Of a stretch of 64,000 nt of DNA, positions 1 to 64,000 are shown one piece after another (position 1 is the first letter of the stretch; each line of letters opens with the position of its first letter). The DNA is taken from assembly GCA_016181305.1 (NCBI GenBank), contig JACOZN010000013.1, positions 15,686 to 79,685 on the forward strand, given 5' to 3'. The stretch is from Candidatus Woesearchaeota archaeon. GTDB taxonomy: Archaea; Nanobdellota; Nanobdellia; Woesearchaeales; GW2011-AR4. Under the pieces are notes generated by a model, which had not been told where the DNA came from, did no database searches, and was given only the letters and a program-made list of their open reading frames with translations. The position numbers and the translations under genes were made by a program.

Positions 1-148
1 TTACGAATTCAACATCTTCAATTGCCATTGCAGGGACTTCGTCTATCATAATCCTTCTCAAAGTGTTTGCGTAAACAGGATTTGAGTCTTTCAAAATAAA
101 AGAAATTTTGCCCTGTTCTTTGCTGTTTTCCAAAACCCTGATTTCCAT
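1..148 (-). CDS. rpoD: RNA polymerase subunit D/Rpo3, 5' part only (runs off the window)
   Basis: Manual translation MEIRVLENSKEQGKISFILKDSNPVYANTLRRIMIDEVPAMAIEDVEF; follows rps11 in the conserved S13-S4-S11-RpoD operon. Confidence 0.93.
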   Translation of the reverse strand, partial: MEIRVLENSKEQGKISFILKDSNPVYANTLRRIMIDEVPAMAIEDVEFV

Positions 149-547
149 TTAAACCCTCCTTCCCCTTTTGCCCCCTTTTTTCCTGCACCCGTCATGCGGC
201 AGAGGGGTAACCTCTTCTATAATGCCGATTTTCAGCCCCATCCTTGACAACGCCCTTATTGCAGCCTGAGCTCCGGGTCCGGGGCTTGTAGGCCCGTTAT
301 GCCCTCCTGGAGCCTTTATTTTTACATGTATTCCTGTGACTCCATTGTCCATGGCAGTCTCGGCAGCTTTTTTTGCAGCTATCATCGCAGCCGTGGGCGA
401 ACCTTCCATTCTGTCTGCTTTCACGACCATCCCGCCTGAGCCGACTGCCAATGTTTCAGTTCCTGTTATATCTGTGATATGGATAATTGTATTGTTGTAT
501 GATGCGTAAATGTGCGCTATCCCCCACCTTTGCTGCCTTTGTTCCAT
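149..547 (-). CDS. rps11: 30S ribosomal protein uS11
   Basis: [19 protein letters not shown] and [19 protein letters not shown] motifs. Confidence 0.98.
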
Positions 548-548
548 A

Positions 549-1076
549 TTATTCCGCCTTTAGATTCCCGTGCTTTTGCTCCTTTGCCACAATCTGCAGG
601 CTTATAGGGTGCACAAGCCTTATTTCCGGCTCTTCATTTATTGAGACCAAGTAGCTCGGGGTTGTTATTTTCCTGCTGCCGACTGCTATATGCTCATGCG
701 TTATGAACTGCCTTGCCTGCAGCATTGTTGACGCCATCTGCTTCCTGCAAACCAGCGTCTGCAGCCTTCTCTCAAGCAAGTCCTTCAGCGTGAGGTTTAA
801 TACCTCCTCGATTTTCGAGTCTTTCTTTACCAATCCCATGGCATAAAGCCTCTGGAGCAGCTGGACTTTCTCCTTTTCGGACTGGGAGGTCCTTTCACCT
901 ATAATTGTTTTGGCCCTGTGGAGAAATTTCTTCAGCATCGAGTCCATCTTCCAGATTTCATATTTTCGCCTCAGGCCATACTGCTTTAATATTCCCCTTT
1001 CTGCCTCAATCCTTTCCTTCTGCCACGGGTGCCCTGGCTTTGAAAATTTCTTCCTTTGCCTTTTTGGATCTCCCAT
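549..1076 (-). CDS. rps4: 30S ribosomal protein uS4
   Basis: [18 protein letters not shown] start, [18 protein letters not shown]4 domain. Confidence 0.97.
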
Positions 1077-1093
1077 TTTAAACCATTATACCA

Positions 1094-1579
1094 TTAGACT
1101 TTGCCGGCTTTTGCGCCTTCTTTTCTCTTGACTCCGAGAACCTTGCCCTTGTTTTTCCTGAAGTTTGATTTTGTCCTCTGGCCGCGTACAGGCAAGCCAA
1201 GCGAGTGCCTTACTCCTTTGTAGGACTTTATCTTCTTCATCATTTTTATGTCATTATCCTGCGTAAATGTGAGGCTTGTACCTGTCAAGTGCCTGTCTGT
1301 GTTGTCTTCAGGGTCCCTTTTCCTGTTGAAAAGCCATGCCGGAATCCTGAACTTTGAAGGCTCCTTTATGATGTCGTCTATCATGGCAGCTTCCTGCTCT
1401 GTCAAATACCCTGTCTTTCTGGTTTTTTCAATTTTGGCTGTATTGCATATGGCATTGGAGAACATGAAGCTTATGCCCTTTATCTTTGTCAGGGAATGAT
1501 AGACTGACTTGTTTCCGTCTAGGTCTGTGTTTGCAATCCTTACAAAATATTTCAGTTCCTGCTTTGGTTGTTCTGTCAT
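1094..1579 (-). CDS. rps13: 30S ribosomal protein uS13
   Basis: VRIANTDLDG, YKGVRHSLGLPVRGQRTKSN. Confidence 0.98.
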   Translation of the reverse strand: MTEQPKQELKYFVRIANTDLDGNKSVYHSLTKIKGISFMFSNAICNTAKIEKTRKTGYLTEQEAAMIDDIIKEPSKFRIPAWLFNRKRDPEDNTDRHLTGTSLTFTQDNDIKMMKKIKSYKGVRHSLGLPVRGQRTKSNFRKNKGKVLGVKRKEGAKAGKV

Positions 1580-1870
1580 GATGGAAATAGCCGAGAATAA
1601 AGCGTTATGTGTTTAAAAACCCTAGAAACGCTCTTGTCGAACTCGGGCTGATGAAGAACGGGATATTATGGCTATTTAAAAAGGTTACTGATTTTTTGCC
1701 TTTTGCCTAGGCCTGGATTTTGGAATCCGAAGATTCTTGTAAGCAACACATGCCGAAGCATGCATCACCTCCCAGGATGCCCCAAAAAGCAATAAAATGT
1801 AATATTCAATGTCTTATAAATTTATTCAATGCAAAACCTTTAAAACCCTGCTTTTAATCCTAGTTTAGAT

Positions 1871-2056
1871 GACTGCGGTAGTTTAATGGCAGAATAAGCG
1901 GCTGTGGAGCAACCTTTTCTTTTGCAAAGAAAAGCTTGACCAAAAGAAAGGCACTCACGAGGTGGTGGGGTAAACCCCACTGGGATTAAGCATTACTTCA
2001 TGATGGGAAGGTTGTGTAGAGCCCGCTTGGCGCGAGTTCGATTCTCGCCCGCGGTC
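1871..2056 (+). tRNA. tRNA-His(GTG) with encoded G-1 and a 114-nt intron at 37/38 (1908-2021)
   Basis: Acceptor ACTGCGG/CCGCGGT plus G-1:C73; anticodon stem AGCGG/CCGCT; T arm GCGAG-TTCGATT-CTCGC; BHB with central helix CTGT/GTAG and outer helix GCAACCT/AGGTTGT. Confidence 0.93.
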
Positions 2057-2078
2057 CCTTTATCAAAAGGGAAAGCCA

Positions 2079-2465
2079 ATGCCAAAAACAGAAGACGAGT
2101 GGAAAAAGAAGCTGACTCCAGAGCAATTTCATGTCCTGAGGGAGAAAGGCACAGAGCCGGCTTTCACAGGCAAATACTGCAAGAACAAGGGAAAGGGCAC
2201 ATATGTATGCGCCGGATGCGGAGCTGAATTATTCTCGTCTGACACAAAGTTTGAGTCTGGCACGGGATGGCCAAGCTTTTACGCGCCAATGGCAAAAGAC
2301 AGCATAGAAGAGAAGAAGGATTTTTCTCATGGAATGATGAGGGCAGAGGTGTTGTGCAAGAAATGCAAGGGGCATCTCGGGCACGTGTTTAATGACGGGC
2401 CAAAGCCAACAGGATTGAGATACTGCATGAATTCTGCAGCATTGGGTTTCAGGAAGCCAAAATAA
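2079..2465 (+). CDS. msrB: Peptide-methionine (R)-S-oxide reductase
   Basis: [35 protein letters not shown] motifs. Confidence 0.97.
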
Positions 2466-2468
2466 CTG

Positions 2469-2984
2469 CTATTCCTTTGCGTAATATTCTATCTTCAGCA
2501 CAAACCTGTAAACTATATACGGCAGGACAAAGGAAACGGAATAAACCAAGGCAATAACTATCGAGTTATGCAGATTTGCCAGGCTTAATTTTGACATCAA
2601 GTTGTTTGACATATTTGATATGACAAAGGCATTTGCCAATGCAATTAACGGTATCAGGACGGCCAGAAGCAAATGATGCTTTTTCTCAAGGTGCTCTATG
2701 CTTCTTATTACAAGCTCGAACAACAAGCCAAAAACAATGCCCAAAACCATAAGCACAAGATAAAGAAATGCGCCGTTTAAGGCCACCAGTACAGGAATCA
2801 ACGCAATTGAGATTGCGAAGTTTGCGGTGATTATAACGGCAAGAAGCACCCAGTAAATACGCTCTTCCAGAAACTTTATATCGTGCGGCTTGTTTTGCTT
2901 GGCGTCCCGTATAATCCCGACTGCCCTGACAATCTCTTTTTTTCGCCACCCCTTTTTTTCAAGCCTTTTTACAAGGTTTTCCAT
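2469..2984 (-). CDS. Hypothetical multi-pass membrane protein
   Basis: 171-aa ORF with about 4 hydrophobic helices, co-oriented with NAC cluster. Confidence 0.75.
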   Translation of the reverse strand: MENLVKRLEKKGWRKKEIVRAVGIIRDAKQNKPHDIKFLEERIYWVLLAVIITANFAISIALIPVLVALNGAFLYLVLMVLGIVFGLLFELVIRSIEHLEKKHHLLLAVLIPLIALANAFVISNMSNNLMSKLSLANLHNSIVIALVYSVSFVLPYIVYRFVLKIEYYAKE

Positions 2985-2990
2985 GCTTTG

Positions 2991-3461
2991 CTAGTGCTCT
3001 TCCTTCTCCTCATTTATTTCCTTTTTGACAAAAGCTATGAAGCTTCTTGTCTTCTCGTAGTATTCTTTCAAAATGTCTATGCTTACCTCGACAATCTCGC
3101 CTTTGTCGATTGTCGCAATCATTGTGACGTGCCTTCTGAACTCCTCCCTTTTTGTGTACTCTGCCTTGCTGAGCTTCCTGAGCCTCATATAAAAATTAAT
3201 GTAGTCAATCAGCTCCGCATTGTCAGGAAAAGTTTTTCTGAGCAAGTCGCATCTCAGCCCCTGGTTTGCCGGAATGTTCGCCACAAGCTTTTTTTCCTTT
3301 GCGTACTTCAGCAGCGCCTCAATCCCAAAGCCGATGCAGTTTATCAGCCTGTCAATGACATGCTTTATGACATCTACTGTCCTGGTGTATTTCAGGCTTA
3401 CCCAGAATAAATGGTCAACCCTTTTCAACTCCTGAACTGCCTCGTCAAATGACTCCTTCAT
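2991..3461 (-). CDS. Hypothetical protein
   Basis: 156-aa ORF tightly packed in operon, typical codon usage. Confidence 0.75.
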   Translation of the reverse strand: MKESFDEAVQELKRVDHLFWVSLKYTRTVDVIKHVIDRLINCIGFGIEALLKYAKEKKLVANIPANQGLRCDLLRKTFPDNAELIDYINFYMRLRKLSKAEYTKREEFRRHVTMIATIDKGEIVEVSIDILKEYYEKTRSFIAFVKKEINEEKEEH

Positions 3462-3475
3462 AGAACATCCAAAAA

Positions 3476-3817
3476 TTATTTGTTTTGTATTTTTAATATC
3501 GCCTTTGCCAGATTGCCGTTATTGCTCTGCAAGGCCTCCAATGCCTCATTTTTTGTGCAGTTGGTTTGCTCCATAACTGTTGCCAAGTCGTCTTCGTCTA
3601 TCTCCGGTGTTTCATTCTTTTCAATTTCCGTTATATCGCCAACGACCTGAAATGTTTCCTGCCCCATCATGTTGACTTTGCTTACACGGGGGTTTTTAAT
3701 GACAAAGTCCTTTTCGGCTGTTTTAATGATGACGAGCTCTGCATCGATTTCTTCCTGCCTGATGCCTAGCCTTTTCATCGCCTTCTGCATCTCCCTCGGG
3801 TTCATTCCAGGAAACAT
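3476..3817 (-). CDS. nac: Nascent polypeptide-associated complex protein
   Basis: MNPREMQKAMKRLGI NAC domain plus C-terminal UBA-like D(L)ATVMEQT...GNLAKAIL. Confidence 0.95.
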   Translation of the reverse strand: MFPGMNPREMQKAMKRLGIRQEEIDAELVIIKTAEKDFVIKNPRVSKVNMMGQETFQVVGDITEIEKNETPEIDEDDLATVMEQTNCTKNEALEALQSNNGNLAKAILKIQNK

Positions 3818-3821
3818 TATC

Positions 3822-3998
3822 TCACCTTATTCCAAGCAGCCTGTTGCCGTAAGAGTAGAGAAGCAGCATTATGACAATGACGACAACACACAGCACTATT
3901 ATGTGCCCGGGCTTGAACTTAATCTTGCTCTTGTACTCGTCAAAATATCGCACTAAGCCGCCCATTCCCGAGGGCATTGAAATCCTGTCTTGGGCCAT
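3822..3998 (-). CDS. secG: Preprotein translocase subunit Sec61beta/SecG
   Basis: Not in ORF track; manual translation MAQDRISMPSGMGGLVRYFDEYKSKIKFKPGHIIVLCVVVIVIMLLLY, with the GGLVRYF motif and one TM helix. Confidence 0.92.
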   Translation of the reverse strand: MAQDRISMPSGMGGLVRYFDEYKSKIKFKPGHIIVLCVVVIVIMLLLYSYGNRLLGIR

Positions 3999-4036
3999 TT
4001 TTAATCACTACAAATTCCAGTTTATAAATTAAAGCT

Positions 4037-4372
4037 GCAGGGCTTGAATAAGCCGCCTTTTGTCAGGCCCCGAGTGTGACATGAAAATCACGACAGCCTG
4101 CCTTAGCATTAAACTAAGCGTCTTTTAAGACTTGCACCAGCCAGGGCTCACCGTTTCACCCATGCTGCAAAAACGTCAGTTGGTTAGCTCGATTCCCTCG
4201 CAGGAACCTTCACAAATTTCATCCTTAATTGCAGCGGTCTCGTTTCTGAGTGGTTGCCCCCTATTGCTAGGGCTCGCTTCCGCGAGTGGCTCTGATCAGT
4301 CAGCAAGCCTTTGAGGCTTGAGTGGGCGGACTTTCCTCAGTTGCAAAAACCGAAGCTAAGTACAAACCCTGC
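4037..4372 (-). ncRNA. rnpB: RNase P RNA
   Basis: Minus strand has GAGGAAAGTCCGCCCAC, AGAAACGAGACC, GGGTGAAACGG, GGTGCAAG and AAGGCGGCTTAT; termini GCAGGGTTTG/CAAGCCCTGC form P1. Confidence 0.95.
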
Positions 4373-4403
4373 TTATTATAGAATGAAAAGTGTATATATA
4401 AAA

Positions 4404-4682
4404 TTATCTGTTTTTTCTTTTCAGTATGGTTTCCTTTAAGCCCTTAATCTCGTCAAGCTGCTCAAGCAGAATGCCCTCCTTTATGTCCTCCCCTATTGCA
4501 AGCAGAATTATAAATATCACCATCAAAAGCCACAAAAAGACCGTCTGGAGGAAGCCCCAGCTTATTTTGTAGCCCTCTGCAATAAAAACCTTGTTTATGA
4601 AAAAATACCCGATGATAAGGACAAGGAAGCCAACCACCAATAGCAGCTTCTCAAAAACACTCGTGCGCCTCTTTTTTTCCAT
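4404..4682 (-). CDS. Small two-TM membrane protein
   Basis: 92 aa, two hydrophobic helices plus C-terminal coiled segment. Confidence 0.75.
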   Translation of the reverse strand: MEKKRRTSVFEKLLLVVGFLVLIIGYFFINKVFIAEGYKISWGFLQTVFLWLLMVIFIILLAIGEDIKEGILLEQLDEIKGLKETILKRKNR

Positions 4683-4706
4683 TGCGAGACAATTTGAATG
4701 TTATGT

Positions 4707-5831
4707 TTATATATTTTTCTTTTTGAACACCATGATTTTCAGCACCTGCTCGCCGCTCCAGACATCCTTTTCCCTGTGAACGGCAAAATCGCGCTTTTCC
4801 GCATGCTTTTTCACGAAATCAGGAATTCTGGACACTATTGCAACAGTCCCATTATTTTTCAGTATGTAATCGCACTGGTAAAAAAATTCGCCATACACCT
4901 TCTCCAGATTCGCATTTTTCGATGTCGGGGGGTTGGTTATGATTCTGTCAACGCTTTCTTTACTGAACTTTATGTCAAGCCATTCGAGCTCAACCCTGCT
5001 GAAATTAATGTGCTTGTCCACGCCTGCAATTTTGGCATTTTTCCTTGAGTAATCAACATACTTGAACAGGTGGTCATATGAGTATATCTCCGCCTTTGAC
5101 TTTTTTATGCTTTTGTCAACGCCTTCAAAGAATTCCTCAAAATCAACCCCAATCCTCAATCTCAAAAAGGCAAACTTGCCCTTCTTATAATAGTTGACGG
5201 GAAAGCCGGCTGCGTAAAAGGCAGCTTCTATCGCAACAACCCCGTCCCTTGAAAAAGGGTCGAGCGCCACATCATCCTTTCCAAAGCCGCTTTCCTTCAC
5301 CAAGGCGTATGCAATTGTGCCCCTCAAGGAATTGGAGTGGAGGAAAATCTTGTAAGCCCTTTTGTTAAGCTCGAACCCGGAAAAGTCAACCCCGAAATAG
5401 CATTTGTTATCAAAGATATAAACCAAAAAAATGATGACATGGCTTTTCATGTCAAATTTTTTATTTTTGAATTTGCCCTGTATAAGCCCCGCAGCCTTCC
5501 CCTCCACGTTCACGCTGTTAAAATCATGCTTTCCCTCCCTTATGCACTCAACCCTGAATTTCTTGCTTTCACCAATCCACTTGTCAAATTTCAATTTATC
5601 TATAAATTTTCTAAAATCTTCAAAAAAATCTTCAAACTCAAAGCTTCCTAGAAGATAAGCAATCCTGTCGGCAGACTGGCACTTGTAGCACAGCAGGCAT
5701 AAGTCCTTAAAATCCCTGAAATCAAAGATAACACACCCGGTTTCCTGCTTGCAATTGGCATTTATAAGCCCTTTAATCTCTATAGCTGCCGTGCCTTCAA
5801 TGCCTCTTGATGTTATGGCAAGCCCTTTCAT
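4707..5831 (-). CDS. THUMP-domain RNA methyltransferase (Trm14/RlmL-like)
   Basis: N-terminal TSRGIEG/THUMP region, SLRGTIAYAL, degenerate DPFSRDG motif I, TNPP motif IV. Confidence 0.85.
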   Translation of the reverse strand: MKGLAITSRGIEGTAAIEIKGLINANCKQETGCVIFDFRDFKDLCLLCYKCQSADRIAYLLGSFEFEDFFEDFRKFIDKLKFDKWIGESKKFRVECIREGKHDFNSVNVEGKAAGLIQGKFKNKKFDMKSHVIIFLVYIFDNKCYFGVDFSGFELNKRAYKIFLHSNSLRGTIAYALVKESGFGKDDVALDPFSRDGVVAIEAAFYAAGFPVNYYKKGKFAFLRLRIGVDFEEFFEGVDKSIKKSKAEIYSYDHLFKYVDYSRKNAKIAGVDKHINFSRVELEWLDIKFSKESVDRIITNPPTSKNANLEKVYGEFFYQCDYILKNNGTVAIVSRIPDFVKKHAEKRDFAVHREKDVWSGEQVLKIMVFKKKNI

Positions 5832-5868
5832 AGAATAAAAGCAATCAGCCTTGTTTAAAAATATTTGG

Positions 5869-6051
5869 CTATTTTTTAATCAATGATTTTTTATTTAGCC
5901 TTGCCTGCAATCCGTGGCTTGACTTTAAGTGCTTGAAGAACTCGATCTGCCTGAGCCTTTTCACTGCTTCCTTTTTTGTTTTGTAAGTGCCGAACTTCCT
6001 GCCTGTTGTCTCTGACAGGACAACGTATTTGCCTTTAATCTTTTTTATCAT
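5869..6051 (-). CDS. Small basic hypothetical protein
   Basis: MIKKIKGKYVVLSETTGRKFGTYKTKKEAVKRLRQIEFFKH; start overlaps the upstream stop (TAATG). Confidence 0.7.
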   Translation of the reverse strand: MIKKIKGKYVVLSETTGRKFGTYKTKKEAVKRLRQIEFFKHLKSSHGLQARLNKKSLIKK

Positions 6052-8147
6052 TAACCCTTTTTCACATCCAGTATTATATAATCTTCTGAATCACAAGAAG
6101 TTGTTATACTGAAATAACTGATCCCGCATCTGCTTCCATCGGCATTGCACCGTTCACTGCAGGATTTGCCGGCATAAGCAAGCCACGTATCAGTTGTTTT
6201 GCACGATGTCGGCTCTCCCTGAGTTTCAGCGTATCCGTCTGCACATGTCCATTCAGCGTTCCTGAAAGTCTGCTCCTGCGGGCTCTTTATGCAGGCTCCA
6301 TTTCTGCACCCGCTGTAGCATCCGTAAGCGTAGGTGAAAATACTCCCATCCTCATCGCACAATGCCTCATTGAGATTAAATTTGTCAAGGCAGTAGTCCG
6401 TTACCGTTATTTTGTAATATAAGCCCAAACTCGATTCAGCGACTCCTTTTGCAAAAATATTCTTCCCGCCATCAGAATCCGTGCATACAGGCGGTTGCAC
6501 GATGCTGAATGGAGCGTCGCTTGCGTCATAAGCACCATTCCCTTCCTGCCCTAAAAGATAAATTACAATATAAACATCATCGGCAGCCAGTTGGGGAACC
6601 CAGTCATAACTTCCGGTATTGGCAACATTTGCGGCAATCATATTTTCATATGCAGGAGTTACATCGTACCCCCCGCCCCTTAAGGCAATATTAACCATGC
6701 TGTTAGCTGGGAAATTTGAAGTCTGCCATTTTACTGTTATTGTTTCACCCACTCTAAATGCCCCCCACCCATTCGGCGAAATAACTTGGATATACGGTTT
6801 TGGCTTATCAGCGCATTTCTGTATTGGAGGCGGCGGCGGTTGTTTTCCACCTCCACCAGGCTTGCTTATAGTGTCAGCAAGCTGGCAGTAGTCATACTTT
6901 AAGCATTCTTCCACACTTAATTCAGAGCAGCTTTTCAGGCAAGCTCCGTCTTTGCAGCCGTTGGGACAATCATATTTCTCTTTACCTGAAGTTCCGTCTT
7001 TATTGCAGGAATGCTCTGCTAAGACACATCCACCTTTGCCTTCGCACGGGCCATAACCCTGATCATAATTGTAGCAGAAATCAGTTGCTTCTTGTCCATT
7101 TGCAGATACTGTTCCTTTAACAAAATAATCCTTTCCGCCGTCAGAATCCGTGCATACATTAACTATTGAAGCGTCCAAATTCGCCAGCTTAAAGCCTGCA
7201 GGATCCCCATAATTCAGCCCGTTAAATGCTATCTTAAGCCCCAAGCCTTCAACGCTTGAGCCTTGGGAAATTGTATATTCCGATGATTGGGAAGTGCAGT
7301 AGTCCCCTCCCAGTGGGCGGCAGTAATTAGGGCTTGAAACCGTAATCTTTACAGAAGGCACAGGCGGTGGGGGCGGTTGCTTCCCACCTCCTCCAGCAGC
7401 TTGCGCATCATTTATACTTTCAAGCTTGATTTTCACATCTTGGTAGTTTGTTGTTCTGGCTGATTGCCCTTCTGAAAGTGAAAATGGTGAAGGCACGCTG
7501 ATTTCTATTTCTTTTTGGCAGTCCTGCGGGCAGGTTCCTTTTGTGCATGGCGCTAGGCAAGGTGGATTTGCATTTGTGCAAGGCGGGCAATGGGAATCCT
7601 CTCCTTCCTCGCATATGCTGTTGCCGCAAGTTGACTCCAAACATTTTCCGCCAATGCATGAATATTGCGGGCATGGCGCCCGAATGCACCTTATCTGCGG
7701 GCAATCAGAATCTGTTGAGCATTTTTTTACACATTTGCCGCCTGCATCCGGGAAGTCTCCTGCAAGCTGGCATGCCAATCTATCGCAGCATCCGATACCA
7801 GCAATGCCGCCGCAGAATTGATTCTCCTCCGCACATTTTGTTGGAGGTATTGGCGGAGGCACAGCCTTTTCCCCGCACTTGTCGGTGCAGGTATTGGGAA
7901 TAATTCTGCTTGACTCGCCATCGTCGTCAATCTCGCAATAATGGGTGCACTCCTGTTGGTCCTCCCCTCCGCAGGCTCTTGTATATTTAGTATCGCCGTC
8001 ATCATCATATTGTCTGGCATTGCATGCAGTAACAGCCTGAGAAGGCACTCCAAGCTGCCCGAGCTGGGCAATTGCCATGCCTGCCAAAAACACTAAAACC
8101 ACTAAGACAAAGAAAAACCTGCTCTTAAAATCACCTTTTTTGAGCAT
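6051..8147 (-). CDS. Large secreted Cys-rich modular surface protein
   Basis: N-terminal signal/TM, many Cys clusters, two CTDSDGGK repeats, two GGGGKQPPPPP linkers, Ig-like VISPNG...TITVKW domain. Confidence 0.85.
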   Translation of the reverse strand: MLKKGDFKSRFFFVLVVLVFLAGMAIAQLGQLGVPSQAVTACNARQYDDDGDTKYTRACGGEDQQECTHYCEIDDDGESSRIIPNTCTDKCGEKAVPPPIPPTKCAEENQFCGGIAGIGCCDRLACQLAGDFPDAGGKCVKKCSTDSDCPQIRCIRAPCPQYSCIGGKCLESTCGNSICEEGEDSHCPPCTNANPPCLAPCTKGTCPQDCQKEIEISVPSPFSLSEGQSARTTNYQDVKIKLESINDAQAAGGGGKQPPPPPVPSVKITVSSPNYCRPLGGDYCTSQSSEYTISQGSSVEGLGLKIAFNGLNYGDPAGFKLANLDASIVNVCTDSDGGKDYFVKGTVSANGQEATDFCYNYDQGYGPCEGKGGCVLAEHSCNKDGTSGKEKYDCPNGCKDGACLKSCSELSVEECLKYDYCQLADTISKPGGGGKQPPPPPIQKCADKPKPYIQVISPNGWGAFRVGETITVKWQTSNFPANSMVNIALRGGGYDVTPAYENMIAANVANTGSYDWVPQLAADDVYIVIYLLGQEGNGAYDASDAPFSIVQPPVCTDSDGGKNIFAKGVAESSLGLYYKITVTDYCLDKFNLNEALCDEDGSIFTYAYGCYSGCRNGACIKSPQEQTFRNAEWTCADGYAETQGEPTSCKTTDTWLAYAGKSCSERCNADGSRCGISYFSITTSCDSEDYIILDVKKG

Positions 8148-8219
8148 AATAATCCATTTTTTTTCCCATATATAAATATTTTACTAAAGAGAATTTTGAT
8201 TATCTATATATTTGTCAAA

Positions 8220-8360
8220 TCCTAAAAATGCATAATGCATTTTTTGGAACTTCAAAATTAAAATTTTGAAGTATTCTCTAAGAGAACTTTGAATGTCCTA
8301 AAAAATTGCAATGCAATTTTTGGGAATGTCGAAAATGCTTTGCATTTTCGAACACCTCGC
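8220..8360. repeat. Multi-hairpin palindromic element (two tandem modules), homologous to 61704-61790
   Basis: CCTAAAAATGCAT/ATGCATTTTTTGG, ACTTCAAAATT/AATTTTGAAGT, CCTAAAAAATTGC/GCAATTTTTGGG and TCGAAAATGC/GCATTTTCGA hairpins in series. Confidence 0.8.
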
Positions 8361-9230
8361 AATTCCAAGGACGTCTATATCAAAAAAAGCAACTTTGCTT
8401 TGGCAGTCAATTTTCTTTGATAGAATCACATTTTTTTTGCCCCCATCCTCGCTAATCTGGACAAAAGGAATCTCTGGAGGGCATTCGCTGCCGATAACAG
8501 CGGGGTTGTACCTGATCCTTAACTCGGCTTGCGGGCTAAATCTGGTCCCTACAGGGCCAAACTTGTAAATATCGCTTGCGCCCTGCTGGGCTTGCGCAAT
8601 TGTAGGCTCCACAACCTCTATTGTGATCTCATCCGAGTTAACTTGGGTCCCTTTATGCACTTCTATAGTAACTATTTCGTCAGCAGACTGGAGGATTGTC
8701 TTCTCTTCCCTGACGATTTTCGCCTTGGTTATAAAATCTGCAACAATTTTGGCTTTTCCGCCGCCTAAACCCTCAAGTCCAATCTCAACCTTGTTGTTTT
8801 TGCTGTGAAAGCAGTTCATATAGGGGTAGTGATTTATGTTAAAGTTCCCGATTTCTGAAGAATGGATATCGGCATAGCCTATAAAGAACAGGTTTTTGCT
8901 TGTATTGCTGGTTAGGCTGTCCATGACAAGAGGATAATACGCTATTAATTTGCTTGAAAGCACCTGGTCTTTTTTGCCGGTATCAACAAAGCACACCTCA
9001 TTAAGATTCCGAGGGACAAGATAAGAAATCTTCTTGAAGGTCCCATACTCCCTGCCAACGGACTTTGCGTCTGCCTCAAGCTTGTTCTGAAACTGCAAAA
9101 GCTCTCCCTTGTCGATTACTTTCCTGCTGCTGCCCAAGTACCTGTAGCCCATGACAAGGATTACCCCTACAACCACAACAGTCAATGCGTAAACAAAAGC
9201 CTCTGAACCGAGCTGGCCTCTTTTTGCCAT
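8298..9230 (-). CDS. Class III signal peptide (pilin-like) protein with ZU5-like C-terminal domain; 3' end runs into a palindromic element
   Basis: MAKRGQ followed by a hydrophobic helix (prepilin cleavage pattern); YKFGPVGTRFSPQAELRIRY motif. Confidence 0.7.
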   Translation of the reverse strand: MAKRGQLGSEAFVYALTVVVVGVILVMGYRYLGSSRKVIDKGELLQFQNKLEADAKSVGREYGTFKKISYLVPRNLNEVCFVDTGKKDQVLSSKLIAYYPLVMDSLTSNTSKNLFFIGYADIHSSEIGNFNINHYPYMNCFHSKNNKVEIGLEGLGGGKAKIVADFITKAKIVREEKTILQSADEIVTIEVHKGTQVNSDEITIEVVEPTIAQAQQGASDIYKFGPVGTRFSPQAELRIRYNPAVIGSECPPEIPFVQISEDGGKKNVILSKKIDCQSKVAFFDIDVLGIARCSKMQSIFDIPKNCIAIF

Positions 9231-9313
9231 GAGCGGAATTTGTCTGCTTAATTTAAATAACTTTCCACTATGGCACAGAAATATTTATATCAACATGCGG
9301 GTACTCAGCCCTG

Positions 9314-9694
9314 ATGAAGAGGATAATACTTGACACAAATTTTTTGCTTATACCCATTCAGTTCAGGGTAGACATATTTTCAGAGCTTGGCAGGATATGC
9401 AATTTCAACTACAACCTATGCATTTTTGAGCAGACAATAAGCGAACTCAAAAATATCATTGAAAAGCAGTCAGGAAAAAGCAAAAAAGCCGCCCAATTTG
9501 CCCTGAAGCTTATAAGGCTTAAGAATATTGGAATAATCAAGTCAGGGCAAAAGGATACTGATTCATTGATTTTGGAAAATCTGGACAAAAACACAATAGT
9601 GGCGACACAGGACATTGAGCTTAAAAGGCAGCTGCTTAAGAAAGGCACTTCTGTGGTTATACTAAGGAAGAAAAAATACCTCGAGCTTTACTGA
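9314..9694 (+). CDS. PIN-domain protein (Fcf1/Utp24-like)
   Basis: IILDTNFLL, DTDSLIL, VATQDIELK; usual position upstream of rpoE1. Confidence 0.9.
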   Translation: MKRIILDTNFLLIPIQFRVDIFSELGRICNFNYNLCIFEQTISELKNIIEKQSGKSKKAAQFALKLIRLKNIGIIKSGQKDTDSLILENLDKNTIVATQDIELKRQLLKKGTSVVILRKKKYLELY

Positions 9695-9769
9695 AAGAAA
9701 GCTTTATAAATGAGGCTCTTATCCTGGAAAGCATTGACTAGTTGAAGTCATTTAATAATTGAGGGCAAA

Positions 9770-10378
9770 ATGTTCTATAAAACTGAACTGAAAGACTATA
9801 TCAGGGTGCCTCCTAACTTATTCAGCATGCCGCTGGAGGAGGCCGTAATCAAGAGGATAAAGACAAAATACAGCGGCTTTATCTCAAAAGACCTTGGCAT
9901 CGTCATAGATGTTGCAGGAGTCAAGGAAATAGGCGAGGGCGTGATAATAGCAGGAGACGGCGCTTCCTACTACAACGTCATGTTCGAGCTTTTGACTTTC
10001 AAGCCTGAGATGCAGGAAGTCGTGCTTGGCAAGATAAAGGACATTGCCGAATTTGGAGCTTTCATCAACATAGGGCCAATAGACGGCATGATTCACATAA
10101 GCCAGACTATGGATGATTTTGTGAGCTTCAGCAAGGATAAGTCACTCACAGGAAAGGAGACAAAAAGGGTTTTGAAGGTTAATGACTTGTGCCGGGCAAG
10201 GATAATAGCGGTCTCGTTCAAGGATATGCTTAACCCCAAGCTTGGGCTTACAATGAGGCAGCAGGGCCTGGGGAGAATTGACTGGGTAAAGGAAGACATA
10301 GAGGAAAAAGCCCCGAAGAAAGATGAAAAGGAGGGCAAAGATAAGGAGCCAAGGGAAAAGAGGGAGCATAAAAAATAA
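9770..10378 (+). CDS. rpoE1: RNA polymerase subunit E'/Rpo7
   Basis: IRVPP start, S1 domain EFGAFINIGPIDGMIHISQ, LGLTMRQQGLG. Confidence 0.97.
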   Translation: MFYKTELKDYIRVPPNLFSMPLEEAVIKRIKTKYSGFISKDLGIVIDVAGVKEIGEGVIIAGDGASYYNVMFELLTFKPEMQEVVLGKIKDIAEFGAFINIGPIDGMIHISQTMDDFVSFSKDKSLTGKETKRVLKVNDLCRARIIAVSFKDMLNPKLGLTMRQQGLGRIDWVKEDIEEKAPKKDEKEGKDKEPREKREHKK

Positions 10379-10399
10379 TCAAAACAAGGTGTTTTAACC

Positions 10400-10585
10400 A
10401 TGAAAAAAAAATCATGCAAAAGATGCAAAATGCTTGTTGAAGGCAGCGAGTGCCCTGTCTGCAAGACAAACCAGTTTTCAACGAACTGGCAGGGGCGCCT
10501 GTACATAATTGACCCCAACAAGTCAATAATAGCAGAGAAGATAGGGCTTAAGGCCAAAGGCGAATACGCAATCAAGGTGAGGTAA
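10400..10585 (+). CDS. spt4: Transcription elongation factor Spt4 (RpoE'')
   Basis: CKRC..CPVC zinc finger, WQG, SIIAEKIG, GEYAIKVR. Confidence 0.96.
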   Translation: MKKKSCKRCKMLVEGSECPVCKTNQFSTNWQGRLYIIDPNKSIIAEKIGLKAKGEYAIKVR

Positions 10586-10590
10586 TCCCC

Positions 10591-10887
10591 ATGCAGCTGA
10601 ATGTAACAAGCAAAAAGGAAGAGCCGTTGCTTTCAAGGACAATGGTAAAGGCAACCCTGGATTTCGAAAAGGCAACGCCGTCCTATAATGAAGTTACCTC
10701 CCTGCTCGCAACGCAGATGAAAACCGACGAAAAATTGATTGCGATAAGGCATGTTTACAATTCATTCGGCGCAAGAAAAGCGGATGTTACAGCATACATC
10801 TACAATGACGAAGCCAAGAAGCAGCTGATCGAGCCGAAGCTGAAAGAGAAAAAGGACAAGAAGGCGAAAGAGGCAAAGAAAGCGTAA
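10591..10887 (+). CDS. rps24e: 30S ribosomal protein eS24
   Basis: EPLLSRT, TPSYNEV, SFGARKADVTAYIY; operon position. Confidence 0.9.
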   Translation: MQLNVTSKKEEPLLSRTMVKATLDFEKATPSYNEVTSLLATQMKTDEKLIAIRHVYNSFGARKADVTAYIYNDEAKKQLIEPKLKEKKDKKAKEAKKA

Positions 10888-10925
10888 ATCAATAAAATAT
10901 ACAAAATCAAGCAATCCAGTTAAAA

Positions 10926-11105
10926 ATGGCCAAAGAAGCAAAGAAAAAATCCAAAGGCAAGTGGAATTTATACCAAGTGTCAGGCAGCAAAATTGAAAGG
11001 AAAAACAAATCATGCCCGAAGTGCGGCTCCGGGACATTCATGGCAAAGCATGCAAGCAGAATGTACTGCGGGCAATGCCATTATACGGAATTCTCCGGGA
11101 AATGA
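10926..11105 (+). CDS. rps27ae: 30S ribosomal protein eS31 (S27ae)
   Basis: Not in ORF track; manual translation ...KNKSCPKCGSGTFMAKHASRMYCGQCHYTE. Confidence 0.96.
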   Translation: MAKEAKKKSKGKWNLYQVSGSKIERKNKSCPKCGSGTFMAKHASRMYCGQCHYTEFSGK

Positions 11106-11147
11106 CGTTTACAAAAATATAAATAGATATTCTAAACTTATTACTTT

Positions 11148-11597
11148 ATGTCTAAAAAATCTCTAAAAGAAAGTAATAAAGACTATTTTATAATATGCCC
11201 CAGATGCGGAAGCACTAATGTATATCACGACTTAAGTAAAGATATGATGGCATGGGGTGCTCCCACTAGATGGTTATGCAAAAATTGTGATTACTCTGCA
11301 ATTGTATTCCCTAAATTACACAAATCCAAAATAGAAGAATTCAAAAAGAAATTACAACAAAGAACTAAAGAACAAGCAGAAATTATAAATAGATCAACAA
11401 TCACAAAAGGATTTGTAAATAAAAAATTTAATACTATATTGTTAGTTATTTATGTGATTAGCATACTAATTGGTTTGATAATGTTAATTGATTATATTAT
11501 AAAAAATCAGAACTATGCATTATTTGTTTTTATTTTGTTGCTAATTTTCACAATTTCTATAGGAGTTTTTTTGAATAAATTAATTAAAGATTTTTAA
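11148..11597 (+). CDS. AT-rich zinc-ribbon plus 2-TM membrane protein
   Basis: CPRCGS...CKNC and two C-terminal hydrophobic helices; visibly more AT-rich than neighbours. Confidence 0.75.
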   Translation: MSKKSLKESNKDYFIICPRCGSTNVYHDLSKDMMAWGAPTRWLCKNCDYSAIVFPKLHKSKIEEFKKKLQQRTKEQAEIINRSTITKGFVNKKFNTILLVIYVISILIGLIMLIDYIIKNQNYALFVFILLLIFTISIGVFLNKLIKDF

Positions 11598-11605
11598 AAT
11601 AAAAA

Positions 11606-12496
11606 CTAATCTTTCCCAAACTTCTGGAACACAAGCAAATCCTCTGTAGTCAATTTTTCCTTTCTCTTTATTTTTTCATTGACAGCGTCTTCCTTTGACT
11701 TCAGGAATGACTCAACTTCCTGCCTCTTTTTTTCCCTTCTGTCAGAGCTTATCCTGTCCAATGAGGCTTTAACGTCATTCATAGCCTTCAGCTTTTCCTT
11801 CAGTTGGGAATTTACATCGCTGAACTTTGACTTTAGCTCGGAAAATTTCCTGAAAACAGCTTCTTCCTCAATTTTCATCTTGTCAATCTCGGCAGAAAGC
11901 TTCAGAATGCCCTCATGCAATATTTGGCTTTGGTGCGCTTTTTCCTGCACTAGCTTGTGGATATCATTTGCCTCTTTTTTCATCCTTTTGATTTCATCGG
12001 AGGAATTCTTGAGATTTTTATCGGCATCGTCAATGGCCTTAGAATCCTCATATAATTTTTTCAATTGCTTTATCTTTTTCATCAGCTCTTTTTCTTTTTC
12101 AAAAGAGCTTGTTTCGGTTTCAATCCTGAACTCCAGCTTTTCAATGTTCTGCTTTATCCTGGATGGGGGTTCTTTGATATCGAGAGATTTTGCAATGCCC
12201 AGCTTTTCTTTTTTCAGCCTGTCAAACTCCTTTAATTCGCCGTTTATATCCTTGTTTATGGCATCCCTTTTCGGCTTCAGCTCCCTGACCTCTTTTGTCA
12301 AAAAGTCCCTCTTGGCTTTGCTGTACTTTATTGCTTGTATTGAATCCCGTATCTTCTTTGAGAATTCTTCCTTTTTCTTAAACCAGGATTCTTTTTCTTT
12401 ATCGAGTTCGTTAAGGGCATTCCTTAATTTAGATGCCTCTATCCTGTGCCTGTTAAGTTCCTCAACTAGCTCTTTCGGGCTTTGCTGCAATGTCAT
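11606..12496 (-). CDS. Archaeal coiled-coil protein (COG1340-like)
   Basis: All-helical K/E-rich 296 aa ending in KLTTEDLLVFQ; lies next to rpl12. Confidence 0.8.
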   Translation of the reverse strand: MTLQQSPKELVEELNRHRIEASKLRNALNELDKEKESWFKKKEEFSKKIRDSIQAIKYSKAKRDFLTKEVRELKPKRDAINKDINGELKEFDRLKKEKLGIAKSLDIKEPPSRIKQNIEKLEFRIETETSSFEKEKELMKKIKQLKKLYEDSKAIDDADKNLKNSSDEIKRMKKEANDIHKLVQEKAHQSQILHEGILKLSAEIDKMKIEEEAVFRKFSELKSKFSDVNSQLKEKLKAMNDVKASLDRISSDRREKKRQEVESFLKSKEDAVNEKIKRKEKLTTEDLLVFQKFGKD

Positions 12497-12525
12497 GAAT
12501 TTGATATGTAAATTCCAGCATTTAC

Positions 12526-12843
12526 TCAGCCGAATAAAGCTCCCAAGCCGGCTGCTGCAGCTTCCTCTGATTTCTTCTCTTCAGCTGCCTTCTTTGCATG
12601 GTCTGCCTTTGCGTCATGCTTTGCCTCATGAGTTCCAGCTGCTGCCGGAGCTGCAACTGCAACAGGCATTGCCGCCTTTTCGATTGCCTCTTCTATGTTG
12701 ACTCCTTCCAAGGCTGCAACCAATGCTTTGGCTCTTGCATCGTCCACTTTCACATGGGCTGCCTCGAGCACCTTCTTTACATTTGCTTCGTCTACTTTTT
12801 GCCCTGCCTTGTGAAGCAACATAGCTGCGTACACGTATTCCAT
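12526..12843 (-). CDS. rpl12: 50S ribosomal stalk protein P1/L12
   Basis: [11 protein letters not shown]...[10 protein letters not shown]. Confidence 0.98.
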
Positions 12844-12899
12844 TTTAGTTACCTCCTAATAATCTGATTTTTTAGTTTTTAATCAAATCCAACATCAAA

Positions 12900-12943
12900 A
12901 GCGGATTACTTTTATCGCCTATGCAGCGCAAAGTCGCTCTCGT
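12900..12943 (-). ncRNA. ACGAG bulged-hairpin motif, copy C
   Basis: ACGAG AGCG ACTTT [17 nt] AAAGT AATC CGCT; same geometry as three other copies. Confidence 0.75.
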
Positions 12944-12998
12944 GTTTGATTTAATTTGTTTTATTGGAATTTTTTTTATTGTTATGGACTATTCTAAA

Positions 12999-14111
12999 TT
13001 AACTTTTATCCTTTTTATCCTGCCCTTCTATTGCCTTTTTATGTATATCGTGATAAATATTTTCCACTTGCTTGACTTCCTGCTGCTTTTCCCTCATTTT
13101 AATGTTTGCTTCAAGCTCTTCTCTTGTCGGAGCTTTTATTTCTGCTGATTCGTGTTTTTCTGCCATTTCTTTTTTTTCTGCTGGCTGCTCATGCTTTTCT
13201 TCTTTGCGCTCTGCTTGAATTTCGTGCTTAGTTTCAACAACTTCTATGTTTGCAGTTGTTTTCAGGCTGAGCATCTGCTGCTGGGCTTTGCCGAGCAGGA
13301 AATCAATGATTCCTTTATCAAAAATATTCTGCGCAATGCCAATCGCTTTTGCATCGTTGTAGGCTTTCCCAATCAGCAGGTTTATGTTGCTTTTTGTTGG
13401 ATAGCTTATGCTGAAAGCAAGGTTGAATGCCCATCTTGAGGCATTGCTTAGCCTGTTTTTGTACTCGGACTCGTCAACCGACAAAACATCTCTTGTGTAG
13501 ATTAATCCATTTTCATAGACAGCAACCAAGTCCAAGCCAACTTCCATTGGCTGTATTCCCAGCCTTGTCAAAATCTCTGCAACCTTTGGCTTTATCTTTT
13601 CCCCTGATTTTACAACAACAACGTCTTCTTTTATGGCAACCTTGCCGCCTTCGACTCCTGACTTTATGCCAGCCATTGCAAGCTCTCCAATTATCGGGCC
13701 AGGCGCAAATGAGGTTGCTCCTTTGTTGACAATGATGTCCCTTGGAGCTGTTTGATTGGCTTTTGCAGGAGCTGGACTCTTGCTTTTCTGCAGGGTTTTG
13801 CTCAGCTTGAACGGATTTTCCTTTGTGAAGATTAAAGCAGGCATTCCGCCAAGATGCGCTTCAATGCTTTCAATGCCTTTCTTTTTTTGCTTTGTTGCTG
13901 CAATGGCAAGCTTCATCAGCCTTCTTTTTGTCATTGTCATGACGAATTTTCCCCTTAATTGCGCACGCATGGTTTGCAGCTGCGGAGCAGGCAAATTTTC
14001 CATGTTTACAACTGCTATGATGGGGTACTCACTGATGAGATTTATGAGATTGCCTACAATTTCCTTTTTGTAGTCAGCTACATGAGCCTGCACTTTTGAT
14101 ATTTGTTCCAT
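12999..14111 (-). CDS. rplP0: 50S ribosomal protein uL10/P0
   Basis: QLQTMRAQLR, PAPAKANQTAP, TSFAPGPII. Confidence 0.97.
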   Translation of the reverse strand: MEQISKVQAHVADYKKEIVGNLINLISEYPIIAVVNMENLPAPQLQTMRAQLRGKFVMTMTKRRLMKLAIAATKQKKKGIESIEAHLGGMPALIFTKENPFKLSKTLQKSKSPAPAKANQTAPRDIIVNKGATSFAPGPIIGELAMAGIKSGVEGGKVAIKEDVVVVKSGEKIKPKVAEILTRLGIQPMEVGLDLVAVYENGLIYTRDVLSVDESEYKNRLSNASRWAFNLAFSISYPTKSNINLLIGKAYNDAKAIGIAQNIFDKGIIDFLLGKAQQQMLSLKTTANIEVVETKHEIQAERKEEKHEQPAEKKEMAEKHESAEIKAPTREELEANIKMREKQQEVKQVENIYHDIHKKAIEGQDKKDKS

Positions 14112-14112
14112 T

Positions 14113-14793
14113 TTATTTTGTTTCTTTTACTACCTCTATCTTTTCTCCTACCTTGACTGGCTTTCCCATTGTGAGCTTGATGTAGGTGTCCTTTATGTTG
14201 TGCTTTTCATTCGGCAGGGCTTGCAATAATGAGCTGTAGACAGTCAATGCGTTTTCAGCGATGTCATTCGGCTTCATGTCCTCTGTGCCGATTGCGCATT
14301 GGATTAAAGGGGCGCTTTTTGTTGTGGCCCTTACTGTGCGCTGGAGCTTTTCATACAACGGCTTTAGGTTTGCATTGGGAGGGACAACTGCCCCTGATTT
14401 TGGGTTCGGCATCTTGCCTCGTGGTCCAAAAACCCTTCCAAATGCAGTTGCAACCTTTGGCATTATGTTTGCCTGGGCAATGAAGAAATCAAAGCTGTTT
14501 GCAAGCTTCTTCACTTCCTTTTTGTCCTTGTATTTGTCAAAGCTGTCAGAGAGAATTGCAGAGTCGCAGACATTTTTTGCCTGGGTTTCCAGTTCAGCAG
14601 CAACCAATGCGCATACCTTTACTTTCTTGCCTCTTGGATGGGGCAGTGTAATGAAAGTGTCTACCTGGTGCTCCTGCTTCTTGACATCCAATCCCTTTAA
14701 GTTTATGATTAAGTCAAAGCTCTGCCTGAAGTTTCTCCTTGTAGAAATATCCTTTGCCTTGGCTATCGCAGCCTGTACCTGCTCTTTGTCCAT
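14113..14793 (-). CDS. rpl1: 50S ribosomal protein uL1
   Basis: RNFRQSFDLIINLK, GRVFGPRGKMP, IKLTMGKPV. Confidence 0.98.
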   Translation of the reverse strand: MDKEQVQAAIAKAKDISTRRNFRQSFDLIINLKGLDVKKQEHQVDTFITLPHPRGKKVKVCALVAAELETQAKNVCDSAILSDSFDKYKDKKEVKKLANSFDFFIAQANIMPKVATAFGRVFGPRGKMPNPKSGAVVPPNANLKPLYEKLQRTVRATTKSAPLIQCAIGTEDMKPNDIAENALTVYSSLLQALPNEKHNIKDTYIKLTMGKPVKVGEKIEVVKETK

Positions 14794-14954
14794 TTATGTC
14801 CCTCCTACGCTAGGTAGTCTTAATCGGGTTATATGGAAGTGGAATGTTAAGGGGTTTTTAAATGTTATTATGCAAATTTGGTTTTTAGAAGGATTTATTA
14901 TGCAAAGCCCATTTTTCCGAAACATTTATATTTTACCACTCCATCAAATATACT

Positions 14955-15146
14955 ATGCCTAAAAAATCTAAATTGAAAGTAATGAAGTTCAAAGTATTAG
15001 TTGAAAAAGACGAGGATGGTTATTATGTAGCTGATGTGCCAGAACTGCAAGGCTGCCACACACAAGCAAAGAATAAAAAGGAGCTTATGAAAAGGGTGAA
15101 GGAAGTGATAGCTTTATGTTTGGAAGATAATTCTTCAGATTTTTAA
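14955..15146 (+). CDS. HicB-like (UPF0150) antitoxin, no HicA partner seen
   Basis: FKVLVEKDEDGYYVADVPELQGCHTQAK...EVIALCLE. Confidence 0.88.
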   Translation: MPKKSKLKVMKFKVLVEKDEDGYYVADVPELQGCHTQAKNKKELMKRVKEVIALCLEDNSSDF

Positions 15147-15256
15147 ATTTGGCTATTATACAAATTCTAATCACACATTGTGTGTTTATGTCTTGAATTT
15201 TCATTTTCCACAACCTTTATAAACATAAATTAACCTTCATCTGCTTAGGGGTGCTT

Positions 15257-17215
15257 ATGAAAAAAGAAAAATCATTAAACAAACTGCTGTCTTCGAAAAA
15301 AGCGCAGACTCTTCTTGGGCAGCAGTTGAAAGAGGAAATCGCCCAAAGGCAGGAAAAAAAGGCAAGCATTCTAAGTAAAGTAAACTCCCCAAGAGACCTG
15401 AAAAGGCTGAGCAGGCAGCAGCTTAAAATCCTTGCCCAGGAAATAAGGAACAAGATAATAGAGGTTGTGTCAAAAAACGGCGGGCATCTTGGAGGGCCTT
15501 TAGGGGCAGTTGAACTCACTTTAGCAGTCCATTACGTCTTTAATGCGCCTTACGACAAGATTGTAATAGACACAGGGCATCAGTCATATCCCCACAAGCT
15601 TGTGACAGGAAGAAGGCAAAATTTCCACACTTTGAGGCAGTACAAGGGAGTTTGCGGGTTCTGCAACATTTTTGAATCAGAGTATGATGTTTTTGGCGCA
15701 GGGCATGCCTCAACAGCAATATCAGCAGCTTTGGGAATTGCAAAGGCAAGGGACTATCAAAGCCAAAAGCACAAGATTGTTGCAATTGTCGGAGACGGGG
15801 CTTTGACAGCAGGCTTGGCTTTTGAAGGCTTGAACAATGCCGGCTACTCAAAAACAAGCATTTTGGTTATACTAAATGACAACAGGATGTCAATAAGCCC
15901 AAATGTTGGTGCTATTTCAAGCTACTTGAACAAGATTGTCCTGAAGCCGGGATATTTTGAACTCAGGAAAAGAACAAGGGAATTGCTTGAGAAAATACCG
16001 GGCATTGGCAGGGAAGAAATTGACAAGGTTTTCAAGATGCAGGAAAGGCTGAGGACAATCACAAACGAGGGTATATTCTTTGAAAGCATGGGCTTCCAGT
16101 ATTATGGGCCAATTGACGGGCACAACATTGACGAGCTTATACTGGCGCTGCAGAATGTTAAGGACTTGAAAGGCCCTGTTTTGCTCCATGTAAAGACAGA
16201 AAAGGGCAAGGGATATGCTTTTGCAGAGAAAGACACTGATAAGTTCCACGGAATGTCGCCATTCGACCCTGTAAACGGAAGCAAGTATGTCACAACAACA
16301 AAGATGACTTATACAGATGCATTTGCAAATGCGCTGATAAGGATTGCCGAGCAGGACAAAAGGGTTGTTGCGATAACTGCGGCAATGAAGTCAGGAACAG
16401 GCCTAAACAAGTTCGAGAAGCATTTCCCTGAAAGAACAATTGATGTCGGCATTGCAGAGCAGCATGCGGTTACTTTTGCTGCAGGGCTGGCAATTGCAGG
16501 AATGAAGCCTGTGTGCGCGATTTACTCGACATTTTTGCAAAGGGCTTATGACCAAATCATCCATGATGTATGCCTGCAAAATCTTGGAGTCATATTTGCA
16601 TTGGACAGGGCAGGGCTAGTGGGAGATGACGGGCCAACCCATAACGGCCCTTTTGACATTGCTTATTTCAGGGCAATCCCGAACATCACAATAATGGTGC
16701 CAAAGGATGAGAATGAATTGCAGCACATGCTTTACACTGCAACATTATTGAAGGGGCCGTGCGCCTTAAGGTATCCAAGAGGAAACGGGATTGGAGTTGG
16801 CCTGGATTCGGAGTTCAGAAAGCTCGAAACGGGAAAAGGGGAATTGATCAAGGAAGGCAAGGACCTGCTGATTATTGGCATAGGGCCTATTCTGTACGAT
16901 GCGATGCAGGCAGTTGAAGAGCTTAAGTGCAGCGCAGCAATAATCAACGCGAGGTTTGCAAAGCCACTTGACGAGGAATTAATTCTAAGACATGCGAGAA
17001 AAATAATAAATATAATAACACTGGAAGAAGGGGCTTTAAATGGCGGCTTTGGAAGCGCTGTTTTGGGGCTGTTAAACAAAAATAAAATAAAATCCAATGT
17101 AAAAATCATCGGAATTCCTGACAATTTCATAGAGCACGGCAAGCCCGACATACAGAAAAAATTGGCTGGCATCGACAGGGAAAGCATCAAAAAGGCAATA
17201 CAGGAGGCAATTTAA
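15257..17215 (+). CDS. dxs: 1-deoxy-D-xylulose-5-phosphate synthase
   Basis: GGHLG, DTGHQSYPHK, GAGHASTAISA, GDGALTAG..NDN TPP motif, IAEQHAV, DGPTH. Confidence 0.98.
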   Translation: MKKEKSLNKLLSSKKAQTLLGQQLKEEIAQRQEKKASILSKVNSPRDLKRLSRQQLKILAQEIRNKIIEVVSKNGGHLGGPLGAVELTLAVHYVFNAPYDKIVIDTGHQSYPHKLVTGRRQNFHTLRQYKGVCGFCNIFESEYDVFGAGHASTAISAALGIAKARDYQSQKHKIVAIVGDGALTAGLAFEGLNNAGYSKTSILVILNDNRMSISPNVGAISSYLNKIVLKPGYFELRKRTRELLEKIPGIGREEIDKVFKMQERLRTITNEGIFFESMGFQYYGPIDGHNIDELILALQNVKDLKGPVLLHVKTEKGKGYAFAEKDTDKFHGMSPFDPVNGSKYVTTTKMTYTDAFANALIRIAEQDKRVVAITAAMKSGTGLNKFEKHFPERTIDVGIAEQHAVTFAAGLAIAGMKPVCAIYSTFLQRAYDQIIHDVCLQNLGVIFALDRAGLVGDDGPTHNGPFDIAYFRAIPNITIMVPKDENELQHMLYTATLLKGPCALRYPRGNGIGVGLDSEFRKLETGKGELIKEGKDLLIIGIGPILYDAMQAVEELKCSAAIINARFAKPLDEELILRHARKIINIITLEEGALNGGFGSAVLGLLNKNKIKSNVKIIGIPDNFIEHGKPDIQKKLAGIDRESIKKAIQEAI

Positions 17216-17216
17216 A

Positions 17217-17489
17217 ATGCCGCATGAACTTCATCCAAAAATGAAAAAATCTGAATGCCCGCATAATTCCGAAATTAAGATTACCAAATCAAGCAAGAAG
17301 GAATGCGAGGTTTGCGGCGACAAGGAGCATCTTAGGATTTGCACGTCATGCGGCAAAGTTCATTGCTGTGAATCGCATCAAGCGCACGACACAGAGCATT
17401 CCAGGAAAACAGGGCATCCTATAATCAAGACAATACACTGTGATTATGATTTCATTTGGTGCTATAAGTGCAATGCTTATTTGGTTTGA
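17217..17489 (+). CDS. Stand-alone UBP-type (ZnF-UBP) zinc finger protein
   Basis: CPH...CEVC..LRICTSCGKVHCCES..AHDTEHSRKTGHPII..WCYKC pattern. Confidence 0.88.
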   Translation: MPHELHPKMKKSECPHNSEIKITKSSKKECEVCGDKEHLRICTSCGKVHCCESHQAHDTEHSRKTGHPIIKTIHCDYDFIWCYKCNAYLV

Positions 17490-17563
17490 ATTTGATATAA
17501 CTACAATAAAACATTGATTATAAAAATAATTCAAAACATTAAACTAAAAATAAATAAAAAATA

Positions 17564-17607
17564 ACGAGAGCGTCCTCTAAAAGTAATTGTAAAGGAGGAA
17601 ACCCGCT
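17564..17607 (+). ncRNA. ACGAG bulged-hairpin motif, copy A
   Basis: ACGAG AGCG TCCTC [17 nt] GAGGA AACC CGCT; 38/44 identical to copy B. Confidence 0.75.
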
Positions 17608-17634
17608 GATGTTTACTCAACTAAAAAAAATAAA

Positions 17635-18543
17635 ATGCTACAAAGAAGAAACTCAAGAAAAGTAAAAGTCGGAAAATTGCACATTGGGGGAGATGCGCCG
17701 ATAACAGTCCAGTCAATGACAACCACTGATACAACTGACGTAAAGGCAACTATCAAGCAGATTCAAGGATTGGAAGATGTTGGCTGCGATATTGTGAGGG
17801 TTTCTGCGCCTACAATGGAGGCTGCAAAGGCGTTGAAAGAAATTAAGGAGAATATAAGCATTCCTCTTGTTGTTGACATTCATTTTGATTACCGCATAGC
17901 GTTAGAGGCGGTAAAATATGTTGACAAGTTAAGGATTAATCCTGGCAACATTGGAAACACTGACAAGGTTCAGCAGGTTGTAAATGCGTGCAAAAATTAT
18001 GGAGTTTCAATGAGAATTGGAGTGAATCTTGGCTCTCTTGAGAGGGATTTGTTTGAAAAGTACGGGTACGCGCCTGAGGCAATGGTTGAAAGCGCAATGA
18101 GGCATGTCAAAATTCTTGAGGACTTGGATTTTTACAACACAATCGTTTCATTGAAAGCATCTGATGTCACTAGAATGGTGAAAGCGTATAGATTGTTTGC
18201 AGAAAAAACTGATTATCCGCTGCATCTTGGGGTTACAGAAGCAGGAAGCAAGATTCCAGGGACTGTGAAGTCAGCAATATGCGCAAGGACAGAGGTTGAT
18301 GTGATTAAACTGGTTGAGCAATTGGAAAATGCAACTGAAAGGGTAAAAAAGCCGATAAAGGTTGCAATCATGGGATGCGCTGTCAACGGGCCGGGCGAAT
18401 CACGAAAAGCTGACATCGGGATTGTAGGCGCTCCTGGAAATCATTTGTTGTACAAGGAAGGCAAGATTGTAAAAAGAGTCAATGACAATGAGATTTATGA
18501 AGTTCTTCTGAAGGAGATAAATGAGATGGAGAATGGTAAATAA
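17635..18543 (+). CDS. ispG: HMBPP synthase IspG with an in-frame internal deletion
   Basis: VQSMT, VDIHFDY, RINPGNIG, RIGVN.GSL, PLHLGVTEAG, MGCAVNGPGE; GTVKSAI joins directly to CARTEV. Confidence 0.92.
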   Translation: MLQRRNSRKVKVGKLHIGGDAPITVQSMTTTDTTDVKATIKQIQGLEDVGCDIVRVSAPTMEAAKALKEIKENISIPLVVDIHFDYRIALEAVKYVDKLRINPGNIGNTDKVQQVVNACKNYGVSMRIGVNLGSLERDLFEKYGYAPEAMVESAMRHVKILEDLDFYNTIVSLKASDVTRMVKAYRLFAEKTDYPLHLGVTEAGSKIPGTVKSAICARTEVDVIKLVEQLENATERVKKPIKVAIMGCAVNGPGESRKADIGIVGAPGNHLLYKEGKIVKRVNDNEIYEVLLKEINEMENGK

Positions 18544-19240
18544 AATTTTTTTGATATTTTTCTTTTCTATATTGTTAATTTTTCCAATTTTTGTGAATGG
18601 TGAAGAAGAATGTGTACTTGATAAATATATAGAAGTATCTGGAGATTTTGTTAAAGTAAACTGCGCAACTAAAGATATAACATCAAAAGAAAAAACAAAT
18701 ATACTTATTATAACGAAGGACAATGGTATTTCTATCAGCCCATTACTTATAGATGGAAAATATTTGCCTATGGATTTCAAAGAAATATCTAAAGACCCCA
18801 TTATCTATAAATTAAATCAATCACAAGATATGGGTCACTATGCTTTTCAATTAACAGTTCAGGGAGAAGGTTTTTGGTTATTTAATATATTTTATATTAA
18901 TTCTAGAGAGTGGAATTTAAAATATGAAAATAAAACATCACCAACTATTGAAAAATGTGGAGATAAAATATGTAATTTGGATGAAAATTGCCAGAATTGT
19001 ACCATAGATTGTGGAAAATGCCCATTTCATACACCTCCCAAAATAACTCAACCTCAAAAAGATGAACAAGAATCTACTTCAAAACTTAAAGCATGGATTA
19101 AGACAAAACTTATAGACTTGGGTATAGAATTAGAAACTAAAAATGTTACGTTAATCTTTCTTGTAGTTCTTGTAATATGTATTGGATTTTATTATTTTTT
19201 AATAAGAGGGAAAGTCACAAATAAAAAATCTAAACCCTAG
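18533..19240 (+). CDS. AT-rich exported, membrane-anchored protein with Cys-rich repeat
   Basis: Signal peptide, CGDKICNLDENCQNCTIDC motif, C-terminal TM. Confidence 0.8.
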   Translation: MVNKIFLIFFFSILLIFPIFVNGEEECVLDKYIEVSGDFVKVNCATKDITSKEKTNILIITKDNGISISPLLIDGKYLPMDFKEISKDPIIYKLNQSQDMGHYAFQLTVQGEGFWLFNIFYINSREWNLKYENKTSPTIEKCGDKICNLDENCQNCTIDCGKCPFHTPPKITQPQKDEQESTSKLKAWIKTKLIDLGIELETKNVTLIFLVVLVICIGFYYFLIRGKVTNKKSKP

Positions 19241-19288
19241 TCTTAACAACCACCTTTCTCCTCTTATTCAACGGCTCTATAACCAAAG

Positions 19289-19387
19289 TGTCAAAAATCG
19301 CAATAATCCATTTTAAATAGTTGCGATTTTTGAGCATGCTCGGAAATTTTTGCAAATTTAATCAATAGTAAAAATTTCCGACATGTC
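19289..19387. repeat. Double-hairpin palindromic element
   Basis: 13-bp IR TCAAAAATCGCAA/TTGCGATTTTTGA, GCATGC linker, 12-bp IR TCGGAAATTTTT/AAAAATTTCCGA, then CATGTC. Confidence 0.8.
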
Positions 19388-19516
19388 AAACAAGTCAATC
19401 ATTTTCCTGATAAATAGGTAATGGAATATAATCTTTATACCACCACTGGACACTGGACATGTGCGCATGAAATATATAAAGGGCAAGTTCTTACATTTTT
19501 ATCAAAATAAAAAAGA

Positions 19517-19564
19517 ATGGCCGAGTAGGCCAAAAAGCGCTGGAATAAGTTTAGCGTTCCGAAC
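19517..19564 (+). pseudogene. Degenerate partial copy of tRNA-Leu (D arm to variable arm)
   Basis: atggccgagtaggcc..gcgctgga.ataag..ttagcgttccgaac aligns with the adjacent tRNA-Leu, including identical TTAGCGTTCCGAAC. Confidence 0.65.
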
Positions 19565-19606
19565 TTAATCAAAGCGGATTAGAAACTATATAAAACTTTC
19601 GGTAAA

Positions 19607-19748
19607 GCCGGGGTGGCAGAGTCTGGCCCATTGCGCTGGACTTAAGATCCAGTTAGCGTTCCGAACGCTTCACGGGTTCGAATGCTATAACGGAAATCCC
19701 GTAGTTGCTTGCGAGAACGCTCGCAAGCTCGCGTTCAACTCCCCAGCG
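19607..19748 (+). tRNA. tRNA-Leu(TAA) with a 14-nt T-loop intron (19683-19696) and a 38-nt insertion before the acceptor 3' strand (19703-19740)
   Basis: Anticodon arm CTGGA-CTTAAGA-TCCAG, long variable arm, T stem ACGGG/CCCGT; acceptor GCCGGGG/CCCCAGC has a C3:A70 mismatch; functionality uncertain. Confidence 0.7.
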
Positions 19749-19756
19749 CCGTGAAA

Positions 19757-20413
19757 ATGCTGATAAGACAGATTTCAATAGAGCAAAGGCCAAGAGAAAG
19801 AGCCAAAGAAAAAGGCATTGAATCGCTCAGCGACTCAGAGCTAGTTGCAATTCTGCTTGAAAATGGAACAAACGGGGAGAGTGTAATTGACCTCAGCAAC
19901 AGGCTGATTTCATTTTTTGGGCTTGAAAAGCTCAACTCTTTGTCTTTGCAGGAACTTATGAAAATAAAAGGCATCAAGCTTGCCAAAGCCTGCAAGCTAT
20001 CTGCCGCTTTTGAATTGAGCAAAAGGGTTAATTCAGGGAAATTAATGGGCAAGGTTGTTAAGAACCCTTCTGACATAGCCTCTTATTACAGGCATAAGCT
20101 TAAGGAATTGAAGAAGGAGTATTTCATTGCCGTGTTTCTGGACTCGAAGAACAGGATAATAAAGGACGAGGTTGTCTCTATCGGCACTTTGAACAGCTCA
20201 ATTGTGCATCCACGCGAAGTATTCAAAGGAGCAATCAAAAATTCCGCCAATTCAATTATACTGGTGCACAACCACCCAAGCGGCGATGTTGAGCCTTCGG
20301 AGGAAGATTGCAGGGTTAATAAGGTTCTTGTTGAGGCTGGCGACATGGTGGGGATAAAAGTGCTTGATCACCTGATTGTCAGCGGTAAGAAATGGAAAAG
20401 CATGGCTGAGTAA
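19757..20413 (+). CDS. radC: RadC/JAB-domain protein
   Basis: RPRER..GIESLSDSELVAILL, VHPREVF, HNHPSGDVEPSEED, LDHLIV. Confidence 0.96.
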   Translation: MLIRQISIEQRPRERAKEKGIESLSDSELVAILLENGTNGESVIDLSNRLISFFGLEKLNSLSLQELMKIKGIKLAKACKLSAAFELSKRVNSGKLMGKVVKNPSDIASYYRHKLKELKKEYFIAVFLDSKNRIIKDEVVSIGTLNSSIVHPREVFKGAIKNSANSIILVHNHPSGDVEPSEEDCRVNKVLVEAGDMVGIKVLDHLIVSGKKWKSMAE

Positions 20414-20415
20414 TC

Positions 20416-20685
20416 CTATTTTTGACTAGCCTTATCTTTGTATTTCCTTGCCAATTCATGCCCTTTTTGGGTAAGCTCAGCTTCAAAATAATATTTCCCG
20501 TTTTTCGCATGGTGCTCCTTTTTTTCCACCTTGACAAAGCCGTAGTCTTCCAATTCTTTGATGTTGTTTTTGACGGAATCATAATTTGTGCTTAACTTAG
20601 TCTGTATCTTCGTGTAAGAAGCCCTTTTTTCCCTCAGCACCAGAATTATGTCTTTTTTAATTTCATATGATGTTTTCTTAGCCAT
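20416..20685 (-). CDS. Winged-HTH DNA-binding protein
   Basis: SYTKIQTKLSTNYDSVKNNIKELEDYGFV..LTQKG. Confidence 0.8.
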   Translation of the reverse strand: MAKKTSYEIKKDIILVLREKRASYTKIQTKLSTNYDSVKNNIKELEDYGFVKVEKKEHHAKNGKYYFEAELTQKGHELARKYKDKASQK

Positions 20686-20745
20686 CCTACATCATTGTAG
20701 TAAGTTTTAAATATAACCCTTCCTCACAACTTTGTAGGGTGTAAA

Positions 20746-21423
20746 ATGAAACACGCCAAAAAGCCAAAATTACCTAAAAAACAAATTGAACCAAGAAATA
20801 GGATAACTAAATTGCTATCATTAGAATTTGTGAAATCATTCTACTATAAATGGAAACATATTTTACTGAGATTTTTTAATATCACTCTTAATAATAAAGC
20901 ACAACATAACTACTGGAAACATATGAACACAACACAATACATGAAAAAAGAGAATTACTGCAAAGACTATCATACCCACTATAAGTTATGGGATGATTTA
21001 ATGGAAAATGTCAGTCTAAAAGGCTTATTTGGATATGACTATGGGTGCGGGGGAGGCATTTTCAGCAAAAGGTTATCAGACAAAGGCGCAAAAGTCATTG
21101 GTGTTGATTATGCTGCAAATAAAAACTATGAATATCCCTTTATAAGTGAGGATATCACTAAGTTTATAGTAAAAAAGAAGGCGGACTTTGTAAACTGCTG
21201 CAGGGTTCTTTCCCATATAGAGCATCGCAATCAAGACAAAACATTAGAAAATATAAAACAAAATCTAAAAAAGAGAGGATTATTCATACTGCTGGAATCT
21301 GAAAGGGGCATATCAAAATATGGGCATTATAGGGACTGGAAGAACTGTCTGATATTTCATGGTTTTAAGATAAAAGGATTTTTGTCAGATGGGGTAATGC
21401 ACTGTATCTTAGCTGAAAAATAA
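20746..21423 (+). CDS. Class I SAM-dependent methyltransferase (AT-rich)
   Basis: YDYGCGGG motif I, VIGVD, VLSHI. Confidence 0.85.
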   Translation: MKHAKKPKLPKKQIEPRNRITKLLSLEFVKSFYYKWKHILLRFFNITLNNKAQHNYWKHMNTTQYMKKENYCKDYHTHYKLWDDLMENVSLKGLFGYDYGCGGGIFSKRLSDKGAKVIGVDYAANKNYEYPFISEDITKFIVKKKADFVNCCRVLSHIEHRNQDKTLENIKQNLKKRGLFILLESERGISKYGHYRDWKNCLIFHGFKIKGFLSDGVMHCILAEK

Positions 21424-21549
21424 TTTATGATATAAATCTACTACTTTTTATCACAATCCTCTTTTTCTTATTCAGCGGTTTTATAAATATATGGAAAGAT
21501 TTATAATCAAACTTATTACTACAAGCTTATAAGGGGTGGAGTTAACTAA

Positions 21550-22710
21550 ATGAAATATCTTAGCATTTTAGGCAGCACAGGCAGCATCGGCACACAAACT
21601 CTGGAAATAATAAGGCAGTTTCCAAATGAGTTCAAGATAGTTGGCCTGACAGCAAACAAGAATTCTGAATTGCTGCTGAAGCAAATAAAGGAGTTCAAGC
21701 CAAAGGCAGCTGCAATAATGGACAAAAGCAAAGTAGATGATTTGCTGAATTTCTCGCCCTGCCAGGTTTATTCAGGAATTGAAGGATTAAATAGAATTGC
21801 AGCATTAAGCGAGGCTGACACTATAGTAAATGCTCTGGTTGGAAGCATAGGAATCGAGCCAACTCATAATGCAATAAAAGCAAAGAAAAACATTGCATTG
21901 GCAAACAAGGAAACTTTGGTTGCAGCAGGCTCTGTAATCATGGAAGAAGCCAAGAAAAACAATATTGAATTTATGCCGATTGACTCTGAGCACAGCGCTA
22001 TATTTCAGTGTCTGAACGGAGAAAATGTAAAAGAAGTAAATAATATAACAATAACATGTTCTGGAGGCCCATTTAAAAATTACACAAAAGAGCAGATGGA
22101 AAATGTTAACGTGCAGGACGCATTAAGCCACCCAACATGGAGCATGGGCAATAAAATAACAATTGACTCTGCAACCTTGATGAACAAGGGCTTTGAAGTG
22201 ATAGAAGCTCATTGGCTTTATGACATTGAATATGAGAAAATAAAAGTTGTGATTCATCCACAGAGCATTGTGCATTCCCTTATTGAGTTTGCTGATAAAT
22301 CAGTCATTGCGCAGCTTGGCATTCCTGATATGAAAATTCCAATACAATATGCTTTAAGCTACCCAAAAAGATTCCACAGTAGCAATCCGCAGCTTGATTT
22401 GGTGAAAATAAAAACTCTGGAATTCAAAGAGCCTGATTTTGATATGTTTCCGTGCCTGAAATACGCCTATGAAGCTGGAATAAAAGGGGGAACTTTGCCT
22501 GCTGTGATGAATGCCGCAAATGAAGCTGCCGTTCATGCTTTCTTAGCCAACAAAATAAGGTTCTTGGACATTCCAAGGCTGATTAGAAAAATGATGGATG
22601 AGTCTAGTCCAATGCAAAACCCGACACTAAATGATATTCTTGAAGTTGACAGAAAAACAAAAGAGGAAACTAACAAGCTAATCGAAGAAGAAATGGTTGT
22701 TGAGCATTAA
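21550..22710 (+). CDS. dxr: 1-deoxy-D-xylulose 5-phosphate reductoisomerase
   Basis: ILGSTGSIGTQTL, LANKETLV, PIDSEHSAIFQ, HPTWSMGNKITIDSATLMNKG, NAANE. Confidence 0.98.
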   Translation: MKYLSILGSTGSIGTQTLEIIRQFPNEFKIVGLTANKNSELLLKQIKEFKPKAAAIMDKSKVDDLLNFSPCQVYSGIEGLNRIAALSEADTIVNALVGSIGIEPTHNAIKAKKNIALANKETLVAAGSVIMEEAKKNNIEFMPIDSEHSAIFQCLNGENVKEVNNITITCSGGPFKNYTKEQMENVNVQDALSHPTWSMGNKITIDSATLMNKGFEVIEAHWLYDIEYEKIKVVIHPQSIVHSLIEFADKSVIAQLGIPDMKIPIQYALSYPKRFHSSNPQLDLVKIKTLEFKEPDFDMFPCLKYAYEAGIKGGTLPAVMNAANEAAVHAFLANKIRFLDIPRLIRKMMDESSPMQNPTLNDILEVDRKTKEETNKLIEEEMVVEH

Positions 22711-22718
22711 TATTAAGA

Positions 22719-23576
22719 ATGATAAATTCAAATGAGCATCATAAAAGAGTTATTTCTTATTTTAAAGAGTCAAAGCTCGGCTATGACATAGTTCTTGGCG
22801 GCTCGAAGCATTTTGGCTGTTATCCTGATGGCATAAACAATATCAGCGAGAAAAAGGCACAGGAGTTGATGCAGGATTTGCTTGCAAAAGCCCTAAGAAT
22901 AACAAAGAACCAAACAATATTGGATGCAGGATGCGGCCAGGGCGTAGTAAGCACCTATTTGGCAAAAAAATATGGCTGCAGCATAATTGGAATAACCATA
23001 GTCCCATTTGAAATAGGCAAAGCTGAGAGATTGGCTGAAAAATTAGGTGTAAGCTCAAATGTTGAATACCACTTAATGGATTACTCGAATACAGATTTTG
23101 AAAATAATAAATTTGACTCCGTATATGCAATAGAGTCCTTTGTGCATTCCCCAGATGCTAATTCAACTCTTAAGGAATTCTTCAGAATTTTAAAGCCCGG
23201 CGGAAGATTGGCCATTTTTGATTATACTATATCGCACGATAATGAGTTTACAGCTTATGAGAAAAATATATTTAGAATTATAGCGGAGCGCACGGCGATG
23301 GGCTCAATAAAAAACATGAGGCATGGCTCATTTGCGGATTTATTAAAAAAAGCAGGCTTTGAATCTATAATCCAAAAAGATATATCCAGAAATGTGCTTC
23401 CTTCAATTAAAAGATTGACTAAGCTAGCTAAATTTCCATATGTTTTTGTAAATTCCCTTAAGCTGCATAAAAACTTTATAAATGTGACAGCTGCCATTGA
23501 AGTTTATAAGCTTGCAGAAAAGGGCTTATTTAAGTACAATATTTTCACAGCCCAAAAATCAGGTAAAAATATCTAA
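22719..23576 (+). CDS. SAM-dependent methyltransferase, sterol C24 / tocopherol / prenyl-MT-like
   Basis: KHFGCY N-terminal motif, ILDAGCGQG, IESFVH, LKPGGRL; inserted between dxr and ispDF. Confidence 0.82.
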   Translation: MINSNEHHKRVISYFKESKLGYDIVLGGSKHFGCYPDGINNISEKKAQELMQDLLAKALRITKNQTILDAGCGQGVVSTYLAKKYGCSIIGITIVPFEIGKAERLAEKLGVSSNVEYHLMDYSNTDFENNKFDSVYAIESFVHSPDANSTLKEFFRILKPGGRLAIFDYTISHDNEFTAYEKNIFRIIAERTAMGSIKNMRHGSFADLLKKAGFESIIQKDISRNVLPSIKRLTKLAKFPYVFVNSLKLHKNFINVTAAIEVYKLAEKGLFKYNIFTAQKSGKNI

Positions 23577-23578
23577 AA

Positions 23579-24727
23579 ATGAACTTTGCAATCATTGTTG
23601 CTGCGGGCAAGAGCAAAAGGATGGGGAAAAGCATTAACAAATTATTTCTTCCATTGTTAAATAAGCCTATGATTTATTACACTATTAAAAATTTTCAGGA
23701 ATGCAATTTAGTTGTGGCACAAAAAAATTACATTAAAAAAATCAATGAAATAAAGCAGGAATGTCATTTTAACAAGATTAAAAAAATTGCTGAAGGCGGC
23801 AGAGAGAGGCAGGATTCTGTTTATAACGGATTGATTTCTATCAAAAATGCTAAAAATGATGACGTTATTGTCGTGCACAATGGAAGCAACCCTTTAGTTA
23901 AGGAAAACGAAATTATAGGATGCATAAATGCTGCAAAAAAATATGGCGCAGCAGTTTCAGGATTCCAATTGAAGGACACAATCAAAAAAATAAGAAATGA
24001 TTTTATTGAGAAAACAATTGACAGAAAAAATGTGTACCAAGTGCAAACTCCCCAGACAATCCGGTACGGGCTGTTTATTGAAGCTTTCAAAAATGCAAAA
24101 AAGAAAAATCTTAAAGTTACCGATGATGTTTCTTTGGTTGAGGCTCTTGGCAAAAAAGTCAAAATCGTACCATGCTCTTACGAAAATATAAAAATTACAA
24201 CTTATGAAGACTTGAAAATTGCAGAGGCAATTCTGGCGAAAAGGAACAATGCTGGGTTTAGGATAGGCTTCGGGCAGGACAGCCATAAATTCTCAAAAAA
24301 TAAAAATAAAAAGCTTGTTTTAGGCGGCTGTATTTTGCTAGATGAAACGGGGTTGGAGGCAAACTCAGATGGAGATGTTGTTTTGCACGCATTGTTCAAT
24401 GCAGTAAGCACTGCAATTGGAGAGAGAAGCCTTGGCTATTACTCTGATGAAATGTGCAGAAAAGGCATTACTGACAGCAAAGAGTACCTGAAAGTGATTT
24501 TGGATAAATTAAAGCAAAAAAATATGGAATTGAATAATGTCAGCATCATGATAGAGGCAGGCAAGCCAAAATTAGAAAAATATACGGATAAAATTAAAAA
24601 CTCATTGTCTAAAATATTAAAGCTTGAAAAAGAAAGGATTGGAATTGCCTACACTTCAGGGGAAAAGCTAACTGCTTTCGGGAGAGGCGAGGGGATTCAG
24701 GGGTTTGCTGTGGTGAGTTTGGGTTAA
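23579..24727 (+). CDS. ispDF: Bifunctional IspD/IspF
   Basis: AAGKSKRMG, RQDSVYNG, VQTPQ, TDDVSLVE, NIKITTYEDL, then RIGFGQDSH, SDGDVVLHA, GRGEGI. Confidence 0.96.
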   Translation: MNFAIIVAAGKSKRMGKSINKLFLPLLNKPMIYYTIKNFQECNLVVAQKNYIKKINEIKQECHFNKIKKIAEGGRERQDSVYNGLISIKNAKNDDVIVVHNGSNPLVKENEIIGCINAAKKYGAAVSGFQLKDTIKKIRNDFIEKTIDRKNVYQVQTPQTIRYGLFIEAFKNAKKKNLKVTDDVSLVEALGKKVKIVPCSYENIKITTYEDLKIAEAILAKRNNAGFRIGFGQDSHKFSKNKNKKLVLGGCILLDETGLEANSDGDVVLHALFNAVSTAIGERSLGYYSDEMCRKGITDSKEYLKVILDKLKQKNMELNNVSIMIEAGKPKLEKYTDKIKNSLSKILKLEKERIGIAYTSGEKLTAFGRGEGIQGFAVVSLG

Positions 24728-25068
24728 AATGTTTGTTTTGTTATTATTGTTCCTTGCGAATCATACATTTCAGTATCTGGATTAAAGTACAAACCAGAAA
24801 GACTCAGCATATCAGCTATATTGGCTACTGCAGCCCCTAACAAACTTTTACCATCATCATATTTTTGAGGGTCAGGTCCCCTAACCCCAGTTTTTGTTAT
24901 TTCATATCGTGCTAATACTTGCTGTGATTCTGGATTAATAACATGAACTATCGGGAATTTCTTATCTGGCACTGTTTTCGATTCGAGACCACTACTTTGT
25001 ACCCAACTTTGAATTTGCTCTGCTAAATTATTAAGATTTTTACTAATATCTGTTTTTCTCTCCTTCAT
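24724..25068 (-). CDS. Hypothetical protein (AT-rich, convergent with ispDF)
   Basis: 114-aa ORF with GGAG RBS upstream. Confidence 0.65.
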   Translation of the reverse strand: MKERKTDISKNLNNLAEQIQSWVQSSGLESKTVPDKKFPIVHVINPESQQVLARYEITKTGVRGPDPQKYDDGKSLLGAAVANIADMLSLSGLYFNPDTEMYDSQGTIITKQTF

Positions 25069-25183
25069 TTTATCTCCTCCCCATAAAATCTTATATATAA
25101 CTAAAGGTCAACCCTTTAAAAACCTTTCTCTTTTGCTCTTAAAATCAGCAAATATTAAATACCATTGCTTCTACCTTTTCCTT

Positions 25184-26032
25184 ATGGGAATCCCATCGTA
25201 TGCCAAAATCAACCTTTACCTTAAGATAGGCAGGAAAATAAGCTCGGGCTACCACCAAATCCAGTCAGTAATGCAGAAGATAGAGCTTGCAGACAATATC
25301 ACAATTGAGCCCTTGACAGAGGACAAAATAATAGTCGAGTGCACAAACAAGGAGCTTGAAAATGAGAACAACCTTGCATACAAGGCGGCTTTGCTGCTGA
25401 AAAAGAAGTTCAAGGTAAGGCAGGGCGCAAGGATTTTCATAGAGAAGAACGTGCCTATAGAAGCAGGATTGGGGGGCGGAAGCTCTGATGCAGCCACCAC
25501 CTTGATGAATCTGAGCAAGCTGTGGAGCCTAAGGCTTAAAGAAAAGCAATTGATTGATTTGGCTGCCCAGCTTGGCTCTGATGTGCCTTTCTTTATAGGG
25601 GAAAATGCGGCACTGGTGGAAGGAATAGGAGACAGGATAAAAAGGATAAAGAAGTCATTCAGCATCAACATAGTGCTTATCAACCCCGGATTCAGGGTTT
25701 CGACAAAATGGGCTTACAAGGCGTTTGACAAGAACAAGCCCAAGATAAGGACAAAAGCTGACATTAAATCCCTTGTGAAGGCAATAGAAAAAAAGGACAT
25801 CAAAGAAATAGCAAACAACCTGCATAATGACTTCGAGCCGATTGTGGCAAAAAGGTACAAGATTGTTGCAGACATTAAGAACAGCCTGCTGAAGAATGAC
25901 GCGCTGAATGCGATTGTCTCAGGCTCAGGACCGACTGTTTTCGGGGTTTTCAACAGCATTTACGAGGCAAGGGAGGCATTTTTCAAGATACAATATGACT
26001 ATCCGTTCGTTTTTTTGACAAAAACTATATAA
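25184..26032 (+). CDS. ispE: CDP-ME kinase
   Basis: AKINLYL, KNVPIEAGLGGGSSDAA, LGSDVPFF, SGSGPTVF. Confidence 0.97.
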   Translation: MGIPSYAKINLYLKIGRKISSGYHQIQSVMQKIELADNITIEPLTEDKIIVECTNKELENENNLAYKAALLLKKKFKVRQGARIFIEKNVPIEAGLGGGSSDAATTLMNLSKLWSLRLKEKQLIDLAAQLGSDVPFFIGENAALVEGIGDRIKRIKKSFSINIVLINPGFRVSTKWAYKAFDKNKPKIRTKADIKSLVKAIEKKDIKEIANNLHNDFEPIVAKRYKIVADIKNSLLKNDALNAIVSGSGPTVFGVFNSIYEAREAFFKIQYDYPFVFLTKTI

Positions 26033-26071
26033 TCTGATACATATTAATTTGGCTTGGGGACTTGTTTTAAA

Positions 26072-26995
26072 ATGGAAATAAAGGTTGCAAAGCACGCGGG
26101 ATTCTGCTTTGGCGTAAAGAAAGCCATAGAGATCGCAGAGGAAGTTGCGCAAAAAAACAAAGAAAAAACTTATGTCTACGGGCAGCTTGTGCATAACGAG
26201 CAGGTAATAAAAGACTTAGAGGGAAAAGGAATAGTTTTTGTTGAAAATATCAATGAAATCCCGGAAAATTCGGTCACTGTGCTCAGGGCGCACGGCGAGC
26301 CAGGCACAACGTACAGCATTCTTGGGCAAAAATCAATCGTGAGGGGAAAAAACCTGAATGACGCAACCTGCCCCCTTGTTACCCTGGTGCATAACGTTGC
26401 AATCAAGCTGAAGAACAGCGGATACGAGGTAATCCTCTTTGGCAAAAGAAACCATCCGGAGGCTATAGGCACGAGCTACCACCTTAAAGGAAAAGACACT
26501 TTTATTGTCGAGAAGCCGGAGCAGGCTGGCATGGCCGCTGATTACATATCCAAAAACAATTTTGAAAAAGTCGCAATAATCTCTCAGACGACAATGTCCG
26601 TTTACGGATATAAAATGCTGATTGACAATATAAACTCAAAACTGGGCAATGATAAGTTCGAGGAAATACCCTTGAGCCTGAAGGATTTGACAAAAAAATA
26701 CGGCTATGTTGACACAATCTGCAACCCTACAAAGCAGAGGCAAAGCGATACAGACGAGATTGCGAAAGATTCAGAGATTGTAATTGTCATAGGCGGCAAA
26801 AACTCGAGCAACTCAAAAGAGCTTTATGCAAAGTGCAGGGAACTGGGAGTTGAGAGCTATTTCATACAATCAGGGCAGCAATTGCAGAAAGAGTGGTTTA
26901 AAGGAAAGGAAAAGATTGGAGTTACAGCAGGAGCTTCAACTCCGGATTATCTGATAAATGAGGTTGTGGAGAAGATAAGAGAAATAACAAGTTAA
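26072..26995 (+). CDS. ispH: HMBPP reductase
   Basis: AGFCFGVKKA, VHN, RAHG, DATCPLV, SQTT, DTICNPT, GGKNSSNS, TAGASTP. Confidence 0.97.
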   Translation: MEIKVAKHAGFCFGVKKAIEIAEEVAQKNKEKTYVYGQLVHNEQVIKDLEGKGIVFVENINEIPENSVTVLRAHGEPGTTYSILGQKSIVRGKNLNDATCPLVTLVHNVAIKLKNSGYEVILFGKRNHPEAIGTSYHLKGKDTFIVEKPEQAGMAADYISKNNFEKVAIISQTTMSVYGYKMLIDNINSKLGNDKFEEIPLSLKDLTKKYGYVDTICNPTKQRQSDTDEIAKDSEIVIVIGGKNSSNSKELYAKCRELGVESYFIQSGQQLQKEWFKGKEKIGVTAGASTPDYLINEVVEKIREITS

Positions 26996-26996
26996 A

Positions 26997-27455
26997 TCAC
27001 TCAGTAGCAAAAAACCCAGTCCTTTCAGGGTCAAACTTCCATGCTTCGGAAACTCTCCCTGTCCTTTTGTAGTATTTTACAATCCTTCCTATTTTTGACT
27101 CTGTCAGGAGCAGGCCCCGCTTTGCTGTTTCGTCGTTCTTGTTTGAGTCAAGGTGCTTTTTTATCGCAGCGTACCTCTTGAACAATGAAGTCAGGTCTTC
27201 GGGCACTTCTGGAAGGGCTTTTTTTTCGCCAAGAATTTCGCCTACTGACTTGCCGCATAATGCCGATATGCTCGGGATTCCATAGACATCCCTGAACAGA
27301 ATCCCAATCTGGGATGCAGTCTTGCCTTCCTTGGCAAGCTTTGCTATCAAAAGCTCAACTTCCTTTGCCTTGTACCTTATCCATGAAGGAGCTGTCTTCT
27401 TTGCAGGCTTTTTCGAGCCGTGCTTTCCCCTCTTCCTTGAGTGCATTCTTGCCAT
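26997..27455 (-). CDS. rps15: 30S ribosomal protein uS15
   Basis: MARMHSRKRGKHGSKKP, ESKIGRIVKYYK. Confidence 0.98.
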   Translation of the reverse strand: MARMHSRKRGKHGSKKPAKKTAPSWIRYKAKEVELLIAKLAKEGKTASQIGILFRDVYGIPSISALCGKSVGEILGEKKALPEVPEDLTSLFKRYAAIKKHLDSNKNDETAKRGLLLTESKIGRIVKYYKRTGRVSEAWKFDPERTGFFATE

Positions 27456-27579
27456 TTTAAGCCAATTTAATTATTTTAAAATCTGGAGAAAACATATTTT
27501 CATCCAGTATAGCTGAGCTTTCACCAAGCTATCTTTATGAATTGGGATAGTTAAATGCTTTATAAATTTATTGTAAAAA

Positions 27580-27724
27580 TAGCCCCGGGCAGATTCGAAC
27601 TGCCGTCCATGCCTTTCGTTAGCAACGAAAGACCAGAAAATCTCTGATTTTCGCTGCCTCCAAAGGGCACGATGCTTGACCGCTACATTCCGCAGAATAA
27701 ATTGCTTTATTCTTCCACGGGGCT
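27580..27724 (-). tRNA. tRNA-Gln(TTG) with two introns: 27 nt at 10/11 (27688-27714) and 45 nt at 37/38 (27615-27659)
   Basis: Spliced product AGCCCCGTGGTGTAGCGGTCAAGCATCGTGCCCTTTGGAGGCATGGACGGCAGTTCGAATCTGCCCGGGGCTA folds as a cloverleaf with A1-U72. Confidence 0.92.
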
Positions 27725-27788
27725 ATAAAAACGAATCTGCCGAGACTAGGCAAGAGAATTTCCTACTTTGTTTATAAAATTATCCACA

Positions 27789-28410
27789 TCAAGAATACAA
27801 TTTCAACGCTTCCTCTTCCATGAAATGCAGCTTGCCGGGCACTATGAGGCAATGGACTGGCTTGCCGAAATTTTGTTTTAACAAATCCTTTGCCATACTG
27901 GCTTTTATAATCTGGCTTTCGCTTCCGAGCCTTGCACAGCCAACGCAAAGAGTTTTTTCCGAGAATATTCTTTCATTTCTCTTTAATTCCACTTTCAGCA
28001 AATACCTTATTGCATCATTAACGGACATGAATTTTTCTTCATCCGGGTTTAAATCCAGCAAAAACAAAGTATGCAGTCCAAGGCTTGAATTGCCTTTCAG
28101 CACATCATACGGAGATTCAATGTCCTCATTCTCCAAAGGAATTGAGGTAATTTTGCCGAATTTATACACTTGAAGCCCTGTTATTCCAACAGCGCTTGCA
28201 ATAGAAGCATTATGCAAAATATGGCATTTTATGCCCTCTTTTTTCGCCCTTAAGAACAAGTCGATGTGGGTTGTTGCTGCAAACGGGTCTCCAATCACAA
28301 GAAAAGCGACATTTTTTGATTTTGCATTTTCAATGATTTCATTGTTGTCAGCTTCCACTAAGCTTCTTCTTGCAAGAATTATTTTTTTGCTGTAAAGCTT
28401 TTCCAAACAT
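27789..28410 (-). pseudogene. dph5: Diphthine synthase, N-terminal part deleted/frameshifted as assembled
   Basis: FLVIGDPFAATTH, GLQVYKFG, HTLFLLD, PVHCLIVPGKLHFME; ATG at 28410 is one base out of frame and the GxG SAM-binding start is missing. Confidence 0.85.
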
Positions 28411-28444
28411 AAGAATAAAGGAGTTAAGTAGTGTTTATAAATTA

Positions 28445-29596
28445 TTAAGCTTCTGTCTGTTGTTTTTGAAGAGCATTTTGTCTGTAAAATTCCCTAATTC
28501 TGCCAAAAGCATCGTTAAATTTTTGAACTTCTCCGGTATTTTGATGCAGTGATGGACTGTTGAACACAGCACTATATACTCCCATCATTAGCGACCTGTA
28601 TTCCTTGTGAGCTTTTTCCCAAGGAGTTTTCCTGTTAATTCCAAAAAGAGCAAAATCCTCTTCAGTAGCTGGCTGCACTTTAGCTGAAGTCCCTTCTTTA
28701 GGCTCTTTGCTTAAATCCGGCACTTCTGTGAAATGTTCCAATCTAAAAATGTCGTAATGACCCAAGCCAAAAATAATTTTATTAAGTGGTGATGATAGGC
28801 TATCATACTTCATACTTCTTGGAACTTCTCCTGTTGAGGCTGTGTCCATGCCACATTTATGTGATGCATACTCATCCAAAATTTCATGGGGTATTCCTTT
28901 TATTTCATAACCTCCACCTGTTTCATCATGAAGTCCCATATAATCTAAAACCATCTGTTTAGAACCTAAAATTTGTGCAGCTAGAGCCATATCAACGTAA
29001 ACATCTCTTAGTAGAAGTAGCTTATTAAACGCTTCATCTTTTGCTTTTTCTCCTTCTTCAAGAGAATTAATATAGTTTTTGAAAGTCATATGGCCAATAT
29101 GATTAGCCACACCCGTTCCTATAACAATAACCTGCTTGGCAAGTTCTTCAAGAGATAACTGCAATTTAGAATATTTTTTATCGTAGTAAGAAAAATTATG
29201 CGACTTATATCCTAAATAATTCATTGCACCTCTAAATTCGCCAAGCAATTTTGATAATTCAGGAACGTCATTAGAAATAATCATTACATAATCAATTAAT
29301 CTATCAGGATGCTTAAGTTCAAGCAAAGCTTTTGGGTCTCTGCTCAGTTTCTCAAATCCTTTCAATCCATATATCAGCCCTTCCTCTTTTTCATGCAGAG
29401 CATCAAAAATAGCCAGCATAATTTTGGGATTGTCTCCATCATAAGGTCCTTCCTGCTTCATATAAGCAATAAGTTGATCTTTTAGCGCGTGAGTGCTTGC
29501 CAAGATTTCGAAAAGTGCTTCGCGACCTTGAAACCTTTTGATTTCTCCCCACGTTGTTTCAGGTCCGAACAAATCATCAATTGAATCAGTTTTCAT
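28445..29596 (-). CDS. Hypothetical helical protein with a C-terminal J-domain-like segment lacking HPD
   Basis: 383-aa ORF; FALFGINRKTPWEKAHKEYRSL...QKFNDAFGRI resembles J-domain helices. Confidence 0.7.
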   Translation of the reverse strand: MKTDSIDDLFGPETTWGEIKRFQGREALFEILASTHALKDQLIAYMKQEGPYDGDNPKIMLAIFDALHEKEEGLIYGLKGFEKLSRDPKALLELKHPDRLIDYVMIISNDVPELSKLLGEFRGAMNYLGYKSHNFSYYDKKYSKLQLSLEELAKQVIVIGTGVANHIGHMTFKNYINSLEEGEKAKDEAFNKLLLLRDVYVDMALAAQILGSKQMVLDYMGLHDETGGGYEIKGIPHEILDEYASHKCGMDTASTGEVPRSMKYDSLSSPLNKIIFGLGHYDIFRLEHFTEVPDLSKEPKEGTSAKVQPATEEDFALFGINRKTPWEKAHKEYRSLMMGVYSAVFNSPSLHQNTGEVQKFNDAFGRIREFYRQNALQKQQTEA

Positions 29597-29787
29597 ATTG
29601 ATTAGGAATGTAAATCATTTTATAAATTTATACGAACAAATACCTTTGATTTATATAAACCAACCTATATTTTTAAACCCAGAAATCTTTATAAATCACT
29701 TTATATATAAATATAAAATTAAGAAAAGATTAATTATGAGTTTTTTTGGCGAAAAACTCATCTAAAGCAGCTTTTTTGGCGAAAAGC

Positions 29788-29859
29788 GGCTTGAAATAGT
29801 CTTGTTTTGGAAATTCTAGTTTTGGCTTGAAATAGTCTTGTTTTGGAAATTCTAGTTTT
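29788..29859. repeat. Perfect 36-bp tandem duplication
   Basis: GGCTTGAAATAGTCTTGTTTTGGAAATTCTAGTTTT twice, directly adjacent. Confidence 0.9.
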
Positions 29860-30024
29860 TTAGTACGATAAAAACTATAAAACGATATCAAATCAACCTG
29901 TTGGCACAGGCTAATTCTAAAAGGATAACTACAGAAGAGCAATATAAACATTTCGGTAATCGAAAATTTATATTGTAAACTATAGATGAAAACCACTGGG
30001 CTAGGGGAAAGGGGGTAGATAAAA

Positions 30025-31077
30025 ATGGAATTTTCGTTAGATGGGGCTCAAGACATGAGCGGTTTGGTAGGACAGGCGAACATAAAGGTTATAGGCGTTG
30101 GAGGAGCCGGCAATAACATGGTTGGCTGGCTCTACAAAAAGGGCATCAAAGGCGCTGAGATAATAGCATGCAACACAGACAAGCAGCATCTTGGCATCAT
30201 CGATGCTGACCGTAAGTTCCTGATTGGAAAAGGCGTTACAAGAGGGCTTGGATGCGGAGGCTTTCCCGAGAAAGGGGCTGAGGCTGCAAAAGAATCTATG
30301 AATGAGCTGAAAGAAAGCCTGAAAGGGGCTGACATGGTTTTTGTATGTGCCGGCATGGGCGGCGGCACGGGAACAGGAGCTGCCCCTGTTGTAGGGCACC
30401 TTGCAAAAGACACAGGCTCTATTGTAATCGGCACTGTCACAATGCCTTTCAAGATTGAAAGGGCAAGGGTTGACAAGGCTGAGTTTGGATTGCAGCAGCT
30501 TAGGCAAATTTCTGATACAGTAATCGTGATTGACAACAATAGGCTGGTGCAGATTGCAGGCAATTTGCCTATACAGCAGGCATTTGCAGTTGCAAACGAG
30601 CTTGTTGCAACTATGATAAAAGGCATTGTAGAGACGATTGCAGTTCCTTCCCTTGTCAATCTGGACTATGCTGATGTAAAAGCCATAATGCAGAACGGCG
30701 GAGTTGCTGTAATCGGAGTCGGCTCTTCTGACACTAACAGCAGGGTTGATGAAGCTGTCAAAGGAGCTTTGGCAAACCCATTATTAGAAGTTGATTACAG
30801 GGGCGCAACAGGCGCTTTAATCCATGTAGTGGGCGGGCCTGACATGACATTGGATGACATCAACAGGATAGGTGAGCTTGTGACAGAAAGCCTTGACCAG
30901 GATGCAAATGTCATCTGGGGCGCCCGAGTTGTCGAGGACATGAAAGGCAGGATAACTGTCATGACTATCATCACAGGGGTTAAAAGCCCCTGGGTGCTTG
31001 GCAAGGTTGACCACTCAATACCATCCGCAGAAGCAGTTGCGGTTTCGCAGGAGCTAGGGATAGAACTGGTTCATTAG
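30025..31077 (+). CDS. ftsZ: Cell division protein FtsZ
   Basis: IGVGGAGNN, GMGGGTGTG, VNLDYADV, NVIWGAR. Confidence 0.98.
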   Translation: MEFSLDGAQDMSGLVGQANIKVIGVGGAGNNMVGWLYKKGIKGAEIIACNTDKQHLGIIDADRKFLIGKGVTRGLGCGGFPEKGAEAAKESMNELKESLKGADMVFVCAGMGGGTGTGAAPVVGHLAKDTGSIVIGTVTMPFKIERARVDKAEFGLQQLRQISDTVIVIDNNRLVQIAGNLPIQQAFAVANELVATMIKGIVETIAVPSLVNLDYADVKAIMQNGGVAVIGVGSSDTNSRVDEAVKGALANPLLEVDYRGATGALIHVVGGPDMTLDDINRIGELVTESLDQDANVIWGARVVEDMKGRITVMTIITGVKSPWVLGKVDHSIPSAEAVAVSQELGIELVH

Positions 31078-31200
31078 CAGGGATTCACAATCACCCCTTT
31101 AGTCTTTGTGGTGAGATTGTTTCTTTGCCTTCATTAGAAAACCACCCCCAACGTTTTTCATTATGAAGGCAAGCGGTGGCTCATTCAATAAAACATTAAA

Positions 31201-31246
31201 AGCGGTTCACTTTCATCACGCTGTTAAATCCAAAAGTCGCTCTCGT
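31201..31246 (-). ncRNA. ACGAG bulged-hairpin motif, copy D
   Basis: ACGAG AGCG ACTTT [19 nt] AAAGT GAAC CGCT; flanked by a 12-bp IR TTCAATAAAACA (31184-31195 / 31272-31283). Confidence 0.72.
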
Positions 31247-31306
31247 TTTTTAATTTTATTTATTATTGTATTGTTTTATTGAATTAAAAAATCAAAGAAT
31301 TAAAAT

Positions 31307-31957
31307 TCACTTTTTCCTAATCTTTTCCTTTAATTTATTAACATGCTTCTTAATGTGCTTATGTGTCCTTTGCACAGCGCTTTTTATCACAGGGCTCCAC
31401 ATTCCAAGGGCTGTCTTTGGCCCTTCAATCCTGCCCCACCATTTCTCGAAGTACATGGTATGCTCTATTCTGTATTTTGGAGGCGCTGTCGGAGTTTCAT
31501 CGGCATAGCCTATTGTTATGATTCCCTGCACATTGACATGCTCAGGCAGATTGCAAAGCCTTCTTATTTCCTCTTCATCAAAAGCCCCAACCCAGCAGCT
31601 TCCCAGTCCAAGCGAGTGTGCTGTAAGCAGCATGTTTTCAATCGCAGCAGCAGCGCCCTGTATCGTGTAAAGCCTTACACCCCTTGTGCCGTAATACCTT
31701 TCAGCCTTTTCCGGCTCGCCCACAACAACAATATGTATCGGAGCGTCTGCCATCCAATGCTGCTGCACGCTAGCCTCTGCGATATCCCTTCTTTTATCCT
31801 CGTTCTTGACAACAATAAACTTAAGATTGAAAATGTTGCCTGCGCAAGGGGCATATTTGCCTGCCTGAAGAATCTCGACAATATCGTCCCATGGAACATC
31901 CTTTTCCTTGTACTTTCTTATCGAGCGCCTGGTCCTGATGCAGTCAAAAACATCCAT
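31307..31957 (-). CDS. Nitroreductase family protein
   Basis: IRTRRSIRKY, AAAAIENMLLTAHSLGLGSCWVGAF, IITIGY. Confidence 0.95.
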   Translation of the reverse strand: MDVFDCIRTRRSIRKYKEKDVPWDDIVEILQAGKYAPCAGNIFNLKFIVVKNEDKRRDIAEASVQQHWMADAPIHIVVVGEPEKAERYYGTRGVRLYTIQGAAAAIENMLLTAHSLGLGSCWVGAFDEEEIRRLCNLPEHVNVQGIITIGYADETPTAPPKYRIEHTMYFEKWWGRIEGPKTALGMWSPVIKSAVQRTHKHIKKHVNKLKEKIRKK

Positions 31958-32041
31958 AATTGAATTTTTGGATAAGGGTATTTAAATAGTTAACTGAAAC
32001 ATGAGCTGTAAAATGAGTGGAAGTTATTTTGATATACTACA

Positions 32042-34699
32042 TCAAGTATTTACAATATCTAGAACCTTTTGAGATACATTCTGTTGCAACACAATCATTG
32101 AATGTTCATATTGAGGGCCCTTAAATACTATAAAATCTTTAGCATTCTTTAGTTTTGCATCTTCAACATAAATAACCCCATCACATCTTTGTCCAAGTCC
32201 TAAATCACAAGCCTTACTATCCCCCATAATAGAATATGTATTGACAAGTGAATCTTCAGGATAATTTAGTAGATTCAGAAAAGGGGAACCAGGTTTCATT
32301 TCTTTTGATTCAGATTCACCTGCATTACTTAAAAAGTTAATCCAATTGTTTGTTCCATAATGCGGACTACTTATAGTAATCAATCTGTAAATTTTAGACT
32401 GACCATCCTTCTTCAATATGTAATATCGACTAATTATTCCCCCCATTGAATGAGAAACAATTATCGCTTTATCTTTATTAGTTGCTGTTAAAACCGCATC
32501 AATTTCTTTACTTAGAGTTGGTGCATAATCCCCTATACTATTCTTATACTGAACTGCTCCTCCATTCATTATACCTTCATAATATGTAACCATCACTGCA
32601 ATAGGCTTACAGTAAGGCCAACTACCTTTAGTCAATTCTGTTGCCTTTTCTGGATATAAAATATCTTTAAGAACATAACCTCTCTGAGCAAAATACGAAG
32701 ACATACTGGCGAAAGTGTCAAGAGAGCTTTTGACTGTTTTTTGCCCAGTTTCTGCAGCGTGCCCATGAACAAAAATAACTGGATAAAGGTCTTTTCTTGA
32801 TTTATACTCATCACTATCACAGCATTTATTTGTTCGTTGGCCGTTTTCATCAATACAATTTTTTTCTACATTCTTTAAATCAGTTTTTATATCAGATTGC
32901 TTTTCAGAAGTTTGAATATTCAAAGTATTCGCTTGTAATTGAGTAAGTTGATTCTGAGAAATTTTACATGAATCCGTAAAAAATTTAACAGTTTCATCTT
33001 CTATATTAACATTTTTAGCTGGTGTTATATTATTTTGTAATTCTGATATGAGTTTTGGTATTGTTTCATTTATTTCCAAATTCAATTTGTAATCTAATTC
33101 TTGCTTGCTTCCTAAAATTCTATAATATAATTTTTTAAAAAAAGCAAAAAAATTATTTTCTTGAGATTTTATTTTATCGGCTTCAGTTCTGACCTTTTTG
33201 GATTCCTCTTCTAAATTTTTCAATTTAGCTTCCTTCTTTTGAAAATCTAAAGCATTATATTCCTTTACCAATTCTATGTATTTAGAAATATCGATTGTTT
33301 TTCCTAATAAGTTTATATCATTAAGTGAATCTTGTATATCTTTTTCTACTTTTATTGCTTCAGAATTTGTATTTTGTTTTAAGTCATTGATTTTTTTAGT
33401 TTTATCAATTTCTTTTTGTATGGGAATGTTTTTATCATTAATTTCTTGATTTTTCTTATTCAGTTCGTCTAATTCAATTTTTTGTCTATTAATCTCTTTA
33501 TCATTGAAGATTTTTACTTCTTTCGATAAGGAATCATATGAAAAACAGAAACCGGTAAAATCTTTGGCAGTTGCTAAATTTATCTCGTCAATTTTCCCCT
33601 TAGTGTCACACAGCTTAAAATCACTGCAAATTTTATTAACCTGTTTTGATATTAGGTTTACTGCTTTATTGGCATAGTCATTCAGGTTACTTTGCATTTG
33701 ATTTATTATCTTATCTTTAGAATCCGAATACGTTTTAACTAAATTATCGGCGTCATCCAAATCTGTGAACTTATAGCTATTAATTTTTAAGCTAACTTCT
33801 TTTCCAACTTCGTCGAGTTTACTTATTAATTCATTGTTAAACATATATCTTAATTTTGCTGACTTATCTTTAGCATCTGAAACTAAATTTTGTAGATTTA
33901 AACCAATCTGTTTGTATCTTTGAATATTATTATTTGTCATAGTATTCATATCGGTAATCTTCATATCTGAGTTTGATAATGAAATCAAATCGGAATTTTT
34001 ATCAACTTGAGAACCAAGATTGTATTGTTCTTGCTCAAGCGAGTCATGTACATTTTGAAATTTACTCTTTAATGCGTTGACATTCTGTTGGATATTTGAA
34101 TTATCCTGATTGATACCTTTTGGTAGAATAGGAGTAGGAGTTTTTGATATCAAATCATTGATTTGTTGAGCTTTTTTATCTATATCAGTTATTTTATTTG
34201 CTAAACTATTCCTATAATCCTCTAAAATATCAAAATTTTTTTGGTCTTGGTCACTTAAAACATAATTAATATTAACGGAGTGGGGGAAGGGCTTTGAATC
34301 ATAATAGCATGTCGTAAGGAATGGAAATTCAGTTGTTGGACAAGTGTAAGGTGCTGCGGTTGTTTTACAATCTGTAGTAAAAGTTATGCTAGCTGGTTTT
34401 CCAAAAAAACTTTTTATCGTGTTAGGTACGTTATGTCTAAAGTAGAGAGTTTGCTGGCTTCCCGCTGGTAATAAGTTTGTTGATGAGGAACCTAAAGAAG
34501 AGCTGATTGTACAAGTTATACTTATAGAATCTGGATTAACTACAGTAACTGGAATGTCAATATAACTACCCTTATATGCTGTAAAGCTTTGCTGTGGAGA
34601 AGAAGGTAAAAAATTTAGAGTGATATACTTAATTGAATAAGCAAAAGGAGTAATTAACAATGCAACTAATATGATAACGAACATATTTTTTACTGGCAT
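32042..34699 (-). CDS. AT-rich exported coiled-coil protein with C-terminal alpha/beta-hydrolase (lipase/PGAP1-like) domain
   Basis: Signal peptide; PVIFVHG oxyanion motif; SHSMGG nucleophile elbow; CDGVI; EHS. Confidence 0.85.
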   Translation of the reverse strand: MPVKNMFVIILVALLITPFAYSIKYITLNFLPSSPQQSFTAYKGSYIDIPVTVVNPDSISITCTISSSLGSSSTNLLPAGSQQTLYFRHNVPNTIKSFFGKPASITFTTDCKTTAAPYTCPTTEFPFLTTCYYDSKPFPHSVNINYVLSDQDQKNFDILEDYRNSLANKITDIDKKAQQINDLISKTPTPILPKGINQDNSNIQQNVNALKSKFQNVHDSLEQEQYNLGSQVDKNSDLISLSNSDMKITDMNTMTNNNIQRYKQIGLNLQNLVSDAKDKSAKLRYMFNNELISKLDEVGKEVSLKINSYKFTDLDDADNLVKTYSDSKDKIINQMQSNLNDYANKAVNLISKQVNKICSDFKLCDTKGKIDEINLATAKDFTGFCFSYDSLSKEVKIFNDKEINRQKIELDELNKKNQEINDKNIPIQKEIDKTKKINDLKQNTNSEAIKVEKDIQDSLNDINLLGKTIDISKYIELVKEYNALDFQKKEAKLKNLEEESKKVRTEADKIKSQENNFFAFFKKLYYRILGSKQELDYKLNLEINETIPKLISELQNNITPAKNVNIEDETVKFFTDSCKISQNQLTQLQANTLNIQTSEKQSDIKTDLKNVEKNCIDENGQRTNKCCDSDEYKSRKDLYPVIFVHGHAAETGQKTVKSSLDTFASMSSYFAQRGYVLKDILYPEKATELTKGSWPYCKPIAVMVTYYEGIMNGGAVQYKNSIGDYAPTLSKEIDAVLTATNKDKAIIVSHSMGGIISRYYILKKDGQSKIYRLITISSPHYGTNNWINFLSNAGESESKEMKPGSPFLNLLNYPEDSLVNTYSIMGDSKACDLGLGQRCDGVIYVEDAKLKNAKDFIVFKGPQYEHSMIVLQQNVSQKVLDIVNT

Positions 34700-34807
34700 A
34701 TCCTAAAGAAAACCATAACCATTTAAATATTTTTATAATATCCATCTTAATTAATTAGTCAAATATTTCAAAAAACTTAATAAACAATAAGGAATATCAA
34801 ATACCCT

Positions 34808-36527
34808 ATGGAATACTCAAAGCTTGTCGATATTTACGAGCAGCTGAACACGACTACAAAAAGGCTGGAAAAAACACATATTATTTCAGAGTTCCTGAAA
34901 GAAGTGAGTGCTGATGACATGGAGCATGTGATGCTGCTTCTTGAAGGCAGGATTTTCCCGAATTATGATGCAAGGGAGATAGGAGTTGCATCCCGCTTAA
35001 TGCTGAAATCCCTAAGCGTTGCAACAGGAATAAGCATTGAAAAGATAGAAAACGAGTGGAAAAAGCAGGGCGATCTTGGATTAGTGGCTGAAGTGCTTGT
35101 CAAGACAAAGAAGCAGGCAACTTTGCACTCCGCAAAACTGACTGTGAAGAAGGTTTTTGACAATATCAGAAAGCTTGCGGGGCTTGAAGGCGAGGGAACT
35201 GTCGATAGGAAAACACAGCTTATTGCAGAGCTGCTTACATCAGCAAAGCCCGTGGAATCAAAGTACATTGTAAAGACCATTCTTGGAGAAATGAGGATTG
35301 GGGTCGGCGAAGGCGCCATGCGGGATGCAATTGTATGGGCGTTCTTCGGCGGCAAAATAGGCATCAAATATACAAAGGAAATGAATGACATCGATGTTGA
35401 GGACAGGGAAGTGTACAACAAGTACGCGGATGCTGTGCAGCATGCATATGACATGACAAACGAGTTTGCGGTTGTTGCAAAGGCTGCAAAATCAAAAGGA
35501 TTGGATGGCTTGGAAAATATCGGCATGAAAGTGGGCATTCCGATACAGGTGATGCTTGCTTTGAAAGTTGATACAATCGAGGAAGCATTTGAGACTGTAG
35601 GAAAGCCAGCTGCAATAGAGTTCAAGTATGACGGCTTCAGGATACAGGCGCATAAGGACGATAAGGGAAACATCAAATTATTCACAAGAAGGCTTGAGGA
35701 TGTCACAAGGCAGTTTCCTGATGTCGTCGAGTTTGTAAAGAAAAATGTGAAAGGAAAAAGCTTTATCATTGATTCAGAGGCAGTCGGCTATAATAAAAAA
35801 AATGGAAAATACCTGCCGTTCCAGAGCATCTCGCAAAGAATAAAGAGAAAATAATGTTTTTGATGTAATTTATTTTGAAGGCAGGAGCGTGATTAGCGAG
35901 GAGTTTGAGAAAAGGAGGAAGCTATTGGAGAGGACAATAAGGCAGGAGCCGAAAAAAATAGTGCTTTCAAAAATAAAAATTGTTTCTGAAAAGAAAGACG
36001 TGGAGAAATTTTTCAAGGATGCCGTCAATGCCGGCAACGAAGGCCTGATGTTCAAGTCGCTTAAGTCGCCTTACAAGCCAGGCGCAAGAGTCGGCTACAT
36101 GATAAAGTTCAAGCATATCATGGAAACTCTGGACCTGGTAATTGTAGGGGCGGAGTGGGGGGAAGGTAAAAGGTCAAAATGGCTCAGCAGCTACACAATC
36201 GCATGCATCGATGACAATGGCAATTTTCTTGAGGTTGGAAAGGCAAGCACCGGATTGAAGGAAAAAGAGGAAGAAGGCCTGAGTTTCATGGAAATGACAA
36301 GATTGCTTAAGCCTTTGATAATTTCAGAGAAAGGAAAAGAAGTGAAAGTCAAGCCGAAAATTGTCATTGAAGTCGGCTATGAGGAAATACAAAAATCGCC
36401 GACATATGAAAGCGGGTTTGCTTTGAGGTTTCCAAGAGTAATCTCCCAAAGATTGGATAAAGGACCTCATGAGGCTTCTACACTGGATTATGTAAAGAAA
36501 TTGTATGCGTCGCAGAAAAAGAGCTGA
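34808..36527 (+). pseudogene. lig: ATP-dependent DNA ligase split by a deletion/frameshift at about 35852
   Basis: EFKYDG motif I and DSEAV in ORF1; NVFD, EGLMFK and LRFPRV in the shifted frame. Confidence 0.93.
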
Positions 36528-36597
36528 TTTTTCTATTATTACTATCTAGTACTCAAAACCGAAAGCTTTAAAAAGGCATTTTTACATTGTTTCTTAT

Positions 36598-37599
36598 ATG
36601 GAAAGCGGCGAAACTGCCGAAGCTGTTGAAGGCAAAACAGTGGAAGATAGTGATTCTGGGAGGCATGATTCTAGGCATTACGAGAAAGCTGAGCAAGAAG
36701 ATTATCAATCAGAGCCTGTGCAGTCAAGATATTCAAAAAATGCCAGGGACTCTGAAGACGGCAGGGGAAGTGAAAAAAAATCACGTTCAAAAAAAGGCTT
36801 GGAGAAAATAGTCAACAGCCTGAAAAAAGAGGCAGGAAACTCAGGAATTGATGAAACAGAATACGCATCTGCCCATTTTCATGAAAATATAAGCGAATTT
36901 TTAGAGGAAAGCGATGATTCTGAAGAGGAGGAATTCAGCTATAAAGATGCGGTAGCTTTCATATACAACAAGGCAACAGGAGAATTTCTGCTTGAGGAGA
37001 AGCCAGGCACTTACTATTGGAAATCAGAGAGGTGGAAGAAGGCTCTTATAGGCGGAAAGGGCAACAAAAAAGATTACAGCACTTATGCAACGCTCAAGAG
37101 AGAGCTGGGAGAGGAAATTCAGAAAGGCGCTGCAAAGGATACAATCATAAGGACTTTAGAGTCAAGCGGGACTTTAGTTGAGAGAATAACAGACCTTTGG
37201 AAAGGAAGGGAGATTATAGATGACATATATAAAATACACATTGAGCCTGTCCAAGAATGGCATATAGCGAGGGAAGCAAAATCAACGCATGATGCAGGGC
37301 CTTTCCATGTGCTGACATATGACCAAATCTTGAGCATGCCGAACAGCGCATTTGCATTCAACCACGGGCAGTTGCTCAAGAAATTCATTTTGGAGGAGTT
37401 TGTCCGCAATAAGCCCTCAAGCGCTTTGGCGCCTTACGCAAGCTATGCTCTGCCGCTTTTCAGCACCAGCCCAAGCCATTTAAAGGCTATTCAGGATTAT
37501 TCTAATCCCTCATTGGCTTTAAGAAGCAATCCATTAATCCCAAATCAGCAGAATTCATTCCAAAAATCGAACTATTCACAACCTTTATATACACAATAA
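36598..37599 (+). CDS. NUDIX-like protein with long acidic disordered N-terminus
   Basis: LIGGKGNKKD...LKRELGEEI degenerate Nudix box. Confidence 0.7.
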   Translation: MESGETAEAVEGKTVEDSDSGRHDSRHYEKAEQEDYQSEPVQSRYSKNARDSEDGRGSEKKSRSKKGLEKIVNSLKKEAGNSGIDETEYASAHFHENISEFLEESDDSEEEEFSYKDAVAFIYNKATGEFLLEEKPGTYYWKSERWKKALIGGKGNKKDYSTYATLKRELGEEIQKGAAKDTIIRTLESSGTLVERITDLWKGREIIDDIYKIHIEPVQEWHIAREAKSTHDAGPFHVLTYDQILSMPNSAFAFNHGQLLKKFILEEFVRNKPSSALAPYASYALPLFSTSPSHLKAIQDYSNPSLALRSNPLIPNQQNSFQKSNYSQPLYTQ

Positions 37600-37615
37600 A
37601 AACACGAACAATAAA

Positions 37616-40727
<3,112 letters not shown>

Positions 40728-40728
40728 A

Positions 40729-41124
40729 ATGGCAACACTAAAAACTTTGAAAAGAGGAACTGCTGGTGAACCTATAAAGAGCGAAGAACTTAGTGATAAG
40801 CCTAGATCATATGGTGCAAAGAAAATAAATTTAAACGCAGAAAACATCAAAACGAAAGAAGAATTATTAAGAGAATTGGCAAAAATTACGGAAGGATATG
40901 TGGGTGCTGACATAGAATTAGTTTGCAGGGAAGCGGCAATTCTTGCTTTAAGAGAAAATATACGGGCTAGGGAAATCCTGCCCAAACACTTTGAGCAAGC
41001 ACTTGAAAAAGTGAGACCCAGTGTCACTAAGGAAGTTCAGCAAACTTATGAAGAGTTACGCGAAACCCTTAGTGCAGCAAGAGCGAAACAAATGCTTGAT
41101 GAAAAGCCAAGCTATATGGGTTAA
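40729..41124 (+). CDS. C-terminal lid fragment of CDC48
   Basis: ELAKITEGYVGADIELVCREAA..HFEQALEKVRPSV. Confidence 0.9.
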   Translation: MATLKTLKRGTAGEPIKSEELSDKPRSYGAKKINLNAENIKTKEELLRELAKITEGYVGADIELVCREAAILALRENIRAREILPKHFEQALEKVRPSVTKEVQQTYEELRETLSAARAKQMLDEKPSYMG

Positions 41125-41181
41125 AATTTTGCAACTTTTCAAATAAAAACCTTTAAATAAGCTTATCCTAACTTTTTATTC

Positions 41182-42474
41182 ATGATACCTGAGTTTGGAG
41201 ACACGATTAAGGTACACACTAAAGAACAAGTCTATGAAGGAATACTTCTGCCGCGCCCGGAGATTTTTGACGAGAATTACACAGTCATAAAGCTGGACAA
41301 CGGCTACAACATAGGGGTTGAAAACAAAAGAATTGAGAAAATCGAGGTTGTGTCAAAATACCAGAAGAAAAAAGAGGAAAGGCACAAGATAGAGCATAAA
41401 AAGGGACTGCCTAATGTGCCGGTTTTGTCCTTTGGAGGCACTATTTCTTCGAGAGTCGACTACAAGACAGGCGGAGTTTATGCCGACTACACCGCAGAGG
41501 ATTTTGTTGAGATGCTGCCTGAGCTGACAAATGTTGCAAACTTAAAAGCAGAGAAAGTAATGAGCATAATGAGCGAAGATATGGCTCCTGAGGACTGGCA
41601 GGCAATGGCAAGAAGAATTGCAAAAGAGCTTAATGAAGACAATGCAGGGGTTGTTGTGACGCAAGGCACAGACACTTTGCATTTTTCAACGGCAGCGATG
41701 TCTTTTTTTCTGAAGAATCTGAACAAGCCTGTTGTTTTTACCGCAGCGCAGAGAAGCATTGACAGGGGAAGTTCCGACGCTCTCTCCAATTTATTGTGTG
41801 CTGTGCACGCCGCATCAAAATTTGACGGGGCTGCCGTTGTAACCTGCATGCACGGCACAAGCGACGATAACTACTGCATTTTAAACAGGGGCACAAAGGT
41901 GAGGAAGATGCACACAAGCAGAAGGGATGCTTTCCGCCCGATAAATGAGCTGCCCCTTGCAAAGGTTTTTGAAGACGGAAAAATCGAGGTTTTGAATAAA
42001 AATTACAATAAGAGAAATAATGAAAAAGTGCATGTTGATGACAAGTTCGAGCATAAAACCGGATTGGTTTATGTTTATCCTGGGATGGATCCAGAGATTC
42101 TTGACTATTATCCAGAGAAAAAATACAGGGGAATTGTGATTGCTGCAACAGCGCTCGGGCATGTTGCTACAATAAATCCAAAATATTCCTTAATTAAAAA
42201 ATTAAAGGAATTAATTGACAATAATGTTGCTGTGGTGATTTCAACGCAAACAATTTATGGAAGAGTCCATCCTTATGTCTATACAAATCTGAGAAAACTA
42301 TCGGTAGAATTAAACTGCATCTTTGCGGAGGACATGCTTCCAGAAACAGCTTATGTAAAGCTAGGCTGGGTGCTTGGGCATACGCACAAAATTGACGAAG
42401 TCAGGGAGATGATGCTCACTAATAGTGCTGGGGAGATGAGCGAGAGAAGTAGTGAAAAGGCATTTTTGTACTGA
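41182..42474 (+). CDS. gatD: Glutamyl-tRNA(Gln) amidotransferase subunit D
   Basis: IKLDNGYNIG, GGTISSRVDYKTG, QGTDTL, RKMHTSRRDAF. Confidence 0.97.
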   Translation: MIPEFGDTIKVHTKEQVYEGILLPRPEIFDENYTVIKLDNGYNIGVENKRIEKIEVVSKYQKKKEERHKIEHKKGLPNVPVLSFGGTISSRVDYKTGGVYADYTAEDFVEMLPELTNVANLKAEKVMSIMSEDMAPEDWQAMARRIAKELNEDNAGVVVTQGTDTLHFSTAAMSFFLKNLNKPVVFTAAQRSIDRGSSDALSNLLCAVHAASKFDGAAVVTCMHGTSDDNYCILNRGTKVRKMHTSRRDAFRPINELPLAKVFEDGKIEVLNKNYNKRNNEKVHVDDKFEHKTGLVYVYPGMDPEILDYYPEKKYRGIVIAATALGHVATINPKYSLIKKLKELIDNNVAVVISTQTIYGRVHPYVYTNLRKLSVELNCIFAEDMLPETAYVKLGWVLGHTHKIDEVREMMLTNSAGEMSERSSEKAFLY

Positions 42475-42713
42475 TGACCCCTATTCAAGATTTATTAAAC
42501 AAAATCAAGTGGGACAAAAGGGAAAATACAAGCGATTACACGCTTTTTTATTTCGATAGAATTTTAAACAAGATGATTTCTGTTCCCTATAATAATATTA
42601 AAAGGCTGGAAGGCAGCTTTATGGTTTTAAATAATGAGGATGAAACAAACATTCCGCTGCACAGGATTAAAAAGGTAGCTAAAAAAGATGCGATAATATG
42701 GGAAAGGAAATGA
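42474..42713 (+). CDS. DUF504/MJ1316-like RNA-binding domain protein
   Basis: IQDLLNKIKWD..IPLHRIKKV..IIWER. Confidence 0.85.
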   Translation: MTPIQDLLNKIKWDKRENTSDYTLFYFDRILNKMISVPYNNIKRLEGSFMVLNNEDETNIPLHRIKKVAKKDAIIWERK

Positions 42714-44116
42714 ACTATCAGGAATTGGGATTCAGATGCGGGCTTGAAATCCACCAGCAATTGGAAGGAAAAAAGCTGTTCTGCAACTGCCCTACTCTGA
42801 ACTCTGACAAAGAGCCTGATGTAAGGGTTGAGAGAAGATTAAGGGCTGTTGCAGGCGAGACAGGCGACATTGACATTGCAGCAGAGTTTGAGATGTCAAA
42901 GAAAAAGAAATTTCTTTACGAGAGCAATTCTGAAGACACCTGCCTTGTTGAATATGATGAGGAGCCGCCGCATGAATTGAACAAGAAGGCTTTGGAAACT
43001 GCATTGAAAATTGCCTTGCTTCTCAACGCAAAAATTGTTGACGAAATCCAAGTAATGCGCAAAACCGTTGTTGACGGCAGCAACGTATCCGGATTCCAGA
43101 GGACTGCATTGGTTGCAATGGACGGCTTTGTGGAAAGCTCTCTTGGCATGGTTAAGATTCCAACAATCTGCCTGGAAGAGGAAGCTGCCCAGAAATTAGG
43201 GGAAGGCAATGATTTTGTAAAATACAAGCTTGACAGGCTTGGAATTCCACTGATAGAAATTGCAACAGACTCGGGCATAAAAAGCCCTGAGCATGCAAAG
43301 GAGGTTGCAAGCCATATCGGAATGGTGTTGAGAAGCGTTGAAAATGTCAAAAGGGGCATTGGCACGATAAGGCAGGATGTTAACATTTCAATTGAAGGCG
43401 GGGCAAGAACTGAAATAAAGGGATTTCAGGACCTGAGGAGCATTCCAAAAGTGATTGAGTATGAAGTTAAAAGACAAATTAATGGGATAAACCAAGGAAA
43501 AACATTAAACAAGGAAGTTAGAAAAGCAGAGCCAGACTTCACAACGTCGTTTTTGAGGCCATTGCCTGGCGCTGCAAGATTGTACCCCGAGACAGATGTT
43601 TTGCCGGTTAAATCAGAGAAGAATCACATAGATGAATTGAGGAAAAAGCTTCCAAGATTGCTGACGGAAAAAGTCGATGAATTCGCAAAAAAATACAACA
43701 TAACAAAAGAAATGGCAAAGGAATTGGTTGACAATGCTGATTTTGAATACCTAAAGCAAAAATTCAAGCATAAAGACACATGGGTTATAGTCCGAACTTT
43801 GATAAACACGCCAAAGGAAATAAAATCAAAACTAAGCGCCGAGGATTTTGAAGAGATAATCTCCTATTATTACGACGGAAAAATAGCGAAGGAAGCAATA
43901 ACAGACTTGCTGGAAAAAAAGGCTTTAGGAGAAAAAGTAAAAATATCAGAGTTTGAAGCAGTTTCAGAAGAGCAGCTTGAAAAGGAAATAAAGCAGATAA
44001 TAAAGGAAAAGCCCGGCTTGAGCCAAAGCGCCTACATGGGGCTGGCAATGTCAAAGTACAGGGGGAGGGTTGACGGCAGGAAAGTGATGGAAGTGGTGAA
44101 GAAATTTGTTAAGTAA
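42710..44116 (+). CDS. gatE: Glutamyl-tRNA(Gln) amidotransferase subunit E (short form)
   Basis: GLEIHQQL, DGSNVSGFQRT, LDRLGIPLIEI, IRQDVNISI, LRPLPGAARLYPETD. Confidence 0.97.
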   Translation: MNYQELGFRCGLEIHQQLEGKKLFCNCPTLNSDKEPDVRVERRLRAVAGETGDIDIAAEFEMSKKKKFLYESNSEDTCLVEYDEEPPHELNKKALETALKIALLLNAKIVDEIQVMRKTVVDGSNVSGFQRTALVAMDGFVESSLGMVKIPTICLEEEAAQKLGEGNDFVKYKLDRLGIPLIEIATDSGIKSPEHAKEVASHIGMVLRSVENVKRGIGTIRQDVNISIEGGARTEIKGFQDLRSIPKVIEYEVKRQINGINQGKTLNKEVRKAEPDFTTSFLRPLPGAARLYPETDVLPVKSEKNHIDELRKKLPRLLTEKVDEFAKKYNITKEMAKELVDNADFEYLKQKFKHKDTWVIVRTLINTPKEIKSKLSAEDFEEIISYYYDGKIAKEAITDLLEKKALGEKVKISEFEAVSEEQLEKEIKQIIKEKPGLSQSAYMGLAMSKYRGRVDGRKVMEVVKKFVK

Positions 44117-44158
44117 CATTTATATTAAAATGCCTTTTTCTTTGCTTTGGTGATTTTA

Positions 44159-44401
44159 ATGGCATTTGGGAAATTTGACAAGAGCTTGGACAAGGAAATA
44201 TTCTCGGAAACAATCCAGTTTGAGACATCAAGTATAACTGTTGGGATTTTTTCATATAATGACGGCGAGAAAAAGATGCAGGTTTCAAGGGAAAATATGT
44301 CTCAAGACGGAGAATGGAGCTTCGCAAAGCTAGGCAGGATGTTCAAGTATGAGGCCGAGAAAGTGATTCCAGTAATGGAAAAGGCTTTGGAGCATATGTG
44401 A
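44159..44401 (+). CDS. Small hypothetical protein, possible PC4-like fold
   Basis: ITVGIFSYNDGEKKMQVSRE..FAKLGRM; fold is inference. Confidence 0.6.
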   Translation: MAFGKFDKSLDKEIFSETIQFETSSITVGIFSYNDGEKKMQVSRENMSQDGEWSFAKLGRMFKYEAEKVIPVMEKALEHM

Positions 44402-44512
44402 CTCCTTATTTCTTTCCTGCTCTCTCGCTTCGGATAACTTTTTTCATGCTATGCTAGATAGCACTACTCCAAGGGTTCCTCATAAGTACGAGGCAGCCGC
44501 TATAAGCGAAAA

Positions 44513-44621
44513 CGCGCCGGGGAAGATTCGAACTCCCGGCCTAAAGGTTAGGAACCTTTCGCTCTATTTGCACGAAGCAAAGCGAGTGCTCGCTAGCCTC
44601 TCCAAGCTGAGCTACCGGCGC
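44513..44621 (-). tRNA. tRNA-Arg(CCT) with a 34-nt D-loop intron at 19/20 (44568-44601)
   Basis: Acceptor GCGCCGG/CCGGCGC, anticodon arm AAAGG-TTCCTAA-CCTTT, T arm GGGAG-TTCGAAT-CTTCC; relaxed BHB with outer helix GAGGC/GCTTC. Confidence 0.92.
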
Positions 44622-44740
44622 ATAAGGTTTTAGAATTTAACTTGGTTTAAAAAGCTTGTTTTATTGCAAACCGGGAACAGCAATGTTAAAATCGGCAATC
44701 CATAAACTTTATAAATACCTACTAAATAGCTAGTATATAC

Positions 44741-45613
44741 ATGGAAATACGCAACATACAGAAGACAGGCGACATGCATTACCTTTACCTGCCAACATCA
44801 TGGTGCAGGGAGCACAAGATCGGCTCAAAATCAAAGGTTAGCATTGAGCAGAGCAGCGACGGCTCATTGACTATTTCTCCGCAAATTACTGAAAGGAAGC
44901 CAAAGCACCTGAAGCTGAATATCTCTGAAGATGATCAGGAAATAATACACAAGCTTGTTGTTGCATGCTACATCAACCCATTAAGCTCTTTCGAGATTAA
45001 CTTCGAGAAAGAGATGGACTTTACAAAGCTGCTGAACCAGAAAAGGCTGATAAGCCTTGAGTCAGTGGAGATTGACAAAAAGCAGATAACATGCAACGGT
45101 GCGATTTCCATAAGCGACCCGGAGTCATTGCTCAAGACAATGGCAAAAAAAATAAAGAACATGGTTATAGTGATGCAGAAGAGCTACGACAAGGAGCTGA
45201 TTGAAAGGTATGAAGACGAGATTGACAGGAGCAAGATGCTCATAGACAAGTCAATAATAAGCTCGCTCACTTTTGAAAGGACAACAAAAGCAAACACAAT
45301 CGACCTTTATTACATTTCGCTTATATCAAAAGACCTGGAAAGGATGGTTGACCATCTTATCTGCATAAGCAGCAAGGAAACGGAATTTTTGACATTAGTT
45401 CAGGAGACTATAGACCAGCTTCAAAGCATAATTGAAAACACAAATAACCTGAACTATAAGGCTGCATTGCAGTTTGTAAAAAAAGTAACTAAAATCAGGG
45501 GCTTCGAAGTCAAAGACATAAAAAGCTATGACAAGGAGAGGATAAGGCTTTCATTGACAACGATTGCCGAGGTTGTCACAGACTGGGCAATAACAAAAGA
45601 GACGGAGAAATAG
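44741..45613 (+). CDS. AbrB-PhoU phosphate uptake regulator family protein
   Basis: RNIQKTG..LYLPTSW AbrB-like N-terminus, KDLERMVDH PhoU-like helices. Confidence 0.85.
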   Translation: MEIRNIQKTGDMHYLYLPTSWCREHKIGSKSKVSIEQSSDGSLTISPQITERKPKHLKLNISEDDQEIIHKLVVACYINPLSSFEINFEKEMDFTKLLNQKRLISLESVEIDKKQITCNGAISISDPESLLKTMAKKIKNMVIVMQKSYDKELIERYEDEIDRSKMLIDKSIISSLTFERTTKANTIDLYYISLISKDLERMVDHLICISSKETEFLTLVQETIDQLQSIIENTNNLNYKAALQFVKKVTKIRGFEVKDIKSYDKERIRLSLTTIAEVVTDWAITKETEK

Positions 45614-45733
45614 CTACTTGTGCCTGGGCTTCATCAGGGCGTACTGAATCGCCATTGAAAGCCTGCCGGTTATCACTCCAATGACAAAAACAGACGAATA
45701 TTTTGCATAAAGCGCAAATTGGCCAAAGTCCAT
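45614..45733 (-). CDS. Putative 39-aa single-TM protein
   Basis: Manual translation MDFGQFALYAKYSSVFVIGVITGRLSMAIQYALMKPRHK. Confidence 0.5.
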   Translation of the reverse strand: MDFGQFALYAKYSSVFVIGVITGRLSMAIQYALMKPRHK

Positions 45734-45816
45734 AACAAAGCGCATAAAGGGCAGTAGAAAAGCGTAACCCAAATAAAAAATATAAAGTATTTATAATAGT
45801 TATTTTATATAGGTTA

Positions 45817-45872
45817 TATAGAGAACTTTGAATAATTCATTATTTTCGCCATTTCATTCAAAGTTCTCTATA
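45817..45872. repeat. 17-bp perfect inverted repeat upstream of the ATP synthase operon
   Basis: TATAGAGAACTTTGAAT / ATTCAAAGTTCTCTATA with a 22-nt loop; AGAGAACTTTGAAT also occurs at 8281-8294. Confidence 0.85.
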
Positions 45873-45943
45873 CAAATGTTTTCCATATAACATTTAGGCA
45901 TTGTTATTAAGGCTATTCAGAATACTTCAGGACTGGTGTACAG

Positions 45944-46291
45944 ATGGAAGCTTTAAGCGATTCAAAAGAAGCTGAGATCCTGGGAGAAATCAGAGAAGCT
46001 GAAAAAAAGGCAGACGAGCTTATAGAAAGGGCTGGCAGGGAAAAGGAATCCCTGCTGCGCGAGGCAGCTGCAAATGCCTCAAAGCTTTTGTCATCCAAAA
46101 AAGAAGAGATAAGAAAGGCGCAGGAAAAGAAAGTAATGGATTTCAGGGAGAAGGCAGGGCTGATTGGCGAGGAGAAGTCCGCCGAAGGCAAAATGGCTGC
46201 AAAGCAGCTAAAATCAAAGTCAGAAAAAAACACCGGAAAGGCTGTTGACTTCATACTGAAGAAATTCGAGGATATGGTCCAAAATGCTTAA
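45944..46291 (+). CDS. atpH: A/V-type ATP synthase subunit H/G
   Basis: EILGEIREAEKKADELIE coiled-coil; first gene of the operon. Confidence 0.85.
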   Translation: MEALSDSKEAEILGEIREAEKKADELIERAGREKESLLREAAANASKLLSSKKEEIRKAQEKKVMDFREKAGLIGEEKSAEGKMAAKQLKSKSEKNTGKAVDFILKKFEDMVQNA

Positions 46292-48122
46292 GCCGCATGA
46301 GATGAGCAGCGTCATAATAACAGGCCCGAACAGCGAGCTTGAGGCTGTCATCAAGGAGATGCATGATATGGGGGTGCTCCACATAGTTGAGCATTCAAAA
46401 AATGAACTGGCGGATACAGGCAAGCCACTGGATAGCGCCGGCAGGCTTTCCGAAACCCTTGTCAAAATAAGGGCATTGACTGCAGCGCTGAGCATCAGGC
46501 AAGAGGAAAACAGATTCGAGCTTAAGAAAGGCCTGCCTGAAATCGAATCCAATGTCAGAAAAATCGGAAATGAGCTTGGCGCGCTCAATGACGAGCTAAA
46601 AAAGACAGAAGAGCTGGTATCGAAAAACGATGCTGTAAGGCAGGAGCTCGAAATCCTGAAGGGCTTGAACATTCCGCTTGAAAACTTCACGTCTTACAAG
46701 TCGTTGGCTTGCTTTATGGGCTGTATAAATGAAAAGAATTTCCGGCATATGAATGGGGAGCTTTCAAAAACGACGAAAAATTTCCTGATTTTCAAAAGCG
46801 GCGAGAAGCGAAAATTCATTGCGTTGTTCATAGACTCAAAGAACAGGGAAGATGCAGGCAGCATATTGAATAAAAACGGCTTTTCGCAGCTGAACTTCTC
46901 CAATATAGGCGGCTTTAAGGGGACTGCAATGAGCAATCTTAAGAGGACAGGGGAGGAAAATGCAAGGCTCCAAAGGAAAAGAGCAGAGATTAAAAACAGC
47001 GTTGAAAAGCTGGCAAATGGGCATAAGGCCTTTTTGGCAGCTGCCGACAAATTTTTAAGCATCCAGCTTGAAAAGGCAGAAGCGCCTTTGCAGTTTGCAT
47101 CAACGCCAAGCAGCTTCCTCATTAAGGGATGGATTCCAAGCGGGCAGTTAAACAGCTCCATAGAAAGGCTGAATAAGGCGGCTAAAAACATGATATTCGT
47201 GCATTTTGAGCCTGCAAAGGCGCATGACAAAGTGCCTGTCAAGCTGAAAAACCCGAAGTATGCAAAATCTTTTGAGTTCTTCATCGACCTTTACAGCATG
47301 CCCACCTACAGGGAGATTGACCCGACTTTTTTCATATTCCTGACTTTTCCGATATTTTTCGGGATAATGCTCGGTGATGTTGGCTATGGGATAACAAGCT
47401 TATTGATTTTCTGGCTTTTAAAAAAGAAGATGCCGAAGGCAGGCGGTTTTTTCAACATACTGATGCTTGCGTCTTTTGTGTCAATGCTGTTCGGGTTTTT
47501 GTATGGGGAATTTTTTGGCTATGAGTTTATTCATCCAGTAATAAGCAGGGAGCATGAGATGTTCACCTTGATGTACATGGCCATTGCAATCGGCATAGTG
47601 CATGTAAATCTAGGATTGGCAATAGGATTTATAAACGAGCTGAAATCGCATGGATTGATGAAGGCTGTATATGAGAAATTAAGCTGGATTATACTTGAAA
47701 TAGGAGCTGCATTGCTTGCATTATCATATTTTGGAAAAATATCAATATCCCCATTAATCGGAGCTGTATTTTTAGGATTGTCAATATTAATGCTTTTTAA
47801 GGGCGAAGGGGTAAAAGGGCTTATGGAGCTGCCGAGCATTTTCACGAATATTTTGTCCTATGCAAGGCTTATGGCAATAGGGCTTTCTTCGGTTGTGCTT
47901 GCAGTCATAATAAACGACTCTGCAAAGGAATTTTTTCATCAAGGGGGATTTTTTGTATTAATAGGGGTGCTGATTTTGGTTGTTGGGCACATAATAAACA
48001 TAATGCTTGGATTACTTGGGAGCTTTTTGCACTCATTGAGGCTCCATTACGTTGAGTTTTTTTCAAAATTTTTTCACGGTGGCGCTAAGAAGTACCAGCC
48101 GTTCGGGATGAAAGAAGATTAA
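46284..48122 (+). CDS. atpI: A/V-type ATP synthase subunit I (a)
   Basis: PTYREIDPT, GIMLGDVGYG, SYARLMAIG, LRLHYVEFFSKF. Confidence 0.97.
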   Translation: MLKPHEMSSVIITGPNSELEAVIKEMHDMGVLHIVEHSKNELADTGKPLDSAGRLSETLVKIRALTAALSIRQEENRFELKKGLPEIESNVRKIGNELGALNDELKKTEELVSKNDAVRQELEILKGLNIPLENFTSYKSLACFMGCINEKNFRHMNGELSKTTKNFLIFKSGEKRKFIALFIDSKNREDAGSILNKNGFSQLNFSNIGGFKGTAMSNLKRTGEENARLQRKRAEIKNSVEKLANGHKAFLAAADKFLSIQLEKAEAPLQFASTPSSFLIKGWIPSGQLNSSIERLNKAAKNMIFVHFEPAKAHDKVPVKLKNPKYAKSFEFFIDLYSMPTYREIDPTFFIFLTFPIFFGIMLGDVGYGITSLLIFWLLKKKMPKAGGFFNILMLASFVSMLFGFLYGEFFGYEFIHPVISREHEMFTLMYMAIAIGIVHVNLGLAIGFINELKSHGLMKAVYEKLSWIILEIGAALLALSYFGKISISPLIGAVFLGLSILMLFKGEGVKGLMELPSIFTNILSYARLMAIGLSSVVLAVIINDSAKEFFHQGGFFVLIGVLILVVGHIINIMLGLLGSFLHSLRLHYVEFFSKFFHGGAKKYQPFGMKED

Positions 48123-48170
48123 TAATAAAATATACACCTACAATAAAAAATTAAAAACTCGGAGGTAAAA

Positions 48171-48404
48171 ATGGTAGACATATCGACTGGATTGGTGGCG
48201 ATGGCGTCAGGGCTGGCAATCGGCTTGAGCGCAATTGCGGCAGCTATTGCTGAAAAGGAAATCGGAGTTGCAGCTGTGGGCGCTATGGCGGAAAAGGAGG
48301 AGCTGTTTGGAAAGGGGCTTGTGCTTACAGTCATCCCGGAGACCATTGTAATCTTTGGGCTTGTGGTTGCCATATTAATACTGAACCTTGCAAAAGGCGG
48401 CTAA
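48171..48404 (+). CDS. atpK: A/V-type ATP synthase subunit K (c), single hairpin
   Basis: GLAIGLSA..VIPETIVIFGL with ion-binding Glu. Confidence 0.96.
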   Translation: MVDISTGLVAMASGLAIGLSAIAAAIAEKEIGVAAVGAMAEKEELFGKGLVLTVIPETIVIFGLVVAILILNLAKGG

Positions 48405-48413
48405 GCAATCAAG

Positions 48414-48959
48414 ATGGGACTGGAAGCGGTAAAGGAAGAGATAATTAGAAATGCCAAAGAGCAGGAGACTGCTTTGATAGCGGAAGCCAGAAAGGAAGCC
48501 AACAGGATAGTGAGAGAAACCGAGAAGAAAATAGAGGAGATAAGGGAAAAAAGCGAGGCAGATACAAAAAAAATGCTCGATACAATCAAGAGGCAGGAAA
48601 TTGCCTCTGCAGAGCTTGAGAGCAAGAAAATGGCTCTTGAGGCAAAGAAAGAGGCCATTGGGAATGTGTTTTCAGAGGCAAAGAAAAAACTTGAAGGCAT
48701 GGACGACAAAAAAAGGGAGCTTTGCATAAAACATCTCATTGAGAAAACAAAAAAAGAGATTGAAGTTGCAAACATTTACTGCAATAAAAGGGATGCAAAG
48801 TTTTTGAAAGGGTTTAATGTGCAGGCGATTGATATTGCAGGCGGCTTGATTGCAGAGAACAAGGAAAAGACTATAAGGGTTGATTACAGCTTCGAGATTC
48901 TGCTTGAAAGCATAAAGGAAACAGAGCTGCAGAGCGCAAGCAAAATATTGTTCGGTTAA
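48414..48959 (+). CDS. atpE: A/V-type ATP synthase subunit E
   Basis: MGLEAVKEEII, IAGGLIAEN, RVDYSFE. Confidence 0.92.
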   Translation: MGLEAVKEEIIRNAKEQETALIAEARKEANRIVRETEKKIEEIREKSEADTKKMLDTIKRQEIASAELESKKMALEAKKEAIGNVFSEAKKKLEGMDDKKRELCIKHLIEKTKKEIEVANIYCNKRDAKFLKGFNVQAIDIAGGLIAENKEKTIRVDYSFEILLESIKETELQSASKILFG

Positions 48960-48960
48960 A

Positions 48961-50037
48961 ATGCAAAAACTAATGCTAAAAAACATTGAGCCAATAAGGC
49001 TTGGTCATTACCCATACACTTATGTAAGGACTGTTGTTATGAGGGCCTTGCTTTTCAGGAAAGAAGACTACCAAAAAATGCTCAAGATGGGCTTCAGCGA
49101 AATAGCCAAGTTTTTGCAGGAATCCAATTACAGGAAGGAAATAAATGCATTGGCGACACAGCTTTCCGGAGCGGACTTGATTGAGCTTGCATTGAACAGG
49201 AACCTTGCTGAGTCGTTTAAAAAGCTGGCAAGAATTTCGTCGCCAGAGCTAGCATTATTGGTTAAAGAGTACCTAAAAAGGAAAGATATAGAGGACATTA
49301 AGACAATTTTAAGGGGCAAGTTTACAGGCACAAACGAAAAGCTTATTGCAAATTCCATAACAGCGGCAGGCACTTTGAGCTATGGTTTTTTAATGTCGCT
49401 TCTGAAAAAGGGCTCTGTTGAAGAGGTTTTAAAGGACAACAAAATAGCTGAATTTCATCTCTTTAAAGGCGCGCTGAAGGACTTGAATGAAAAAAAGAGC
49501 CTTGTCGGGATTGAAAATGCGTTTGACAGGCAGTATTACGGCAATCTGATTGAATTTTCAAAGGCATTGCCGAAGGAAGGCGCTTTGTTCAGGAATTTTT
49601 TGCTGAAGGAAGTCGGGATATTAAACCTGCTGACACTGTTAAGGCTGAAAAAGGCGAAGTTCGGAAAGGATGCAGTCAGGGATTTCATTGTGCTGACAGG
49701 AGATAAAGCCAAAGATTCAAAAATCATCGGCCTAATGAATATCGGGAGCCTTGACGAGCTCCAAAAAGCGCTTGAAAAAACCGAATACAAGGATATTGTT
49801 GCGAAAGGCCTTGATGAGTTCAAAAAGACAGGCTCGCTGATACTGCTTGAGGCAGGGCTTTACAAGCATCTTTTAAAGCAGTCTGTGTTGTTCATGCACC
49901 AGCATCCCTTGTCGGTTGATGTTATACTGGGATATATGTTCGCAAAGGACATAGAAGTCAGGAACTTAAAGATAATTGTCAAAGGCAAGCAGCTCGGCCT
50001 GAAGGAAGAGTTTATCGAAAGCCAATTGGTGTATTGA
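48961..50037 (+). CDS. atpC: A/V-type ATP synthase subunit C
   Basis: YPYTYVRTVVMR, KDIEVRNLKIIVKGK. Confidence 0.94.
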   Translation: MQKLMLKNIEPIRLGHYPYTYVRTVVMRALLFRKEDYQKMLKMGFSEIAKFLQESNYRKEINALATQLSGADLIELALNRNLAESFKKLARISSPELALLVKEYLKRKDIEDIKTILRGKFTGTNEKLIANSITAAGTLSYGFLMSLLKKGSVEEVLKDNKIAEFHLFKGALKDLNEKKSLVGIENAFDRQYYGNLIEFSKALPKEGALFRNFLLKEVGILNLLTLLRLKKAKFGKDAVRDFIVLTGDKAKDSKIIGLMNIGSLDELQKALEKTEYKDIVAKGLDEFKKTGSLILLEAGLYKHLLKQSVLFMHQHPLSVDVILGYMFAKDIEVRNLKIIVKGKQLGLKEEFIESQLVY

Positions 50038-50042
50038 TTAAA

Positions 50043-50342
50043 ATGGTGAAAATCGCAGTTGTAGGCGGAAGCGAATTTATTGTAGGATTTCAGTTAGCCG
50101 GCATAAAGGACACTATGGAAGTAACAGGCAATTACTTCAATGAAATGAAGAACATGAAAAGCAGAAAAGACATAGGGATTGTTGTGGTGGACGAGAAGAT
50201 AATGGAAAGATTGGACATCCACCAGAGGCTTGACATAGAGGCTTCTGTCGAGCCTGTTTTTATCCCTGTATCAACAAAGGCTGAGCAGGACAGCCTGAAA
50301 AGACTGATTAAAAAGTCGATTGGAATAGATTTGTGGAAATAA
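50043..50342 (+). CDS. atpF: A/V-type ATP synthase subunit F
   Basis: [25 protein letters not shown]. Confidence 0.94.
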
Positions 50343-50344
50343 AA

Positions 50345-52069
50345 ATGGACAAAGGAGTTTTGTACAGGATTGCAGGCCCTGTTGTTGTAGCCAAAGGCAT
50401 AAAGCCCAGGATGTACGATGTGTGCAGGGTTGGCAACGAGAAACTGATGGGCGAGGTAATCCAGATTGAAGGAGAGAAAACCATCATTCAGGTTTATGAG
50501 GATACTTCAGGCATTAAGCCGGGAGAGCCGGTTGTCAACACAGGCGAGCCTTTAAAGGTCGAGCTCGGCCCCGGAATGCTCGGCAGCATTTATGACGGAA
50601 TCCAAAGGCCGCTGCCTGTCCTTATCAAGCAGATGGGCGACTTCATAAAAAGGGGAGTTGATGCGCCCGGGCTTGACTATGCAAAAAAATGGGACTTCAG
50701 GGCTGTTGTCAAGAGCGGCGAGCAGGTTGCCGGCGGCAGCATAATAGGCGAGATAGAAGAAAATCCAGGCATTATGCATAAGATTCTTGTGCCTCCCAAT
50801 CAAAAAGGAAAAATTGCGGAAATCAAGTCAGGAAAGTTTACAGTCAATGATGTCATAGGAAAACTTGACAACGGGTTTGAGCTGAAGCTGAAGCACAACT
50901 GGCCTGTAAGGGCTGCAAGGCCTGTAAGCTCAAAATTAAAGCCTGAAGCGCCTTTGATAACAGGGCAGAGAATTTTTGATGCATTGTTTCCGCTGGCAAA
51001 AGGAGGAGTTGCTGCAATACCTGGGCCTTTCGGCGCAGGAAAGACAGTTTCCCAGCAGCAGCTGGCGAAATGGAGCGATGCTGACATCATTGTTTATGTA
51101 GGCTGCGGCGAAAGGGGAAATGAGATGACAGAGGTTCTTACAGAGTTTCCCGAGCTTATTGATCCAAAAAGCGGCAAGCCCCTGATGAACAGGACAGTGC
51201 TCATTGCAAACACAAGCAACATGCCTGTTGCGGCAAGGGAGGCAAGCATCTATACAGGCATTACAATTGCAGAGTATTTCAGGGACATGGGATACTCTGT
51301 TGCATTGATGGCTGACTCAACTTCAAGATGGGCGGAAGCGATGAGGGAAATTTCATCGAGACTGGAAGAGATGCCGGGCGAGGAAGGATATCCTGCATAT
51401 CTGTCAACAAGGCTTGCGCAGTTTTATGAAAGATCTGGAAGAGTAATTCCGCTTGGCACAAAAAAAGAAGGAAGCGTGAGCGTAATCGGGGCTGTTTCGC
51501 CTCCGGGAGGAGATTTTTCAGAGCCTGTAACCCAAAGCACTTTGAGGGTTACAAAAGTGTTCTGGGCTCTTGATGCAAAGCTGGCGCAGAGAAGGCATTT
51601 TCCCAGCATAAACTGGCTTACTTCATATTCGCTGTACCTGAACGCCCTTGAGCCGTGGTTTGCCAAAAATGTCTCGTCAGGGTGGAGTGGCCTGGTGACA
51701 GAGATGATGGGGGTGCTGCAGGAAGAGGAAAAACTGCTTGAGATTGTGCAGTTGGTAGGCTCTGACGCGCTGCCTGAAAGGCAGCAACTGACTTTGCTTG
51801 TTGCTCGCTTGATAAGGGAGGTTTTGCTGCAGCAGAATGCATTCCATGAAATCGACACATTCTGCGAGCTGAAGAAGACATACTCCATCATGAAGACAAT
51901 ATCCAATTTTTCAAAAATGGCGAACACAGCAATGGACTCTGGCATGAGGGTGCACCAGATACTTGCGGCAAAGGCAAAGGACAGGCTGGGCGAAGTCAAG
52001 TTTGTAAAGGATTACGAAAGACTGCTTGATGAATTAACGAAACAGATGGAAAAAGAATTGAAGGCTTGA
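50345..52069 (+). CDS. atpA: A/V-type ATP synthase subunit A
   Basis: [42 protein letters not shown]. Confidence 0.98.
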
Positions 52070-52129
52070 AAAAATTATGATTAAGGAAACAAATAATAAA
52101 ATTCATTAAAAAATTAAAAATAAAAAAAC

Positions 52130-52173
52130 ACGAGAGCGTCCTCTAAATGTAATTGCGTTGGAGGAGACCCGCT
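52130..52173 (+). ncRNA. ACGAG bulged-hairpin motif, copy B
   Basis: ACGAG AGCG TCCTC [17 nt] GAGGA GACC CGCT between atpA and atpB. Confidence 0.75.
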
Positions 52174-52193
52174 TGTGATTTAAAAAACATAAA

Positions 52194-53564
52194 ATGAAGG
52201 AATACAAGACAATCAACAGAGTTGCAGGGCCTTTGATTTTCGTCGAGAAGACAGAGCCTATCGGGTATGCGGACATAGTTAAGATTGCATTGCCGAATGG
52301 TGACATAAAAAACGGGCAGGTCCTGGACACAAGCAACGACATTGTTGTTGTGCAGGTTTTTGAGGGAACTTCAGGCATTGATGTTGATTCAAGGGTGAAA
52401 TTTCTCGGGGACACCTTAAAGCTTAATGTCTCAAAGGACATGCTCGGCAGGATTCTAAGCGGCTCAGGCAAGCCGATTGACAATGGCCCTGAAGTAATCC
52501 CAGAGAAAAGGCTTGACATTATCGGAGCAGCTATAAATCCTTTTGCAAGGGGCTCTCCGCATGACTTCATACAAACTGGATTGTCGACAATTGATGCAAT
52601 GAACACTCTTGTACGAGGGCAGAAACTGCCTTTGTTTTCAGGCTCGGGACTGCCGCACAATGAGATTGCTTTGCAGATTGCCAGGCAGGCAAAAGTCATA
52701 GGAAAGCAGGAAAATTTCGTTGTTGTATTCGCGGCAATGGGCATAACAAATGAGGAAGCCCAGTATTTTATCAATGACTTCAGGCAGACAGGCGCTTTGG
52801 AAAGAAGCGTTGTCTTTTTGAACCTTGCAAATGATCCTGCTGTTGAAAGGCTTGTCACGCCAAGAATGGCATTGACTGCAGCGGAGTATTTTGCATACGA
52901 GCATGACGCCCATGTCCTTGTTATTTTGACAGACATGACAAACTATTGCGAGTCTTTGAGGGAGATAGGGGCTGCGCGTGAGGAGATTCCGGGAAGAAGG
53001 GGCTATCCCGGGTACATGTACACTGACTTGGCAACAATCTATGAAAGGGCTGGAGTCATAAAAGGAAAAAAAGGCAGCGTCACTCAAATCCCTATCCTTA
53101 CAATGGTGGGCGATGATATCACGCATCCGATTCCTGATTTGACCGGCTACATAACAGAAGGGCAGATTGTCCTGATGAGGGAGCTGCACAGGAAGGGAAT
53201 CTATCCATGCATTGACGTCCTGCCGTCGCTTTCAAGGCTGATGAACCTTGGCATAGGGCCGACAAGGACAAGGGAGGACCACAAGCAGGCAAGCGACCAG
53301 ATGTACGCTGCCTATGCAGAAGGAAGGGATTTGAGAGGGCTTGTCGCAATAGTCGGCGAGGAAGCCTTAAGCGAAAGGGACAGGAAACTGCTTAAGTTCG
53401 CTGCTGAGTTCGAGGACAAGTTTGTAAGGCAGCGTAGAGATGAGGACAGGAGCATTACAGAAACTCTTGACCTGGGATGGGGGTTATTGGGAATACTGCC
53501 GGAGAATGAGCTGACAAGGATAAGCCCTGAATTGAGGAAGAAATATTACAAAAAGATGGAGTGA
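52194..53564 (+). CDS. atpB: A/V-type ATP synthase subunit B
   Basis: [51 protein letters not shown]. Confidence 0.98.
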
Positions 53565-53599
53565 AAAAAGATTGTTTCAAATAAAAACCCAGTTTTGCC

Positions 53600-54116
53600 A
53601 TGCCCCAAGACATTAAGCCGACAAGAAGCGAACTGCTGAAATTAAAAAAGCAGATTAAGCTAGCAAAATCCGGCTACAGCCTGCTGAAAAAGAAAAGGGA
53701 CGGCCTGATTCTTGAGTTTTTTGAAATCCTGAAGAAGGCAAAGACTTTAAGGGAAGAGTTGGTAAATGAATACAAGGCTGCATTGGAAAAAATCAACATT
53801 GCAAGGACTCTGGAAGGCGACTTGAAAGTCAAGTCAATTGCAATGGCAATAAAAAACATTCCTGATGTAAAGCTCACGACAAATAACATAATGGGAGTCA
53901 AGGTCCCGAAAATAGAAAGCTCTGAAATTAAAAAGGCGTTCATGGAAAGGGGCTACGGCGTTTACAATTCCTCGGCAGTTGACGAGGCTGCTGAATGCCC
54001 TTGAGTTTGTGGTTATCCCGAATCTTGACAGGGTGAGGTCATTCATACAGCTGAGGCTGGAGGAGATAGAGAGGGAGAACATCTTCAGGATGAAGAGGAT
54101 AAAGGCAAAAGCCTGA
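53600..54116 (+). pseudogene. atpD: A/V-type ATP synthase subunit D, split by a deletion/frameshift at about 53994
   Basis: PTRSELLKLK..LLKKKRDGL in ORF1; NALEFVVIP..RLEEIERENIFRMK in the shifted frame 53994-54116. Confidence 0.92.
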
Positions 54117-54238
54117 TGAAAAAGAAAACAAAGCAAAAGACTTTGGTTTGGACTGCGATTATAATAACTGCTTTTAATTTTTTGCTGGTTATAGCGTTTC
54201 TTGTTTATCTTTATTTCTGGATTAAGGGGGGAAGTTGA
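54116..54238 (+). CDS. Putative 40-aa single-TM protein coupled to the atpD stop
   Basis: Manual translation MKKKTKQKTLVWTAIIITAFNFLLVIAFLVYLYFWIKGGS; TGATG overlap. Confidence 0.55.
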   Translation: MKKKTKQKTLVWTAIIITAFNFLLVIAFLVYLYFWIKGGS

Positions 54239-54308
54239 ATAATAATTTTTAAAACCGAAACCTTTATATATTAATTATATATATTTATATATATAAATAT
54301 ATACTAAA

Positions 54309-54653
54309 ATGTTAGCTTTAAACAAGAAGGATTTAATCGGCATAAACCAGCAAATAGGATGCAACGGGAAATTGCACAATGAGGACAGCATTGACTTTGC
54401 ATTGTCAATTGCAAAGCAAAACAAAAGCTGGCTCTATGAGCTAAGCTATATTGTCAGAAGCTTGCTAGTTGACCATTGCTTTGAAGATGGAAACAAAAGA
54501 AGTGCAATAGTTGTTATAATAACCTATTTTGATAATAATAATATGGATTATGATAGAGACAAATTGACAAAAACTGTTTGGAATATTTCGAAGAAAAACA
54601 TAACTGATATAAACAAATTGATGAGGTTGATAAAAAATGCCATCGTTCCTTGA
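54309..54653 (+). CDS. Fic/Doc family protein (Doc-type motif)
   Basis: HCFEDGNKRSA. Confidence 0.88.
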   Translation: MLALNKKDLIGINQQIGCNGKLHNEDSIDFALSIAKQNKSWLYELSYIVRSLLVDHCFEDGNKRSAIVVIITYFDNNNMDYDRDKLTKTVWNISKKNITDINKLMRLIKNAIVP

Positions 54654-54876
54654 CAAAGCCAAAGAAGTTATCGCAAGAAACCAAGATGTTTTAAATGCGC
54701 TTGAAGAATTGGACAGAACTGGCAAACTCAGAAAAGTCAATTACAAAACAAGAGTTGCTTTTACATTAGATGAAGAGCTATTCAACAAATTCAGGGCTTA
54801 CTGCAAGGAAAATGGAATAAATATGTCTGGAAGGATAGAAAGTTACATAAGAAAAGAGTTAAAGCAAATCAAATAA
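54637..54876 (+). CDS. Ribbon-helix-helix (CopG-like) protein, candidate antitoxin
   Basis: RVAFTLDEELFNKFRAYCKENGINMSGRIESYI; overlaps the Fic gene. Confidence 0.8.
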   Translation: MPSFLDKAKEVIARNQDVLNALEELDRTGKLRKVNYKTRVAFTLDEELFNKFRAYCKENGINMSGRIESYIRKELKQIK

Positions 54877-54929
54877 AAATATTTGTAAAACCGCAAACCT
54901 TTTAAAAAATTCCAATCAACTACTATCTC

Positions 54930-56120
54930 ATGCACAAATTTTTCACTCTTAATGACTTGGATGTCCAAGGAAAAAGGGTTCTTGTAAGAGTAGACTTTAA
55001 TGTTCCTCTGGACAAGAAAACAAACGAGATTACGGATGACAAAAGGATAAGGGAAAGCCTGCCCACAATAGAATTTCTTGCTGAAAGAAATGCAAAAGTG
55101 ATTTTATGCTCGCATCTTGGCAGGCCTGATGGAAAAGTTGTTGAATCTTTGAGAATGGACAAAGTGGCTTTAAGACTGGGGCAATTGCTCGATAAAGATG
55201 TCAAAAAATCGGATGACTGTGTCGGCGATGAAGTTAAAGAAGAGATAGCACGTATGAATAATGGCAGCGTTGCTTTATTGGAAAATCTGAGATTCCATCC
55301 CGAAGAGGAAGCGAATGATGAAAACTTCTCAAAACAGCTTGCAGGGCTTGCTGATTTATATGTCAATGATGCATTCGGAACTTGCCACAGGGCGCATGCA
55401 TCAACTTATGGCGTTGCAAAGCACCTGAGATCCGCTGCCGGATTTCTTGTCGAGAAGGAATTAAGGATCATGGGAAAAGCAATGGGGAACCCCGACAAGC
55501 CTTTCATCGGCATTCTCGGCGGGGCGAAGATTTCCGACAAGATAAAAGTGATAGAAAATTTATTGAAAAAAGTCGACAAGCTGTTAATAGGGGGCGCAAT
55601 GGTTTTTACCTTCCTTAAAGCGCAGGGAAAGAATATCGGCAACTCAAAAATCGAGAATGAATATGCTGAATTGGCAAAAAAACTGCTGAATAACAAAAAA
55701 ATCATATTGCCTGTTGATGTTGTAATTGCCGACAAATTTGACGCAAATGCAGATTCAAAAATTACCGGTACAGATAATATGCCAAATGGCTGGATGGGGC
55801 TTGACATAGGCCCAAAAACAACAGAGTATTACAAGAAGATTCTAAAAAATGCAAAAACAGTTTTATGGAGCGGCCCTCTCGGAGTTTTTGAGTTTGAAAA
55901 GTTTGCAAGCGGCACAAAAGAGATTGCAAAGTTTTTAGCTAGCTTGAAGGCAACAACCATTGTAGGCGGCGGAGACACAGCAGCAGCGGTTGAGAAATTC
56001 GGATATGCCGGCAAATTGACTCATGTAAGCACGGGCGGAGGCGCTTCATTGGAGTTTTTTGAAGGAAAGAAGCTGCCCGGAATATGGGCGCTGGAAGAGA
56101 GCTACAAAAAGTTTAAGTAG
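54930..56120 (+). CDS. pgk: Phosphoglycerate kinase
   Basis: LVRVDFNVP, SHLGRP, LLENLRF, NDAFGTCHRAHAS, GGAKISDK, HVSTGGGASL. Confidence 0.98.
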   Translation: MHKFFTLNDLDVQGKRVLVRVDFNVPLDKKTNEITDDKRIRESLPTIEFLAERNAKVILCSHLGRPDGKVVESLRMDKVALRLGQLLDKDVKKSDDCVGDEVKEEIARMNNGSVALLENLRFHPEEEANDENFSKQLAGLADLYVNDAFGTCHRAHASTYGVAKHLRSAAGFLVEKELRIMGKAMGNPDKPFIGILGGAKISDKIKVIENLLKKVDKLLIGGAMVFTFLKAQGKNIGNSKIENEYAELAKKLLNNKKIILPVDVVIADKFDANADSKITGTDNMPNGWMGLDIGPKTTEYYKKILKNAKTVLWSGPLGVFEFEKFASGTKEIAKFLASLKATTIVGGGDTAAAVEKFGYAGKLTHVSTGGGASLEFFEGKKLPGIWALEESYKKFK

Positions 56121-56141
56121 TTGAATTCTAATCGTTTAATT

Positions 56142-56813
56142 ATGTGGATTACAAAGCTTAAATTAAAGCATCAGGACTGCCCTATTGTAAATAGGTGCGT
56201 TAAATTCAATATTGTCGTTCTTTCTTACCCCAGCAGTTGGTATGACCAAAAAGGAAAAAAGTATGCAACAACCACATGTTATTTTCAAAGCAACGATGAA
56301 AATCAAAAAAATAAATTTATTGATGATTTGAGGGCGGACAGGCGCATAACCAATCTTGAAGTTTCCGGAGATGTTTTCACTTACGAAATTAATCTCGGCA
56401 AAGAAGGCGAGCATGTGATGATTTACCACAACAAAAACATTATTTTTGTCAAGCCTACAATTAATCATTATGACGGGCACGAGTACTGGGAGGTTGCTTC
56501 ATGGAAAAGGGAGGAGCTTGAGGATTTCATAAAGGCGCTAAAAAGCCACATGGATGTCTGCGAAATAATGAAGCTTGAAAACTCTCCCTTAACTGATGTT
56601 TACTTTCCTAATGTCATGCCAAAGTTGTCCAATCACCAAAAGACAGCGCTGGAGATTGCGTACAGGAACGGCTATTACTCTTATCCAAGAAAAATGACTT
56701 TGGAGCAGCTTGCCAAGATTGCAAAAGTGGGAATTTCCACATTTCAGGAGCATCTGAGAAAGGCTGAGCTTAAATTACTGCCTGTAATAATTGAGCAGCA
56801 GATTAAAAAGTAG
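56142..56813 (+). CDS. Bat/HTH-10 family transcriptional regulator
   Basis: LSNHQKTALEIAYRNGYYSYPRKMTLEQLAKIAKVGISTFQEHLRKAE. Confidence 0.92.
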   Translation: MWITKLKLKHQDCPIVNRCVKFNIVVLSYPSSWYDQKGKKYATTTCYFQSNDENQKNKFIDDLRADRRITNLEVSGDVFTYEINLGKEGEHVMIYHNKNIIFVKPTINHYDGHEYWEVASWKREELEDFIKALKSHMDVCEIMKLENSPLTDVYFPNVMPKLSNHQKTALEIAYRNGYYSYPRKMTLEQLAKIAKVGISTFQEHLRKAELKLLPVIIEQQIKK

Positions 56814-56816
56814 GTA

Positions 56817-56870
56817 TCGAACAATTTCGGCTTTTTCTTTTAATATAACATAAAAACCGAATAATTTCGG
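56817..56870. promoter_or_regulatory. Pair of 14-bp imperfect palindromes, candidate operator
   Basis: TCGAACAATTTCGG (56817-56830) and CCGAATAATTTCGG (56857-56870), 40 bp apart. Confidence 0.55.
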
Positions 56871-56912
56871 GTAAAATTTGATATTCTGAGGCTTATTTAA
56901 TACTATTATGAA

Positions 56913-57691
56913 GTGATAAACATGGCTCTAGAAGACAAGCTGGAAAATGGAAGCAATAATTATGAATCAGCTCTTGAGGCAAAGCTGAACAAAAAGTCAA
57001 GCTGGTTTAAGATTGCATTAAACACGCTCCTTTACACTCCTGTTCTGGCAGTGTCTGCGGCAATTTTTGGCCATGTTGCAGTTTTGTCAACTGCAATCCC
57101 AGCAATAGGCTACACAATTGGCGGATGGTATGAGAATAAAAAAAAGGGAACAGGGTAAGAAGAGAGGCATATACGGGAAATATCATGGGGCTTCTCGACT
57201 ACTGGCTTTTTTCAATGCCTGAGAAATTGTTTAAGGCGTATCCTGCAATCTTCAACTCCGATACATTTTCAGGCATGCTTGCGACTTCTCTTGCCTTTAA
57301 CCCGCTTTTGTTTATTCCTGTGAATATAGCTTATGGCGCATTCTTCTATTTAAGGGACAAAATAGGATTTGGAAGAGCCCTTAAGGGCATTTTCAATGGA
57401 AAAATCTCAAATTACCTGAAAAATACGTACCAAAATCTAAAGCAAAATCTCTGGAGCGACACAAAAAATGTCTTCAAGTACCTTTTTCCATTGCATTTCT
57501 TCCAGACGCATTACCTTCCAAGCATTGCACAGGGTATTCCGTATTTAAGGGAAATGCCTGCAGCCTCTCTTAGAATGACGCAAAGCGCTTTGGTAAACAA
57601 CCCAATATACAGGCTGATAATGGGGAGACAGAAGAAGCAGGAATATACAATGCCAGCTTATTCACGAAATTATTCATCAGCTTATGCCTAG
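56913..57691 (+). pseudogene. Membrane protein gene split by a frameshift near 57150
   Basis: ORF 56913-57158 ends KKKGTG*; the frame of 57185-57691 extends upstream as RVRREAYTGNIMG from 57152. Confidence 0.6.
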
Positions 57692-57695
57692 CAGT

Positions 57696-58880
57696 TCAAA
57701 CAACAACCCTGATTTCCTCCCCAAAAATCCCCTTCATGGAGCTTTCAATCTCATTTTTTAAGCTTTCAATTGAACTGCCCAGCCTGACAACATCGTTATT
57801 CAATATGCTAAATTCCTCATTGCTTCTCTCTATCCTCAAGTTGACATCCTCCAGCTGCCTGTTGAAGTCCCTGAATTTCTCAGAGACCCCGGTTGCCTTT
57901 ATCTTATTGTCTATTCCTTCTATTTCGGCCTTGAACGAGAAGTATTTTTTAACAAAACTCTCAAGAAACTCCCTGCTTAGTTTTTTAATTTCCTCAAACG
58001 CCTTTTCCCTTTTCTTGTCGTCTATCTGTATTTGATTTCCTTTTAATGCTTTCTCCAAGTTCGCAAGAACATCAACAATCACCAGATTTTTGTCATTTGC
58101 CAGAGTTTCAATGGGGTTTTTCAGGTAGTCCAAAATGGCCTCCTCGTGCTCAAAGGCAATATGCGAGTATTTTCTCAGCGGCCTTTCCAGAGCGGAGAAT
58201 GCCTGCATGAGGCTGTTTTCGTCGTTGTAGAAGGCATTTGCCTTGGCTTTTTTCTCTTCGTTAAGCTTCAGGAAATTGCTGTGGGCTTCGCTTGCATTGA
58301 ATTTTCCTATATCGGCCATGATTTTGTTCTTTTCCTCGCTTGCAAGCTTCAGGCTGGCTTCCATGTCCCTAAAGTCGACATCCGCATTTATTTTTTGGCT
58401 TATTTTTGCCTTCATGCCTCGTATTTTTTCCCTTGCATTGTTGACTGAAACAACCCTTTCATTGTTCAATGCGGATTTCAGCTCTGAAAAAAGGGCGTCA
58501 AAATTCTTCAGGTTATGGGCAATCCTGCCTGCCTCATTGGCAAAGAATTCCTGAAGTATCGTATAGCTCCTCAAGGTGCCCTTATTAAGCTCGTTAATCA
58601 TCCCGTCAAATTGCTTGCAGAAGCCGACAAGGTAGAAATAATCCCTGTTGTTGATTTCCATATGCCCGAGGAAAGAGTTAATGGCCCTGACATAGGCTTT
58701 CCTGTTGTGAAGCTCCTCTCCAATCCTCATTAAGATCCCTTCTGACTGCTGATTAACGTCTTCCATCAGCGGCTTTGCCCTTTCATTAAGCCAGGCTTCA
58801 AGGTTTTGCAGGCTTACTTCTGTTGTTTTCTTGGTTTCTGGTTCTTCGTCTTTGAATATTTTTTTCAGAAATTCCAGCAT
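57696..58880 (-). CDS. Hypothetical coiled-coil protein
   Basis: 394-aa helical ORF with typical codon usage. Confidence 0.8.
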   Translation of the reverse strand: MLEFLKKIFKDEEPETKKTTEVSLQNLEAWLNERAKPLMEDVNQQSEGILMRIGEELHNRKAYVRAINSFLGHMEINNRDYFYLVGFCKQFDGMINELNKGTLRSYTILQEFFANEAGRIAHNLKNFDALFSELKSALNNERVVSVNNAREKIRGMKAKISQKINADVDFRDMEASLKLASEEKNKIMADIGKFNASEAHSNFLKLNEEKKAKANAFYNDENSLMQAFSALERPLRKYSHIAFEHEEAILDYLKNPIETLANDKNLVIVDVLANLEKALKGNQIQIDDKKREKAFEEIKKLSREFLESFVKKYFSFKAEIEGIDNKIKATGVSEKFRDFNRQLEDVNLRIERSNEEFSILNNDVVRLGSSIESLKNEIESSMKGIFGEEIRVVV

Positions 58881-59035
58881 TTTATATTGACTAGAAGCTT
58901 AGTACATATAATTTTTACTATTTTTGAAGGGTTAAAACAATTACGAAAAGCAGCGTAAAAACAAAATTTTTACTGGGCTTTGAAAAACTGGCGTTTCTCA
59001 AAACCTTTATAAACCACCTAATTTTCCCACTTTGG

Positions 59036-61102
59036 ATGGTTTTTTCGTTATTGAGCATAGTAATTGTGATTAGCATTCTTGCACTGCTTTTTGCCGGCTG
59101 GCTTACAAGGCAGGTTCTCAAAAAAGACACGGGCAGCGAGGCAATGCAGGAAGTGTCGAATGCAATCAAGGTTGGCGCAGAGGCTTTTGTAAAAAGGCAG
59201 TACACGACAATTGCAATCCTTTCAGTTGTTCTTGCTGTTATAATCTATGCAATTTATTCATTTCTTGGAAAAACAGACCTGGGATGGAGAACTTCTGTCG
59301 CATTTCTTTTCGGGGCTTTCAGCTCAGGCTTGGCGGGGATTGTAGGCATGTGGGTTTCCATAAGGACCAATATAAGGACGGCAAGCGGGGCAAAAAAAAG
59401 CCTTGGAGAGGCATTTATCATCGCACTGAGGGGGGGGGCAGTCACAGGCATTGTAATAGTTGCCATGTCCCTGCTCGGGGTTTCATTAATTTACTATTTT
59501 TTCAGCCTTGGCGCTGAGCAAAAAGAAGTTCCTTTTCTCATAGTCGGGTACGGATTTGGAGCAAGCTTTGTTGCATTGTTTGCGCAGCTTGGGGGCGGAA
59601 TTTATACAAAGGCGGCTGATGTAGGCTCTGATTTGGTAGGCAAGGTTGAAAAAGGGATTCCTGAAGACGACCCGAGAAACCCTGCTGTAATTGCAGACTT
59701 GGTAGGCGACAATGTCGGAGACTGCGCAGGAAGAGGCGCTGATCTGTTTGAAAGCACGGCAGCTGAAAACATAGGCGCAATGATACTTGGAGTTGCATTG
59801 TACCCTGTTTTTGGAATCAAGGGAGTGATGTTCCCATTGGTTGCAAGGGCATTTGGATTGATTGCAAGCATTATCGGAATTATGTTCACCAAAATGAAAA
59901 ATGAAAGTGAAGACCCGATGGCTGCCTTGAACAGGGGCTATTATATAACAAGCATTCTTGCAGCAGCATCATTTTTTGTTGCAGTCAAATGGCTGCTGGA
60001 CGGCAATCTCTGGTTTTTCTTTGCAGGAGTCGTTGGCATAGTAACCAGCATTTTGATTGTACTGATAACTGTTTATTACACGGACCACAAATACAAGCCT
60101 GTCAAGGATATTGCAAAAGCATCACAGACAGGGCACGGCACAAACATAATAACGGGATTTGCTGTTGGCATGGAATCAACAGCGCTGCCTGTTATTGTTC
60201 TGTCAGCGGCTTTATTGTCAGCTTTCTGGCTTGGAAAGTTAAGCGGGGTAGAGCACGGCGGCTTGTACGGGACAGCTATCGCAACAATGGGAATGCTTGG
60301 GACAGCCGCTTATATCCTTGCAATGGACAATTTCGGGCCTATAACTGACAATGCAGGCGGCATTGTGGAAATGTCAAAGTCACCGGAGTCAATAAGGAAA
60401 AGGACAGACAGGCTGGATGCCGTGGGCAACACAACAAAGGCTTTGACAAAGGGATATGCTGTCGGAAGCGCTGCATTGGCTGCATTTTTGCTTTTTTCAG
60501 CTTACCTTGACGATGTTGCAAAGCATTTGAAAATTCCGGGGCCTATTGCAATTGACCTGTCGAAGATTGATGTTTTTGTAGGGGGATTTATCGGAGCAAT
60601 GCTGATATTCATGTTTAGTTCGCTGGCTATAAGGGCTGTCGGAGATGCAGCTTACTCAATTGTGAATGAAGTCAGGAGGCAGTGGAAGACAAAAAAAGGC
60701 ATAATGACAGGCAAGGAAAAGCCAGACTATGCGAAAGTCGTTGACATTTGCGTAAAGGCTTCATTAAAGAAAATGATTTTGCCTGGGCTGCTTGTTGTTG
60801 CTACAACAGTAATTGTTGGAATGGCTTTAAAGTATGAGGCGGCTGGAGCGTTTTTGATGGTAGGGACAATAACCGGAATATTGACGGCATTGCTGCTGAA
60901 TAATGCAGGAGGCGCATGGGACAATGCAAAAAAGTATATTGAAGAGGGGAATTTAGGCGGAAAGGGCTCTGAAACCCATAAGGCTGCTGTTACAGGAGAT
61001 ACTGTGGGTGATCCTTTCAAGGACACTGCAGGGCCTTCATTGCATGTTTTGATTAAATTGCTGAGCACGATAACTCTTGTTTTGGTGCCGCTGTTTGTTT
61101 AG
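59036..61102 (+). CDS. hppA: Membrane-bound proton-translocating pyrophosphatase, K+-independent type
   Basis: GGGIYTKAADVGSDLVGKVE, DNVGDCAG, DNAGGIVEM, GNTTKALTKG (Lys signature), GDTVGDPFKDT. Confidence 0.96.
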   Translation: MVFSLLSIVIVISILALLFAGWLTRQVLKKDTGSEAMQEVSNAIKVGAEAFVKRQYTTIAILSVVLAVIIYAIYSFLGKTDLGWRTSVAFLFGAFSSGLAGIVGMWVSIRTNIRTASGAKKSLGEAFIIALRGGAVTGIVIVAMSLLGVSLIYYFFSLGAEQKEVPFLIVGYGFGASFVALFAQLGGGIYTKAADVGSDLVGKVEKGIPEDDPRNPAVIADLVGDNVGDCAGRGADLFESTAAENIGAMILGVALYPVFGIKGVMFPLVARAFGLIASIIGIMFTKMKNESEDPMAALNRGYYITSILAAASFFVAVKWLLDGNLWFFFAGVVGIVTSILIVLITVYYTDHKYKPVKDIAKASQTGHGTNIITGFAVGMESTALPVIVLSAALLSAFWLGKLSGVEHGGLYGTAIATMGMLGTAAYILAMDNFGPITDNAGGIVEMSKSPESIRKRTDRLDAVGNTTKALTKGYAVGSAALAAFLLFSAYLDDVAKHLKIPGPIAIDLSKIDVFVGGFIGAMLIFMFSSLAIRAVGDAAYSIVNEVRRQWKTKKGIMTGKEKPDYAKVVDICVKASLKKMILPGLLVVATTVIVGMALKYEAAGAFLMVGTITGILTALLLNNAGGAWDNAKKYIEEGNLGGKGSETHKAAVTGDTVGDPFKDTAGPSLHVLIKLLSTITLVLVPLFV

Positions 61103-61146
61103 AATTCTCAGATAATTTTATATTAAGCTGAGGTTATTGAGTTTTT

Positions 61147-61458
61147 ATGCCAAAAAGGTATTTTAAAAAGTCCAATAAAACACAGAGGATAGCAAAAGCC
61201 CGCATTAATCTGCTTTTCAGGCTTGCAAAAGAGCATTTCAGGGAGGACAGCAAGCTTTCTGACAAATATGTCAAGATGGCAAGAAGGATAGCCATGAAGC
61301 ACAAGATAAGGATGCCTTCTTCGCTGAAAAAGCAGTTCTGCAAGAGCTGCCACAGATTTCTTGTGCCGGGAGCCAACTGCAGGGTTAGAATCCACAAGCA
61401 CAGGATTATTTACTATTGCATTGGATGCAAGCATTTTATGAGGCATCCTGTGAAGTGA
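61147..61458 (+). CDS. rnp4: RNase P protein Rpp21
   Basis: IAKARINLLF, FCKSCHRFLVPG..CIGCK. Confidence 0.95.
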   Translation: MPKRYFKKSNKTQRIAKARINLLFRLAKEHFREDSKLSDKYVKMARRIAMKHKIRMPSSLKKQFCKSCHRFLVPGANCRVRIHKHRIIYYCIGCKHFMRHPVK

Positions 61459-61703
61459 GTTTTTAATAATTCAGTTACAAGTTTAAAAAATTAAAAAAAA
61501 ACGTTGGGGTATCTGTTTGCTCTGAATGTAACCAATTCTGTTACCGCTCCATCACGCTGCCATTATTAAACAGAGCCTGTTTCTTTATTTTCAATATAGA
61601 AACTAATCTATTTTTATACTATCAAACGAAAGCTTTATATATAAGTTGTATCACTATAGAGTAACAAATAACACATAAAGATTGGGGTTCAAACCATCGT
61701 TCC

Positions 61704-61790
61704 GTGGAATTGAGTGAAACAAAATTCCACATTGACTTGAAAATTTTGAATTTTCAAGTTCCCAAAAATCCAATGGATTTTTTAGGACAT
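61704..61790. repeat. Multi-hairpin palindromic element, inverted homologue of 8220-8360
   Basis: Reverse complement TGTCCTAAAAAATCCATTGGATTTTTGGGAACTTGAAAATTCAAAATTTTCAAGT matches the 8220/8294 modules. Confidence 0.8.
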
Positions 61791-61831
61791 GGTTTTAGTC
61801 AAGCTTTTATCAAAAGGTTGTGGGGGTTAAA

Positions 61832-61933
61832 ATGTGTTTGGCTTGTTCGATAGCAGAAGGCAAAACCTATTCAAAGCAGGAGAAGCAGGCTGATTACTCT
61901 GCTAATCGGGAGTATAACAATCAAACTTACTGA
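61832..61933 (+). CDS. Putative 33-aa CxxC peptide
   Basis: Manual translation MCLACSIAEGKTYSKQEKQADYSANREYNNQTY with G-rich RBS. Confidence 0.4.
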   Translation: MCLACSIAEGKTYSKQEKQADYSANREYNNQTY

Positions 61934-61941
61934 GGATTAAA

Positions 61942-62091
61942 ATGGAGACAGAAGAATTGTTTTTTGACGAGGACATGGAGCAGATTGAGCTTATGAGGAG
62001 CGAAAGGAAGAAGATGAAGGACAAGGACTTTGCAAAATTGATAAACAAGAAGGATATTTCTGACTTCGAGATGGACGAGATGTTTTTGTAG
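61942..62091 (+). CDS. Putative 49-aa acidic protein
   Basis: Manual translation METEELFFDEDMEQIELMRSERKKMKDKDFAKLINKKDISDFEMDEMFL with GAGG RBS. Confidence 0.6.
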   Translation: METEELFFDEDMEQIELMRSERKKMKDKDFAKLINKKDISDFEMDEMFL

Positions 62092-62098
62092 GGATAAA

Positions 62099-62503
62099 AT
62101 GAAAACTTCAACCAAGGTTGGGATTACAGCTGCAATTCTTGCTGCAGGACTATTCGGAGCGTCTAAATTAGACAGAGGAAATATAGGTTCTATTGTTAAT
62201 CATATTCCAACCTCCATCAGAAATGGTGTACATAACATTGCCAACAAAGCTGTTTATGACGGGTATGATCCTGATAAAAAATATATTTTGGTTGATTATA
62301 TAATTGGTGCAAATGACAGGGTAAAATCACTTGTCCATGGAAAACAATATTTAATTGAGTTAGTCGGTGACATAAATAACATCCAAGATTTTGCCAAATT
62401 GCGTCCAGGAGACAAGATAAAACTGCCAGTGGAATCCGAAGAAGGCAAAACATTTTTAGAGTTGTACGATGATTTATACCGGTCTAGAAGTAATCAGCAA
62501 TAA
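62099..62503 (+). CDS. Exported protein with LysM-like domain
   Basis: N-terminal signal/TM; YIIGANDRVKSL..INNIQDFAKLRPGDKIKLP resembles LysM. Confidence 0.6.
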   Translation: MKTSTKVGITAAILAAGLFGASKLDRGNIGSIVNHIPTSIRNGVHNIANKAVYDGYDPDKKYILVDYIIGANDRVKSLVHGKQYLIELVGDINNIQDFAKLRPGDKIKLPVESEEGKTFLELYDDLYRSRSNQQ

Positions 62504-62509
62504 ATCACT

Positions 62510-63133
62510 ATGCTTAAAGAATCGCTAGAAGCGTTGTTAATTCCTTTTTTCTTATTACAGAATCAGCTTAATCAACTTTCCGAGCAATACATTCTGCAAA
62601 ATCAAGATAGAAATCAGGCGGTTTATGCGCAGGCTTTAAAAAAGAAAACCTGCCCTACACCAGAAGAAATTTTCAAAAATGAGCCAAGACTTTCCCAAAT
62701 GACTTCAAAGACTAGTGCATTGTACGAGGCTGGAACAGGGCAGGAATTCGAAGTTAATTTCTATAAAAAAGGGAATTTTCGCAGGACAGGCCCAAATATC
62801 TCGCAGGAAGCATGGATCGACATGAGGGATTTTGATGTTTTTACAGTTTATGAATTCGATGAGCAAAAAAATATTATTGAAAAGCCAACAGCAAGCGGTT
62901 ATTTCAAAGAAGGCATGATGCTTGTCTTGTATGACTTATTTACTAAGCGTGGAAATAAAATAACAAAGCCCGTGCCGGATGGTTATGTTGAAGACTCTTC
63001 ATGCTATTCTGCAAAAAGCGGTATAATGCAAGTAAGGGCTTCACAATTGATAGCAGATGTTGTAGAAGTGATAGCGAAAAACAGGCATAATAAAAAATAT
63101 GAAAATCCTTCATTAAAACCAAATGATTTTTAA
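62510..63133 (+). CDS. Hypothetical protein
   Basis: 207-aa ORF in the same accessory run. Confidence 0.7.
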   Translation: MLKESLEALLIPFFLLQNQLNQLSEQYILQNQDRNQAVYAQALKKKTCPTPEEIFKNEPRLSQMTSKTSALYEAGTGQEFEVNFYKKGNFRRTGPNISQEAWIDMRDFDVFTVYEFDEQKNIIEKPTASGYFKEGMMLVLYDLFTKRGNKITKPVPDGYVEDSSCYSAKSGIMQVRASQLIADVVEVIAKNRHNKKYENPSLKPNDF

Positions 63134-63156
63134 ATCAGGCAGCCATTCTTACTTCT

Positions 63157-63423
63157 ATGGACAATTACGACTTGGAGCTTAATAAGGTAATAGAAAGAGT
63201 AAATAATGAAAATGCTAAGCTTGTCTGCATCCAGTTGCCGGACGGCTTGAAGCCAATGGCAAAGGAAATACAGCAGGCAATTGAGAAAAATACAAGCTCT
63301 TCTGTTGTGATATGGATGGGCTCGTGCTTCGGAGCATGCGATGTTCCATTGCAGGTTGAGAGGCTTGGAGTTGACTTGCTTATCCAATGGGGGCACTCAA
63401 CATGGAGAGGAAGCTGGTATTAA
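63157..63423 (+). CDS. Short Dph2-like protein (N-terminal domain only)
   Basis: VCIQLPDGLK, SCFGACD, LLIQWGHS. Confidence 0.85.
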   Translation: MDNYDLELNKVIERVNNENAKLVCIQLPDGLKPMAKEIQQAIEKNTSSSVVIWMGSCFGACDVPLQVERLGVDLLIQWGHSTWRGSWY

Positions 63424-63455
63424 GCTTTAAATATAAGCCTTTATTCTAAGCAGTA

Positions 63456-63854
63456 ATGAAAACTTATTTTGTTGTTACAGGCATTGTCAAAAATAAAGGC
63501 AAAGTCCTTATTCTCAGGAAATCGCCGAATGACTATAGTTATCCTGGCAGGTGGAGCTTCTGCTCCGGCTATGTCAAGGAGTTTGAAGCGGCAGAAGACA
63601 CTGTCTTGAGGGAGATAAAGGAAGAAACCGGGTTAAGTGCAAAAATTGTAAAAAAAGGAATCCTATTCCAGAAAAATGACATAAAAAACAAAAGATGCTG
63701 GGTTATAAAGCCTTTTCTTTGCGAGGTTGAATCGCAGAATGTAAAGCTTGACAGGGAAAATGCTGAATTCAGGTGGATAATCTACAAAGACATCAAAAAA
63801 TACCCTACTGTGCCTGGGCTGGAGAAAGATTTAAAAGTATTGGGATTGAAGTGA
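63456..63854 (+). CDS. NUDIX hydrolase
   Basis: PGRWSFCSGYVKEFEAAEDTVLREIKEETGL. Confidence 0.93.
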   Translation: MKTYFVVTGIVKNKGKVLILRKSPNDYSYPGRWSFCSGYVKEFEAAEDTVLREIKEETGLSAKIVKKGILFQKNDIKNKRCWVIKPFLCEVESQNVKLDRENAEFRWIIYKDIKKYPTVPGLEKDLKVLGLK

Positions 63855-63860
63855 AATATT

Positions 63861-64000
63861 ATGAAAAGACATAAAATATTCCTAGGCTCAGACCATGCAG
63901 GCTTTGAGCTAAAGGAAGAAGTAAAGAAAAACCTGCTTAAATCAGGCTTTCATGTCGAAGACTGCGGGGCTTATTCCTATGACAAAAATGACGACTATCC
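63861..64000 (+). CDS. rpiB: Ribose-5-phosphate isomerase B, 5' part only
   Basis: Manual translation MKRHKIFLGSDHAGFELKEEVK..DCGAYSYDKNDDY. Confidence 0.92.
   Translation, partial: MKRHKIFLGSDHAGFELKEEVKKNLLKSGFHVEDCGAYSYDKNDDY

Follow-up and report, generated by a model that had tools for sequence, protein, structure and literature searches.

The hairpin motif at positions 52130–52173 of the 64-kb window (the whole stretch of archaeal DNA analysed here) is a member of an undescribed family of short dispersed repeats, referred to as M1, which is confined to a single genus and belongs to an already known kind of element, the structured repeats of the REP/MITE type. M1 is a non-autonomous, genus-specific unit of about 58 nt, and no description of it was found in the searchable literature. 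The evidence for this assignment comes from the size and distribution of the family, from a fold maintained by compensated changes, from a pronounced strand preference and from gains and losses at orthologous sites. As to its role, we consider it an even call that the M1 hairpin functions at the RNA level, as a protein-bound structure affecting the processing or stability of the transcripts that carry it.

M1 copies in the window

Re-reading of the sequence reproduced exactly the coordinates and the anatomy given for four copies in the preliminary description: a fixed ACGAG is followed by AGCG, a 5-bp stem, a loop (17, 17, 17 and 19 nt), the returning strand of the stem, a 4-nt bulge (GACC, AACC, AATC and GAAC) and CGCT. 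The copies and the features surrounding the one between the ATPase genes are as follows (P1 and P2 denote the outer and inner helices).

50333–52069, plus strand: atpA, subunit A of the A-type ATPase, upstream of M1 (Pfam ATP-synt_ab, ATP-synt_ab_Xtn and ATP-synt_VA_C)
52070–52129, plus strand: A-rich, G-poor tract from the atpA stop codon to M1, part of a lineage-specific 124-nt spacer
52126–52180, plus strand: full conserved unit of the atpA–atpB copy (AA-W-M, the M1 core, T-K-T-G-A-T-K)
52130–52173, plus strand: M1 core in the atpA–atpB spacer (P1 AGCG/CGCT, P2 TCCTC/GAGGA, 17-nt loop, bulge GACC)
52194–53564, plus strand: atpB, subunit B of the A-type ATPase, downstream of M1 (Pfam)
17564–17607, plus strand: M1 between a zf-UBP ORF (17217–17489) and gcpE/ispG (17635–18543)
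12900–12943, minus strand: M1 between rplP0 (12999–14111) and rpl12 (12526–12843)
31201–31246, minus strand: M1 located 60 nt past the stop codon of a nitroreductase gene (31307–31957, minus strand)

The last three copies were assigned from the sequence and with the covariance model described below (R1), and their neighbouring genes by Pfam. The gap between atpA and atpB is indeed 124 nt long, both genes being recognised by Pfam, and the distance from the upstream stop codon to M1 (60, 74, 55 and 60 nt for the copies at 52130, 17564, 12900 and 31201, respectively) agrees with the range of 55–75 nt proposed earlier. The start codon of atpB is found 20 nt 3' of M1 and, in this genome, is devoid of a Shine-Dalgarno sequence; the copy at 12900–12943 is located upstream of the retained Shine-Dalgarno sequence (AGGAGG) of the rpl12 spacer. 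The 9-mer ACGAGAGCG has four exact occurrences in the window; with up to one mismatch it was observed 10 times versus 4.3 expected, a count reached in none of 100 shuffles. The atpA–atpB copy scores 77.4 bits with R1 (E-value 8.8e-12), and its predicted fold is substantially more stable in the sense (−18.2 kcal/mol, z −3.4) than in the antisense orientation (−11.5 kcal/mol), while the hairpin of the fourth window copy is thermodynamically weak (z −0.6).

Among other RNA genes, the window encodes an archaeal RNase P RNA (4040–4369, minus strand; 112.8 bits with the Rfam model) and a tRNA with a long intron (1872–2056, plus strand). Only 14 tRNA genes, the majority of them intron-bearing, were detected by ARAGORN in the whole assembly, and none of those detected adjoins M1.

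Family size and distribution

The family is considerably larger than the four copies originally listed. In the genome that contains the window (G000; 1.07 Mb in 22 contigs, 78% complete; hereafter genomes are denoted by G numbers and contigs of G000 by C numbers), a gapped pattern matched 19 copies versus 0 for the reversed control. The covariance model R1, built from the alignment of these 19 copies (A1), retrieved 30 copies in the same genome, all of them outside long ORFs. Applied to the relatives, R1 detected M1 in 28 of the 36 further species searched within this GTDB genus, and the 24 other families of the order that were searched yielded no copy. The copy number across the genus ranges from 0 to 97 per genome, the highest value being that of G001. 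Outside of this lineage, a loose 14-base gapped pattern run against sequence collections returned chance matches only; none of the 80 viral matches listed from IMG/VR fits the covariance model, and a stricter pattern revealed no copy in viral contigs.

M1 subfamilies are genome-specific. For 30 out of 32 copies of G001 the nearest neighbour is another G001 copy, suggesting amplification or homogenisation within this genome.

Fold, covariation and strand preference

The alignment of 96 copies from about 30 species (A3), with the conserved flanks defined by profiles on 56 and 96 copies, yields the consensus AA-W-M, ACGAG, 4-bp P1, 5-bp P2, a variable loop of 16–19 nt, P2', the bulge R-A-H-C, P1' and T-K-T-G-A-T. 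The conserved unit is slightly longer than first proposed, extending by AA-W-M before ACGAG and by T-K-T-G-A-T-K after CGCT. Standard pairs are formed by 98.4% of the stem cells of this alignment (100% in the inner helix), and the bulge on the 3' strand is 4 nt long in all copies. The earlier statement that the inner stem covaries completely rested on two stem types; in the set of 96 copies, changes on both sides of the pair are seen in five out of ten pairs, comprising three of the five inner and two outer ones. The observed values of covariation and pairing were reached in none of 500 shuffles, and all slid registers score far lower. Even the lowest-scoring copies of G001 still pair, contributing further compensated variants of P1 (AGCT/AGCT and AACG/CGTT), and the copies at the rps19e site include a compensated change from A-U to G-C in G035. 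The stems and the foot are almost invariant and the loop is near saturation (mean pairwise identity of 0.48); a third stem inside the loop was no more stable than in shuffled loops (p = 0.22).

The sense RNA folds better than the antisense RNA in 82 out of 90 copies (−13.0 versus −9.5 kcal/mol, p ∼1e-13), because several pairs of the foot are of the G-U type. The Rfam comparison (performed for the window at the gathering threshold, and for 39 loci at E≤1 and E≤5) revealed no overlap of any known family with M1 or the adjoining modules, in line with the initial failure to match the motif to any riboswitch, ribozyme or leader. Overall, the searches that could have dissolved the proposed family returned no Rfam match on the one hand, and additional copies with additional covariation on the other.

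As a separate observation, the M1 copy at C18:43559–43654 carries a hairpin insertion of ∼50 nt nested in its loop, and a similar case is present in G001, illustrating that repeats insert into repeats.

Gain and loss at orthologous sites

The turnover of M1 is rapid, with copies appearing and disappearing as species diverge. At the atpA–atpB junction, eight related species have a spacer of merely 4–20 nt with a GAGG Shine-Dalgarno sequence, and M1 is found only in G000, G014 and G017, the spacers of which are homologous. In other species the spacer is occupied by unrelated inserts, some of them whole genes; this junction is an insertion hot spot. In the P0–L12 spacer (12–30 nt in the closest relatives, including 12 nt in G015, the L12 protein of which is 96% identical to that of G000), three different subtypes of M1 are found in G000, G022 and G028, which points to independent gains. 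Both spacers, which had been suggested for comparison in the preliminary description, display the presence or absence of M1 depending on the species. At the zf-UBP/gcpE junction of G015 the stop codon is 1 nt before the gcpE start, and G000 has ∼150 extra bases. Finally, the G000 copy located at the 3' end of the PNP gene (C5 25670) is missing at the same site in G021 and G015; a block of 58 nt (AAAATC, M1 and TGTGATTT) is identical between this copy and the one at rps19e (C5 65467), 40 kb apart, which defines how long the copied unit is. At the gcpE, PNP and P0–L12 junctions we saw neither a target-site duplication nor terminal inverted repeats (besides the hairpin of M1 itself). Conservation of M1 at an orthologous site could be partly due to repeated insertion into a hot spot (as in the P0–L12 spacer) or to gene conversion between copies.

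The atpA–atpB junction of the relatives harbours several other types of inserts, such as an ORF of ∼240 aa in at least seven species, apparent gene pairs of the nucleotidyltransferase/HEPN type in two species, and other small hairpin repeats (AAAUGAAAGCAGCCUCACUAAC...).

Orientation, flanks and transcription

Between co-directional genes, M1 is oriented in the sense direction in ∼37 cases versus 3 antisense ones (∼16:2 in G000 and 21:1 in G001). Seven G000 copies are in divergent and three to four in convergent spacers, hence M1 is neither a purely 5' nor a purely 3' element. The initial placement of the motif inside core operons accordingly applies to some copies but neither to the seven divergent ones nor to the window copy at 31201–31246, which lies in a convergent spacer where the nitroreductase gene (minus strand) faces ftsZ (30025–31077, plus strand). 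The genes downstream of M1 encode ATPase subunit B, L12, S19e, IspG, a TyrRS-type synthetase, kinases, phosphorylases and peroxiredoxin, as well as proteins with no Pfam match.

The 35–45 nt preceding M1 are A-rich and nearly G-free (0–5% of G in the last 35 nt; 95 copies). A run of at least five A residues is located directly upstream of 95% of the copies, so that the antisense strand reads a T-run of at least five. On the sense strand, T-runs of this length within 25 nt 3' of M1 accompany 8% of the copies versus 12% of background windows; without any enrichment of this signal, the assignment of M1 as a sense oligo-T terminator was rejected.

The promoter box of G000, TTTAAATA, is sharply positioned 31–24 nt before start codons, which suggests that the mRNAs are mostly leaderless. 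No TATA box was found at a fixed distance from M1; with no TTTAAATA-type box so placed, a promoter role of M1 was rejected as well. Genes that start within ∼60 nt 3' of M1 lack the usual promoter at −27. In 14 out of 56 copies a weak CATTAA is seen ∼25 nt upstream of M1, which may be a remnant of a recurrent small hairpin motif, TCAATAACGATTGAACATTAA, observed in the A-rich spacers of many species. Across the genome, the promoter signal of genes with an upstream gap is very regular (an A-rich BRE followed by TTTAAATA), and Shine-Dalgarno-like sequences (GGTGA/GAGG) are present in a minority of genes only.

The rps19e locus allows one to place M1 with respect to a promoter. Throughout the genus this gene is preceded by a canonical TATA box (CCTTTTTAAA) and, 3' of it, by a conserved leader of ∼55 nt that forms two hairpins, and in many species M1 (often with a second module) is situated between this leader and the start codon. 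Since the canonical promoter is upstream of M1, the element lies there within the 5' UTR and, judging from its position, would be transcribed. Other species have 19–50 nt of plain sequence in place of M1, and the element is absent at rps19e in G021, G030, G003 and G007; any host function is therefore dispensable.

In a genome that otherwise has few leaders, the rps19e leader is itself a candidate for a ribosomal-protein leader; its hairpins have GCAA tetraloops (GCUAAC-GCAA-GUUAGC and CACC-GCAA-GGUG, at C5 ∼65350–65440 in G000). In G015 and G018, an insert of 175 nt with inverted ends (GTCAAAAACC.../...TTTTCGAC), a classical MITE shape, is located between M1 and the start codon; the rps19e loci of these two genomes are identical and may represent shared or cross-binned contigs.

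Composite elements

In G001, some 42–44 out of the 50 inspected M1 copies are followed, within 8–25 nt, by one of two conserved structured modules, M2 or M3. The same arrangement is common in many other species, the composites being 150–200 nt long. On the other hand, about two thirds of the copies in G000 have no such module and are located 18–60 nt before a start codon, and M2 is also found without M1. M2 has the form TAGGCGAGGC, a hairpin, GCCGAGCAC, a second hairpin and GGATTGAAA; the second of the two downstream modules contains GGGGCACCCAU. Neither M2 nor M3 has a match in Rfam.

M2 can also be written as (T)AGGCGAGGC, a covarying hairpin, GCCGAGCAC(A), a small hairpin and GGATTGAAA. Usually located ∼20 nt 3' of M1, this module has tandem G-A/A-G mismatches in its helix. 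At its 3' end it is similar to the ATTGAAA 5' handle of CRISPR repeats, and a TATA-like box frequently adjoins this end. M3, located directly 3' of M1, is composed of a GGCACUUUAAAG...GUGCC hairpin followed by GCGGGGCACCCAU...AUGGGUCGC. It is present at many G001 loci as well and may constitute an unannotated structured RNA family. The copies of the two modules in G000 are listed below.

C15:138498, minus strand: M2
C18:62927, plus strand: M2
C20 ∼26780, plus strand: M2
C2:5400–5545, minus strand: M3
C11:11900–12028, minus strand: M3
C21:60180–60322, minus strand: M3
C18:15340–15478, minus strand: M3
C8:2092–2200, plus strand: M3

Comparison with known repeats and RNA elements

M1 has counterparts among known repeats. 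Like the bacterial REP/BIME (REPIN) sequences, it is a short (35–45 nt) imperfect palindrome with a fixed 5' foot sequence and an extrahelical bulge, with intergenic copies numbering from tens to hundreds, and is expected to be transcribed as part of operons, in which REPs are known to stabilise the upstream mRNA. Unlike the REP/RAYT system, M1 occurs as single copies rather than inverted pairs, nearly all in sense orientation, in an archaeal host and in one genus only, and no Y1 gene was found in the genomes rich in M1. The Y1_Tnp domain (PF01797) gave no match in G000, G001, G017, G022, G027, G015 and G005, while the control genomes did give matches, and nine matches were obtained in G031, a genome without M1. 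With Y1 not found in the M1-richest genomes and commonest where M1 is absent, the REP/RAYT (HUH/Y1) assignment raised in the preliminary description is not supported. Its broader proposal, either a cis-acting RNA element or a REP-like hairpin, stands in so far as M1 is a structured family, folds on the sense strand, resides in spacers that are probably transcribed and shows the population behaviour of a mobile repeat. As to other mobilising enzymes, neither TnpB nor reverse transcriptase (RVT_1) was found in several M1-rich genomes (these assemblies being 78–90% complete), leaving the search among Y1, TnpB and RVT_1 without a candidate in those genomes.

M1 also shares features with MITE-type RNA repeats (Correia/NEMIS, ERIC/IRU and the Rickettsia palindromic elements), as all of these are non-autonomous, differ in their insertions among closely related genomes, reside at gene boundaries, are (for M1, by prediction) transcribed together with the adjacent genes, and can alter leaders or processing. 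The presence/absence polymorphism at orthologous sites and the amplification within a genome, as expected of MITEs, were both observed. The differences are the size of only ∼58 nt, the stems of M1 as the sole inverted repeats, no visible target-site duplication, no related autonomous element found with the Y1, TnpB and RVT_1 searches, and a free loop combined with covarying stems. A further parallel is the attC site of integrons, likewise an imperfect hairpin with extrahelical bases and a variable terminal loop that is recognised by its structure and has one orientation relative to genes. However, M1 lacks the GTTRRRY/RYYYAAC core sites, it is flanked by syntenic core genes rather than cassettes, and neither an array nor an integrase context was seen.

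Several RNA-based assignments were considered and rejected. The variable sequence of the loop and the diversity of the genes 3' of M1 argue against a riboswitch; there is no C/D arrangement with the proper spacing, as would be expected for box C/D RNA; and the longest complementarity between loop and genome (11.46 nt) is that of shuffled loops (11.3–11.5 nt), arguing against a guide sRNA.

Possible functions of M1

We infer that selection at the level of host transcripts, besides mobility, keeps the M1 fold, with an effect on RNA stability or processing. This reading is suggested by the stems remaining paired in nearly all copies while the loops are near saturation, by wobble pairs that favour the sense strand, and by compensated changes at a syntenic site. 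In the proposed mechanism, M1 would enter and leave the short non-coding spacers of compact genomes (5' leaders, intercistronic gaps and 3' tails) and would be tolerated almost exclusively in the orientation that places the hairpin on the sense transcript, after a tract rich in A and poor in G. The hairpin foot (ACGAGAGCG, the bulge and CCGCU) would most likely be where a trans-acting protein binds or cleaves, and the likeliest effect would be on the processing or stability of the mRNA segment carrying the hairpin. In the relatives, M1 may double as a 5' module of the longer composite structured elements. A more far-reaching version, which we consider unlikely, would make M1 a shared RNA handle read by a putative dedicated protein and marking 30–100 transcripts in each genome, in mRNA leaders, between cistrons and at the 5' ends of two modular structured-RNA families, for a common processing or stabilising step. 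Such a handle might even spread at the RNA level, which would account for both the strict sense orientation and the absence of any transposase.

The main alternative, which we regard as possible albeit doubtful, is that M1 is a purely selfish DNA hairpin of the REP/MITE type, the folded single strand of which is copied by an enzyme acting in trans; the fold would then be kept because the copies are young or homogenised, and the sense-only bias would be a by-product. The patchy copy number (0 to 97 within one genus), the genome-specific subfamilies, the recent identical 58-nt copy, the independent gains in the same P0–L12 spacer and the A-run upstream of 95% of the copies are all consistent with this view, as is a published census of MITEs that places a Woesearchaeal genome among the most MITE-dense archaea (PMC11602168). 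We retain it for three reasons: M1 is dispensable (at rps19e, in several species), reinsertion at a hot spot is documented, and the orientation bias has a passive explanation, since an antisense copy would put a T-run, the archaeal termination signal, inside a transcription unit. Nevertheless, several of the richest genomes yielded none of the enzymes that could be expected (Y1/HUH, TnpB and reverse transcriptase), and neither a target-site duplication nor terminal inverted repeats other than the hairpin were seen. Moreover, G-U pairs improve the fold of the sense strand, and the combination of loops near saturation with stems that pair even in the lowest-scoring copies is not expected from neutral decay after insertion. 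It is decidedly less probable that M1 represents a 5' domain or handle of small non-coding RNA genes or leaders preceding M2 and M3, the lone G000 copies being remnants or minimal members. The frequent M2/M3 modules within 8–25 nt of M1 in G001 and likewise in many species, as well as the copies in convergent spacers without a downstream gene, would fit such genes, and an antisense-placed copy (C11 12029), with a canonical TTTATATA box ∼60 nt upstream and an M3-type module after it, resembles a transcription unit of its own. Against this, no canonical TATA box keeps a constant spacing to M1 and an oligo-T terminator follows only 8% of the copies; M2 occurs without M1 and has, like M3, no Rfam match, and two thirds of the G000 copies stand alone before a start codon.

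The remaining two explanations invoke established archaeal machinery. That M1 is a site for a known reader of RNA structure, either an L7Ae kink-turn (5' CGAG with 3' UGAU) or a relaxed bulge-helix-bulge cut by the splicing endonuclease, appears very improbable to us. The conserved GA on both flanks beside the 4-bp helix is reminiscent of the former, and a central helix of exactly 4 bp with a bulge on the 3' strand of the latter. The 5' G-A hardly varies, but only ∼67–71% of the copies have the G of the 3' GA, and the geometry would require either an extra G17 or a 2-nt loop (the loop being 2 nt instead of 3 with G17-U59 paired). The bulge-helix-bulge was rejected as the bulge has 4 nt rather than 3 and the outer helix is no better than base composition, nor is it copy-specific (−3.9 kcal/mol for matched versus −3.7±0.2 kcal/mol for mismatched flanks); the covariation of positions −1 and +2 around M1 gave p = 0.08. 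In addition, every copy is intergenic, none being found within an ORF, tRNA or rRNA, as a spliceable insert could be. Finally, we see only a slim chance that M1 together with its A-rich tract serves as an orientation-specific insulator, transparent to sense transcription and stopping antisense or convergent transcription by the hairpin and T-run of the other strand. The upstream A-runs, the background level of T-runs on the sense side (8% versus 12%) and the occurrence in convergent spacers, where the opposing gene (e.g. ftsZ) needs a terminator, are what such an insulator would show. On the other hand, A-rich sense strands poor in T-runs are general in the transcribed spacers of this genus even without M1, the antisense RNA forms the weaker hairpin, most copies are flanked by co-directional genes, a setting without any known antisense unit, and oligo-T dependent termination in Archaea does not require a hairpin. 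Among these explanations we favour the reading of M1 as an RNA-level, protein-bound hairpin.

Significance

DPANN genomes are very small, gene-dense and mostly leaderless. One genus among them carries up to ∼100 fold-conserved 58-nt inserts inside essential transcription units, such as those of the ATP synthase, the L1-P0-L12 operon and the rps19e leader. Hardly anything is known of post-transcriptional regulation in organisms such as these archaea; should a host factor bind or cleave the M1 hairpin, it would offer a simple genome-wide handle on their mRNA processing. If, on the other hand, M1 is only selfish, it would exemplify a repeat that turns over fast in streamlined genomes without a recognisable transposase, and would also be of practical use in telling closely related Woesearchaeal lineages apart. 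Either way, M1 belongs in the libraries of RNA families and repeats, lest the spacers that contain it be misread as promoters, small ORFs or riboswitches.
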